In this document: one piece after another, positions 1-64,000 of the stretch
Position numbering within the stretch: the stretch's first letter is position 1
How the letters are laid out: each line of letters begins with the position of its first letter
Assembly (NCBI RefSeq): GCF_963921235.1
Contig: NC_086097.1
Coordinates: 151,654,001 to 151,718,000, forward strand
Length of the DNA stretch: 64,000 bases
Direction: 5' to 3'
Source of the DNA: Mobula hypostoma
Taxonomy: Eukaryota
Position numbers and translations under genes: made by a program
Notes under the pieces: model-generated
What the model saw: only the letters and a program-made list of their open reading frames with translations
Told to the model about the DNA's origin: nothing
Database searches by the model: none

Positions 1-39
1 CATGTCAGCAGTCCAGTGGAGGCATAGCAAATTACAATA

Positions 40-300
40 AATTACAATATAAAAAATACATAACTAGTTGAAAATAAGAATAACAAGGTAGTATTCATGG
101 GTTTATGGACCATTTGAAAATTTGATGGTGGGAGAAAGGAATCTGTTTTTGAAATACTGAGTGAAGGTCTTCAAGCTCCTATACCTCCTTCCTAATGGAG
201 GTAATAAATAGAGGGCATGTTTTGGAAGGTGAGGACCATTAATGATAGATGCTGCTTATTCAAGGCACTGCCTTTTGAAGATGTCTTCAATGATGGGGAG
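40..300 (-). mobile_element. Rex1/Babar LINE 3' fragment (decayed)
   Basis: Reverse complement matches the ORF2 C-terminus and 3' UTR (AASII..., LLPxGRRY...) seen in better copies at 3828-4286 and 61761-62195. Confidence 0.7.
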
Positions 301-404
301 TCTTGTGTCTGCGATTATTACTCACGATGCTTTGTTTCTTAACTTTCAGCATTAGCTTCTAAATTCTCATCGTAGGACTTCGTCTTTCTTTCTGCCTATG
401 TTGT

Positions 405-505
405 TAATATGGACCACCACCTCTGGCAGTTTACCCTCCTCTTTCAGAATGCCCTGTGCCCACACAGAGACTTCCTTGACCCTGGCACCAGGGAGGCAAC
501 ATACA
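405..505 (-). mobile_element. CR1 ORF1 SGNH-esterase fragment
   Basis: Minus translation VCCLPGARVKEVS...EGKLPEVVVH matches the ORF1 segment at 24855-25070. Confidence 0.7.
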
Positions 506-705
506 ACTATAATGTATGCCATTGTGTTGAATGGAGAACTTTGATCCGGCAGTTAACTGATCTACTGAGTCTGAATGTTAACGACTAACTCTGAACTATG
601 GACAAACTCAAAATCCACTAATGTTTCCAAGAGAAGGATGAATTGGAGAAGTTTAACCAATGAAAAACAAGGTTCTTAAATTCCTTTGCAACCTTTTTTG
701 AATAC

Positions 706-1040
706 TTAGAACATAGAACAGTATAGCACAGTACAGACCATTTGACCCACGACAATGTGCTGGTCCTTTAACCTACTCCAAGATAATTTAACTCTTCGCT
801 GCCACATAGCACTTAATTTTCTTTCACCCATGGTCTCATCTAACATTCTCTTAAATGCCCCTATTATATCATCATCTGCCACCAACCCAGCAGCATCTTC
901 CATGCACCTACCACTCTTGGTGTAAAAAACTTATCTGACATCCGCCTACACTATTCTCCAAATACCTTAAAATTACAGCCCCTGGTAAAAGCCTTTGGCT
1001 ATCCACTTGATCTATGTCTCTTATCATCTTGTATTACTTG
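706..1040 (-). mobile_element. CR1 LINE 3' end
   Basis: Starts with the agaacatagaac tail. Minus translation GAFKRMLDETM is the typical CR1 ORF2 end. Confidence 0.85.
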
Positions 1041-1204
1041 CCTATTCAGAAGGACCTACAGCTAATTAGCAGAGAAATGGTAACCCTCTTTTTGAAACAT
1101 CTCTATGTGCTCTTTTTATTTGTCCTGCTGTCCAGAATACAGCTGGATGTTTGTTGCATTTTGACTAGTTATGAGACTTGCTTGACAGAACAAAATAGGT
1201 GCAT

Positions 1205-1380
1205 TAAAAATAACAACAGGATATGATGCGAGGATTCAGCAGGTCAGGTAGAACCTGATGAAGTGGCTGTTGATCTGAAATATTGACTCTGCTCTCTACT
1301 CTCTGGAGATGATGTCTGACTTGTAAAGCTCTTTCTGGCATTTTCTATCTTTGTTTAGCATTCCTAGCATCTGCAGTATG
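1205..1380. mobile_element. Decayed Penelope-like terminal repeat, fold-back type, with hammerhead remnant
   Basis: ctgatga...gaaatattgac core at about 1255-1290, flanked by cagcaggtcagg and tctgacttg...cagcatctgcag-like motifs shared with 60807-61015. Confidence 0.55.
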
Positions 1381-1756
1381 TTCCTCCAATTAACTGGGCC
1401 CCTACTTCTTCAACCTCAAGGCAAACTGAAGCCACACTCTTACAATAATGATTTTCACTTTGGAAAGTAATTCACTTGGATGGACATCATAAAATCTTCC
1501 AGCATTTTCATCCACTACTGGCCTTCTACCAAATTCTTACAAAATCTGTCCCATTTTAGCTGTGCTAAGGACCATTCTGGGGTGTGCACAGTGGTTGGTG
1601 TGGAAGGGGGCTGGAAAGTGGAAGGCATAGCCAGTAGAATAATTAGTATGATAGAGTTTAGCACATTTCATGTATATTTACTATGATTCTAATTTGCCCT
1701 TCCAATATGACATTCCTTTGCTGTTCCTTTTATGATAGAGCCTTTGCAAAACTAAT

Positions 1757-2092
1757 TATTTTTATTCATTGATGGGATGTGGGTATCGCCAGCGAAACCA
1801 GCATTTATTGCTTATCCCTGGTTGCCCTTGAGAAGGTGGTGATGAGCTGCCTTCTTGAACCGCTGCAGTCCCTGAGGTGTAGGTACACCCACAGTGCTGT
1901 TAGGGAGGGAATTCCATGATTTTGACCCAGTGAAAATGAGGGAATGGTGATATGTTTCCAAGTCAGAATGGTGAGTGACTTGGAGGGGGACTTAGATGGT
2001 GAGTGACCAAGTGATGGTGTTCCCAGGTATCTGCTGTTCTTGTCCTTCTAGGTGGTAATGGATGTGGGTCTGGAAGGTGCTGCCTTAGGAAC
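1757..2092 (-). mobile_element. Second CR1/L2-group LINE family (family B), 3' end
   Basis: The minus strand ends ...GCAATAAATGCTGG...CCCACATCCCATCAATGAATAAAAAA, a LINE tail I recognise as common in chondrichthyans. An older copy lies at 18030-18255. Confidence 0.7.
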
Positions 2093-2189
2093 TTTAAATG
2101 CTTGCAATCAATATTATTGTTGCTGGGACCAAAGGGTTAATATTTACTTTTCACATGCTAAACGGCCCCCTCTCAGGGTAAGCTAATTG

Positions 2190-2650
2190 CTGGTAGGTTT
2201 CAGAGACGGAGTTCCACGTGGGCAGGAAGAATGTGGTCTGATGACCCCCTAGGTTCTTGAGTTTGTGAGACCTGAGTTTTAAGCTTCGTGCTCAGGGTCC
2301 TGTTAGTGGCCAATCTGGAGTAGGAGGTCTACGCCCAAGGGTCCAATCCATATCTCTGCAAGTCCACCGGGGAACCTGAAGCCCCATGTCTATGAGCCCA
2401 AGTCTGAGTCTGAGTCCCCTGGAGGCTGGGGGCTGAAAAAACGGTGTCCTGGGGGTTAGAGGACTGTGTATGTATGTGTGCAGGAGGGAGAAACGTGTCT
2501 TGCTTTGCTGTTTTTGTTTTGTTGCTTCTTGTGTTCTAAGTTGTTCTACATGTCTATCGTAGACATGTTATGTTAGCACCAAAATCCGCGGCAGCGCTTG
2601 TGGGCTGTGTTCTTTGCTAATGAAAATGACACATGATAAATAATCTTGAA
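2190..2650 (+). repeat. Probable non-autonomous retroposon (unclassified)
   Basis: GC-richer head with short internal repeats (ctgagt), a T-rich body, and a 3' end acatgataaataatcttgaat resembling Rex-type tails. Confidence 0.35.
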
Positions 2651-3399
2651 TGTTGAACTCTAGTTCAAATATATATAGAAAACAATCCACATATTGTACA
2701 TATAGGGTTGGACCATTATTTTTAAGTGTTTTCAGTAGAAAGAAAAGACAGATCAAAACGTTACAACATGTCAACATGTAAGCTAACAGTTTCCAATTTA
2801 AATCATACTTTGTCTAATATTCTCAGAAGACTCATTTCAAAAATGCCTGGACATCTGTTGAGATTGTGATGCTGGGTGTGTCTGCAAAACAGACACACAG
2901 TGCATAGATACACTGGTGAAAGATCTGCTCGCAGTGTTTGCAAGGATCAAATGGACAGAGGTCAGATATACATAAGAACAGTAATGCTGGCATTCATGTC
3001 AAGTGCAAACTGTATGGGATTGTATAATGTGCAGACAGGCTTCTATTATAAAACCAGTCCTCATTATTTATTTAGAAGGAAGATGCATTTATCTGGAAAA
3101 GCTTAAGATACTCGAAAGATGAATAACATCTCCTCCTTCAACAAATATTCTTTCCTGCCAATTGTTTCCCTTTCATGAAGAATTTGATTCCCTGCTGAGT
3201 TAGGTTTTCTGGTGGTGGAGACACTCTCTAATGTCGATGGTTGAGCCTAAGCTGTGAATTTATTGGTTGATTCATTGTGCAGAACATTGCATTCAGAGTT
3301 GGTTTTGTCTCCAACAAAACCAGACAACTCACACTAAACTCCCTGCCCATAAGTTAGCTGGCTTTCAGTAACCTGGGTACAAGGCTACCAACGTCCCTT

Positions 3400-3825
3400 T
3401 GAACAGCAGCATTTCCCAATCTGACTCATTTAAAACTAGCAATTCTGTATCACCCACCAAAATGGATGGACTTATACTTTCCACATTATACAGTATTCCA
3501 TCTGCTAAATTCATGCCCAGTCACTAATCTCTTTGATGTTTCTTGCCATTGTCTTTTCCACTTACAATCCCAAATATTACATTTGGCTCTCTCAGCTGAT
3601 TTAATTTCTAAATGGATGGAGTCCAGGTGCTGAAGCCTGGAGCAGCTTATCAGTTCCAGATTGTCAGCCAGGGAACAGCCAACTTATTCTCCTATTTGCT
3701 TTCTCATTACTTCTCAGTTCATATTAGTACATCGCATTCAGTTCCTTTTGATATACCTTCTTGTGTGAGACATTAGAAAAGGCATTTGCAAAAATCAAAT
3801 TATACCACGTTCACTTACCTTGCCT
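3400..3825 (-). mobile_element. Old CR1 RT fragment
   Basis: Decayed W-QMEY-NVEK-IHFG and VDVVY-DF-KAF-VPH motifs on the minus strand. Confidence 0.6.
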
Positions 3826-3827
3826 TG

Positions 3828-4286
3828 GCTGCTTGTATCACTGTCTGGTAAGGAGGTACCATGATGGAGCACTGAGCTTGCAGTGGAAAAAGCTGCAGAT
3901 GTTTGTAAACACAGCGAGTTTCATCAAAGGCACAATCCTCCCAACCATTGAGGAGATCTTCAAAAGACAATACCGCAGGAGGCAACATCCATCATTGAGA
4001 CCTGTCACTAGCCAAGACATGCCCTCTCCTCATTGCTACCAACAGGAAAGGGACACAGGACCCTGATGACACACACTTAATGTTTTAGGTATAGCTTCTT
4101 CTCCTTTGCCATCATGTTTCTGAACAGACCATGAACACTATCTCACTTTTTGCACTACCTATTTTGATGTACATTTTTATTGTAACTTGCAGTCATTTTT
4201 AATGTATGCACTGTTATGCTGCTGCAAAACAACACATTTCACGACGTACTGGAAGTTAGGGATAACACATAAACCTGATTCTGATC
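3828..4286 (+). mobile_element. Rex1/Babar LINE 3' portion
   Basis: CITVW...KKLQ..VNTAS.I.GT.LPTIEEIFK, followed by a 3' UTR ending aaacctgattctgat. Confidence 0.85.
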
Positions 4287-4319
4287 CTCAAACAACTAAA
4301 GTAGCTGAGTTAAATGAGA

Positions 4320-4880
4320 TTTGCACACTGGCCCTCATCAGTCAGGGAAGAGAGTATAGGAGTTGGGAGGGTGCAGTTATATACGATGTTGGTGAGGCTG
4401 CATTTGGAGTATTGTGTAGCATCTTGGTCACCCTGTCCTAGAAAGTTCTTATTAAATGATAATCAGTGCTGAAAAAGATGTGTTGGGATGTTGCCTGGAC
4501 TTGGAGGCCCGAGTTAGAAGGAGAGATTGTGTAGACTAGGGCTTTATTCAACAGAACATAGGAGATTGAAGGGTGAACTCGGGGGAGAGAAAGGCTGAAA
4601 GCACACAGTCGTTTTCACAGGGAGGACAGAGAGCAGAACCGAGAGATTTGAAAAAGGACATCGGGGCATCTTCTTCACACAAAGGGTGGTGTGTATTTGG
4701 AATGAGCTGCCAGAAATAGTGCTGGAGACAGGCACATTAGCGACATTTATGAGCAATCTATTGAGGTACATGGATAAGAAAGTTTTAGAGGGGTATGGGC
4801 CAAATGCAGGCAGATAGGAAAATCTTGCTGCTCAAAACAGTCAGCATGAAGTTAGGCAGAAGGGGTTTATGATTCTCTGA
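4320..4880 (+). mobile_element. CR1 3' portion (decayed)
   Basis: FFTQRVVCIWNELP motif at about 4670-4712 and a CR1-type 3' UTR. Confidence 0.8.
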
Positions 4881-4903
4881 TTTTCTTTTCCTAAGTTAAT
4901 TCT

Positions 4904-5074
4904 TGGGCCAGCTGGTGGTGTAGTGGCATCAGCACTGGACTTCAAGGCAGATGGTCCTGAGTTCAACCCCAATCAGGTCCCAACCTGGGCAGCAGCAGTA
5001 TCTGCGCAGGAGAAAGGCCAGTGGTCCATGAGGTCACGAAGAGTCGGACTCGACTTAATGACTGAACAACAACA
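4904..5074 (+). mobile_element. tRNA-derived SINE with RTE/BovB-type 3' tail
   Basis: A box tggtgtagtgg, B box gagttcaaccc, tail gtccatgaggtcacgaagagtcggactcgacttaatgactgaacaacaac. Perfect 11-bp TSD aagttaattct at 4893-4903 and 5075-5085. Confidence 0.85.
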
Positions 5075-5151
5075 AAGTTAATTCTGCTTCTGAAATCCTT
5101 CCATTCTTTTTCAAAGAATTCCCTACTATGATATTAGGCTAACAGCTTTGA

Positions 5152-5625
5152 CTATAAGATCATAAGGCATGGGAGCAGAATTAGGCCATTCAGCCCGTCG
5201 GGTCTGCTCTGCCATTTCACCAAGGCTGATTTATTTTCACTCTCAACTCCATTTTCCTGTCTTCTCCCTGTAACATTTGACACCTTGACTAATCACGAAC
5301 CTATAAACCTCCGCTTTAACTATACTCATTGACTTGGCCTCCACAGTCATCAATGGCGATCGATTCCACAGATTCACTACCATCTGGCTACAGAAATTTC
5401 TCCTTTTCTCTGTTCTAAATGGATGTTGCTCTGTTCTAACACTGTGCTTTCTGGTCCCCTACATCCTCTCTCTATCCTTCCTATGGAGGCCTTTCAACAT
5501 TTGATGGGTTTCAATGAGACTCCCCCCACCATCCTTCTAAACTCCAGCAAGTACAGACCCAGAGCCATCAAAAACTCCTCATATGTTAACTCTTTCATTC
5601 CTGGAATCATTCTCATGAACCACCT
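5152..5625 (-). mobile_element. CR1 3' end
   Basis: ataagatcataag tail. ORF2 C-terminal motifs (RMIPGMK.LTYEE, VVNLWN) on the minus strand. Confidence 0.85.
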
Positions 5626-5629
5626 AAAT

Positions 5630-6975
5630 CTCTGTATTCTATGGACTGAGCCAAGATTGCCTTCCTCATCTCTCTTTGGAACTCAGGATTCAGGACCATT
5701 GCGATGGAATGCAAAAGTGCTGCTGGCCCATTACCAGCATGGCCCCTCAGAGCGCTTTCACCTCCATACTTCATTATCCACTTCTCGTGAGCCTTCTGTT
5801 CTCTCCTCCACACCACAGTGAGTTTGTCCTCTGGCTGCCATCTGCAGACCAATGGTCAGTCCAAAAGAGTCAACCAACCAGTGAGGAAATTCCTCCGATG
5901 CTTCCTCTAATCCTTCCACATGGAAGAAGTATCTGCTCTGGGCCAACGTGTCCCACAATCTACATACCTCCTCTGCCACAGGTACGTCACCCTTTGAAGT
6001 ACTTCATGGCTACCAATCCCCTCCCTTCCGACATTGTACCCTGTGCAGGAGCCAATGGTGAACGACACATTCACCAGCGCCCTAGTTTGCTGATGACAGA
6101 GTGCTTAGAAGAAGACACGCAGGGCCATCCTAGATGTCAACTGTGCATATTGCCACCAAGGTAACCAGCATCCGTGCCCAGTCAGACGACTCTGGCCCGA
6201 GGACCGTGTTTGGCGGTGCACCCAAGATCTGCGCCTGCACACCATCTCCCCCAATCTCATGCACTGGTTCATTGGTCCATTCAAGATTACCCACTGCATC
6301 ATTCGAGTCACTTACCGTCTCCAGCTGCCACTGTCCCTCAAGATCACATACCTTCTACATGTCCTGGCTCAAGCCCATTGTCCACAGATCACTCAAGCCA
6401 TCTGGCCCTGCACTTTTGGAGTCCAGGATTCTGGAAGGTAGTAGCACACATCAAAGTTGCTGGTGAATGCAGCAGGCAGAAGGTAGTACTGTGTACATGG
6501 TTTGCTTGCTGGTGGATCCCCATTGTTATGAATGGAGTGTACCGTACATGGTAGATTGGGAAGGGATCGGAGGAGAGACCTTGGTCCAATCCGTTTACAT
6601 CTTGGAGCCATCGCTCATTGCACCCATCCGGATTTCCCTGGTCCTTCGAGGGCCGGCTGTGAAGAGTGGGGGGTGGGGCTCCTCTTTGCCTCCACCCAGC
6701 TAACAGGAGTCACCTGCCACTCATTTCTAACTTATCATCTGCAGCCTGTTTAAATCCAGCCACAGTTCATCCACAGTTCATCCACAGTTCTTGTTCCCCC
6801 ATCAAACCAGCCAGCCTCAGTTAGTTGTTCCTAGCCTTCAATCTTCTTCTTGTCTTGTTGTGGTTTGTATCTGTTCCCTCTTGTTTTGTGGCTTCTCGTA
6901 ATTTGTTATTTGGCAATTTATTATTATCAATCATTACTAAATCGTCTCTACTGCTCTGAGTTTGTGTCAAGCCTC
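5630..6975 (+). mobile_element. Ty3/Gypsy chromovirus-type LTR element, 3' half (integrase, GPY/F module, chromodomain, PPT, probable 3' LTR)
   Basis: SLSSGCHLQTNGQSKRVNQ (integrase core), FIGPFKI...VTYRLQLP, YMVDWEG (chromodomain). Purine tract gaagagtggggggtgggg at 6661-6678 is followed by about 290 bp of LTR-like DNA. Many frameshifts. Confidence 0.85.
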
Positions 6976-6977
6976 GT

Positions 6978-7490
6978 ATACTTTTCCTGACAGCATTCCC
7001 TTGCAATCAGCTTTGGCCAGCTCTTCTCTTATGCCTCTGTAATTTCCTTTACTCCACTGTAATACTGATACATTTGACTTTAACTTCTCCCTCTCAAATT
7101 TCAGGGGAAATTCTATCATATTATGATTACTGTCTCCCGAGTGTTCCTTTACCTTAAGCTCCCTAATCAATTCTGGTTCATCACACAGCCCCCAATCCAG
7201 AATTTCATTTCCCCAAGTAGGCTCAGCCACAGACTGCTCTTAAAAAGCCATCTTGCAGGTGTTCTACAAATTCCATCTGTTGGGATCCAGCACCTAACTG
7301 ATTTTCCCAATCTGCATACATATTGAAATCCCCCATGACTATTGTAACATTGCCCTTTTTATATGACTTTTCTACCTCCTGTTGTAATTTGTACCCCACA
7401 TCCTGGCTATTGTTTGAAGGCCTACATATAACTCTCATTAGGGTCTTGTTATTTGCAATTTCTCAACTCTACCACAAAGATTCTACATTA
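6978..7490 (-). mobile_element. CR1 APE endonuclease region
   Basis: ORFs 7223-7438 and 6967-7230: IVMGDFNM, GDSNHNMIEF, WSKGNYRGIREELA. Confidence 0.9.
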
Positions 7491-8186
7491 ACTAGTCCCT
7501 CTTTTCTTGCTCCCTCCTCTCTCAAACAGTGGGGTCACATTTGCTACCATTCCAGAACTGAAAACATTTTAAATGACGATGACCAATGTATCTTTACGGC
7601 CAACTTGTTCAAAGATCTACAACATTGAAAGCAATTGCGAAAGCAATGGGTGAATGAGCCCTGCCCCTGTTCAGTGAAAAGAAACAATGCTTTGTGTGAC
7701 CTCAAGTAATAAGAAGCGGAACAAAGGAGACCAGTCACTAGTGATTGGACTATTAGTTAAGAGGCAACAAACACAAATATTTACAGTGATGTTCCTATCT
7801 AGTAATCAAAATGTAAACCTTGGAGAATATGCTCATCTTGGACATTAACATATTGCAAGGATATTTCTCTAATCAGTCAGCACTGTATCTGCTGGGCATG
7901 CAACATAGGAACATTCTGATGGAGAAGGCTTATGTCTTGACAGCAATATCATCAAAGGAGTCTAAACCAACTCATCCTTCCCTCCATCTGCATTACTACC
8001 AGCTTATAACATAGGTAGGATCAATTTGAAGGTGAGACATGACAATGGTTGGCTGTTGGGTTGGACAGTGGGGTGTAGGCTGATAGATGGCAGAGGTATG
8101 GTCACAAAGTCTACAGAGTGACTATAGAACTAATCTAACTGCAACCCTGAGGAGGTTTGTACCTTATTAGATCACCTCTGGTTCAG

Positions 8187-8745
8187 TTAGACCATAAGAC
8201 ATAGGAGCAGAATTAAGCCATTAAGTGCACTGAATTTGCTCCTCCATTCCATCATGGCTGATGTAATAACTCTCTCAACTTTATTCTTCTGCTTTCTCCC
8301 TGTTAGCTTTGATGCCCTTACTAATCATGCACCTATCAACATCCACTTTAAATATACCCAATGATATGGCCCCCACTGCTGTCAGTGGCAATGAGTTCCT
8401 CAGATTCACCACCCTCTGGCTAAAGAAATTCCTCCTCATTTGTTCTAAAGGGACACCCTTGTATTCTGAGGCTGTCCCTCTGGTCCTAGACTTCCTTACC
8501 ATAGAAAAACTTCTTTCCATATTCACTCTATCGAGGTCTTCCAATATTCAATAGGTTTCACCAAGAACCCCCCACCTCACATTCTTCTAAACTTCAGCGA
8601 GTACAGGTCCTGAAGAATCAAGCGCTCTTCATACATTAACCCTTTCATTCCCAGGAGCATTCTTGTAAACATCCTCTGGTCCCTCTTCAAAGCCAGCACA
8701 ACTTTTCTTAGACATGGGCCCAAAACTGCTCACAATAAGGGGCTA
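8187..8745 (-). mobile_element. CR1 3' portion
   Basis: ORF 8281-8544 RRNFFSQRVVNLRNSLP, and an accataagacatagg tail. Confidence 0.9.
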
Positions 8746-11599
8746 ACTCAGCACACAATAATCTGAACTTTGTGTGAGAAAGATAGGAAGTGATTTTCCA
8801 GGGCTTCTTGATATCAAAACCACGCTCTACCACCTTCTTAGAGAACAATTGATAATTATCTCTCTGGGGTGCTGATTTATGACATATCACAGGCAACTCT
8901 GATGGTAAGGTCACCAAAACATTTCTTTTTTAATCACCTTTTCCTCTGACCCTGTCATGTCTCTGTGGATACAAACCTGCAGATGCCTTAGTTAGCGACA
9001 ACGGTTATGATGCGAGACTAACGTCATTATCAAAGGAGTCGAATTTCCATTGTAGCTTGCTCATGTCACTGTGATAAGTGTTTGGTGTAATAGAATTACA
9101 CTGCATTATAATTAATAAAACCCGGATTTGTGATGAATCATTAGCTGTAATTCATTTCTGGTGGTGTAGAACGACCTCCCAGGAGGTCAGGATTCTAGGC
9201 AGGGAGTTCTTCAATTCCTCGCCTTTTCACTTTCTGTCAATTACTGGATTAAACTCAGTCTCAGTGTGCTCTCAGGAACGTACCTTCAATGAGTGTCGTT
9301 TTGTGTTTGATAAAGTGGCAGAAAGGCCAAGAATATCATTAAGTACAGTATTTGTATGAAACATTTTTCCTAGCTGTGCCAGCGATTAAGCTGAAAAGAT
9401 TTAGAAGACCATTGAGATGATGGGGTGGGGCTGGGGGAATCTTGGAAATTACAGGTGCTTCTGGCAGAATGAACCCCAACAAGCATGAGCTTTTTAGCTC
9501 CAGATTTAACATAATGATGAAGGGCTGTTTGGAGCACTTAGTGCGATAGGGTATTGCAGCACTATATTATTACTGTTTAGTAAGGCATAACAATTGTCTT
9601 GATGGATTTTCTTTATTTTGGGAATATAGCAGAAAATAACCTTCCATGAAAAATTGCTTTAGCAGTCTGATACTGAAGTCTGTATTGAGGGATAACTATA
9701 TGGCATGCCAGTGCATAGAAGAGAAATAATTACTGGATCCAAGTTCCTTTACTAAAATTGTTCAGGAACCCCCTTTTTTTAAAATCAGTAATGAGTATGT
9801 ATAAAAGATTTAGTTTGTTAAATTGAAGAGGGAGCTAAAAACAAAGCTTGTTTGATCCCAGGAGTCTGCAGGACTGAGAATAACTTACTCCTCCCAGTTA
9901 TGTAGGTTCTGATATCATTAACGTGGTCAGTGTGGGACATGCAGACACCATTGCAGGTATGGCAGGAGGTGCTAGGTTGGTAAGGAAGCTTGGAAGTGAT
10001 GTGCATTTTCTTAGACTGTTCAAGGAGGTTCAAGAAAATTGTTAAATCTTTACCACTGACCATCTGGTAAACACTTGCAGTGACAAAGCTCAGAATAGAA
10101 TGTTTGTTTTGAGAAAGTGGTGCCAGGTATTTGAGCAATGTGAACTGCCCATTGGAACTGACCTAGGTCTAACTAGGGTCCTCGTACTGGAGGCGCCGGC
10201 CTGGGAACTGCCTCTGTATTGGTAGTGAAATTTGAAACCATTGAAACTGCAATGACTTTACCCACAGCATTTGTGCAGTCATTTCTAGTCTTATATCTTC
10301 TCTTTACCATTCTCCTTTTTTAATCCCCTGTAGATTTCTGCTTTCAATTTACCAGTGTCTGCAGAATCTTCAGCTGCGTTGGTCACCTCCATAAAGTCCT
10401 TCTCTTAAACTATCTGCCTCTCTCCTATATATAAAAAATAGATCCCATTTTATAATTTAAAATCAACTGATGTAACGCCATATGTGACATACATTCATGC
10501 ATTTTGTGCAGTTCACCTTTATTAAAGAATGAACACATGCTCTGACAGTATTGGTGTTTTCAATAGTTTATTTAGCAAGCACTAACTCTAGAATTGTGAC
10601 TCAGGCCAACTCCCAATAAACTAAACCAGTGAAGCAGTCAGTTAAACAACAAAGATACACATCAGGTCCCCTGAGTGAAAAGCAGAGCGCTTTGAAGAAC
10701 CTCTTTGACAGGTTTACCAAAAATCGGCAACTGACAGTACTGAACAGAAAGGCAACTGCAATTAGGAAAGAGAAACCATTGCAAGAAACAAAATTCTGAA
10801 GACTATTGGTGCAGATTCAGTAAACTTGAACATGGCAGAAGGAATCAAAAATCTGGAGATATATTATAAAATGATAACAACGTAGTTGAATACTTTAACT
10901 GCACACTACAGGATAAATTGGTGTGCGGCTTTGACAATAAGCAACTTCAAGCTAAACTGCTGAGCATACAGAAACTTATATTCGATCTGGCTTGCAAAAT
11001 TGCATCCTTGACGAATATGGCTTTGAAACATACCATCAAGTTTTGCCACCGTGCACAAATATGGCTACAACTTACTGTCAGAGGCAGCAACAAAAGCTCA
11101 GTTCTCATGCTGTACAAATGTGAGTGGTGAGGGGGCATGACAACATGTAAATCCCAATGCAAAACGGCTAACTTGAATAGTAACCCATTCACAACGTTGG
11201 AGTTTATGTAACAAGGGAAATACATAGATGGACTCCACTTAACATTGAAATCAATCATATGGAAGAAATAAGCCTGTAGCAATTGGGTAAATTGAATGAA
11301 CTAGAGTAAATGGTGAATAAGTAAGATTTCATGAGCAAAGTAAGATAAATGAGGAGCCAGGCGTAGGTGTATTGATAGTGGATTGATCTATATATCAAAA
11401 TGTATTATTAAGAAATTCAGTAATTTACCTTTGAGAGAAGGTAAATAGTCTCAGGACATATTTCAGTGCTGATGGTGCTCGTGTAACTAAAATATATTGT
11501 GCAATCTTAATAGCCAGTACCTAAATTTGCCAATAGTGTCAGATATCTACACAGAGCAACTGATACTATTAAGCAAGAAATTGTTAAGGAACTGTCAGG

Positions 11600-12072
11600 C
11601 AAGTCCAAAGATTCTTGGTGGTGGCAGCATAATTAGATAATGTGGTTAATAAGGCATACTGGAAATTAGTTGAGGTATTGAATGCGAGAGCAGGGAGGCT
11701 AAGCATTAACTTTATAAAACATTGGTTTGACTGCAGCTGGAATAATGAGGTCTGTATTTCTGGTCACTGCTCGATTGGAAGGAGACGATAGTGCTGAGAA
11801 GGTTGCAGGTGAGGTTTACTGGGCTGTTGCCTGGGATAGACAGGCCTAGCCTCTCCAGTTATCTGGAGAGACTGGAGAGACTAGGTCTGTTCTGCCTAGA
11901 GCAGAAGCGGTTAAGAGGGGACATGTTTAAGGTATGTAAAGTAATGATGGGCATCAATAGTGTCATCTGCAGGATATGTTTCCCCATATCGGATGTAGAT
12001 AAAACTACAGGATATAGATTTTAGGGTAAAGAGTAAGAAATTTGGAGGGAACCATTTTTCAGGCAGAAGGTA
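11600..12072 (+). mobile_element. CR1 3' portion (decayed)
   Basis: ORF 11791-12024 RFTGLLPG...YLERLERLGLF.LEQKRLRGD. Confidence 0.85.
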
Positions 12073-12822
12073 GTCATAGAGTCATACAGCATGGATCAGG
12101 GCCTTCGGCCTAAATCATTCATGATGATTGTGTTGCCATGTGAACTGGTCCCATTGACCTATAGCTCTCTAAACCCCTCCTATATATATGTATCTAGTTG
12201 TTTTATAAATGATGCTGATATGCCCCCTCAACCACTAATTCTGACAGTTCATTCCAAATATACCCTCCAACCCTTTGGGTGAAGAAGCTGCCCATGATGA
12301 CCCTTTTAAATCTCTCACTTATGATTGTAAACCTATGCCCTCTTCTTTTTAGCACACCATCCCTGGGTAAATGATTATGTGCTTTCACCCTGCCTATGGC
12401 CCTCATGATCTTATATACCTCCATCAGGTCACTGCTCAAACTCCTACATTCCAGGGAATAAAGTTTAAGACTGTACCAAAACTCTCCGTTTACTCAGGCC
12501 CCCCAAGTCCAAGCAATATCCTTCAAATCCTTTTTTCACCTTTTATAGTTTAATAGCATCTTTCATAACATCGTGACCACAACTGTACACAACACCTTAA
12601 AAGGGGCTTCAATGACATTTTATATAACTGCAACGTAACTTCCCAATCCTTGTACTCATTGCCATGAATGATGAAAGCCAGTATGCCAAATGCCTATCTA
12701 CCTTTCAGTAGCTATGCACTTGAACTCTTAGATCACTCTGTTTCACATGACTCCCCAGAACCCTACCACTCGCTGTATGTCCTCCCTGAGTCTGACCTCC
12801 CAAAATGCAATACCTCACATTT
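12073..12822 (-). mobile_element. CR1 3' portion
   Basis: gtcatagagtcatac tail. ORF 12203-12439 DLMEVYKIMR...FFTQRV. Confidence 0.85.
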
Positions 12823-12829
12823 AACTTTT

Positions 12830-13462
12830 TCCCCTCAGATTGGGTGAGAGTAGAACCATGGGTCATAGGTTTAGGTGAACTATTTAAGAAGAATCTGAGA
12901 GGGAACTACTTCTATCTAGAGTGTGATGTGAGCTTCCAGGTAGATGCAGCTTCAATTACCCCTCAACCATGAGGCTCTTGAACCAAAGGGGATAACTTCA
13001 CTCAATTTCACTTGCCTCATCATTGAAAAGTTCCCACAAACTATGGACTCTTCGCCCCATGTTATCAATATTCGTTCCTTAAAAATTTATTATTATTATT
13101 ATTTCTTTTTGTATTTGCACAGTTTTTTGTCTTTTGCACACTAGTTGAATGCCCAAGTTGGCGTGGTCTTTTATTGATTCCATTATGGTTATTATTCTAT
13201 TATGGACTTATTGAGTATGCCCGCAAGAAAATGAATCTCAGGGACTTGTATATGGTGACATATATGTACTTCGATAATAAATTTACTTTGAACTTCAGTT
13301 GTAACATTTAAGAGAAGTTTGGTTAGGTACAGTACATGGATAAGAGGAGCATGGAGGTCTATAGTCTGGGTGCAGGTAGATGGGTGTAGGCAGAAAACCA
13401 GGCTGGCATGGACTAGATAGGCTGCAGGGGCTGTTTCTGTTTTGTATTGCTCTATGACTCTG
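12830..13462 (+). mobile_element. CR1 3' end interrupted by a Rex1/Babar-type 3' UTR (12959-13293)
   Basis: The CR1 tail ends ctctatgactct. The insert ends gataataaatttactttgaac, and near-duplicated flanks cttcaatt / cttcagtt surround it. Confidence 0.7.
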
Positions 13463-13499
13463 TGAGTGTATCTGGAATAAAAGCCATTTGTCGATACTC

Positions 13500-14200
13500 A
13501 GCCCAGGTACTTAGCTGATAAGACCCCTCTGTAATTTCTCATAATGCTTGACACAGTCTATTTGAGTTCCATCCACAAACTTATTAAGCATACCTTGTAT
13601 ATTCCTATCAAAATCTTTTACATTCATTACAGATAGCAAAGATACCAGGTCCAACCCCCCTAGGCAAACCACTAGACATGGGCCTTCAGTCTGAGAAACA
13701 AGCATCATCGTCTCCTTCCTATCACTGAGCCAATTATGAATCCTATCTATTATCGCCTTTGGATCCCATGCAATCTAACCTTCGAGACGAGCCTACCACA
13801 AAGGACCTTGTCAAAGGCATTTCTGAACTCCATATGGACAACATCCACTGCCCTACCCTTATCTACCCACTTACTTACCTCCTCGAAGAACTCATGGAGA
13901 ATTATCAGCCATGACTTCTTGTATACAAAGCCATGCTGACTATCCTGAATCAGATCCTCCTTTCCCTGCAAATAATCTTGCCCACTCAAACTTGGCAAGA
14001 TTGCATCTAATGGCTCCAAATTTGCTCTGCCCCAGTTTAGGACTCCAACCTGTGAACCTGTCATATCCTTCTCCATAACTATTTATAAGTCAGTAAAATT
14101 ATGGTCATTGTAGCCAAAGTACACACAGAGAGACACATCTGTCACTCATTCACCAGGAGGAGGTTCAGTATTGCACCCTCTTTAGGAGGTCCTTCTATAC
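13500..14200 (-). mobile_element. CR1 RT fragments with internal deletion
   Basis: ORF 13750-14076 SQHGFV..KS...EFFEEV...AVDVVHMEFRNAFDKV. Confidence 0.85.
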
Positions 14201-14229
14201 AGTATATTGATAAAGGCAAGTTTCTGGAC

Positions 14230-14440
14230 ACAGGTACTGAGTATCAAGAATGCACTACCAAAGAGAGTGGTGGAAGCAGAGTCACTAAGAAGCATCTAGA
14301 TAAACACATGAATTGCTAGGGCACTGAAGGCTATGGACCAAGTGCTGGAAGATGGAGCACATACAGATAGTACCCATTGGCTAGCATGGGTGTGGTGGGA
14401 CAAATGGCCTCCTTCCATGCGGTATGACTCTGTAACTCTA
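14230..14440 (+). mobile_element. CR1 3' end (decayed)
   Basis: NALP.RVVEA motif and tail gtatgactctgtaactcta. Confidence 0.7.
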
Positions 14441-15289
14441 AGAATAAAGGTTGCTGAAGGTAATTCAGCAAAGTGATGCTCATTATGGAACAGCCTGTCA
14501 TTGGCTGTCTGGTGATGATTTTCTGCTATATTTTAATGGTTGGCAGTGCCAACCATGTTTGTATTGTGAAGTGAGCAGTGCTAGATTCTTGTTGGGTACC
14601 AGAAAGGTGAAAAATCCAAAATCTACCCTCTGCTGGAAAGGCAGAAGGAAGAAAAAAGATCATGTTTTAATTAGAATGAAAAAAGCTTTGCAACAGGACA
14701 TAAGCAATTTCAACTTCAATTGGCATGTATCTGAGTATGACTTTGATTTTTGGCTCATTTGATAGAGAATATCCCAGTAGAGGAAAGCAAATGAAAAGAG
14801 TTGGAAAAAAAAGAACTTTCTGACATAAATGTTACTGTTAAAACAGTTTCTATGCAGGAAGTCCAAATTTTAAAACCTGCATTGGGAGAAGTAAATATTT
14901 TCTTTCCCCCTGTAGATCTTCTTACAGTGACATTAACTGAGTACTACCCAAGTTTTCCATTTGTTAAGAGAATCTACAGGACAGCTGAAGAGTCTAATCT
15001 ACTCATCCCTTTATAGATGTTGAGTGGTTTGTTGCATATTTTAAGGCCTTCAATTGTTAGTAAGTGTCCTTGCTTCTGTTTGTCTTAAGAAACAAGCCGA
15101 AGAAAAATTCCTTTCACTTACCCACAAATTAAATAGTGGTATAACAACTTAAATTCCCAAGGCAAGGGTTCGGATATTCAGATTGTTGCTGAGGCCACTA
15201 AGGCCAATTGAATGCAATGCAGAGTAGAGACTGAACCTGTACAGTTCACTGGATGCATGGTTGGTCTTGAGACCCCTGTTACTCATTAT

Positions 15290-16414
15290 TTATATAAGTG
15301 ATTGAGATGCAAATTCTCAAGGCTTGATCAGTAAGAAAATGTGGTGGATATTGAAGAAGGTTATTGTAAATTACAAGGGGATCTTTATCAGTTACAGAAG
15401 TCGGCTAAGGTGCAGCAAATAAGTTTCAATACAGGTAAGTGTGAGGGAATGCGTTTGGGAAAGTCCAGTGTAGGGCTTACACTATAGATGGTAGGACATT
15501 AGGAAGCATAAAGGAACTGAAGGACTTCAAAGTACTAGTGTATAATTTGTTGAGAGCAGTGTCACAGTTAGATAGAATGGTGCAAAATACGTATATCATC
15601 TTTCCTTCATCAGAGTATAGGAATTGGAACATTATTTTGCAGTTGTATTAAGTTGTGGTGAGGTCACACCTGGAGCACTCTGTACAGTTTTGGTCATCCT
15701 GTTATAGGAGAGATGTGGTTAGACTGGAAAGAGTGCATTAAGATTAACACAAATGTTGTGAGGACTAGGGAGCCTGAATTACAGGGAGTGGTTGGCCAGG
15801 GCAGGTCTTTATTCTGTTAATATAGGAGAATGAGGAGCAACATTATAGAAGTAGTTAAGATCATGAGATTTTCTGAAAGTTATGACATTTTTTCTCAGTC
15901 CTTTTCCCGGGATAACAAAGTCCAAAACTAGAATGCTAGAGGTGGAAAGAAGCCTATTTGTGGCTGTATGAACTAATGCTATGACAGTGGCTATAAAATA
16001 ATTACACATTCCTTAAATAAAGGAGGCCAAAACAAGGGAGATAGAGATGGAAGGAAGCCCATTTGTCTAATAATAAGGCAGTGGCCGCACAATCAGTAAG
16101 AATGCCTAAATAGGAAATGTTACTGACAATGTTACTTCTCCCCAGTAGTGCTAAGGATAACAGAGGTAGATTTGGAGTAAGTGGGAAAGAATTTAAAAAG
16201 GACCTGAGGGGCAGATTTTTCATGCAGGGCGGCGAGTATATGGAATGAGCTGCCAGAAGAAGCTGTTGAAGGAAGAAGAATAATATAATTTAAGAAGTAC
16301 TTGGATAGATACGTGGAGGAGCAGGACTTAGGGGGATGTGGGCTGAACACATGAAATTCGGACGAGATGGGCAGGTACCATAGTCAGCATGCACTTGTTG
16401 GGTCAAAGAGACTG
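15290..16414 (+). mobile_element. CR1 RT to 3' end (decayed)
   Basis: RSHLEHSVQFWSSCYRRD and WNELPEEAVE motifs. The tail is split by the Tigger insertion and resumes at 17876. Confidence 0.8.
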
Positions 16415-16416
16415 TA

Positions 16417-17875
16417 CAGGTGTCCACCGCTTTTCGAACATTCGTTTTACCAAACCTCACTGTTACGAAAGACTGACATTAGTTCCCTGTTTTCGCTAAC
16501 AGAAGATGTTTTCACTGTTATGAAAAAAGGCAGCGCGTACCCCGAGCAGCCGCTTCTCCCCCGGATTCGGAACAGCATTCTAGCCGGCATTGCTTAAACA
16601 CTTGCCTGTGAGCAGCCGTTAGTAAGATGAGTTCTAAGGTATCGGAAAAGCCTAAAAGAGCTCATAAAGGTGTTACACTTAGCGTAAAACTAGACATAAT
16701 TAAGCATTTCGATCGTGGTGAACGAAGCAAGGACAAAGTGAGTTTGGCTTGTGGAAGATGATGAAGATGATGTTCAAGAGGTTTGGCATCCCATGACCAA
16801 GAACTGATAGATGAAGAGCTGATGCAGTTGCAAGAGGAAAGGATAACAATCAAACCGAATGCAGTAGCAAACAGACCGGAAGTGAAATCGTCCAGGAACT
16901 GAATGTGATGCAACTGCATGAGATTTTCACTGCAATGATAAAGTACGACCTTAATTTTGAAAGGGTACATCGGTTTAGGGCATATTTGCAAGATGGTTTG
17001 AGTGCTTACAAAGAACTGTACGACAGAAAAATGCGCGAGTCTAGCAGTCAAGCAAGCCTTCAGTAGACGACGAATCTCGACCTTCGACATCGAGTCAGGC
17101 AGACATAGAAGAAGATGACCTTCCTGCCCTGATTGATGATGAGATGACACCCCAGTGTTCCACCACTCAAACCCCTGGGCCGCGGACAGATACCGATTCG
17201 TGGAGAATGCAGCGATTGCCGATTGTGTCGCCTCTGATCTGGGCTGACATTTACATGCTGGGCGGCACCTAATTAATTAGCTTGTTTATTTTGGCTTTTT
17301 TCTTAAAGATGTGCTGGGTGCGTCCTGGCTACCGCTGCATTCTTCGCGGATCGGTATCGGTCAGCGGCCCGGAGGGTGGGGGCCACTGCACCATCCCAAC
17401 CTCCGACGACTCAGCCTAACACACCATCATCAGTGTGCTTGATGTCTGCTCGATTCCAGTAAGTGATACTACACTGTACATACATTATTTCTACTTTATA
17501 TTGGCTGTGTATGCATTATTTGGTATGATTTGGCAGCTTCATAGATTAATGTTTACTGGAGAGAGTGTTTCTGCCGAGAGCGTTTGCGTGAGATTTTCGC
17601 TACGGAGAACAGTGCAGGCAATGATTGTAGAGAAGTATTTCTACTTTATATAAGCTGTGTATTTATCATATCATATTCCTGCTTTTACTATATGTTACTG
17701 TTATTTTAGGTTTTATGTGTTATTTGGCATGATTTGAAAGGTTATTTTTGGGTCTGCGAACGCTCACAAATTTTTCCCATATAAATAAATGGTAATTGCT
17801 TCTTCACTTTACGACCTTCCAGCTTACGAACCGTTTCATAGGAACACTCTACTTTCGGATGGCGGGGAAAACCTG
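16417..17875 (+). mobile_element. Tigger/pogo DNA transposon, internally deleted
   Basis: TA TSDs at 16415-16416 and 17876-17877. Imperfect TIRs caggtgtccaccgcttttcgaa vs caggttttccccgccatccgaa (reverse complement). ATG 16627 gives MSSKVSEKPKRAHKGVTLSVKLDIIKHFDRGE (CENP-B-type HTH), fused to the C-terminus (SHDQELIDEELMQL...YKELY). The DDE domain is absent. Confidence 0.9.
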
Positions 17876-17889
17876 TATCTATATTGACT

Positions 17890-17990
17890 ATGACTGTCTG
17901 ATGAAAAGCCTCAGATCTGAAACATTGACTGTTCCTCTTACCATATACTGTATGCTGCCTGAGCCGAGTTTTTTCAGGTGTTTTCTGTTA
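17890..17990 (+). mobile_element. Penelope-like terminal fragment with decayed hammerhead
   Basis: ctgatga(17898)-aaagcctcagatct-gaaacattgactg...atgctgcctga. Confidence 0.65.
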
Positions 17991-18029
17991 TAATTTTATC
18001 AACATCTTGCCAAACATATGCCTTCCATC

Positions 18030-18255
18030 ACTTTGAAGGAGAAAGCAGCACGTGCTTGGATCTTGAGCTTTTTAGCCGCATCCTGAACTGCAGATCAAAT
18101 CATCATTCAATTTCAATCCTGGAACTAAAAGCATCATGAGAGTGTTTGGACTATAATGGTCTAAGAACAAGACCAATCAACATCTTCCCCAAAACAATCA
18201 ATACTGGCCTTGCTAGTGACGTCTGTACCTTGAGGATGCAAATATAAGAAAATAA
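18030..18255 (+). mobile_element. Old copy of LINE family B 3' end
   Basis: aatcctggaact...ggactataatggtctaagaa...aatactggccttgctagtgacg aligns by eye with the reverse complement of 1757-2092. Confidence 0.55.
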
Positions 18256-20344
18256 TTTGCGCAGTGAGAGTCTTTAATGGAGGAATATGCCGCAATATAT
18301 TTCATTAGCTGGTAGGAATTGTTGTGACTGTCATTGATGTCACAGGAGAGGCACTGAAGCTGGTGATATAGAAGGTTTTATTCCAGAGGCATTCTCATGG
18401 AGACACCGTTGGTAGAGGCTCACAAATCCGACAGTACATTACATTTTAATACCCTTAAGATCCAAGGTAACAGTAGGTGGTACCATACAATGTTTATAGT
18501 TACAATGCCATTGTTTACTTCAATACTTCGGGTGGACAGATGGTTCCTTTGAGGCACACATTTACAGTGGAAGCACATTGTAATTGATGACACCTCTGAA
18601 GCTTCAAATACCTTTGCTGGGAGAAACTAATTAACATTGATATTTTAAAGACCTCTGATGAGAGTGAGCCAGACACCCACCTTTTGATAGAGCTAGTTTG
18701 GTCTCAAGCCTCCTTGAACTTGTTTACAATGATGCAAATTTCTTAAACCATTGACTCAAACACTGGATTCATGCGGGCCAATTAATTCATCCTTATTTTC
18801 TTAATGTTCAGCTGAAGCATCATGGTCATCATTTTGCTAATCTTATCTCTTACAGCCAGTATTACTTATTTGCTTTTAACTTTAATTCACTGCTTGCAAT
18901 TTGCAATTTGCATTAAGAATTGAAGATTGGTTCTTGTTTGAATTATATCTGTGAGATTGACATCACTCCAGAATACTCACTAACATACCCTCCTCTTAGC
19001 CCCTGGATAGAAATATTGTATGTCCCAGGAAGGCCACACCTTAAGGAGAATCAAATCAAGTAGGGCAGCGAAAATGGCTTTCACTTCAGATCCCTTCCTC
19101 AATTAATAACTTATCATGTCCCTACATATTTGCGTCTACACTACCTGTCATCGCTAATTGGCTATCTATAAGACCAAGTAAAGATGGCAATAAAACATTC
19201 CAGAAATTTGATCACATCCTCTTCTCGGACACATTTATCTTCTCAATTTCAATCAGTCTTTGGAATGCAGCTCTGTCATTCATGCGTTCGTTACCTCCTT
19301 CCCCGCTGACTGATTGCACTTTACTGACATCCTTATCTTCGCCCTTTCAATCTCTGGTAATTGAAACTATCAGACCTGCCTGTCAGTAGTTACTGCGTGG
19401 AAAGGGGGCATCAGCAAGGTAACCCTGTTTTAGGTTAACAGGCAACAGGTCACATTCCATGCCATGACAAAAGAATAATCTGACGACAAGCCTCTCTGTG
19501 TCTTTGATCGATCTACAGGAGGGTTGGGCTGGACTCTATTTGAATGGCTCACGCCGATGGCAAACCCCTCCCAGCTTGAACTTTTGACCACTGGCTCAAT
19601 CACTGACAGGGGCCAGCTCAGTTGTGTCCAGTCCCATTCGAGGCTGGGGTGGCAGCCTTCAGGAGTGATGTGCAATCTCTTCTCTTTCTCAGTCTGCCTT
19701 TCCATCAAGGTAACTCAGATCCCTTCCCATCTATATTCCCAATATCTTTCTATTTTGATCTATACAACTAGTCATCTATCTCCCAGGACCAGCTTTCATT
19801 ACAAAGTACAGTTACTGTTATACTTTAAACTTTATTCACGGTTTGCTAATGCGTACTCTGTACGTCTTCTGCAATTCCATTTTTATGCTCTTTCATGTGT
19901 GGGTCTACATCCGTCAGGTGTGGTCAGGTATGACGCAGCAGGCTGGTGTCCATCACTTAGGTTATCAGTAATGACATGATTAACTGGTGGACTTGATCCC
20001 TTGTTCTGTCTGTGAGGGTGACATGAAGGTGAACCATATAGCTTAACCAGAGTCCTGTGTTTCCATGGGCTGCCTTGCTGGGACTGTACACCAACACAGG
20101 TGTAACTTGTCTAGGGCACCACCTTTGGTTCTATCCACCTGGGAGTGAACTGTTCCTTTTCAGGCAACTCCCCTGCCATGATTTGACTTCCTGGCTGTGT
20201 GGGGATTATTTTCTCTCCCTCTGTCTCTCTCTGATCAGCAATGTGTCACTGTTGTTTTACATGGTCCTTCAACACTTTAAGCTGCTCGCAGAGGTCCTTT
20301 TCATACTGGGCCATTTTATCCCTACGAGGTCCAGGTTCTCTGCA

Positions 20345-20975
20345 ACCAACAAATTCGAGATGATAAATGTAGAAAATACTAAGAAAAACCAAAAACAATC
20401 CAACACATTACAGGATCCTGCAGCAGTTTAATTCAATCTGATTACTTACACAGGCACAATAAAGTGCCAAACATCATTCATCAAAATCTTGCTTTAAAAT
20501 ACAAACTCATAAAAGAAATCATATCTTACTATAAATACTAGCCTGAACCAGTTTCAGAGTCAGGATACCACAAATTATATTATAACTGATCCATTATTAC
20601 AGATAGGACAATACATAATAACCATCCGGAAATAATGATACAGGATAAACAAGCAAGAATAACTCTTATTAGATATAGCCATTCCAAACACACATAACTT
20701 ACAGAAATCGATCAGTGAAAAGTACCAGAAATATGCTGAATTAAAAGAGGAGATTGAGAGACTTTGGAACATGAACAAGGTATACATTGTTCCAATAGTA
20801 ATATCCACAAATGGTGTCATCCCAAAGGCACTACACAATAGCATTAAACAATTAGGGCTACAAAGCAATACCTTCAGAAAACCACAATACTAAATGCCAC
20901 TAGGATGGTCCAAAACTTCCTAGGCAATTGAGAAATGAGCATCTTTGGCTATGCCTGTACCTCAGGTTTTACCAG
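20345..20975 (+). mobile_element. R4/Dong-clade non-LTR retrotransposon, C-terminal zinc knuckle and restriction-like endonuclease
   Basis: Plus-strand translation DKCRKY*EKPKTIQHITGSC...DYLHRHNKV...TDRTIHNNHPEI...LDIAIPNTHN...EKYQKYAELKEEIERLW...IVPIVISTNGVIP. Several stops and frameshifts. Confidence 0.85.
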
Positions 20976-20977
20976 TT

Positions 20978-21100
20978 GGTAAACTAATTGGTCATTGAAA
21001 TTATCCTGTAATTAGACTAGGGTTAAATTGAGGGATTACGGGCAGTCTGGCTTGAAGGACTGAAAGGGCCTATTCCGTGATGTATCTCAATAAATAAATA
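20978..21100 (+). mobile_element. HE1/V-SINE-like SINE 3' half
   Basis: taattggtcattgaaattatcc...gaaagggcctattcc...aataaataaataa. Similar to 51835-52015 and has a CR1-like tail. Confidence 0.6.
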
Positions 21101-21104
21101 ACTA

Positions 21105-21365
21105 AAAAGAGCTTGGCTTGGATGGTGGAGGTCCTTGATGATGGATGCTGCGTTCCTGTGACAGCACTCCATGTAAGTGTGCTCAATAGTGTGGAAGGCT
21201 TTATCCCTGACGGACTGGGCCATGTTCACTACTTTGTGTAGGGATTTCAGTTCAAGGGCATTAGTGTTTCCATACCAGGCCATGATGCAACCAGTCAATA
21301 TGTCCTCCACCACATACCTATAGATGTTTTTCAAAGTTTACATGATAGGCCGAATCTTCACAATG
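21105..21365 (-). mobile_element. Rex1/Babar fragment
   Basis: ORF 21023-21334 ILTGCIMAWYGN...ERCC..NAASIIKDLHHP. Confidence 0.85.
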
Positions 21366-23228
21366 GCGTTATCCATTCTAGAATCATTACTGTAATACCA
21401 TGGGCTCATAGCTTGTTAAGCAACCTTGTGTGTGGTATCTTGTCAAAGTGCTTCTGAAAATCCAAGTACACAACATCAACTGATTCTCCTTTGTCTATCC
21501 AGCTTTTTATTTCTTCAAAGAATCCCAATAGATTTGTCAGACAAGATTTGCTTTTAGGAAACTATGCTGACTACAGCTAATTTTATCATGTGCCTCCAAG
21601 TACCCTGAGACCTCATCATTAATAATTGAGTCCAACATCTTTCCAACCACTGAGGTCAGACTAACTGGCCTATAGATTCCTTTCTTCAGCCTCTCTCTGT
21701 TCTTGAAGGGTAGAGTAGCATTTGCAATTTTCCAGTCTTCCAGAGCCAATCCAGAATCAAATGATTCTTGAAAGATCATTAATAATGCCTCCACAAACTC
21801 TACATTCACCTCTTTCAGAACTCTTGGTTTATATTATCTGGTCTAGGTGACTTACCCACCTTCAGAGCTTTCAGTTTCACAAGAGCCTTCTCTCTAGTTA
21901 TGGGAACTTCACACACTCCATGTTCCATGATATCTGGGACTTCCACTATGCTGCTAGCATCTTTCAGTGTGAAGACTGATGCCAAATACTTATTCAGTTC
22001 ATTTGCTATTTTGTTGTCCCCCATTATTATCTCTCCAGCATCATTTTCTAGTGGTCCAATATCCATCCTCTCCTCTCTTTTACTTTATGCATCTGAAGAA
22101 ACTTTTGGTATCCTCTTTAATGTTATTGGCTGGCTTACTTTCATATTCCATTTTTACCTTCTTAATGATTTTTGCTCTATTACATGCCCTGTCTTTTGCT
22201 TTTATATTGGCTTTGGCTTCTCTTGTTAGCAACGGTTGTGTCAACTTTTCTTTAGAATATTACTTCCTCTGTGGGATTATATATCCTGTGCCTTCTAAAT
22301 TGCTTCAAGGAATTCCAGTCATTGCTGCTCTGCCGTTATCCCTGACAGTGTTTTTTTCCAATCAATTCTGGCCAACTCCTCTCTCATGCTTCTGTAATTC
22401 CCTTTACTCCGCTGTAATACTGATACATCTGACTTTAGCTTCTCCTTCTCAAATTTCAGGGTGAGTTTGATCATATTGTGATCACTGGCCCCAATAGTTC
22501 TTTTACCTTGAGGTCTCTAATCAGTTCTGGTTCATTGCACAACACCCAGTATAGAAGAGCTGTTCCCCTAGTGGGCTCAATCACAAGCTGCTCTAAAAAG
22601 CCATCTCGTAGGCAATGTAGAAAGTCCCCCTCCCTTAATTCAGCACCAACCTGATTTTCCCAATCTACTTACATATTGAAGTCCCGTATGACTATTTTAA
22701 CATTGCCCTTCTGGCATGCATTTTCTATGTCCCGTTGTAATTTGTAGGTCACATCCGTATTACTGTTTGGGGGTCTGCATACAACTTCTAGCAGGGTTTT
22801 TTTTATCCTTGTAGTTCCTTGGCTCTTTCCACAATGATTTAACACCTTCTGACCCTCTGTCATCTCTTTCTAAAGATTTGATTTCAATTTTTAACAATAG
22901 AGCAATGCCATCCCTTCTGCCTTCCTGCCTATCCTTTCGATAGAATGCGTATCCTTGGACATAACGCTCCCAGCTATAATCTTTGAGTCATGATTCTGTG
23001 ATGCCTAGAACATCACACCTGCCAATCTGCAGGTTCATCTGTCTTATTCCGTATACTGCGGGCATTCAAATATAATATCTTCAGTCCTGTATTCACCTTT
23101 TTCAATTCTGTTCGTCTTTTATGTTGGAGCTTATACTGTTGACCGCAATTTTGCCCTATCAACAGCCTCTCCTTACCACACATTGTGTCTGTTTGTAAAC
23201 CAGCTACCTCATCTTCAGGGGTATTATC
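21366..23228 (-). mobile_element. CR1 ORF2 (APE endonuclease through RT N-terminal half), decayed
   Basis: [49 protein letters not shown] motifs. Confidence 0.9.
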
Positions 23229-23560
23229 CACCTTTCTTACGATGCTTCTTGTATTGAAATATGGGCAGTTCAGGACACTCAGCTCAGCCTTTTGATTTCT
23301 ATCTTTTTCTATGGTCTTACCAACATCTGCCTCAACAAACGCTCCACTAACTCTAGCTAACCAACTAGCTCTCTGGTTCCCCTCCCACTGCAACTCTAGT
23401 TTAAACCCCACTGTGCAGTATCCCGATATGATATTAATCCCCTTCCAGTTTAGGTGCAAACATTCCCTTCTGTACAGATCCCACCTTCCCTGGAAGAGAG
23501 CCCTAGTGATCCAAAAATCTTATGCCCTCCATCCTACACCAACTTCTCAGCCACGTATTA

Positions 23561-24822
23561 CCCTGCATTCCCTTCTGCATCAAGGGGGCGGATGTGCAAG
23601 ACGTCCAGGACTACAGATACCTGGGAACTCACCTGGACAATAAACTGGACCGGACTAAAAATACAGGGGCTCTGTACAAGAAGGGACAGACCTGAATGTC
23701 CTTCCTGAGGAGGTTCCGGTCATTCAATATAGAAACATAGAAACATAGAAAATAGGTGCAGGAGTAGGCCATTCAGCCCTTCAAGCCTGCACCGCCATTT
23801 ATTATGATCATGGCTGATCATCCAACTCAGAACCCCACCCCAGCCTTCCCTCCATACCCCCTGACCCCCGTAGCCACAAGGGCCATATCTAACTCCCTCT
23901 TAAATATAGCCAATGAACTGGCCTCAACAGTTTCCTGTGGCAGAGAATTCCACAGATTCACCACTCTCTGTGTGAAGAAGTTTTTCCTAATCTCGGTCCT
24001 AAAAGGCTTCCCCTCTATCCTCAAACTGTGACCCCTCGTTCTGGACTTCCCCAACATCGGGAACAATCTTCCTGCATCTAGCCTGTCCAATCCCTTTAGG
24101 ATCTTATACGTTTCAATCATATCCCCTCTCAATCCTCTAAATTCCAACGAGTACAAGCCACACCAATACCTTACCCCCAATACCGTGTGCTTTAAGTTTG
24201 CACACTAATCTCCTGTGTGGGACCTTGTCAAAAGCCTTTTGAAAATCCAAATATACCACATCCACTGGTTCTCCCCTATCCACAGTACTTTGCTGCAGAT
24301 GCTCTACAACTCAATGGTGGCCAACGTTCTATTCTATGCTGTAGTCTGCTGGGGCAGCAGGGTGAGAGCAGTTGACACCAAGAAGATCGATAAGCTCGTC
24401 AGGAAGGCTGGTTCTGTTCTGGGGGTGGAACTGGATTCCCTGGTTGTTGTGTCTCAGAGAAGGATGCCCCATAAGCTATGGAGCATTATGGACAATCCCT
24501 CTCACCCCCTCCATGACATACTGGACAAACAGAGGAGCATCTTTAGTAACAGACTGATTCCACTGAGGTGCACCACTGAACGACACAGGAGATCCTTTCT
24601 CCCTGTGGCTATAAGACTCTACAACTCCTCCTCCTTAAGTATACGGTTTCATTGCACATCTGTATCTAGCACTATTACTTTTTAATGCACATTTTGTATT
24701 TTTTTCATACCTCAATGCTTACATTTTGTATTTTAAAATATATATTTCTGACTGAGTAAACTTGCAATAATAATCTCCTTCGGAATAAGTAAAATTTTAT
24801 CATAACTTATCTTATTTTATCT
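23561..24822 (+). mobile_element. Rex1 LINE 3' portion, interrupted by CR1
   Basis: YRYLGTHLDNKLD..NT.ALYKKGQ..FLRRFRSFN, then after the CR1 insert STLLQMLYNSMVANVLFYAVVCWG...RRSFLPVAIRLYN, ending in a (ttatc)n-like tail. Confidence 0.9.
23729..24283 (-). mobile_element. Young CR1, 5'-truncated with internal deletion
   Basis: (atagaaac)n tail. Nearly identical to 48760-48885 plus 49550-49980, with the intervening part missing. Confidence 0.95.
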
Positions 24823-25299
24823 TAAACTGCATAATCTTCCTACTTCTAGCCCCACTAGCATGTGGCCTTGGGTAGCAATCCTGAGATCACAACCCTGGAG
24901 GTCTTGCCCTTTAATTTAGTACCTAACTCCCTGAGCTCCCTATGCAGAACCTTATCATTCGTCCTACTTATGTTCTTGGTACCTACATGGACCACGACTT
25001 CTGGCTGTTCACCCTCCCACTGAGGACTCAATCTGTGATATTCTGAACCCTGGCACCTGGAAGGCAACATCTGGGAATCTCATTCTTGCCCACAGAACCT
25101 CCTGTTCATTCCCCTGACTAACAAACCCTCTATCACCACAGCATGCCTCTTCCCCCCTCCCCTTCCTTTCTGAGTCACAGAAGGCAGACTCAGGGCCAGA
25201 GATTTGCCCACTGTAACTTTCCTCTGTCGGGTCACCTCCCCCCCTCCCCCGACAGTATCCAAAGTGATATACTTATTGTTGAGGAGATGGACACAGGGA

Positions 25300-28061
25300 T
25301 AGAACATAGAACATAGAACATAGAATAGTACAGCACAGTATAGGCCCTTCGGCCCACAATGTTGTGCCGACCCTCAAACCCTGCCTCCCATATAAGCCCC
25401 CACCTTAGATTCCTCCATATACCTGTCTAGTAGTCTCTTAAACTTCACTAGTGTATCTGCCTCCACCACTGACTCAGGCAGTGCATTCCATGCACAAACC
25501 ACTCTCTGAGTAAAAATCCTTCCTCTAATATCCCCCTTGAACTTCCCACCCCTTACCTTAAAGCCATGTCCTCTTGTATTGAGCAGTGGTGCCCTGGGGA
25601 AGAGGTGCTGGCTATCCACTCTGTCTATTCCTCTTATTATCTTGTACACCTCTATCATGTCTCCTCTCATCCTCCTTCTCTCCAAAGAGTAAAGCCCTAG
25701 CTCCCTTAATCTCTGATCATAATGCATACTTTCTAAACCAGGCAGCATCCTGGTAGATCTCCTCTGTACCCTTTCCAATACTTCCACATCCTTCCTGTAG
25801 TGAGGTGACCAGAACTGGACACAGTACTCCAAGTGTGGCCTAACCAGAGTTTTACAGAGCTGCATCATTACATCGGAATTCTTAAACTCTATCCCTCGAC
25901 TTATGAAAGCTAACCCACCATAAGCTTTCTTAACTACCCTATCCACCTGTGAGGCAACTTTCAGGGATCTGTGGACATGGTACCCCCAGATCCCTCTGCT
26001 CCTCCACACTACCAAGTATCCTGCCATTTACTTTGTACTCTGCCTTGGAGTTTGTCCTTCCAAAGTGTACCACCTCACACTTCTCCGGGTTGAACTCCAT
26101 CTGCCACTTCTCAGCCCACTTCTGCATCCTATCAATGTCTCTCTGCAATCTTTGACAATCCTCTACACTATCTACAACACCACCAACCTTTGTGCTGTCT
26201 GCAAACTTGCCAACCCACTCTTCTACCCCCACATCCAGGTCGTTAATGAAAATCACGAAAAGTAGAGGTCCCAGAACAGATCCTTGTGGGACACCACTAG
26301 TCACAATCCTCCAATCTGAATGTACTCCCTCCACCACCATCCTCTGCCTTCTGCAGGCAAGCCAATTCTGAATCCACCTGACCAAACTTCCCTGGATCCC
26401 ATGCCTTCTAACTTTCTGAATAAGCCTACCGTGTGGAACCTTGTCAAATGCCTTACTAAAATCCATATAGATCACATCCACTGCACTACCCTCATCTATA
26501 TGCCTGGTCACCTCCTCAAAGAACTCTATCAGGTTTGTTAGACACGATCTGCCCTTCACAAAGCCATGCTGACTGTCCCTGATCAGACCATGATTCTCTA
26601 AATACCTATAGATCCTATCTCTAAGAATCTTTTCCAACAGCTTTCCCACCACAGACATAAGGCTCACTGGTCTATAATTACTCGGACTATCCCTACTACC
26701 TTTTTTGAACAAGGGAACAACATTCGCCTCCCTCCAATCCTCCGGTACCATTCCTGTGGACAACGAGGACATAAAGATCCTAGCCAGAGGCTCAGCAATC
26801 TCTTCCCTCACCTCGTGGAGCAGCCTGGGGAATATTCAGTCAGGCCCCGGGGACTTATCTGTCCTAATGTATTTTAACAACTCCAACACCTCCTCTCCCT
26901 TAATATCAACATGCTCCAGAACTTCAACCTCACTCATATTGTCCTCACCATCATCAAGTTCCCTCTCATTGGTGAATACCGAAGAGAAGTATTCATTGAG
27001 GACCTCGCTCACTTCCACAGCCTCCAGGCACATCTTTCCACCTTTATCTCTAATCGGTCCTACCTTCACTTCTGTCATCCTTTTTTTCTTCACATAATTG
27101 AAGAATACCTTGGGGTTTCCTTTACCCTACTCACCAAGGCCTTCTCAGCCCCTTCTTGCTCTTCTCAGCCCCTTCTTAAGCTCCTTTCTTGCTTCCCTAT
27201 ATTCCTCAATAGACCCATCTGATCCCTGCTTCCTAAACCTCATGTATGCTGCCTTCTTCCACCTGACTAGATTTTCCACCTCACTTGTCACCCATGGTTC
27301 CTTCACCCTACCATTCTTTATCTTCCTCACTGGTACAAATTTAACCCTTACATCCCGCAAGAGATCTCTAAACATCGGCCACATGTCCATAGTACATTTC
27401 CCTGCAAAAACATCATCCCAATTCACACCCGCAAGTTCTAGCCTTATAGCCTCATAATTTGCCTTTCCCCAATTAAAAATTTTCCTGTCCTCTTTGATTC
27501 TATCCTTTTCCATGATAATTATTAGGCCAGGGAGCAGTGGTCACTGTCCCCCAGATGCTCACCCACTGAGAGATCTGTGACCTGACCCAGTTCATTACCT
27601 AGTACTAGATCTAGTATGGCATTCCCCCTGGTCGGCCTGTCCACATACTGTGACAGGAATCCATCCTGGACACACTTAACAAACTCTGCCCCATCTAAAC
27701 CCTTGGAACTAATCAGGTGCCAATCAATATTAGGGAAGTTAAAGTCACCCATGATAACAACCCTGTTATTTTTGCACTTTTCCAAAATCTGCCTCCCAAT
27801 CTGCTACCAGAGGGCCTATAGAATACCGCCAGTAGAGTAACTACTCCCTTCCTGTTCCTGACTTCCACCCATATTGACTCAAAATCCTGCTACATTGCCC
27901 ACCCTTTCTGTAGCTGTAATAGTATCCCTGACCAGTAATGCCACCCCTCCTCCCCTTTTTCCGCCCTCTCTATCCCTTTTAAAGCACTGAAATCCAGGAA
28001 TATTGAGAATCCATTCCTGCCCTGGTGCCAGCCAAGTCTCTGTAATGGCCACTACATCATA
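25300..28061 (-). mobile_element. Young CR1, 5'-truncated, near-complete ORF2 with frameshifts
   Basis: ORFs 27522-27785, 27145-27513, 26836-27093, 25939-26811 and 25374-26027. The RT carries [10 protein letters not shown], but the catalytic motif reads FADS instead of FADD. (agaacat)n tail. Confidence 0.97.
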
Positions 28062-28519
28062 CTTTGCACTGGCTCCTTAACCTCATTCCCCTTCTTGTTG
28101 TCACCCGGTTTCCTGTGTCCTGCACCTTGGATATAATTACCTCGGTTTCTGTCCTACCCTTCACCCCTTCAGCCTCCCAAATGCTCTGGAATTCATCCAG
28201 TTCCAGCTCCAACTCCTTAATGCGGTTTGTTAGAAGCTGCAGCTGGATGCATTTCTCTCAGTTGTAGTGGTCAGGGACACTGGAGGTCTCCCTGCCTTCC
28301 CACATCCCACAAAAGGAGCATTTCACTATTCTGGAAGTCATCTCTACTGTCCTAGCTGAGCAGATATAAAGAAGAGAAGGAATAAAACTTGAGCTATTCT
28401 TTCCTTTGCTTTCTCTGAGTGAAGCCTCTCTACACAGAAGGCTTGAAGAACTAAAGTCTTAAGATCACCTCTCTGACTATGTCCACTTGGACGACGGCTG
28501 TTGTAGGGATTGCTCTTAC

Positions 28520-29780
28520 TACTCAATCCCGAGTGCCGATGGGTTGCTGGTCGAAACTGTATAAGGCTGCTGCGACCCACTCTTGCCTGTTATCCTCGAG
28601 CAGAGGACTTGATTGAAACCTCCTCCTCTCGAAACTTCCGATGTCTGAATTGGCTGCTGGTCAAAGTTCTTTTCTGACAGACAGTACTGGGTATAATCTT
28701 TCCTGATTCCCACTTGTTAACTTTGTTGTTCAACGCTTCCTACTTTCCCCCGTCACCTTCTTCAACATTAATTCCATTGGCTGCTACCCAGTGAACACGC
28801 ACCTGCTGGGCCTTATCCTGTTTACTTTTCAATCTGCCCAGATCCTTGACTAATTCATCCTTGTATTGGTTTCATTATTCTGCCTGTTCTTCTCCCACAC
28901 CTCTCTCTCTGTAAGTATTCTAAGTATTTCTTCAGTCTGTCCAACTCTGCTTGAACACTGTCTCACTGTTGTCTGTCTTCACCCCTTTGCTTTTGTTGTT
29001 CTACTATTTGTACACTATGTGATTCCAGGCACCTTGTTCTCTCTTACAAGTATACATGACATAGAATAACTGCTGTTTTATTTCCCTTCCTCTTTGATTG
29101 GTTTTTCCACCACTGCCAGTGTTCCTCCAGGCTCCAAGTCTTTATGAACCCGGCTTTGACAATTCAATGTTCAGCCTTCTCAAGTTTATGGAGTAAGTGC
29201 TCTGTGAGTTCTTCCTCTTATAATTGAGCCATAACATTGGAGTATCCCTTTTATTTAGAAAGTTAAATATTTCTGCACTATCATCTGTCTTCGGCTTTGA
29301 ATTTTTGGCTTTCTCACTCATAGTCACAAACAATTCCTGATCAGTGAGTAACCACCTTTCACAAGTGGGGGTCCTGACTCGACCAACTACCCAGTGCTGT
29401 ATGGTAGCTGGTCCCTTACACAAGATACAGAAACACACATGCCCCACACTTTTATATCCACCAATTCAGCTCTCTGCCATGTCCTTTGATAACTCCGTGA
29501 TCCCGTGGTCGTTGGCCTAAACAGACTTTTAAAAAATACTTACCCTTTGCACTACAGAAGTCACTGGCCACACAGTGGGTCATGGCCATATCCCGTACGA
29601 GCTCTTAAATGACTGTGATCAAAGTTACTGCAAAGACGCTGAAGCTGGTAATATAGAAGTCTTTATTCGCCACAACAAGCAGGAAGAGTCTCGCAGACCC
29701 AAAGGTACATCACAATTTCATATGCTTAAGATAAAAGATAACAATGGGATATTCAAAACAATTTCAATAGTTACAATAAA
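28520..29780 (-). mobile_element. Probable endogenous retrovirus 5' end (partial LTR, tRNA-Pro PBS, splice donor, decayed gag-like region)
   Basis: On the minus strand: AATAAA at 29662-29667, LTR-end CA at 29610-29611, TT spacer, PBS TAAGAGCTCGTACGGGAT at 29590-29607 (14/18 to the tRNA-Pro PBS), donor AGG|GTAAGT at about 29543, and LYPVL at 28682-28696. Confidence 0.65.
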
Positions 29781-30313
29781 TGTGAAGGAGGGTACACAGG
29801 GCGGGGAGGGGGAAATGAAGGGAAAAGGTTTCTTTCTTTCTTTTTCTTCTTTTTCCAATATTTTTATTAAATTTCATATACACAAATACAGAATTCATAA
29901 GGATACTTATAAATCAAAATAAGGTAGCACAAATATATATAAATCACTATATAATGCACTATACATAAATCACACCGATACAATCACGGTATCCCATATT
30001 TATGATCAATTAAATAAAATGAGTTGAATTATGAAATACAATAGTATGGTTAATTATATTATAAAAAAATCTACACCCACTAACAAGACAAAGCTGGTAG
30101 GTAAAAAAAAAAGAAAAAAAAAGAGTACTTAACCATATAGTGTTTTATAATAATAGCCCAGATCTATATTTTAATAACAATAACAATTCAAAGATTTTCA
30201 AAATAGTTCAGGAAGGGTCCCCATATCATTTGAAAATCTTGATTAGAATCAGAAGTCGAACAATGAATCTTCTCTAAATTTAAACATGACATAACATCAC
30301 ATAACGATTGAAC

Positions 30314-30340
30314 GTGTGTGTGTGTGTGTGTGGGGGGGGG
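30314..30340. repeat. (GT)n microsatellite plus G run inside the L1 3' end
   Basis: gtgtgtgtgtgtgtgtgtggggggggg. Confidence 0.9.
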
Positions 30341-32188
30341 CAACCTCCTTCCATTTAAGCAAGATTGCCCTCCTAGCCAAAAGAGGAATAAAAGCCAGTA
30401 CTTGGAAATGAGAAGGCTCCAAAATTATAGCTCTTTCCTCAACAATAGCTAATAAGGCAGTCAAAGGATTGCGCTTAAAATTAACTTTAAAAAGTACAGA
30501 AAAAGTTTGGAATACATCTCTCCAATATTTTTCAAGGCTTGAACATGACCAAAACATAGAATTAATGAAGACTCTCTGTTATTACATCTGTCACAGAAAG
30601 GAGATATATCTGCAAAAAAACGAGAGAGTTTGTCTTTAGACATATGAGTCCTATGTACCACTTTAAATTGTAGGAGGGAATGACGGGCACAGTATGATGA
30701 AGAATTAACCATTTTGAAAGTAGCCCTCCAGGTCTCATCAGATAATGAAGTCTGTAAATCCTTTTCCCAATCTTTTTTAATTTTGTCTAAAGGAGCCGGA
30801 ATAAAAACAGGTACGACTTGAAAAAGGTATATAAATTTAGGTAAAATATTCATTTTATTAGAATTAATTTGACCAATCAATGATAAAGAGAGAGGCGACC
30901 AATTAGAAAGTGTCTTTTTCACATAATTCATTAAGGTTAGAAAATTTTCTTTGAATAAATCTTTATAATTCTTAGTGATTGTTACACCTAAATATGTAAA
31001 TTGTTTTCTTACAATTTTAAAAGGAAGGTTAATATCGGTTGGTATCAAATTATTTAAAGGAAACAATTCACTCATGTAAATTCAATTTATATCCTGAAAA
31101 CTGACTAAAATTAGTCAGTGAAAGAAACATAAATGGTAAGGAAGTTGTAACATTAGATATAAAAAGCAATAGGTCATCAGCATAAAGCGAAACTTTATGA
31201 ATAGTACCTTTCCTTAAGATACCAGTAATATCTTTAGACCCTCGAAAGACAATGCTGAAGGTTCTAATACCAAATCAAAAAGCCAAGGGCTCAACGGACA
31301 TCCTTGTCTGGTTCCACATTGGAGCTTAATTGATTTAGAATTCTGGAAGTTAGTAAGGACGCAAGCAGAGGGAGATAAGTTAAGTAATTTAATCCAAAGA
31401 ATAAAATTGGGCCCAAAATTAAATTTTTCTAAGATTTTAAATAGGTAATTCCATTCAACATGGTCAAAAGGCTTCTCCGCATCCAGAGAAATCACACATT
31501 CTGATATTTCCTTGGATGGAGAATGCATAACATTTAACAATTGCCGTATATTAAAATGGGAATATCGATTTTTAATAAATTCTGTCTGATCATCAGATAT
31601 TATAGAAGGTATAATATTCTCGAGTCTATGGGCCAAAATTTTAGATAGGATCTGAGCATCAACATTAGGTAAAGAGATTGGTCTATATGAAGAGCATTTA
31701 GTGCGATTCTTATTCTTTTTAAGAATAAGCGAAATGGAAGCTTCATAAAAAGACTATGGCAACCTACGCACCTTGAAGGAATCAGTAAGGGTAGAACATA
31801 AATAAGGTATAAGCAATGAAGGAAAAGCCTTATAAAATTCTTCAGTGAATCTGTCAGGTCCTGTAGATTTCCCAGAATGCAATGAACGTATAGCCTCAGT
31901 GATTTCCTTCTGAGAAATAGGTTGATCCAACTACTTCCGATTATCAACCGGAAGTCCAGGAATATATAATTGATCTAAAAAATTGTTCATTTCAGTATTA
32001 TCTTCAAAAAACTCAGAACTATGCAGTTTAGAATAAAATTCTCTAAAAGTGTCATTTATTTCAAAATAGTCAGTTGTCAAATCACCACTGCTTTTGCAAA
32101 TTTCTTTAATTTGCTGTTTAGCTATAAAGGTCTTCAATTGATTAGCCAATAGTTTACCAGTTTTATTCTCCATGTATATAGAATTGGC

Positions 32189-32800
32189 TTAGACCATAAA
32201 ACAAAGAAGCAGAAGTCGGCCATTTGGCCCATCGAGTCTGCTCCGCCTTTTTATCATAAGCTGATCCATTCTCCCATTTAGTCCCACTCCCCCGCCTTCT
32301 CACCATAATCTTTGATGCCCTGGCTACTCAGATACCTATCAATCTCTGCCTTAAATACACCCAATGACTTGGCCTCCACTGCTGCCTGTGGCAACAAATT
32401 CCATAGATTCACCACCCTCTGGCTAAAAAAATTTCTTCGCATTTCTGTTCTGAATGGGCGCCCTTCAATCCTTAAGTCATGCCCTCTCGTACTAGACTCC
32501 CCCATCATGGGAAACAACTTTGCCACATCCACTCTGTCCATGCTTTTCAACATTCGAAATCTTTCTATAAGGTCTCCCCTCATTCTTTGAAACTCCAAGG
32601 AATACAGTCCAAGAGCAGACAAACATTCCTCATATGTTAACCCTCTCATTCCCAGAATCATTCTAGTGAATCTTCTCTGTACCCTCTCCAACATCAGCAC
32701 ATCCTTTCTTAAATAAGGAGACCAAAACTGCCCACAGTACTCCAAGTGAGGTCTCACCAGTGCCTTATAGAGCCTCAACATCACATCCCTGCTCCTATAC
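32189..32800 (-). mobile_element. Young CR1 3' end inserted in L1 ORF2
   Basis: ORF 32278-32784 LYKALVRPHLEYC...RRNFFSQRVVNLWN. The L1 frame ILKDRS|QFYIHG rejoins across it. Confidence 0.95.
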
Positions 32801-35460
32801 TTCTATCTTTTAAAATTTGGCTTTCAGTTGGATACGTTACAAGAAAATCATAGTTAGTTTTAATTTCAATACGTCTTTTGTATAGTTCAGGGTCTGGTGC
32901 CAAAGTATATTTCTGTTCTAATTGTTTTAATTGATTGACTAAGTCAGTTTTCTCTTTATTAGCTTTTTTCTTAACATATGCAGTATAGGTGATAACTTGT
33001 CCTCTAATATATGCCTTAAAAGCATCCCAAATAATAAGACTAGAAGTCTCTTCCAATGCATTTTCATCAAAAAAAAAGATTAATTTGATTCTCCAGAAAT
33101 TTTAGAAAGTCCTTATCAGATAACGAAGTTAAATTAAAACACCAGGATCTGTTCATATGAGTGAAACCAGGAAGATTTAAAGATAGGAATACAGGAGAAT
33201 GGTTGGATACAGCTATTTCTTTATATTCAATGGATCGAACTAATGAAATCATTTGACTATCAATAAAAAAAATCAATCCTGGTATAGGAATGATGGACAT
33301 GAGAGAAGAATGAATACGTCCTTTCTGCTGGGTAAAAAAAAAGCCAGATATCAACAATATCACATTTTATTAGAAAGGATTGAATAAATAAAGCTGATTT
33401 ATTAGGTGTGGTTGATTTAGGAGAAGAACGATCTAATACTAGGTCTAGACAATAATTAACAACCCCCCATCACTAAAGAATAAAGACTCAAATCTGGCAG
33501 GAATGAAAATAAACGCTCAAAAAATCCTGGGTCATCCACATTGGGGGCATACACATTAGCAAGTTCAATTAATTTATTGTCTAGTTTTCCTGACGCTATG
33601 ACAAATCGCCCATTAGGGTCAGAGACAACTTTATGTTGAACAAAAGAAATGGTATTGTCTATAAAAATCAAGACCCCTCAAGATTTTGCTCTGAATGAAC
33701 AATGAAATTGTAAACCCCTCCACCGATTAAAAAGGCGTGCGTTGTCACAACAACATACATACGTTTTTTGTAGAAAAATAAGGGGGGCCCTTAACATTTT
33801 AATATAAGCAAAAATCTTATTCCGTTTCACAGGATGATTTAACCCTTTCACATTAAAACTAAGTAAGTTAACATTTCGATCCATTTTAAATACTAATTAA
33901 CAGAAGAATTAAAAGAGCTGATCATAAATTATTAGAACCAGCGAATGAACCATAAAATAAGGTACTCAAACAGAGAAATTGGATGGTAGCCCAACCCAGC
34001 TTCCAGAGAAAAAAGAAAAAAGAGATCGCACCTCCCTCGCCCTCCCAAAGTCAAAAAGCCGGACAAAGTACAGTTGGCATGCTAAACCCTAAAGACAACC
34101 CTCCCAAAGAAATCCTGCTGGCAAAACTCCAGTCATTCAAGGTTACTATGTTCCTACCAAGACAAAACAGACACAAAAAAAACTTAGATCAGAAATCCAA
34201 AACATAAGAGGATTCATTTTAACAATTTCAAAAAAAATATATAGAAAAACCTCAAAAAAAGAATGTAATAAAAAAAATCAAAGAAAATATCAAAAAACAA
34301 GATATATAAACAGTCAAAACATAAATTTATTAAACCTTATTCTATCCAACATTAAAAAGATAATTGCTCTTGTACGAGATATAACGCAATTAATCTTCTG
34401 CTTTCAAAAACTTCTGTGCATGTTCAACCGATCCCAGCCATTTCTGCATACCATTTTTCTGACGTGCAGGGAAGCGAAGGGGGGGGTTTAAACCTCTCAT
34501 AGACATAATACAGCAATATTGAGATTTATAATAAGGTTTCAAAAACTGGTAGGAAGCAAAAAGATAAATAAGGTAGGAGCAAGTTCAAAAAGATGTTACC
34601 CCATCAGCTGCCAGCAGGGCTCTCCTAAAGGTTTCTATAGTAGATAGAACTGAGAGGTTCATGTTGAGATGTGGGTTTGGAGGGCTTATAGCGACAAGAG
34701 TGTTACTATGGCCTCTATTTGTATTGTGTTAAGTTGCAATTGTGTGATTGTGTTTAGCTGACAATTTGATACATCAGATTTGTTCCCCATTTTCCTTCCT
34801 TCTGACTTTATTGGTAATCAAATCCAGGACAACTGTATAAGTGACAATCAATTCAATATCACTTGTTTACATCATCACCCAAAGTTACAAATTAATCCTC
34901 TTGAGAGACACAAATAACATTTTGTACTCATGCGGATCCACCTCTGCCAGCAACCACCACTGGGGATTTGTGAGGTTGTGTGTTCCAATTATTAACTTGC
35001 AACATCAGTGTTGTTACTGTCACTACACCACAGGTGGTCAGAACAGCCATATTTACAATTATTCCCAGCTGTACTAAAAGGGGAAAAACAAGACCATCTT
35101 CTCCAGTTCCAGAGGCTAATTTTACCAAGTTGTTTTCCTCACATTTCTGCTGTTGAATTGAAAGATATTGTAACTTTAGCTTGACACTTACCCTCTTAAA
35201 GGCAATGTGTCTTAAAGAAACATTAATGTATTCTCAGCTGTGGTCTGTTGATGCTCAGTACATAATGCTCCAAACACTCTAACGCAAGTAAATATTGGAA
35301 TATGTGATAAATAAATATTAATATTTACAGAACTTACTTTACTTTTGTCAGTTTAATCTATCCACATTTTTATTCCATCACAACCTCAAATCCTTAGATT
35401 AATTCTAAGCTTCCAGCGCTAATTGTCCTGCAGCAAATATGATATAAAAACAGTGGAACT

Positions 35461-35697
35461 TGTTGTGTATTTAATATTTCAGTAAAAATTGAGTAATACT
35501 GTAAATATATTGTTCGATTAAGCATTTTGTGATGTTTAAATATATTGTGTGTTATATGTAAAGGTATGTGAATAGCATACGTCATCACGCCCCCCATGTC
35601 ATATGCACGCGCCTTGTTAAAAATAAAAACAAAGTTTACACGCACCTCTCAAGCTCCCTTGTTTTTCCTTTGATTTTAGGAATTACAAAACATAACC
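35461..35697 (+). mobile_element. Probable Gypsy LTR
   Basis: Begins tgttgtgt, ends aacataacca, has an internal AATAAA, and lies just upstream of a Gypsy pol. Confidence 0.55.
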
Positions 35698-36435
35698 ATA
35701 TACATATCTTTTGCTTGCATGGTGGGTGGTGGGAATGCTGATGCTTTATGTTAGAATAAGTGGGGGATGGGGAGGGGGGAGCATTGATACTGCTTGAGCG
35801 TGGGAGGGGAGCAGGGGGCTTTAGTTTTTATGTATTTTTCTGTCATTCATTTTTGGGAGTTATTCTTCTGTTTCGAGGATGTCTGCAGAGAGTAAGAATT
35901 TCAGGTTGTAAATAAAAGTGCCACATCCAAGTTTGCAAACCCATCTGGTTTCTTATGCCATCTGTGATAAGGTAGCTAGTGATCTAGACCACATGGAAGC
36001 TGAAGGAATTCTTTCTAAGATTGAGTGGAGTCCATGGGCAACACCAGTGGTCCTAATAGCCAAGAAGAATGGGTCTGTCAGGATCTGTGGTCATTTTGAG
36101 GTCACTGCCAACCTAGTGCAGAAAGCAGATCAAAGCCTTCTGCCCAGGATAAAGGATATCTTTTCAAACTTTTCTGGAAGGAAATACTTCAGCACAGTGG
36201 ACTTAGCTAAGGCCTACCTACAGATGGAGATAGGAGAAGAGTCTAAAGTTCTTCTCACCATAAACACTCACAAAGGGCTTTATCACTATAATAGGCTTAT
36301 TTTTGGAGTAGCATCTGCACCTGCACTCTGGCGGAAAGCCATAGACCAGGTACTGCAAGGCTGCCCAGTCACGCAGTGTTACTTGGTTGACATCCCTGTT
36401 ACCGATAAATATGACAAGGAACAGCTCTAAAATCT

Positions 36436-36736
36436 CATCCATTAGTCTTGCGAGACCATGGATCTGCACCTGCAAAGTCTTCATTCTCCAAGGCGCAGGC
36501 CTGGGCAAGGTTGTATGGAAGACCAGCAGTTGCCCATGCTGCAAGTGTCCCCTCTCCACGACACCAATGTTGTCCAAGGGAAGGGCATTAGGACCCATAC
36601 AGCTTGGCACCAGTGTCGTTGCAGAGCAATGTGTGATTAAGTGCCTTGCTCAAGGACACAACATGTTGCCTCGGCTGGGGCTCGAACTCACAACCTTCAG
36701 GTCGCTAGTCCAAAGCCTTAACCACTTGGCCACGTG
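36436..36736 (-). mobile_element. tRNA-derived CORE-like SINE
   Basis: Minus strand: A box TGGCCAAGTGG, B box GAGTTCGAGCC, CORE-like GTGTCCTTGAGCAAGGCACTTAA, 3' end GATCCATGGTCTCGCAAGACTAATGGAT. The Gypsy RT rejoins across it. Confidence 0.85.
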
Positions 36737-37090
36737 AGACTGTGTTAAAAAGATTAGAAGACTATGGGCTCAGAGCACGAAGAAACAAGTGGGAGTTTTT
36801 AAAACAAATGTCACTTATTATGGTCACATCATTGAAGCACAAGGATTACACAAGTGTGCCGAGAAAATTCAAGGAGCGGTAGAAGCCCAAAGCCAAAAGA
36901 TGTGTCACAATTGTGGTCCTTTTTAAGATTTGCCAATTACTATAACAGGTTCCTACCAATCCTGCCTACTGTGCACCACCCCTTGAACTCATTACTATAG
37001 ATCAGGAAGAAATGGTAATGAACTAAGCAGTGTGAGGTGACGTCCCAAAATGTCAGACACTGTATTCACAAATTATGATACACATCATCC

Positions 37091-37222
37091 TGCTGAAGGG
37101 TTTCAGCTCAAAACGTTGACTGCACTCTTTTCCCAGATGCTGCCTGGTCTGCTGAGTTCCTCCAGCATTTTGTGTATGTTGCTCAGATTTCTATCATCTG
37201 CAGATTTTCTCTTGTTTGTGAC
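37091..37222 (+). mobile_element. 132-bp Penelope-like terminal insertion beginning at a decayed hammerhead
   Basis: (c)tgctgaagggtttcagctcaaaacgttgactg...gatgctgcctggtctgctgagttcctccagc. TSD cacatcatcc / cacatcaccc at 37081-37090 and 37223-37232. Confidence 0.85.
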
Positions 37223-38951
37223 CACATCACCCAATGAAGCTTGCCTGTAATACCTCACCTTGTGGTATAAGCGCAGTCATGTCACATGCCAGGAGTAATG
37301 GAAATGAACGCACCATAACCTTCGTATTATGATCTCTTACCTCTGCAGAAAGAAGTTACCAACAGATTGATAGAGAGGCCTTGAGTCTGGTTTGGAGTGT
37401 AAAACATTACAACCAGTAATTCTATGGGAGAGAGTTTACCCCTGTTACTGATCATCAACCATGAGTGCCAATTTTCAATCCACAGAAGGGTGTTCCACTA
37501 ACAGCAGCAGCATGATTACAGAGATGGCCATTGTTTCTTGGAGGACAACATTACAAGATCAAATTCAAGATGATAACTTGTCATGGAAATGCTGATGGAT
37601 AGTTCCATTTACTCTTGGAAAAGGACGTACCTGAAAAGTTTACTAAAGAGGACACTCTTTTTGACATATTCTCTCTAACACAAATTGAACATCACCATTG
37701 TTACAGCAGCGATGATCCAAAGGGAAACCAGAAAAGACCCCCACACTGTTTTAGGTCTACATGAAACCTCAAAATGGCTGGAATGTGCAGCAGAAACTCC
37801 AGTTACCCCATTTTTTACCTGCACCAGGATGAATTTGCCCTTAATGGTGGTTGTCTTAGGTGGGGATTGAGAGTTGCTGTACCATCTAATCTGAGAGCTA
37901 GAGTGATGAAGGAGCTGCTGGTCATTTATGCATAGTCAAAATGATAGTTTTGGCTCAAGGAGTTTTCTGGTGGCCTGGGATGGATCAGCAGATCGAGCAG
38001 CTTGCCATGCACTGTTCAGGATGCCAACATGTCCAGAAGTTGCCCAGAGCTGCAACTCTCCAACCCTCGGAATAGCCTGCATTGCCCTGGCAACGGATTC
38101 ATGTGGGTTTTGCTGTATCATCCATGGGCACAAATTCTGGTAGCAGTGGATGATCTTACATAGTGGCCAGAAGTCTCCACTACAGACTTGCACACTGTTG
38201 ATGTGTTGAGAAGCCTCTTCTCAAGGACTGGTGTTCCAGAACACTTAGTTAGTGACAATGGTGCTCAGTTTGTCGTGGAACAGTTTCAGTCATTCTTGAA
38301 ACTGAATTTAATAAGACATATTAAATCTGCACCATACCATACTCTACATATGGCTTAGTGGAAAGGTTTGTCCAGAGTCTAAAGAATGCACTGTGAGCAA
38401 CATTCTCAGAACACACTACACTAACACTTTATCAGAAGCTCGCCAATTTCCTCCTTGTATATCGCAATGCAGCACATTCCACAACCACCAACTCAGCAGC
38501 TATGCTGTTCCTGGGTTGTCCCTTGCGCTCATGCCTGGATTGCCTCTATCCCAGTTGTCAGAAGGATTGTGCAGGACAGAGAGCTGAGACAATGTGAGGA
38601 CTCCTCAAAGAAGGAGGTTCGATGTTTCACTCCAGGGCAAGTAGTCCTGACAAGGGACTACAGAGGTGATCAAAAGGATTAAGAACAGAACTGCTCCACT
38701 CTTCCACAGTGAAGATTGCATTTGCAGTCATCTGGAGACAACATATTGATTAGTTAAGCAGAGCAGATTCAATTGTTAGAGAAGATTGTCGTCTAGAGCT
38801 GTCAGAACCGTTTCCTGCAGTCCCAGAGTCAACTCCTAGAACCAGACACAGATTTTAAGTTTGGCCTGCTTCCTACATTTTTTCTACTTGTTACAAATCG
38901 ATAGCCCTGCCTACAACAATTATCCGAGGCATGAATGCTACTAAGAGGCAA

Positions 38952-41705
38952 ACCATAAGATCATAAGACAAAAAGACACAGGAGCAGAATTAGGCCATTT
39001 AGCCCATCGAAACAGCTCCTCCATTTCACCATGGCTGATCCCGGATCCCATTCAACCCCATACACTTGCCTTCTCACCATATCCTTTGATGCCTGACCGA
39101 TCAGGAAACTATCAACTTCTGCCTTAAATGTACCCATGAATTTGGCCTTCATGGCAGTCTGTGGCAGAGCATTTCACTCTCTGGCTAAAAAAATTCCTCC
39201 TTATTTCTGTTCTAAAAGGTCCCCCTCAATTCTGAAGCTGAGCCTTTTAGTTCTGGATATCTCCACCATAGGAAACATCCTCTCCACACCCACCCTATCT
39301 AGTCCTTTCAACATTCAGTAGGTTTCAATGAGATTCCCCCACATTTTTCTAAATTCCAGAGAGTACAGGCCCAAAGTTGCCAAACACTCCTCATATGTTA
39401 ACCCCTTCATTCCCAGAATCATCCTTGTGAACCTCCTCTAGACACTTCCCAAGGACAACACATTATTTCTAAAGGGCCCAAAACTTCAAGTGTAGCCTGA
39501 CTAGTGCCTTATAAAGCATCTGAATCATCTCCTTGCTTTTATATTCTATTCCCTTTGAAATAAATGCCAACATTGCATTTGTCTTCTTTACCACAGACTC
39601 AACCTGTAAATTAACCTTCTGGAAGTCTTGCACGAGGACTCCTAAGTCCCTCTGCACCTCTGATGTTTGAAGCTTCTCCCCATTTAGATAATAGTCTGCA
39701 CTATTGTTCCTTTTACCAAAATGTATTATCATACATTTCCCAACACCGTATTCCATCTGCCAATTTTTTGCCCATTCTTCCAATGTGTCTAAGTCCTTTT
39801 GCAATTGCATTGCTTCCTCAGCACTACCTACCTGTCCACCTATCTTCATATCATCTGCAAACTTTGCCACAAAGTCATCAATTCCATTATCTAAATCACT
39901 GACAAACAATGCGAAAAGTAACAGTCATAATACTGACCCCTGAGGAACACCAGCCGAACAGAGAGGGTCCCCTTTATTCCCATTCACTTCCTCCTGCCTG
40001 TCAGCCATTCCTCTATCCATGCCAGTATCTTTCCTGTAATGCTATAGGATTTTATCCTGTTAAGCAATCTAATGTGTGGCACCTTATTAAGTGTCTTGTG
40101 AAATGCCAAGTAAATGACATCTACTGCCTCTCCTTTGTCCAACCTGCTTGTTATTTCTTCAAAGAACTCCAACAGATTTGTCAAGCAAGATTTCCCTTTA
40201 CAGAAACCATGTTGACTTTGACTTATTTTATCATTTCTCTCCAAGTACCCCAAAACCTCATCCTTAATAATAGACTCCCACACTTATCCAACCACTGAGG
40301 TTAGGCTGACTGACCTATAATTTCCTTCCTTTTGCCTTCCTCCCTTCTTAAAGAGTGGAGTGACATCTGCAATCTTCCAGTCCTCTGGGACCACGCCAGA
40401 ATCAAGTGATTCTTGAAAGATCATGACCAATGCACTCGTTATCTCTTCAGCAACATCTCTCAAGACTCTGGGATGAAGTCCATCTGGTCCAGCTGACTTA
40501 TCCACCTTAAGACCTTTGAGTTTACCTCGCATATTTTCTTTTGTAATAGCACTGGCACTCATTCCTGCTCCCTGACATTCACGGACCTCTGGCACACTGC
40601 TATTGTTTTCCACAGTGAAGACAGATGCAAAGTACCCGTTAAGTTCACGCGTCATTTCTTTGTCCCCTATTACTACCTCACCAGCATCATTTCATTTTCC
40701 AGTGGTCCAATATCAATTTTTGCCTACCATTTATTCTTTATCTAACTGAAAAAAACAGTTTGGTATACTACTTTATATTATTTGCTAGTTTTCCCTCCTA
40801 TGACCCCTTTTCCATTCTTATAGTTGCCTTTTGTTGTATTTTAAAAACTTCCCACTCACTTTTGCTACCTCATATGTCCTAACCTTGGCTTTTATGCAGT
40901 CCTTAACTTCCCTTGTCAGCCATGGTTGCCTGGCCCTGCCATTTGAAAACTTCTTCTTCTGTGGGATGTATCTATTCTGCACTTTGTGAACTAATCCCAG
41001 AAACTTCAGCCATCTCTGCTCTGCTGTCATTCCTGCCAGTATCCTCCTACAATCCATCTGGGCAAGCTCCTCTCTCATGCCTCTGTAATTCTCTTCATTC
41101 TATTGCAATACTGATACATCTGACTTATGCTTCTCCCTCTCAAATTGCGGTATGAATTCAGTCATATTATGATCACTGTCTCATAAGGATTCCTTTACTT
41201 TAAGCTCCCTAATAAGGTCTGGTTATTATGCAACCCCCAATCTAAGACAGCCTTTCCCCAAGTAGGCTCGATCACAAGCCGCTCTAAAAACTCATCTCAT
41301 ACGCACTCAACAAATTCCCTCTCCTGCAATCTGACACCAACCTGATTTTCCCAATTCCCTCGCATATTGAAGTCCCCTATTACAATTGTGTCATTACCCT
41401 TATTACATGCCTTTTCCAGCTCCCTTTGCAGTCTTAATCCCAAATCTTGGCTACTATTTGGAGGCCTACATATGATATCCATAATGTTTTTTTTTATCCT
41501 TGCAGTTTCTTAACTCCACCCATAAAGATTAAACATTCTCTGATCCTATGTCACGTCTTTCTAAAGATGCAATTTCATCTCTCACCACCAGAGCCACACC
41601 ACCACCTATGCTTTCCTGCCTGTTCTTTTGATACAAAATATATCCTTTGATATTAAGCTCCCATCTATGACATTCTTTCAGCCATGACTCAGTGATGCCC
41701 ACAAG
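38952..41705 (-). mobile_element. CR1 ORF2 (APE through 3' tail), frameshifted
   Basis: [61 protein letters not shown]. ataagatcataag tail. Confidence 0.95.
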
Positions 41706-42184
41706 CCTAGACCCATTCTTTACCTTCCAACCTTATTTATATATATACTGCTGTCGGCCAGACAAATTTGCCAATTTTTTTCCCAAATAGGCACTGGCAG
41801 TTTCCAAAATCACTACTTTCCTGATTTATATTTGTTTAGTAGATTGCACTAGTGTGCACAATTGCTTTAGAAATAACTATTCACTTCGTCATTTGTTGCT
41901 GTACCCTAGAAGGTGTCAATGTCCTTGCAAGGAAGCATTTAATGCTACAGATACCAAGAGTAAGGAAAGCTTAAAATGTTGTCAGGCCCATGAACGATCC
42001 TGTAATATGTTGCATTATTTAGTGTCTGCCAATATTAACATTCCAATTCTTCATATCTGTCACAAAACTTGTTTTCATGTGCACAAGACATTATCTGCTC
42101 GGATTAAAAAAGAAACATGAACTCTGAGTTTAAAATGATATCTTCATCTGTTGCTTATTTAACATTTACCAGATGTTATACAAC

Positions 42185-44200
42185 AAATGGCTTGGTGATA
42201 GGAGACAGAGGGTAGTACTGAAGGACTGTTTATCTGAATGGAAAAGTGTGACCAGTTGAGAACCATTGGGGCTAATGTTATGATATATACTGCCTTTCAA
42301 ATGTGTTCACCACCCCCCTTGGAAGTTTTCATGTTTTATTGCTTTACAACACTGAATCACAGTGGATTTAATTTGGATTTTTTGACACTGATCAACATGA
42401 AAAAAACCTCTTTTGTGTGAACGTGCAAACAGAGCTCTACAAAGTGATTTAAATTAATTATAATTATTAAACACATAATAATTGATTGCCTAAGTATTCA
42501 TCCCCTGCAAGTCAGTATTTAGCAGATGCACCCTTAGCAGCATTATAGCCTTGAGTCTGTGTGGATAGGTCTCTATCAGCTTTGCACATCTGGATACTGC
42601 AATCTTTCCCCATTCTTTAAAAAAAACTGCTCAAGCTCTGTCAGATTGCATGGGGATCATGAGTGAACAGCTCTTTACAAGTCCAGCCACAAGTTCTCAA
42701 TTGGATTGAGGTCTGGACTCTGACTCGGCCAGGACATTAACTTCATTGTTTTTAAGCCATTCATGTATCGCTTTGGTTTTATGCTTGGGCTCATTGTTTT
42801 GCTGGAAAACAAATCTCCCAAGTCACAGTTTTCTAGCAGACTGTAACAGGTTTTGCTCCAGGATTTCCTGGTATTTTGCTGCATTCATTTTACCGTCTAC
42901 CTTCACAAGCCTTCCAGGGCCTGCTGCAGTGAAGTATCCCTACAGCATGATGCAGCCACCACCATGCTTCACAGTAAGGGTGGTGTGTTTTTGATGTTGA
43001 ACGGTGTTTGGCTTACACCAAACATAGTGCTTAGCCTAATGGTGAAAAAGCTCAGTTTTGGTTTCATCAGACCATAGAACCCTCTTCCAGCTGACTTCGG
43101 TGTCTCCCGCATGTCTTCTGGCAAACTCCAACAGAAATTTCATGTGAGTTTTTTTCAACAGTGGCTTTCTTTTTGCCACTCTCCCATAAGCTGTGACAGG
43201 TGTATGCGCAGTCTCTCCCATCTCAGCCACTGAGGCTTGTAACTCCTCCAGAGTTGTCATAGGTCTCTTGGTGGCCTCCCCCATTAGTCCCCTTCTTGCA
43301 TGGTCTCTCAGTTTTTGAGGATGGCCTGCTCTAGGCAGATTTAGAGCTGTGCCATATTCTTTCCATTCCTTGACGATTGACTTAACTGTACTCTAAGGGA
43401 TATTTATTGACTTGGAAATTTTCTTGTATTCATCTCCTGACTTGTGCTTTTGAATAACCTTTTCACAGAGGGAGTGCTCTTTTGTCTTCATGGTGTAGCT
43501 TTTGCCAAGATACTGATTCACCAGCATATGGACCTTCCAGATATAAGTGTTTTGTTTCTCTCATCAATTGAAACAGCTTAACTATACATGATAATCTCCG
43601 TTTAACTAATTATGTGACTTCTAAAAACAATTGGCTGCACCAGTGTTGATTTAGTGTGTCATATTAAAAGTGGTGAATACTTATACAGTCAATTATTTTG
43701 TGTTTTATATTTGTAGTTAATTTAGATCACTTTATACAGGTCTGTTTTCACTTTGATATGAATGAGCCTTTTTCTGCTGATCAATATCAAAAAACCAAAT
43801 TAATTTCACTGTGATATTCAATGTTGTAAAACAATAAAACATGAAAACTTCCAAAGGGAGGATGAATACTTTTTATAAGCACTGTATATCAGAGATCATA
43901 CCATATATCATATGATATATATATATTTGTTTGTTGCTGACATGAATATTAGTGGAATTTTAGAGAGGGAGGCTGGTTATCTAAGGATACAGAGGGACGT
44001 AGGTAAGCTAGAACGTTGGATGGAGTCATGGCAGATGAAATAGAATCGAGATCAAATTGAGATTCTGCATGCTAGTTACCTAACACTGGTCAGATATGTA
44101 CAGTAAATGTCAGGGATCTTAGAAGTGTTGATGTGTCCTGGGCTGCAAGTTTGTGGCTGGCTGAAAATGGTGAACAGATGGATAAGGTCATTAAGAAGAC
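42185..44200 (+). mobile_element. Old CR1 RT fragment split by Tc1
   Basis: WLGDRRQRVVL...WKSVTS before 42286, and IQRDV.KLE.W..SWQM after 43886. Confidence 0.7.
42288..43884 (-). mobile_element. Tc1-family (IR/DR type) DNA transposon, full length, defective transposase
   Basis: TIRs of about 220 bp and TA flanks. ATG 43491 MKTKEHS..., [52 protein letters not shown]. Confidence 0.95.
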
Positions 44201-44210
44201 ATTTAGATAC

Positions 44211-45052
44211 GGTTCAAAGTTCAAATTAAATTTATTATCAAAGTACTTATATGCTACAATATACAACCCTGGGATTCATTTTCACAGTAAATCCAGGAAA
44301 ATCAATAGAGTCAATGAAAGATTGCATCCAACTGGGTAGACAATTAACATGCAAAGGACACCAAATTGCAAGTAGAAAAAAAACTAAACAAATAAGCAAT
44401 AAATATCGAGAACATGAGATGAAAGTGAGTCCATAGGTTCTGGGAACATTTCAGTGATGGGGCGAGTGAAGTTATCTCTTCTGGTTCAAAAGCCTGATGA
44501 TGAGGGTTAATAACTGTTCCTGAACCTGGTGGAGTGGGGCCTGAGGCTCCTGTACCTTCTTCCTGATGGTAGCAGCAAGAAGAGAGCTTGGGTCGTGGGT
44601 GTCCTTGATGATGGATGCAGCATTCCTGCGACAGCGCTCCATATGGATAGCGCTCAATGATGTGGAGGGCTTTACCCATGATGGACTGGGCCATATCCAC
44701 TGCATTTTGTAGGACTTTCTGTTCAAGGGCTTGGTGTTACCATACCAGGCCATGATGCAACTATGTAATATACTGTCCAGCAAACATCTATAAAAGTTTG
44801 TCAAAATTTTAGATGTCATACCGAATCTTCCCAAGCTAATGAAGTAGAGATGCTGTTGTACTTCCTTTGTAATGACACTTACTTGCTGGACGCAATACAG
44901 TTCCTCTGAAATGGTAACACAGAAGAACTAAAAGTTGCAGACCTTCCTCACCTCTGGTCCCCAATGAAGACTGGCTCATGGACCTCTGGTTTACTCCTCC
45001 TGAACTCAGTTAGTTCCTTGATCTCGCTGACATTGAATGAGAAGTTGTTGTT
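44211..45052 (-). mobile_element. Rex1/Babar 3' portion
   Basis: ORF 44472-44834 RFGMTSKILTNFYRC..DSIL.SCIMAWYGN. ttcaaagttcaaa tail. Confidence 0.88.
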
Positions 45053-45261
45053 TTAGAGAGTCACAGTCTTTTTCCAAGTGAAGGGGAGTCTAAAACTTTA
45101 GCAGATAGGTTAAAGTTGAAGGGAGATATAAAAGAGATCTGAGGACAAGTTGCTCATACAGTGGGTTCTAGCCATTCTGTAGGAGGAAAAAAGAATATTA
45201 CACATGAAGTTCCTACAGAATGGCTACAGGTGAAGGAAATCAATTGGGGGCTAAAAAGGAC

Positions 45262-45740
45262 TGATGGAAAAACAACGATACCGCCTGTCTTCCCTATATT
45301 TCCACAGTTTTTAAAAAGATTACCAAGATCCTGAAGAAATACCAGATTAATACCACCCACAAACCCATAAGAAAAGCTCAAATCACAGCTTATGTGGATC
45401 AAAGATGACCTGGGACTCAGGACGGCTGGAGCTGTGTATCAGCCGGACGGGACACATGGTGGAAACCCGCATCAAGGAGCACAGGAGGTGTATCCATTCA
45501 GGATATCCAGAGAAATCAGTGGAAACAAAACATTGCATTCGCAATAACCATCGGATTGATTTCGACAGCACAAAACTACTACGCTGCACCAATAGCTTTT
45601 GGGACCACCTGGTGAAGGAAGCCATAGAAATAAAGTTAGTGGAAAAAGATTTTAACAAAGACGAAGGTCTCGCTCTGAGTAAGAACTGAAATTTGATGGT
45701 AAGTAAGGTGGGACAGTGGAAACCTGATTTGCTGGAAGAT
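45262..45740 (+). mobile_element. Penelope-like element (Poseidon-type) thumb and GIY-YIG endonuclease region, decayed
   Basis: ACLPYIS...KILKKYQI...KPIRKLKSQL...RTGHMVETRIKEHRRCI...HRIDFD...VKEAIEIK...FNKDEGLALS. Confidence 0.85.
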
Positions 45741-45754
45741 GTTAGTCTGTTTTG

Positions 45755-45885
45755 CAGCATCTGTGGAACAAGAAGCTAGTTACTGTTTCAGTTCAGAGGA
45801 AGGTTCCCTGACCTGAAGTGTTGACTTGCTTTCCTCTCCACAGAAGTTCTGTTCAGTGCTTTTGTGTTTTTTTTTGGCAGATACT
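45755..45885. mobile_element. Decayed PLE fold-back terminal repeat
   Basis: ctgtgga...ttcagttcag and ctgacctgaa...tccacag form imperfect inverted arms. Confidence 0.55.
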
Positions 45886-46724
45886 ATTTGCCTGTTACTC
45901 ACCGAAACAAACGACCCTATGCTGTGTTCCTGCACTTCAGGTCACTTAAAAATGCGTCTGATTAGAGTAGAAATAATGTGCTTCCATGTGTTGAGGGACT
46001 GGAAGAGATAAAACAGAGATTTGGATAGTAGCATTAGAAGAATACGAACATGGACTTGATGATGGACCATGGACTTGAAATGCTAACTCTGCCTTTATTC
46101 ACCATGAGTGCTATCTGACCCACTGAGTAGTTCCTGCATTTCCTGTTTATTTTTTTCACAGCTATCCTGTGTTATATTTTTGTATTTGGTGACAGGAGTT
46201 TGGAGCCTGCGTTTTGGAAAGAAAAAAAATTCTCAAATTAATTTTCTGTTATACAGTATTGTTTTCTGCTGCCTTCTTGATGTAGAGGTGGTGATTTTGT
46301 GGATGCTATCAGAGTGGCCTGTGGCACATTTTGTACTCACTGCTGCCACTGTGGACTGGTGGTAAATGAAGTACGTGCTCAGTGCAGTTGATAGCAATCA
46401 ATTAGATTGTCTGAAAAGGTGTTGAGCTTATTGTACGTTGTTACAGCAACATCCGTGCAGGCTTTGATTCCAGCTTTTGGTTTGGAGGTGGTGGAACTTA
46501 TTGCAGTTTACTTCATCCCTGACCTATTCTTGTGGTTTATGTAGCTGGATCATTTCGACTTCTGGTCAATGTCAACCCGCAGGATGTCAATAATGGAGAG
46601 CTCGGTGACGGTAATGCCATTGAATGTTAAGGTTGAATTCTTTCATGTTAGGGATGGTCATTTCCTGCATTTTAATGGCGCAATCATTACTTGCCACTTA
46701 TCTGCTCTCCCCAAAATGTTAGCA

Positions 46725-47150
46725 TGAGAGTCTGCAGATGCTGAAATCTGGAGCAATGGAGTATGCGTTGGAGGAAGTCAATGAGGAAAATTGACAGTTA
46801 ATGTTTTGGGTGGAGACGCTTCATCTGGACTGAAAGATAGATGGAACGTAGCCAGTGTGAAAAGGTGTAGAGCAGGAGAGAGCAAGAGGCAGCAGGTAAC
46901 AGCTGGATCTAGGTGAGGAGGAGTGACAGGCGGACGCGAGAGAGGAAAGTGGAAATAGTGCTAGAAGCTGACTAGTGATAGGTGGAAGTTACAAAGGATT
47001 GAAGAAGATGGAATCTGATAGGAGAGGAATTCGGAGTATACATTCAAGGTAGGGAGGTGTGGAGGACAACTGGGAAATTGTGGAGGTGAACCAGTGGGAG
47101 AAGTGTGTGGGTTCAAGTCATGTGGAGTGCATGGAACAAGGGAAAGAAAC
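46725..47150 (-). mobile_element. Penelope-like 3' terminal repeat, decayed
   Basis: ctgcagatgctg...; minus strand cagtccagatgaagcgtctccacccaaaacattaactg is a hammerhead remnant, followed by purine-rich DNA as at 63150-63340. Confidence 0.65.
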
Positions 47151-47189
47151 CTAAGTGTTATCTATATATAGGCATAGATGTGTAGGTGC

Positions 47190-47800
47190 ATCAAGTGATT
47201 AAGAGGACAATCATGTTTTACCTTTTGCAATGAGAACACTTGAATATGGACCGTGGAAGTCTTGCTGCAATTAGAAAGGCCTTGGTGAGAGTGTACCCAA
47301 AGTATTGTATTCAGTTTTGGTCTCCTTACCTAAGAACGGGTGTATTTGCTCTGGAGGCAGTGCAGTAATGATTTGCATGAACAGTTCCAGTGATGGCAGG
47401 TTTGCTGTTGAGGAGAGATTGAGCAATCCGACTCCATATTTGCATTGGACCTTACAGAATTCATGCACAACTGAAAGGGTGGATGTGGAGAGGATGTTTC
47501 CACTAAGTGAGGAGTCTATAACAAGGGGTCACAGCTTCAGAACAAGGGATTGGCTTTTGGAAAAAAGATGAGGAAGAACTTCTTTATTCTGACAGTAGAG
47601 CTGTAAGGGTTTAGTCATTAAATTCATCCTAAGCAAAGCAACAGGCATCCCTATATAAAGTAAAAAGGGGATGTGGGAAAGGGAAAAGGGAAATGCAGGA
47701 AAGTATAACTGAGATAGAAGAACATCTATAACTTTGATGAATAACAGAGCAGGGGCTCCTCCGATTGCTCCTACTGCTCCTACTGCTATTTCTTGTTTTT
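47190..47800 (+). mobile_element. Old CR1 3' portion
   Basis: KALVR...YCIQFWSPYL and RVDVERMFP...TRGHSFR. Confidence 0.8.
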
Positions 47801-48286
47801 ATGACTGCTTAATTTGCTGTGGAGACATGAATGTAATTTAAAAATCAATTGGAGCCCAATTATCAGTGAACATCGACCTTTCTGACCTTCTAAAGGAAGG
47901 AAGTTCTGTGATAACGCAGCTGAAGATGACTGGGCTTCAGGCTAATGCAACACTGCAACAATACCTTGGAGGTGGGTGTTTGATTCCCACAAAAGTGATT
48001 AAAATGAGAAATGAAAATTGGTAATGATGCCTCAGTAATGCACACATGAATATTGTAGAATAGAATTGATGAATAGAGTCTCAGGGAAAAGGGAGATCGG
48101 AGTTTAATGTTAGCTTTGAGAAAGATGTTTGGAGGTAAGGTTGGAGAAAGGCGGTGGGTGGAAGAATGAGGCTCACTGGTGATAGAGCACCAGAAATGGG
48201 ATAGTGAGAGGAAAAGCAGGACAGAACTGTGGACATGGGCTCAGGAGGTGGGGAAATGGGAAAATGACATAGGTCCCTAGACATGA

Positions 48287-48378
48287 GTACGCCTGCAGGT
48301 GTTGGAAATCCAAAGCAACACATATAAAATGCTGGGGGATTCATGTTTTGGGCCAAGACCCTTCTTCAGGACTAAAGG
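48287..48378 (-). mobile_element. Short PLE terminal fragment with hammerhead remnant
   Basis: Minus strand agtcctgaagaagggtcttggcccaaaacatg, in which GAAA has decayed to AAAA. Confidence 0.7.
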
Positions 48379-48562
48379 CATCTGGACACTGGACTGGGAG
48401 CAATTAGATGAAAGGAAGGAATGCTTTCTCATACTAGCATTTTTTAGAATTTAATGAAGTGTTTTATCAAAGGATTTTGGTAACAGTTAAATTGCGAATT
48501 CTGGTAGGTTATTAATTGTTATAGTTATTGTGAATCTTATATTCATTTGTATCAGTTACATG

Positions 48563-49980
48563 GAGAGAGAAACCGGGGAATTATAGGCCGGTTAGCCTAA
48601 CGTCGGTGGTGGGGAAACTGCTGGAGTCAGTTATCAAGGATGTGATAACAGCACATTTGGAAAGCGGTGAAATGATCGGACAAAGTCAGCATGGATTTGT
48701 GAAAGGAAAATCATGTCTGACGAATCTCATAGAATTTTTTGAGGATGTAACTAGTAGAGTGGATAGGGGAGAACCAGTGGATGTGGTATATTTGGATTTT
48801 CAAAAGGCTTTTGACAAGGTCCCACACAGGAGATTAGTGTGCAAACTTAAAGCACACGGTATTGGGGGTAAGGTATTGGTGTGGGTGGAGAATTGGTTAG
48901 CAGACAGGAAGCAAAGAGTGGGAATAAACGGGACCTTTTCAGAATGGCAGGCGGTGACCAGTGGGGTACCGCAAGGCTCAGTGCTGGGACCCCAGTTGTT
49001 TACAATATATATTAATGACTTGGATGGGGGTGCAGCATCTCCAAGTTTGCGGATGACACAAAGCTGGGTGGCAGTGTTAGCAGTGAGGAGGATGCTAAGA
49101 GGATGCAGGGTGACTTGGATAGGTTGGGTGAGTGGGCAAACTCATGGCAGATGCAATTTAATGTGGATAAATGTGAAGTTATCCACTTTGGTGGCAAAAA
49201 TAGGAAAACAGATTATTATCTGAATGGTGGCCGATTAGGAAAAGGGGAGGTGCAACGAGACCTGGGTGTCATTATACACCAGTCATTGAAAGTGGGCATG
49301 CAGGTACAGCAGGCGGTGAAAAAGGTGAACGGTATGCTGGCATTTATAGCGAGAGGATTCGAGTACAGGAGCAGGGAGGTACTACTGCAGTTGTACAAGG
49401 CCTTGGTGAGACCACACCTGGAGTATTGTGTGCAGTTTTGGTCCCCTAATCTGAGGAAAGACATCTTTGCCATAGAGGGAGTACAAAGAAGGTTCACCAG
49501 ATTGATTCCTGGGATGGCAGGTCTTTCATATGAAGAAAGACTGGATGAACTGGGCTTGTACTCGTTGGAATTTAGAAGATTGAGGGGGGATCTGATTGAA
49601 ACGTATAAGATCCTAAAGGGATTGGACAGGCTAGATGCGGGAAGATTGTTCCCGATGTTGGGGAGGTCTAGAACGAGGGGTCACAGTTTGAGGATAGAGG
49701 GGAAGCCTTTTAGGACCGAGGTTAGGAAAAACTTCTTCACACAGAGAGTGGTGAATCTGTGGAATTCTCTGCCACAGCAAACTGTTGAGGCCAGTTCATT
49801 AGCTATGTTTAAAAGGAAGTTAGATATGGCCCTTGTGGCTACAGGGGTCAGGGGGTATGGAGGGAAGGCTGGGTTCTGAGTTGGATGATCAGCCATGATC
49901 ATAATAAATGGCGGTGCAGGCTCGAAGGGCCGAATGGCCTACTCCTGCACCTATTTTCTATGTTTCTATGTTTCTATGTT
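48563..49980 (+). mobile_element. Young CR1, 5'-truncated (RT to tail)
   Basis: ORFs 48606-49223 and 49103-49879 with one frameshift near 49025, KFADD motif, (tttctatg)n tail. Confidence 0.97.
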
Positions 49981-50299
49981 GAATACCTGACACTGAGGAT
50001 TATGCTGTGAGATGTTTGGCGCTTCGGACAGCTCATCATGATGTTGCATTAACCCTTTGTGCTTTATTGTTGACTTAAAGCATAATGCATTTCAAAACCA
50101 GTGCCTGAGCCATGGGCATGCTCAAGCTGGCTGGTTGTGCCATCCTGTCAACATTATTTCAATAATGGCTCAGAAATCCAGTTGGATCTAATGCCAACAC
50201 TGGGACTATGTTGGGCGCTGTCCTCAATTGCTGATACTCAAGAGTGTGTGTATCAGGTAGTAGAACATAACACAAGCAAATGCGTTCAATAGAATATCC

Positions 50300-50772
50300 A
50301 TAGAACCATACAAAATTATGAAAGGGATAGATAAGGCAGAGGTAGGAAGGTAGTTTACACTGGTAAGTGAGACTAGAACTATGGTATATAGCCTCAAGAT
50401 TCAGTAGGGTAGATTTAGGGTGGAGATGGAGAGAAACTGTCTTTCCTAGAGAAAAGTGAATATGTAGAATTCGCTGCCCAGGGAAACAGTGGAGTAGGGG
50501 TTACCAACCTCTTTTATGCCTTGAACCAATAACATTAATCAAGGAGTCTGTGAACCCCAGGTTGGAAACTCCTTGAGTAGAGGTTAGCTTATTAAATATA
50601 CTTAGCGCACAGTTGGATAGATTTTTACATAGTTGAGGAATTAAGTATTATGGGGATGTCAGGTAAGTGGAAATGAGTCTACAGCTAGATCAGCCATGAT
50701 CTTATTGAACGGTGGAGTAGGCTTGATTGACCAGATGATCTATTGTCCTATTTCTCATGTTCTTATGTTCTT
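50300..50772 (+). mobile_element. CR1 3' end containing a MITE
   Basis: ETRT..YSLKI...NSLPRETVE motif and gttcttatgttctt tail. Confidence 0.85.
50495..50574. mobile_element. 80-bp hAT/Charlie-like MITE
   Basis: TIRs taggggttaccaacct / aggttggaaactcctt. 8-bp flanks cagtggag and gagtagag match at 6/8. Confidence 0.75.
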
Positions 50773-51132
50773 GTCCAGCTGAAGGGTCCAGTGACTGACC
50801 ATTTATTAGACAGCCATGATCGAAGTAATCTATTTATTGTAAGATCTGTTCTTTGAAAGTATTACTACCACCAGCAACCTCGTCTTTCATTGGGTTAATT
50901 TTGGAGAAAGGCAGACCAGTATGAAATGCTGTTAACAGCTAAAGATTCTGGAAGAGATTTGTAAGGGAAAGCTGTTAGTAACTGTGGCCAAAGACAATTA
51001 GCAGCCACAGTATTAGAAGCAAGGAACTGCCATCAATCTCATTGGAAGCTCACTGTGTATATCTGGCATTCACTGGGCTGACAGTTGTAGAATGTTTAAT
51101 GGGAAAATATAAGTAAATCTTGGGCTGTAAAT

Positions 51133-51525
51133 CTTACTCTTTGGAGAGAAGGAGGATGAGAGGAGACATGATAGAGGTGTACAAGATAATAAGAGGAATA
51201 AATAGAGTAGATAGCCAGCACCTCTTCCCCAGGGCACCACTGCTCAATACAAGAGGACATGGCTTTAAGGTAAGGGGTGGGAAGTTCAAGGGGGATATTA
51301 GAGGAAGGTTTCTTACTCAGAGAGTGGTTGGTGTGTGGAATGCACTGCCTGAGTCAGTGGTGGAGGTAGATACACTAGTGAAGTTTAAGAGACTACTAGA
51401 CAAGTATATGGAGGAATTTAGGTGGGGGAGTATATGGGAGGCAGGGTTTGAGGGTCGGCACAACATTGTGGGCCAAAGGGCCTGTACTGTGCTGTACTTT
51501 TCTATGTTCTATGTTTTATGTTCTG
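51133..51525 (+). mobile_element. Young CR1 3' end
   Basis: Near-identical to the reverse complement of 25300-25695. Confidence 0.95.
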
Positions 51526-51834
51526 TGTCAATATGAAACAAGTAGATGTAGTGGGAGTTTTTTAAGCAAGTATTCTTGAAGTGCACAAGACCTTTGTGGA
51601 ATGAATCAGACAGATCTAGGGCATTCCAGGAGTTTTCTGAGTTGGTGGGATTGGTGGCAATATCCCAGTTCTGACATTGTGATAATGACTGGATAATCAA
51701 TTTTAGCAATGTGAGCTTTGGATAAAAATGTGTGTGGTACAAACAAGGCTTTTATACTATCCCTTAAAAACACAGACACATTTACGGCACAGAATGAGGG
51801 CATTTGCTTAACAATGTGCATTCCACTCGAGAAA

Positions 51835-52015
51835 TAGCTTCTCCGCTCTGGTGCTCTAGTTTACTCCCACATTCTAAAGTAGTACTGGAAATTGGTCATT
51901 GTAAATTGTCCTATGATTAGGCTCAGGTTAAATAGTTGGATTGTTGTATGGTGCAGCTTATTGCACCAGAAGAACATGTCCTGCACTGTATTTCTAAATA
52001 AAACAAAATTAAAAT
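51835..52015 (+). mobile_element. HE1/V-SINE-like fragment
   Basis: ctctggtgctctagtttactcccacattctaaag...attggtcattgtaaattgtcc resembles the V-domain. Confidence 0.65.
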
Positions 52016-52169
52016 AATATAACTCAGCCCTGCAGGTTACTGCTCTTCAAGGTTAATTCCAAGTAAATGAGAGTTTTTGCCTCTGCAGTCAGTGTGCTTT
52101 AGGTTTCTATTGATATTTGGCTGAGAACTATGTTCTTTATTTCCTCGTTATACTTTCTACCTATTACTT

Positions 52170-52400
52170 TAGCTCGATGGCTCCTGTTTTTGATCCACTA
52201 CTGAATGTTATCGAGAGATTTTGCACTTCCATCAGAAGAGGTAGATGGAGCCTCAGTTCAGATGGCTCAACTGAGAATTGGCAGCTCCAGCGGTTTAACT
52301 CTCCCTCAGTCTGTGCCTTTTGTGTTTGCCCAAATTATATTCTTCGACCCCTGGAGTCAGGTTCCAGATGGAGAATCAGAAAGTTCCTGGCACTGCTCTC
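52170..52400 (-). mobile_element. Ancient Deu-domain SINE (SacSINE1/AmnSINE1-like), decayed
   Basis: gagattttgcacttccatcagaagaggtagatggagcctcagtt...ctccctcagt...ctggagt follows the reverse complement of the DeuSINE core as I recall it. Confidence 0.55.
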
Positions 52401-52489
52401 ATTTCAAAGACTTGATCTCAAAACCTAACCTACCTTTTCAGTGCACCAAATTAAGATTATTTTTCCAATCATGATCAGACAAGGACAAC

Positions 52490-52893
52490 TTAGAGTCATA
52501 GAGCACTACAGCACAGAAACAGTCCTTTTGACCCTTCTAGTCTATGCCAGCCCATTTCACACTCTCACCATCCTCTGAGTGAAGTTTCCCCTTGTGTTCC
52601 CTTTAAATATTTCACCTTTCACCCCTAATGCATGTGTTCTAGCTATAGTCTCATCCAATGTCAAAGGGAAAAGTGTGCTTGCATTTACAATATATACCTT
52701 ATCTATACCCCTTATAATTTTCTACAGCTCCATCAAATCTCCCCTCATTCTCCCACTCTCTAGGGAATGAAGTCCTAAGTTCTTCAACCTTTCCCTATAA
52801 CTGGATCCTCAAATCCTGGTAACATCTTGTAAATATTCTCTTTACTCATTCAATCTTATTGATGTCTTTCCTGTAGCCAGGTGACCAGAATGC
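52490..52893 (-). mobile_element. CR1 3' end
   Basis: agagtcatagag tail and CR1 ORF2 C-terminal motifs. Confidence 0.85.
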
Positions 52894-52895
52894 AA

Positions 52896-53315
52896 TGTTC
52901 AAAGTTCAACGTATATTTATTATCGAAGTACGTATGTCACCATATGCTATCCTGAGATTCATTTTCTTGCAGGTGTTTACAGTAGAACAAATAAATACAA
53001 TAGAATCAAAGAACAGCCTCAGCCATACCTTTATCATGATTCCGTCAATATGTTGGGTCCAGGATGGATCCTCTAAGATGCTGATACCCAGGAAGTTAAA
53101 GCTACTCACCCTTTCTACAACTGACTTCTCAATGAGGATTGGTATGTGTTGTTTTTACTTCTCCTTCATGAAGATCACAATCAATTCCTTGGTCTTGCTG
53201 ACGTTGAGTGCAAGTTTGTCGTTGCAACAGCACTCAACTGCCAATCTATCTCATTCCTGTATTCCTTTCATCACCTTCTGAGATTCTGCCAACAACAATG
53301 GTGTTATTGGTGAAT
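52896..53315 (-). mobile_element. Rex1/Babar tail plus RT fragment (internally deleted)
   Basis: gttcaaagttcaa tail. SSFNFLGISILEDPSW and LNVSKTKELIV motifs. Confidence 0.8.
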
Positions 53316-53935
53316 GGAGTGAAGACTTGTGTGTTAAATGCCAAACAACAAGTAGCACCAAATTAACAAAAATCCATTCTGAAATTTTTGTTTTTGCTGA
53401 GGTCCGATCTCTACATTTTTACTCTTTCCATATCATTAACTTTTTACATCTAGACAACTTTAGGCAACAATGTGTGACTGATTAGCATGCCTACTGCTCC
53501 TTAATTGAAGATCATCAGAGAAAAATATCTAATCATCGTTATCACTGCTCAAAGGATCACTATAATTGCACTTTAAGGAACTTAATCCTACAGCTTTGCA
53601 ATAAAAGGACATTAAACTTTATACTAATAACCAGATCATTAAATATTGGAAACCATTTATAGTAAAAGAAGTCATTAAGTATGGCATTTGAGTAAAAGTC
53701 ATATAATTAAAATTATGAGAGCACAACGGTCAGGAATTAACAGGGCCATTCAGTTCTATTGTTGAAGTGAGTGTATTTTGTGCTAACCTTAACTATTTTG
53801 CACCAGTCTGGTTGATTCTTGCATTTCTCTTGGGTCTGCTTTGGAGAAAATTCGGGGCTCATTGAAGTTGGCAATGTTAGCATAATGTTTTTTGCTATTT
53901 CAGACATTTTGTGATGAGCATCATGCGCTCTCATA

Positions 53936-54115
53936 TCAAAGTTCATAGTTCAAAGTAAATTTTATTATCATATTATATATCTGTCACCATATACAACCGT
54001 GAGATTCATTTTCTTGTGGGCAAACTCGACAAATCTATATAATAGTAACTATAGCAGAATCAAGGAAAGACCACCCAGCTAGGGCATTCAGACCCGTCAC
54101 ATTTCAAAGACAACA
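53936..54115 (-). mobile_element. Rex1/Babar-type 3' UTR
   Basis: caaagttcatagttcaaagtaaattttatt...gagattcattttcttg, shared with 44211-44330 and 52896-53010. Confidence 0.7.
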
Positions 54116-54583
54116 CCGGGGTAAAGTTCCCTGTGGCAACATGTCTCAGTCCTTTCCCACCAATAAAGAGATGATCCTGCTTTGAATGAGATGAAGAAGT
54201 GAGTGCAACATGGCATTGATTTTGAAGTGGTCTCAAGCTGTGGGCGCTTGTTCATTTGAAACTGGGTTCACTTAATAGGGCAGATTTTTCTTCAGATGTC
54301 ATTGTTCTCTCTGGTGGGTTTCTGATGCACACGTTTTACACATTGAAGAACTTGAACAACAGTTCTAGCAATAGTAAATGTATCTTGCTGCCATGCCTAT
54401 TGATAACAAAAAATATTTAATGGTGTCAATTAACATGCAGTTACCATACTATGCAAATCAATGGCTTATATTTACCTTGCACTTATTTTGTTCCTTTCAT
54501 AGATGCACCATAGAAGTCTTCTATCTCGATGTATCACGGCTTGGTATAGCAACTTCTCTACAGCAAGAAACAGTGGAGGGTTG

Positions 54584-55591
54584 TGGACTTCTGGTCAAGG
54601 TGGCACCTTCATACAATGCTCCTTTGGTCAATGTCTTCTGGATAGATCATGAAACCATATATTTCACTTTTATGTCTTTTTACATTTATATTTTACCTTG
54701 TATATGATTCTAGAACTGTTGGTGCCCGTGATTTGCTGTCTGGAGAGCATCTGGGTGTTTCAACGCTCTGCAGTTTCAAATAGTATTCTGGAAGGCAGAG
54801 GCAGTGTATGTGAAACTCAAGGCGGGCAGGCTTCAGGAAGAAATGCAAGCTGAGTTTGACTCCATTTTGCCATTTAAAGCTTCTGTTGTTCGATGACTAA
54901 AGTGACGAGGGAGATTGAAACGTTGAGGTGAATTACAGAAGGTGAGCACTAGCTGCCTGTCTTTTGATCACTCTGCTACTAGAGAGGGGAGAGCCTGCCA
55001 CTGTGCCTGGAGAATGTTACCCGGGTTTTATGTGTTTTGGTTGTGGGCTTGGACTATTGACCCATTTGTCAGTCTTATAGTTTTTTATATTCTGTGTTTC
55101 TTGCCTGAACTTTCTCATTTTTTTTTGTGCAGGAAGGGGATTTGGGGGTCAATGTGCCTATACCGTTTTGTTCTATTTTTTTGCAAAAGGGGGGAATTTG
55201 TGGTGATGTGCCTGTTCTGTTTCTGTTCATATTTTTGTGTGAGGAGGAGGGATTTGGGGGTTGATGTGCCCATTCTGTTTTTGTTCGTTTTCTTGGACAG
55301 GAAGGGAGATTTGGGGGTTAATGTGCCTGTTTTGTTTTTGTTCGTTGTTTTAGACGGGAGGAGGGATTTGGGGGTTGAAGTGCCCATTCTGTTTTTGTTC
55401 GTTTTTTTTGGACAGGAGGGGGGATTTAGGGGTTAATGTGCCTGCTCTGATTTTGTTTGTTCTTTTTGTGCAGTGGGGTGGGAATTGGGGTTGACAATCA
55501 TGCTGCCTTTCTTTTCTTTCTTGGTTTCATGGCTACCTGGAGAAGAAGAATTTCAGAGTTGTATACTTTGATAATAAGTGAACCTTTGAAC
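54584..55591 (+). mobile_element. Non-autonomous Rex-tailed retroposon carrying a minisatellite
   Basis: Head acttctggtcaaggtggc and tail tactttgataataagtgaacctttgaac. No recognisable protein. Confidence 0.5.
55117..55500. repeat. Minisatellite, about 57-bp unit, about 7 imperfect copies
   Basis: Recurrent gggatttgggggt(t/c)(a/g)atgtgcc...ttttgttcgtttt near 55137, 55193, 55249, 55306, 55362, 55421 and 55481. Confidence 0.9.
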
Positions 55592-55599
55592 AGGAAAGC

Positions 55600-57345
55600 A
55601 CATCATGAAAAAAAGCCTTCCCTCAAGAGACTACAACTTGCTGCCTCAGTAACACAATCAAAGAACCATCCAACCAAGGACATTTTCTCCAGCCTCGCAT
55701 CAGGGAAAAGATACAAGAACCAGAAATCACGTACAACAAAGCTCAAGAATAGCTTCTATGTCACTGCTACAAGACTATTTCCTGGTTCCTTAATATGACA
55801 AGATGGACTCTTAACATCACAATTTACTATGTCATGATCTTGCAGATTAATGTCTGCCAATCTTGTACTTCCTGTGTTATAAGACCATAGCTCTGTAAGG
55901 TATAGGAGCAGAATTAGGCCATTTGGCTCATCATGTTGATCCAATTTTCCTCTCAACCCTAATCTCCTGCCTTCTCCTCAAATTGCTTCAGGCCCTCACC
56001 AATCAAGAATCTATTAACCTCTGCCTTAAATATCCATAAAGACTTGATCTCCACAGCTGCCTGTAGCAAAGAATTCCACAGATTGATCACTCTCTGGTTA
56101 AAGAAATTCTTCCTCTTCTCTATTCTAAAAGAACCCTCCCTCTATTTTCAGAGTGCGTCCATAGGTCTTAGACACTCCCACCAGAGAAAACATCCTCTCC
56201 ACATCCACTCTAGCAAGGCCTTTCACCATTCGATAGGTTTCAATGAGGTCACCCATCAATCTTCCAAATTCTGGTGAATACTGGCCTGGAACCATCAAAT
56301 ACTCTTCATATGACAAGCCATTCAATCCAGGAATCATTTTCATGAACCATCTTTGAAACCTCTCCAATTTCAGCACAACCTTTCTACGATAAGGGACCCA
56401 AACCTGTTCACAATACTCCAAGTGAGGCCTCACCAGTGCTTTACAAAGTCTCAACATTATATCCTTGCTTTTATATTCTAGTCCTTTTGAAATGAATGTT
56501 AACATTGCATTTTCCTTCCTCACCACGGACTCAACCTGCAAATTAACCTTTTGGGAACCCTGCACATGGACTCTCAAGTCCCTTTGCACCTCAGTTTGTT
56601 GTATTTTCTATCTATTTAGAAGATCATCAACCCTTTCATTTCTTCTACCAAAGTGCATGACCATAAATTTCCTGACACTGTATCCCATCTGCCATTCCTT
56701 TGCCCATTTTCCTAAGCTGTCTAAGTCCTTCTGTAGCCTCTCTATTCCAAAAGTAGCTGCTCCTCCACCTATCTTCATATCGTCTGCAAACATTTCAACA
56801 AAGCCATCAACTTCATCATCCAAATCATTGACATATAACATAAAAAGAATCAGTTCCAACACAGACCCTTGTGGAACACCACGAGTCACTGGCAGATAGC
56901 CAGAAAAGGCCCCCTTTATTCCCACTCTTTGCCCCCTGCCAATCAGCCACTGCTTTATCCATGCTAGAACCTTTCCTGTAATACCACGGGCTTGTAGCTT
57001 GTTAAGCAGTCTCATCTGTGGCACCTTGTCAAAGTCCTTCTGAAAATCTAAGTACACAACATCAACAGATTCTCCTTTGTCTATGCTGCTTGTTATTTCT
57101 TCAAAGAATGCCAACAAATTTGTCAAGCAAGATTTTCCCTTGAGGAAACTAAGTTGGTTACGGCCTATTTTATCATGTGTGTCCAAGTACCCTGGGACCT
57201 CATCCTCAACAATCGACTCCAACATTTCCTTGTACTTTCTCTGTGTACTGATGTGATGAAATGACCTGTATAGGTGACATGCAAAACAAAGTTTTTCATT
57301 GTACTTTGGTACATGTGACAATAATAAAGCATTAACAATTACTAA
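55600..57345 (+). mobile_element. Rex1/Babar 3' end split by CR1
   Basis: FSSLASGKRYK..KSRTTKLKNSFY. The 3' UTR resumes at about 57229 with a near-duplicated cttgtactt..tgtgt. Confidence 0.7.
55880..57228 (-). mobile_element. CR1 RT to 3' end
   Basis: ORFs 56608-57372 ([17 protein letters not shown]) and 56125-56589. Confidence 0.95.
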
Positions 57346-57454
57346 CAAATATAGCCAATGACAACCATTCACATTCTGCCTTTTTAGGAAAGCTTCTAAC
57401 TTTTTATGTAGATTTATATACTCTGCATTAATCTCTTGGGTGTTTCAAGCTGAT

Positions 57455-58270
57455 TTGATTGAATTGAATTGACTTTAATACTTACATCCTTTACATACAC
57501 AAGGAGTAAAAATCTTTACGTTATGTCTCCATCTAAATATGCAATGTGCAATTTATAGTATTTTGTAATAAATAGTACATACAGTAGGACAGTCAATATA
57601 AGCTAGAAGTACAATTGTGTCAGCATGAATTAATCAGTCTGATGGCCTGGTGGAAGAAGCTGTCCCGGAGCCTGTTGGTTCTGGCTTTTATGCTACAGTA
57701 CCGTTTCCCAGATGATAGCAGCTGGAACAGTTTGTGGTTGGGGTGACTCAGGTCCCTAATGATCCTTCGGGCTCTTTTTACACACCTGTCTTTGTAAATG
57801 TCCTGAATAGTGAGAAGTTCACATCTACAGATGCACTGGGCTGTCCGCACCACTCTCTGCAGAGTCCTGTGATTGAGGGAAGTACAGTTCATATACCAGA
57901 CAGTGATGCAGCCAGTCAGGATGCTCTCAGTTGTGACCCTGTAGGAAGTTCTTAGGATATGTCTGAAGTGAAAGAGGTGCTGTTGTGCTTTTCTCACCAC
58001 ACAGCTGGTATGTACAAACCAGGTGAGATCCTCAGTGATGTGTATGCCGAGGAAATTACAGCTGTTCACCCTCTCCATCCCAGATCCATTGATGTCAATA
58101 GGAGTTAGCCTGTCTCCATTCCTCCTGTAGTCCACAACCAGCTCCTTTGTTTTTGCGACTGAGGGAGAGGTTGCTTCTTGATACCAATATGTCAAGGTAA
58201 TGACTTATTCTCCGTAGGCTGCCTCATTATTGTATGAGATTAGGTGAATCGATGTAGTATCATCAGCTGA
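57455..58270 (-). mobile_element. Rex1/Babar 3' portion
   Basis: ORF 57620-58195 KTKELVVDYRR...FLGIHITEDLTW...ESILTGCITVWY...RLRDSFFHQAIRLIN. (attga)n tail. Confidence 0.92.
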
Positions 58271-58441
58271 AGTAGCAAGACAAAGAAGCTCTCAGAACAG
58301 AAGCCACAGCTCCATTGTTCCTATCTTCCATGCATTATGGAGGAGTTATTTGGCTGTCAGAATAATGTAATTGTTATACTGTATGTTCGGTTTTATCAGG
58401 AAGTCACGAAACATTTTTAGTATAAAGGAAAGTTAGAAAAG

Positions 58442-58700
58442 AGAACATAAGAATATACACAAGAAGCAGCAACTGGAATAGGCAATTTGCCCTCTTGCTT
58501 GCTCCACCATTCAATAAGATCATGACTTTGCATTATGTTTCTGTGCTATCCCACATCCTATGATTCCCTTTACATGCAAGAAATATGTTGATGTCTGCCT
58601 TGAGTATCCTCAGCAACTAGTTCTCCATAGCCTTCTTGGGTAGAGAATTCAAAAGATTCAACAACATTTTAGTAAAGAAATTCCTTCGCATCTCAGTTCT
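58442..58700 (-). mobile_element. Old CR1 3' end
   Basis: agaacataagaat tail and RTEMRRNFF motif at the truncation point. Confidence 0.8.
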
Positions 58701-58788
58701 GCTCAGCACTACTTTGTTTAGTGGCCCATGAGAATTTTTCACAAATGTACAAAATTCTCATGGGCCACTTGATAAAGTAGTGTAGGGC
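58701..58788. repeat. 88-nt hairpin (32-bp arms, 12-nt loop)
   Basis: Arms 58707-58738 and 58751-58782 have 29/32 Watson-Crick pairs, plus two G-U pairs in + strand RNA. Confidence 0.95.
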
Positions 58789-58964
58789 TCTCCCTGGATG
58801 GGGTCATAGGTCACTATTTCAAAATAAGAAGTGCAGAGTCCAAGTCTGCCTAATTTTTACTCAAAAATCAGAATCAATTTTGTGAGGCTTCATTGCATAT
58901 TTTCATTTGAAAGTGTACTTTTCCTTGGGTAATAAGACCACGTTTGTACACAATAGTATAAGTA

Positions 58965-60215
58965 TTGTCTCACTGGGGTCTTGGGATCCATGTCCATAGA
59001 TCTCTCAAATTTGCTGCACTATTGATAGGTTTGTTAAAAATGTATGGTCTGTTAGTCTTTATTAGTTGGGGGATTGAATTCAAGAGCCATGAATTAGCTT
59101 GATAAAACCCTGGTAGACCACACTTAGAATATTGTGTTCAATCTGGTTACCTCATTATAGGAGGGATGTGGAAACTTTAGAGAGGGTGCAGATGAGCTTT
59201 ACTAGACATCATGTCTTGTGAAATTAGAAACATAGAAAACCTACTGCACAATACAGGCCCTTCGGCCCACAAAGTTGTGCTGAACATGTCCCTCCCTTAG
59301 AAATTACTAGGCTTGCCTATAGCCCTTTATTTTTCTAGGCTCCATGTACCTATCTAAAAGTCTCTTAAAAGACCCTATCGTATCCGCCTCCACCACCGTT
59401 GCCGGCAGCCCATTCCATGCACTCACCACTCTCTGAGTGAAAAAAACTTACCTCCGACATCTCCTCTGTACCTTCTTCCCAGCACCTTAAACCTGTGCCC
59501 TCTTATGGCAACCATTTCAGCCCTGGGAAAAAGCCTCTGACTATTCACATGATCAATGCCTCTCATCATCTTATACACCTCTATCAGGTCACCTCTCATC
59601 CTCCGTCGCTCCAAGGAGAAAAGGCCAAGTTAAGCAAACTAGGGCTTTTCTCTTTGAAGTGCAGGAGGATGAGATGTAACTTGATAGAAGTATATACAAT
59701 AATAAGAGGCATAGATCGAGTGGATCGCTAGAGAAGCGACTAAATCAAGGGGGCATGATTTTAAGGTGATTGGAGAAAAGTACAGGAGGATTGACAGAGG
59801 TAAGTTCTTCACATAGAGTGGTGGGTGTGTGGAATGCCTTGCCAGGGGTGGTGGTAGTGGGAGATAAATTAGGGGCATTTAAAAAAAATCTTTTAAGTCA
59901 GAACTTGGATGAAAAAGGATCTGGTGCTTTCCCAGCATATATGATGGATAAACTCTTCTTGGGCTTCCAACTGGATACGGTATCGATTTAACTGACCTCT
60001 TGGTGACAAATTCTGCCATCTTCATCAGGGATTGATACCCGTACCTGGCTGGCAGCACAAGAAGAGTTTATTATGGGCATGGATGATAGAAAAAAAATGG
60101 AGGGCTATGTAAGAGGGAAGGACTATATTGAACTTAGAGTACATTAAAAGATCGGCATAACATTGTGTGCTGAAGGGTCTGTATTCTGCAGTAATGTTCT
60201 ATTTTCTATGTTCTA
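58965..60215 (+). mobile_element. CR1 3' portion with nested CR1 (59224-59627, -) and PLE fold-back (59915-60075)
   Basis: RPHLEYCVQ before the insert, LGLFSLK.RRMR after it, and a ttctatgttct tail at about 60205. Confidence 0.85.
59915..60075. mobile_element. Second-lineage PLE terminal fold-back with hammerhead remnant
   Basis: Inverted arms ataaactcttcttgggcttccaac.. (from 59948) and ..ggctggcagcacaagaagagtttat (to 60071). Minus strand ctgatgaagatggcagaatttgtcacc. Confidence 0.65.
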
Positions 60216-60244
60216 ACTTAAGATGACCAGAAAGTGTTGGCCTT

Positions 60245-60445
60245 TGATCAGTGGTTTCACTACTCTGAGACTGCGGCTACATATTCAAACTCCACTCCAG
60301 AATTCTGAAGGCCACGCCAAGGCTGATGATTCATTTGGAAGAGTCTCCTGTTATCTTTCATCTTGTAAAAAGTAAAAGACCTTCATGCACAGTCAGTGGG
60401 GGATGACTTGTATCCCTTAACCAATTTCACTTAAGTAGATTATGA
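60245..60445 (+). mobile_element. Ancient Deu-domain SINE (SacSINE1-like), decayed
   Basis: tRNA-like head tcagtgg...ttcaaactccactccaga...aggctga, then gtaaaagac..catgcac and tatcccttaaccaat..cact...agattat. Confidence 0.55.
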
Positions 60446-60806
60446 GGCACTGAAAACACTCCTACATGTCTGTAAGCATCTGTGAAGAAAGAGGGAAGCT
60501 AAGGAAATGTGAAAACGGCTGATGCCAGAAATCTCAATTAAAGTAGAGCATGCTCGATGTACTCAGCAGGTCAGTGGCATCGATGGAGAGAGGAACACTT
60601 TCAGCTCAACGACTTTTTACCAAGGAGACTTCCTTCATTACCTGTCTGTCTTTTATGTGACCTCATGAGCACTTCCATTATTTCCTGCTCTAATTTCTGG
60701 TCTCTAGGATCTATTTGACTTCACTTTTAAACTAAAGTGGACCTGATGCCCAGTTAAGTTTTTGTAGTTTGTTGGCCAATTTCCTGATGCTGCACAGGTG
60801 GCCTTT

Positions 60807-61015
60807 GCAACATGCACAACACGCTGGAGGAACTCAGCAGGTCGGGCGGCATCCGTGGAAACGATGAGACAACATTTCGGGATGGAACCCTTCATCAGGA
60901 CGAAGGATAGGGTTCCTGAAACGTTGACTGATTGTTTCCACAGATGCTGCCCAACCTGCTGAGTTCCTCCAGTGTGTTGTGAGTGTTGCTTTGACCCCAG
61001 CATCTGCAGAGTATT
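60807..61015. mobile_element. PLE-derived fold-back element with 76-bp inverted arms
   Basis: Arms 60807-60882 and 60914-60989 are 65/76 identical. Hammerhead core ctgatgaagggttccatcccgaaa on the minus strand. Confidence 0.9.
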
Positions 61016-61542
61016 TTGTTTACAGGTGACCTTTGGGCTGATGTACCCTGAATAATGACAAGTTAATGTAGCAATTCCTCTGCATAGTTGTCTATATTGT
61101 AATGCAGTGGGGAACATATCATTATAGAACAGGTAATCTACATTGAAGGCAATTAGAAGCATTTCACTGGTACCAAAGCGAGCAATTTGTGGGAACTACA
61201 ATCTGTGGGAAATGCAGAAAATACTGAGAATAATACAAACCTGGGTGATTAGTGATGCCATAAACTTCCAATTTCATGAAAAATATAAAATTAAAAATAT
61301 GTTTCGGCAGCTTCCCAGGGTCAAAATCTGACCCAGGATCTCCACCAAGACTAATAATAAGCCCATTGACTGTGTCAGGAAGGTACCCCAGACAATGAAA
61401 AGGGCAACTAATCAATTGAGAAATGGGAACAGCAGCAAAATTTAGGTCTAGAACCTAACTTGTTCATTCAATTTTGTTTAACAGAATTATAATTTTTTGA
61501 TGAGATAACCAGTGAGGAATTACTTCCATTAGATAGTAACTA

Positions 61543-62495
61543 CACTTAATGGCTACTTTATTAGGTACGCCTGTACTCCTGCTCATTAATGTAAATATCT
61601 AATCAACCAATCATGTGGTAGCAACTTAATCCATAAAAGCATGCCGAAATGGTCAGAAAGTTCAGTTGTTGTTCAGACCAAACATCAGAATGGGGAAGAA
61701 ATGTGATCTATTTTATTTTGACTGTGAATTGATTATTAGACGGGGTGGGTTGAGTATTTTAGAATCAGAATCAGAATCAGAATCCAGGATCGGAATCAGA
61801 ATCAGGTTTATTATCACCGGCATGTGATGTGAAATTTGTTAACTTAGCAGCCGCAGTTCAATGCAATACATAATTTAGCAGAGAAAAAAATAATAAATAA
61901 AATAAAAATAATAATAAGTAAGCAAGTAAATCAATTACTTATATTGAATAGATTAAAAAAAAACAAAAATACTGTATATTTTTAAAAAAGTGAGGTAGTG
62001 TCCAAAGATTCAATGTCCATTTAGGAATTGGATGGTAGAGGGGAAGAAGCTGTTCCTGAATCGCTAGTGTGTGCCTTCAGGCTTCTGTATCTCCTATCTG
62101 ATGGTAACAGTGAGAAAAGGGCATGCCCTGGGTGCTGGAGGTCCTTAATAATGGACGCTGCCTTTCTGAGACACCACTCCCCAAAGATGTCCTGAACTGC
62201 TGATCTCCTGCCATTTTCACGCACAACAGTTTCTAGAGTTTACAGAGAACGGTCTGAAAAACACTAAAGACATCTAATCAGCAGCTGTTCTACGGGCAAA
62301 AATGTCTTGTTAATGAGAGAGGTCAGAGAAGAATTGTTCAAGTTGATAGGAAGGTGATAGTAACTTAAATAACCATGTGTTATAAAAGTGATGTGCAGAA
62401 GAACACAACAACAGGTTGACCTTGAAGTTGATGAGCTACAGCAGCAGAAGACCATACTGGGTTCCACGTGTAACTAATAAAGTGTTCATTGGCTG
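61543..62495 (+). mobile_element. Tc1-like (TC1DR3-type) non-autonomous deletion derivative
   Basis: TA flanks. TIRs cacttaatggctactttattaggtac / gtaactaataaagtgttcattggctg. Remnant MGKKCDL...TADLL.FSRTTVSRVYRE. Confidence 0.85.
61761..62195 (-). mobile_element. Rex1/Babar 3' end nested in the Tc1-like element
   Basis: ORF 62021-62224 CLRKAASIIKDLQHPGHALFSLLPSDRRYRSLK and an (agaatc)n tail. Confidence 0.92.
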
Positions 62496-63054
62496 TATAT
62501 ACTTTAAAATGATCACTAAAAGGATATTTAACAGAAACAACTGTTACAATATGGAATTCTCAAGTCAAAGGTGGAGGTGGATAATTAATTACCTTTAAAA
62601 GAGATGTGTAAGTATAGTAAAAAATTTCTAATGGATTCAACGGTAATCACTCACCTTTACTTAGGTTTCTTGAGGGCAAGAAGATATATAATGTGTAATA
62701 AAGTTCAAAATTTCTCTGGTCTGGGTGCTCTTTCATGTTTATTTCACAATGGAAGGGTTAAGGCAGCATCTGGCCGCTGCATATCTGAGACAAAGACGGT
62801 TTTGTACTTGCATGTCATGAGATCCATTTCTTGTTATTTCTTCACCTCAATCTAGAGCTGACAAGATATTGCTGACTATCCCTTTGAGCTCAGTTCCTTG
62901 GATGGATGCATTATGGTTTTGCTTTTACATTGTAAAATATTTCACAATGTTTATTGTAGTAATAATATCTCTGGCCATCTTCACAATTCACAAGACAAAA
63001 AAGGACAGGCGACCAAGAAGCTTCTCATTTAAGTGCACATGCTCTGAAATGAAA

Positions 63055-63706
63055 AGCAACACACAAAATGATGGAGGAACTCAAAAGGTCAGGCAGCATC
63101 TATGGAAATGAATAAACAGTCGATATTTCGGGCGAGACCCTTCTTCAGGACTGAAAAAGAAGGGGGAAGATGCCAGAATAAAAAGGTGGGTGAGGAGTAT
63201 GAGGATAACTAGAAGCCAGGTGAGTAGGTGAGAGGGAAGGAGGAAGGGACTCAAGGGGATGTAATAGGCAGGTGAAATGAGGTAAGAGTTTAGAATTGGG
63301 AATACAAGTAGAGGGAATGGGGAGGGTTTTTTTTATATATCAGAAGGAATTATCGATATTCATGCCATCAGATTAGAGGCTACCCTGAAGGACGATAAGA
63401 TGTTGCTCTGCCCTGAGGGTGGCCTCATTGTGGTATAAGAGGAGGCTGTGGACCGACATGTCAGAATGGGAGTGAGAATTAAAATGTTTGGCCACTGGGA
63501 AGTTCTGCTCTTGGCTGATGGAGTGAAGTTGCTCGCTCAAGTGGTCCTCTAATTTACGATGGGTCTCAGCAACCTCAAGGAGGCTGCATTAGGAGCATTG
63601 GGCGCTATAGACGACCCCCGCAGATTCGTAGGTGAGGTGTTGCCTCACCTGGAAGGACTGTTTGGGGCCTGAATGGAGTTGAGGTAGGAGATGAATGAAC
63701 AGGTGA
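63055..63706 (-). mobile_element. Penelope-like element (Neptune-type): GIY-YIG endonuclease remnant plus 3' terminal repeat
   Basis: Minus translation FQVRQHLTYESAGVVYSAQCS*CSLLEVAETHRKL...FPVAKHFNSHSHSDMSVH...GMNID ends at 63340. A related upstream piece (FHRDRS) lies at about 63890-64000. Confidence 0.85.
63117..63153 (-). ncRNA. Type I hammerhead ribozyme (minimal, PLE-associated)
   Basis: CAGUC-CUGAAGA-A-GGG(UCUCG)CCC-GAAA-U-AUC-GACUG: stem I CAGUC/GACUG, catalytic core intact, cleavage triplet AUC. Confidence 0.8.
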
Positions 63707-64000
63707 CTTCCTCTTGCTTTTGTAATTTTGTAGGAAATTGAGAAGCCCCTGAATTTTGCACAGCAGGTTTTAGGAGCTTTGGTTCAGGACTACTGATGTG
63801 TTTTAAAAGCTTCAAAAGGCTCTTATAATTACCCAGAAATGATGAACTCCTTTGTTTAACTAGTCTTTCTATTAAATGAGGGCTAAGTGCTGTGAGGAAG
63901 ATTAGTAGAGAGAGATGAACGGTCAGAGGAATCGCAGAAGGAGCGATCCCTGTGGAAAGTCGGGGAGTGAGATAAAGATATATCTGATGTTAGCAACCCC

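Follow-up and report, generated by a model that had tools for sequence, protein, structure and literature searches.

A minimal type I hammerhead motif behind a broken Penelope-like element in the ray Mobula hypostoma, predicted to cut RNA weakly or not at all

A 64-kb stretch of Mobula hypostoma DNA (64,000 nucleotides of contig NC_086097.1, hereafter the window) carries on its minus strand, at 63153-63117, a 37-nt hammerhead motif (copy A) that reads CAGUC CUGAAGA A GGG UCUCG CCC GAAA U AUC GACUG. The locus raises the question of whether this is a ribozyme still able to cut RNA or the fossil of one left behind by a mobile element. Letters and place had been given in a first-pass annotation of the sequence, and both matched exactly. 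The motif is composed as follows:

63153-63149, minus strand: 5' strand of stem I
63148-63142, minus strand: CUGAAGA (C3 to A9, N7 = A)
63141, minus strand: extra A after A9
63140-63130, minus strand: stem-loop II
63129-63126, minus strand: GAAA (G12 to A15.1)
63126-63123, minus strand: loop-less palindromic stem III, AUAU (U15.2, A16.2 and U16.1 at 63125-63123)
63122, minus strand: C17, with the predicted cut at 63122|63121
63121-63117, minus strand: 3' strand of stem I

Both reading and folding bore out the perfect 5-bp stem I, made of five Watson-Crick pairs, and the two conserved boxes that had been claimed. When isolated, stem II either closes a 3-nt loop with 4 bp, one of them G.U, or has 3 bp around a 5-nt loop. 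Folded alone (5-bp stem I plus stem II), copy A reached -10.0 kcal/mol (z -1.86), and 8 of 200 shuffled sequences were equally stable. Copy A was the sole match in the 64-kb window to a relaxed minimal-hammerhead descriptor with a stem I of at least 3 bp; in 300 block-shuffled windows, such a match was found in 11, and one with a 5-bp stem I in four. The core pattern, on the other hand, was matched four times in the window versus 0.00 times expected from 100 shuffles. A chance origin of the motif was rejected on these counts, and membership of copy A in a family makes it negligible.

Copy A shares the features that define the minimal type I hammerheads of Penelope-like elements (PLEs), namely a CUGANGA ... 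GAAA ... NUH core, a stem I of 3-5 bp, a stem II closed by G10.1-C11.1, an extra base after A9, and a palindrome at 15.1-16.1 with no loop III or a palindromic one, here AUAU. Its position is also the expected one, on the same strand and in sense behind a GIY-YIG remnant; the distance of about 190 nt previously reported proved to be 187 nt from the TGA at 63342-63340. The earlier assignment to this hammerhead type behind a PLE GIY-YIG domain thus agrees with the published consensus (PMC4209133). The Rfam hammerhead models, proposed earlier as a check, gave no match at gathering score over the 64 kb, and none of the three Rfam matches at E ≤ 10 in a local search of 62900-63500 was a hammerhead. 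Such a miss would be unsurprising, given that the motif has neither loop III nor tertiary loops. Copy A is a minimal type I hammerhead of the published PLE kind, located in the 3' pseudo-LTR (pLTR) of a broken element, of which the following parts were recognized:

63880..63999, minus strand: weak collinear trace of pre-linker sequence (local score 44, matched or exceeded in 6 and 8 of 300 shuffles)
63670..63740, minus strand: weak trace, lying in another frame, of the RT-EN linker, with a frameshift before the endonuclease (local score 39, matched or exceeded in 4 and 3 of 300 shuffles)
63346..63672, minus strand: pseudogenised GIY-YIG endonuclease of a PLE, from a PLE profile and 63% identity to Mobula hypostoma protein P0002
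63154..63339, minus strand: pyrimidine-rich 3' UTR or pseudo-LTR body
63151..63175, minus strand: splice-acceptor-like polypyrimidine tract and CAG, the CAG being the first three bases of stem I
63045..63116, minus strand: 3' part of the pseudo-LTR and tail, common to sister copies, with single-copy flank below ~63044

What had been described as a GIY-YIG open reading frame is a pseudogene, since the frame that ends at the TGA holds two more stops (63591-63589 and 63375-63373). In addition, YIG reads EVA, and the conserved catalytic Arg and the first His were lost; both Cys and the second His of the CCHH motif, intact in P0002, were kept. Pfam reported no GIY-YIG domain in the read-through of the window frame (P0001) and a sub-threshold one in P0002 (E 0.00046, 20.9 bits vs 22.6), but the domain could be identified despite this weak Pfam signal because a custom PLE profile, built from 30 of the best ~40 relatives picked for endonuclease coverage, matched 63672-63346 with 94 bits (iE 2.4e-28). 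Read-through residues 110-219 matched two proteins among 41 candidates, P0002 (63% identity, E 3.4e-31) and a Hypanus sabinus protein (49% identity), both of them RT-linker-GIY-YIG fragments; P0002 itself has 18,649 relatives at E ≤ 0.001.

A CX2-5CXXC linker, described in PMC8557442 as a mark of Neptune and Nematis that is absent from Penelope/Poseidon, was found in 28 of the 30 chosen relatives, including the two closest (P0002 and P0003). Because close relatives carry this linker, the element likely belongs to the Neptune clade, Nematis sharing the mark. The linker cysteines of copy A's own element were mostly lost, and no reverse transcriptase was found in the part of the element that lies within the window. 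With its stops, frameshift and lost YIG and Arg, the element lacks the single intact RT-EN frame between two pLTRs of an autonomous PLE. The trace at 63670..63740 was missed by the profile and that at 63880..63999 was non-significant by it. Given such weak collinear traces up to 64000, a 5' truncation at ~63720 is uncertain; their arrangement suggests that the element may run past the window edge, with an insertion in it. The ~140 bp between the two traces (63880-63740, minus strand) match nothing else in the window and are possibly a later insertion in the linker.

The tract that precedes the CAG of stem I contains 18 pyrimidines in 20 positions, with no nearer AG. An acceptor context this good was found at 3 of 2180 minus-strand YAG sites, that of copy A included, in a 3' UTR that is pyrimidine-rich throughout. 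In Drosophila virilis Penelope, the end of an intron maps to the 5' end of helix I (PMC4209133), and pLTR introns were proposed to be widespread among PLEs (PMC8557442). The candidate acceptor of copy A parallels the D. virilis intron end in its overlap with stem I.

Sister copies of the motif were searched for within the window, where five were recovered by BLAST or by a mismatch scan and a sixth (~45790) by eye:

60807..60904, minus strand: copy B, core complete and stem I broken, with AUGU as stem III and N17 = U
60891..61010, plus strand: copy C, 5' core truncated, stem III ACGU
37088..37204, plus strand: copy D, A6 and G12 changed, stem III ACGU
46789..46867, minus strand: copy E, U4 and G12 changed, stem III ACAU
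48338..48376, minus strand: copy F, G12 changed, N7 = A as in copy A, stem III ACAU
45789..45850, plus strand: a copy similar to the sisters but more decayed, with changes in the core and TG at the CpG of stem III (by eye, unscored)

Two weaker BLAST matches (at 1.2 kb and 54 kb; E 0.011), tail-only or doubtful, were left out. The ACGU palindromes reported earlier for two sister copies were recovered as ACGT at 37113-37116 and 60921-60924. Altogether, the stem III CpG site of the window copies reads CG twice, CA twice, TG twice and TA once, and G12 is A in three. Copy A had been singled out as the only potentially active copy of the window. It is indeed the sole one whose core is full and whose stem I is also intact, but copy B, on the same strand 2251 nt downstream, also has a full core (60898-60871) next to its broken stem I. 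Retrozyme status of copy A was considered and rejected, the nearest same-strand copy lying at that distance with unrelated DNA between. Copies B (left) and C (right) form an inverted pair of pLTR 3' fragments with adjacent 5' ends at 60807-61010, an arrangement known for PLEs (PMC8557442), and similar opposite-strand joints were seen among other family copies in the contig mapping.

To place copy A in its family, contigs of four sequencing runs, from organisms A-D (4 of 24 listed), were placed on 62940-63300 at 80% likeness. The numbers of contigs placed were 60,354, 56,304, 60,706 and 45,512, with single-copy depth in the flank below 63040. Summed contig depth is not a copy number and is biased towards the letters of the window; each of the four organisms clearly has a very large family. 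Scans for patterns of the pLTR 3' part returned no stretch in viral, metagenome and prokaryote collections. Contig depth was about tenfold higher over the tail than over the hammerhead. The difference could have pointed to copies that break off at the cut site; this reading was rejected, since contig depth inflates in branched repeats and the loose ends there run into hammerhead sequence. No pile-up of contig ends was listed at the cut site, and the six window copies listed all start elsewhere.

The insertion of copy A is common to organism B, in which one contig runs across the flank and the end of the element and differs at 2 of 155 letters. Probably orthologous as well are a piece of low depth in organism C, with 7 differences over 133 letters, and indels of low depth in organism D. 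The insertion is therefore old, its orthology being observed in organism B and inferred for C and D. Majorities among the loose ends give the family N7 = U, one more loop II base and ACGT in stem III, and copy A departs from the family majority at these three places.

Does copy A still fold and cut? It has no stem III as a monomer, its AUAU being loop-less. An AUAU duplex is worth +1.6 kcal/mol versus -1.7 for ACGU, so weaker by 3.3, and the predicted energy of a double hammerhead of two copies (-15.6 kcal/mol) is less favourable than that of two monomers (-20.0) or of a rival dimer fold (-24.3). In addition, nine bases of the 3' UTR (63164-63156) can form a rival 9-bp hairpin with the core (63146-63138). 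With 0-5 upstream bases, the share of stem I is 0.82-0.98, and the hairpin takes the core once at least 15 are included; the hammerhead-compatible share in four flank contexts was 0.011, 0.128, 0.104 and 0.099. One central pair of this hairpin, 63158 with N7, joins two positions at which copy A differs from the family majority. These nearest-neighbour energies leave aside tertiary contacts, Mg2+, help from proteins and co-transcriptional folding.

Published minimal hammerheads need a dimer or a protein. That of Schistosoma mansoni was inactive as a monomer and of low activity as dimers and trimers (PMC4209133), one of nine Xenopus dimers was cleaved (bioRxiv 10.64898/2026.07.22.740005), and the hammerhead of Anolis Poseidon_Ac (PAc) needed the PLE protein for cutting, with no RNA-seq ends found at its site (Frangieh et al. 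2024, PMC11167929). With this need, no monomer stem III, a weak AUAU and a competing hairpin, the activity of copy A is doubtful. The predicted folding energies are unfavourable to self-cleavage as a dimer or with protein, the prediction for copy A at this locus is weak RNA cutting or none, and the case for cleavage of a minus-strand transcript by it is, in these models, weak.

Decay of the family was then followed at its CpG sites. G12 is the general base of the hammerhead. Its change to A made up 36, 33, 37 and 37% of the depth in organisms A-D, compared with 32-33% for C11.1 to U, 29-34% for G1.1 to A and 24-28% for C17 to U; a CpG change in the loop accounted for 10-18% (gapped reads only). 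This comparison covers CpG sites only, among the 40 rows listed, in a mapping that favours window letters. The loss of G12 at least as often as of other CpG sites (33-37% vs 24-34% for C17, G1.1 and C11.1) argues against selection on inserted copies, so that conservation of the core over its flanks, a check suggested by the first-pass annotation, went against selection at the readable sites. The copies decay without visible selection at these CpG sites.

These results favour, with a probability of about 0.72, the reading that copy A is the hammerhead of a dead element whose core was likely kept by chance while its family decays, and whose predicted cutting is weak or absent. While the element was active, a partial-tandem transcript, as published PLE work suggests, would have carried two pseudo-LTRs, whose loop-less ACGU palindromes would pair to give a shared 4-bp stem III. 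This double hammerhead, probably helped by the element's own RT-endonuclease protein, would cut after C17 in each half. Copy A would have been inserted before at least organisms A and B split; two transitions, one at the CpG and one ordinary, would then have changed its ACGU to AUAU by drift. Lacking a tandem partner, its stem III weakened and its core open to a rival hairpin, it would now be a fossil.

A rough neutral model, in which a non-CpG divergence of 8-13% was assumed rather than measured, gives 1-6% of intact-looking copies and a 6-30% chance of at least one among six. Copy A keeps three of the four family CpGs and all core bases despite a heavily decayed endonuclease, which makes it a 1-in-20 to 1-in-100 copy under this model and counts against chance survival.

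The stem III palindrome of copy A had been said to survive two changes, and two CpG transitions had been offered as another route to the same letters. That route needs correction, for CG to TA takes one CpG and one ordinary transition, the first change destroying the CpG. Selection for the palindrome is not supported either, since the window sisters hold the single-step CpG intermediates (ACGT twice, ACAT twice, TG twice). It is nevertheless possible, though rather unlikely, that AUAU was inherited from an active sub-lineage as a compensatory swap for ACGU, the palindrome having been selected in a master element while copy A itself is just as dead. AUAU is a natural state in 5 of the 56 published minimal hammerheads, two coelacanth families included (PMC4209133), and the N7 = A common to copies A and F means that sub-lineages may exist.

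Contig depth bears on the same question. In stem III, C15.2 held 44-54% of the depth and G16.2 46-56%, and the shares of U15.2 and A16.2 summed to 0.99-1.01 in all four runs. A sum close to 1 implies that TA is about as common as CG in contig depth, which would allow up to roughly a quarter of the copies for a TA sub-lineage; the read tables, however, carry no linkage. Neutral drift would be expected to give 2-4% TA per copy in the rough model. A model of mapping bias put the true TA share at 0.2-27%, depending on the decay and mapping bias assumed, and fits both drift and an AUAU subfamily. In several settings, drift with mapping bias gave the observed sum if true decay was 75-80% and TA made up 2-6%. 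Against a sub-lineage, too, the loose-end majorities read ACGT, both single-step intermediates occur among the window sisters, and copy F itself has ACAU.

A composite of several of these ideas appears improbable, in which a ray hammerhead of the Neptune type is gated by splicing, with the 3' splice site at the opening bases of stem I as in Drosophila Penelope, copy A belongs to an AUAU sub-lineage that keeps the dimer palindrome by compensatory change, and those copies that are intact, out of many thousands in ray genomes, cut host transcripts through neighbours such as copy B. If such splice gating were true, splicing of the pLTR intron would remove the core-sequestering pyrimidine tract and rebuild stem I.

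Slightly harder to sustain is the proposal that copy A is live in its host, and maybe kept for it: a transcript of 63.1-60.9 kb (or two transcripts paired in trans) would use copy B as catalytic strand and be cut in copy A, after the AUC. The full core of copy B on the same strand would make this conceivable, as would its AUGU, which makes all four stem III pairs with AUAU, the pairing of its 5' strand with the 3' strand of copy A, the one that is cut, at three core-proximal stem I positions, and an insertion old enough to be common to organism B. But stem I would comprise only these 3 bp plus mismatches, the reverse core (A on B) is mismatched at its second pair, the stem III duplex costs +1.6 kcal/mol, and copy B has its own inverted partner in copy C. 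Published minimal hammerheads cut poorly even as close tandems. Moreover, no host exon was found among 164 stop-free frames compared with Pfam (25 long frames that had been selected, plus 139 frames of 62-99 aa from outside the self-repeats), which gave mobile-element domains only, plus three sub-threshold matches at E ~0.001-0.002.

That the ancestral motif was mainly a pseudo-LTR signal in hammerhead form (a splice acceptor, a protein-binding or a folding element) is most improbable, for although the acceptor-like CAG overlaps stem I as in D. virilis Penelope (PMC4209133), the Anolis hammerhead was not needed for insertion in vitro, which its mutants left unchanged (PMC11167929), and Naiad PLEs thrive without canonical hammerheads (PMC8557442), the full catalytic core is retained across PLE clades together with the extra base and the palindrome (PMC4209133) and the Anolis motif does cut with protein, with rescue of cutting by C3G/G8C (PMC11167929).

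A dead-element hammerhead of this kind compares well with published systems. Minimal hammerheads were described in metazoan PLE pLTRs by Cervera and De la Pena (2014, PMC4209133), who proposed dimer cleavage through the palindrome. Like copy A, they have a U-rich 5' flank, a short stem I, CUGANGA with an extra base, G10.1-C11.1, GAAA, a loop-less palindromic stem III and NUH, and lie 3' of 5'-truncated or broken PLEs in thousands of dispersed copies. Loop-less AUAU occurs there in Nematostella 1, Schmidtea, Caenorhabditis remanei and Latimeria 1 and 2, as read from the PDF text of the 56-row alignment, in which the GAAA column is detached. The AUAU variant is thus already published for other animals, and copy A adds a ray member to a known kind. 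It differs from that set in being a decayed insertion rather than a family consensus, in coming from a cartilaginous fish, a group absent from the 56 rows, and in its stem II of 3-4 bp, compared with 7-8 bp in S. mansoni.

With Neptune and Nematis (PMC8557442), the locus shares a C-terminal GIY-YIG with CCHH, the linker in close relatives, a pLTR with a hammerhead, and the inverted 5'-truncated pair at 60.8-61.0 kb, whereas the window holds no RT for copy A and its own linker cysteines are mostly gone. Like copy A, PAc has a vertebrate PLE pLTR hammerhead built of stems I and II alone, with a tail region behind it; it differs in belonging to the Penelope/Poseidon clade without the linker zinc finger, in an ORF that starts inside stem II, and in having been shown to cut with protein. 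Non-LTR retrozymes likewise carry a type I hammerhead derived from PLE pLTRs (PMC7229834; bioRxiv 10.64898/2026.07.22.740005), and those with such hammerheads were reported for one chondrichthyan genome in the 2026 preprint, but they are tandem arrays of at least two units, whereas copy A is single and joined to an endonuclease remnant. No description of batoid PLE hammerheads was found in the literature searched, most subscription journals and Repbase/Dfam being outside its scope.

Copy A alone matters little, its modest value lying in a very large ray family with a CpG-rich hammerhead. To our knowledge, every PLE-rich genome has hundreds to thousands of minimal hammerheads. The ray family could test covariation of stem III in master lineages, a possible start of insertions at the cut site, which would be a genomic trace of in vivo cleavage, and the sharing of a stem I splice acceptor by distant PLE clades.

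Other mobile-element remains were observed in the window. A weak GIY-YIG-like fragment of another PLE family (45435-45599, plus strand; profile iE 0.008) lies ~190 nt before the decayed hammerhead-like copy at ~45790, with a short reverse-orientation tail piece at ~45755. A broken LTR-retrotransposon-like stretch with RT (Pfam RVT_1) and integrase (rve) at 35900-38400 (plus strand) is interrupted by copy D at 37088 and by another insert near 36440-36740. Young LINE pieces at 23722-24289, 25301-25692 and 48753-51524 are 95-98% identical, inverted and ~25 kb apart, and RVT_1 and APE endonuclease fragments are numerous across the window. A DDE_3 transposase fragment at 42678-42884 (minus strand, E 4e-6), with inverted repeats at 42281-42500 and 43674-43891, is a probable DNA transposon remnant. 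Finally, self-BLAST showed short tandem-like repeats at 55115-55494, with 56- and 112-nt offsets and ~75-80% identity.
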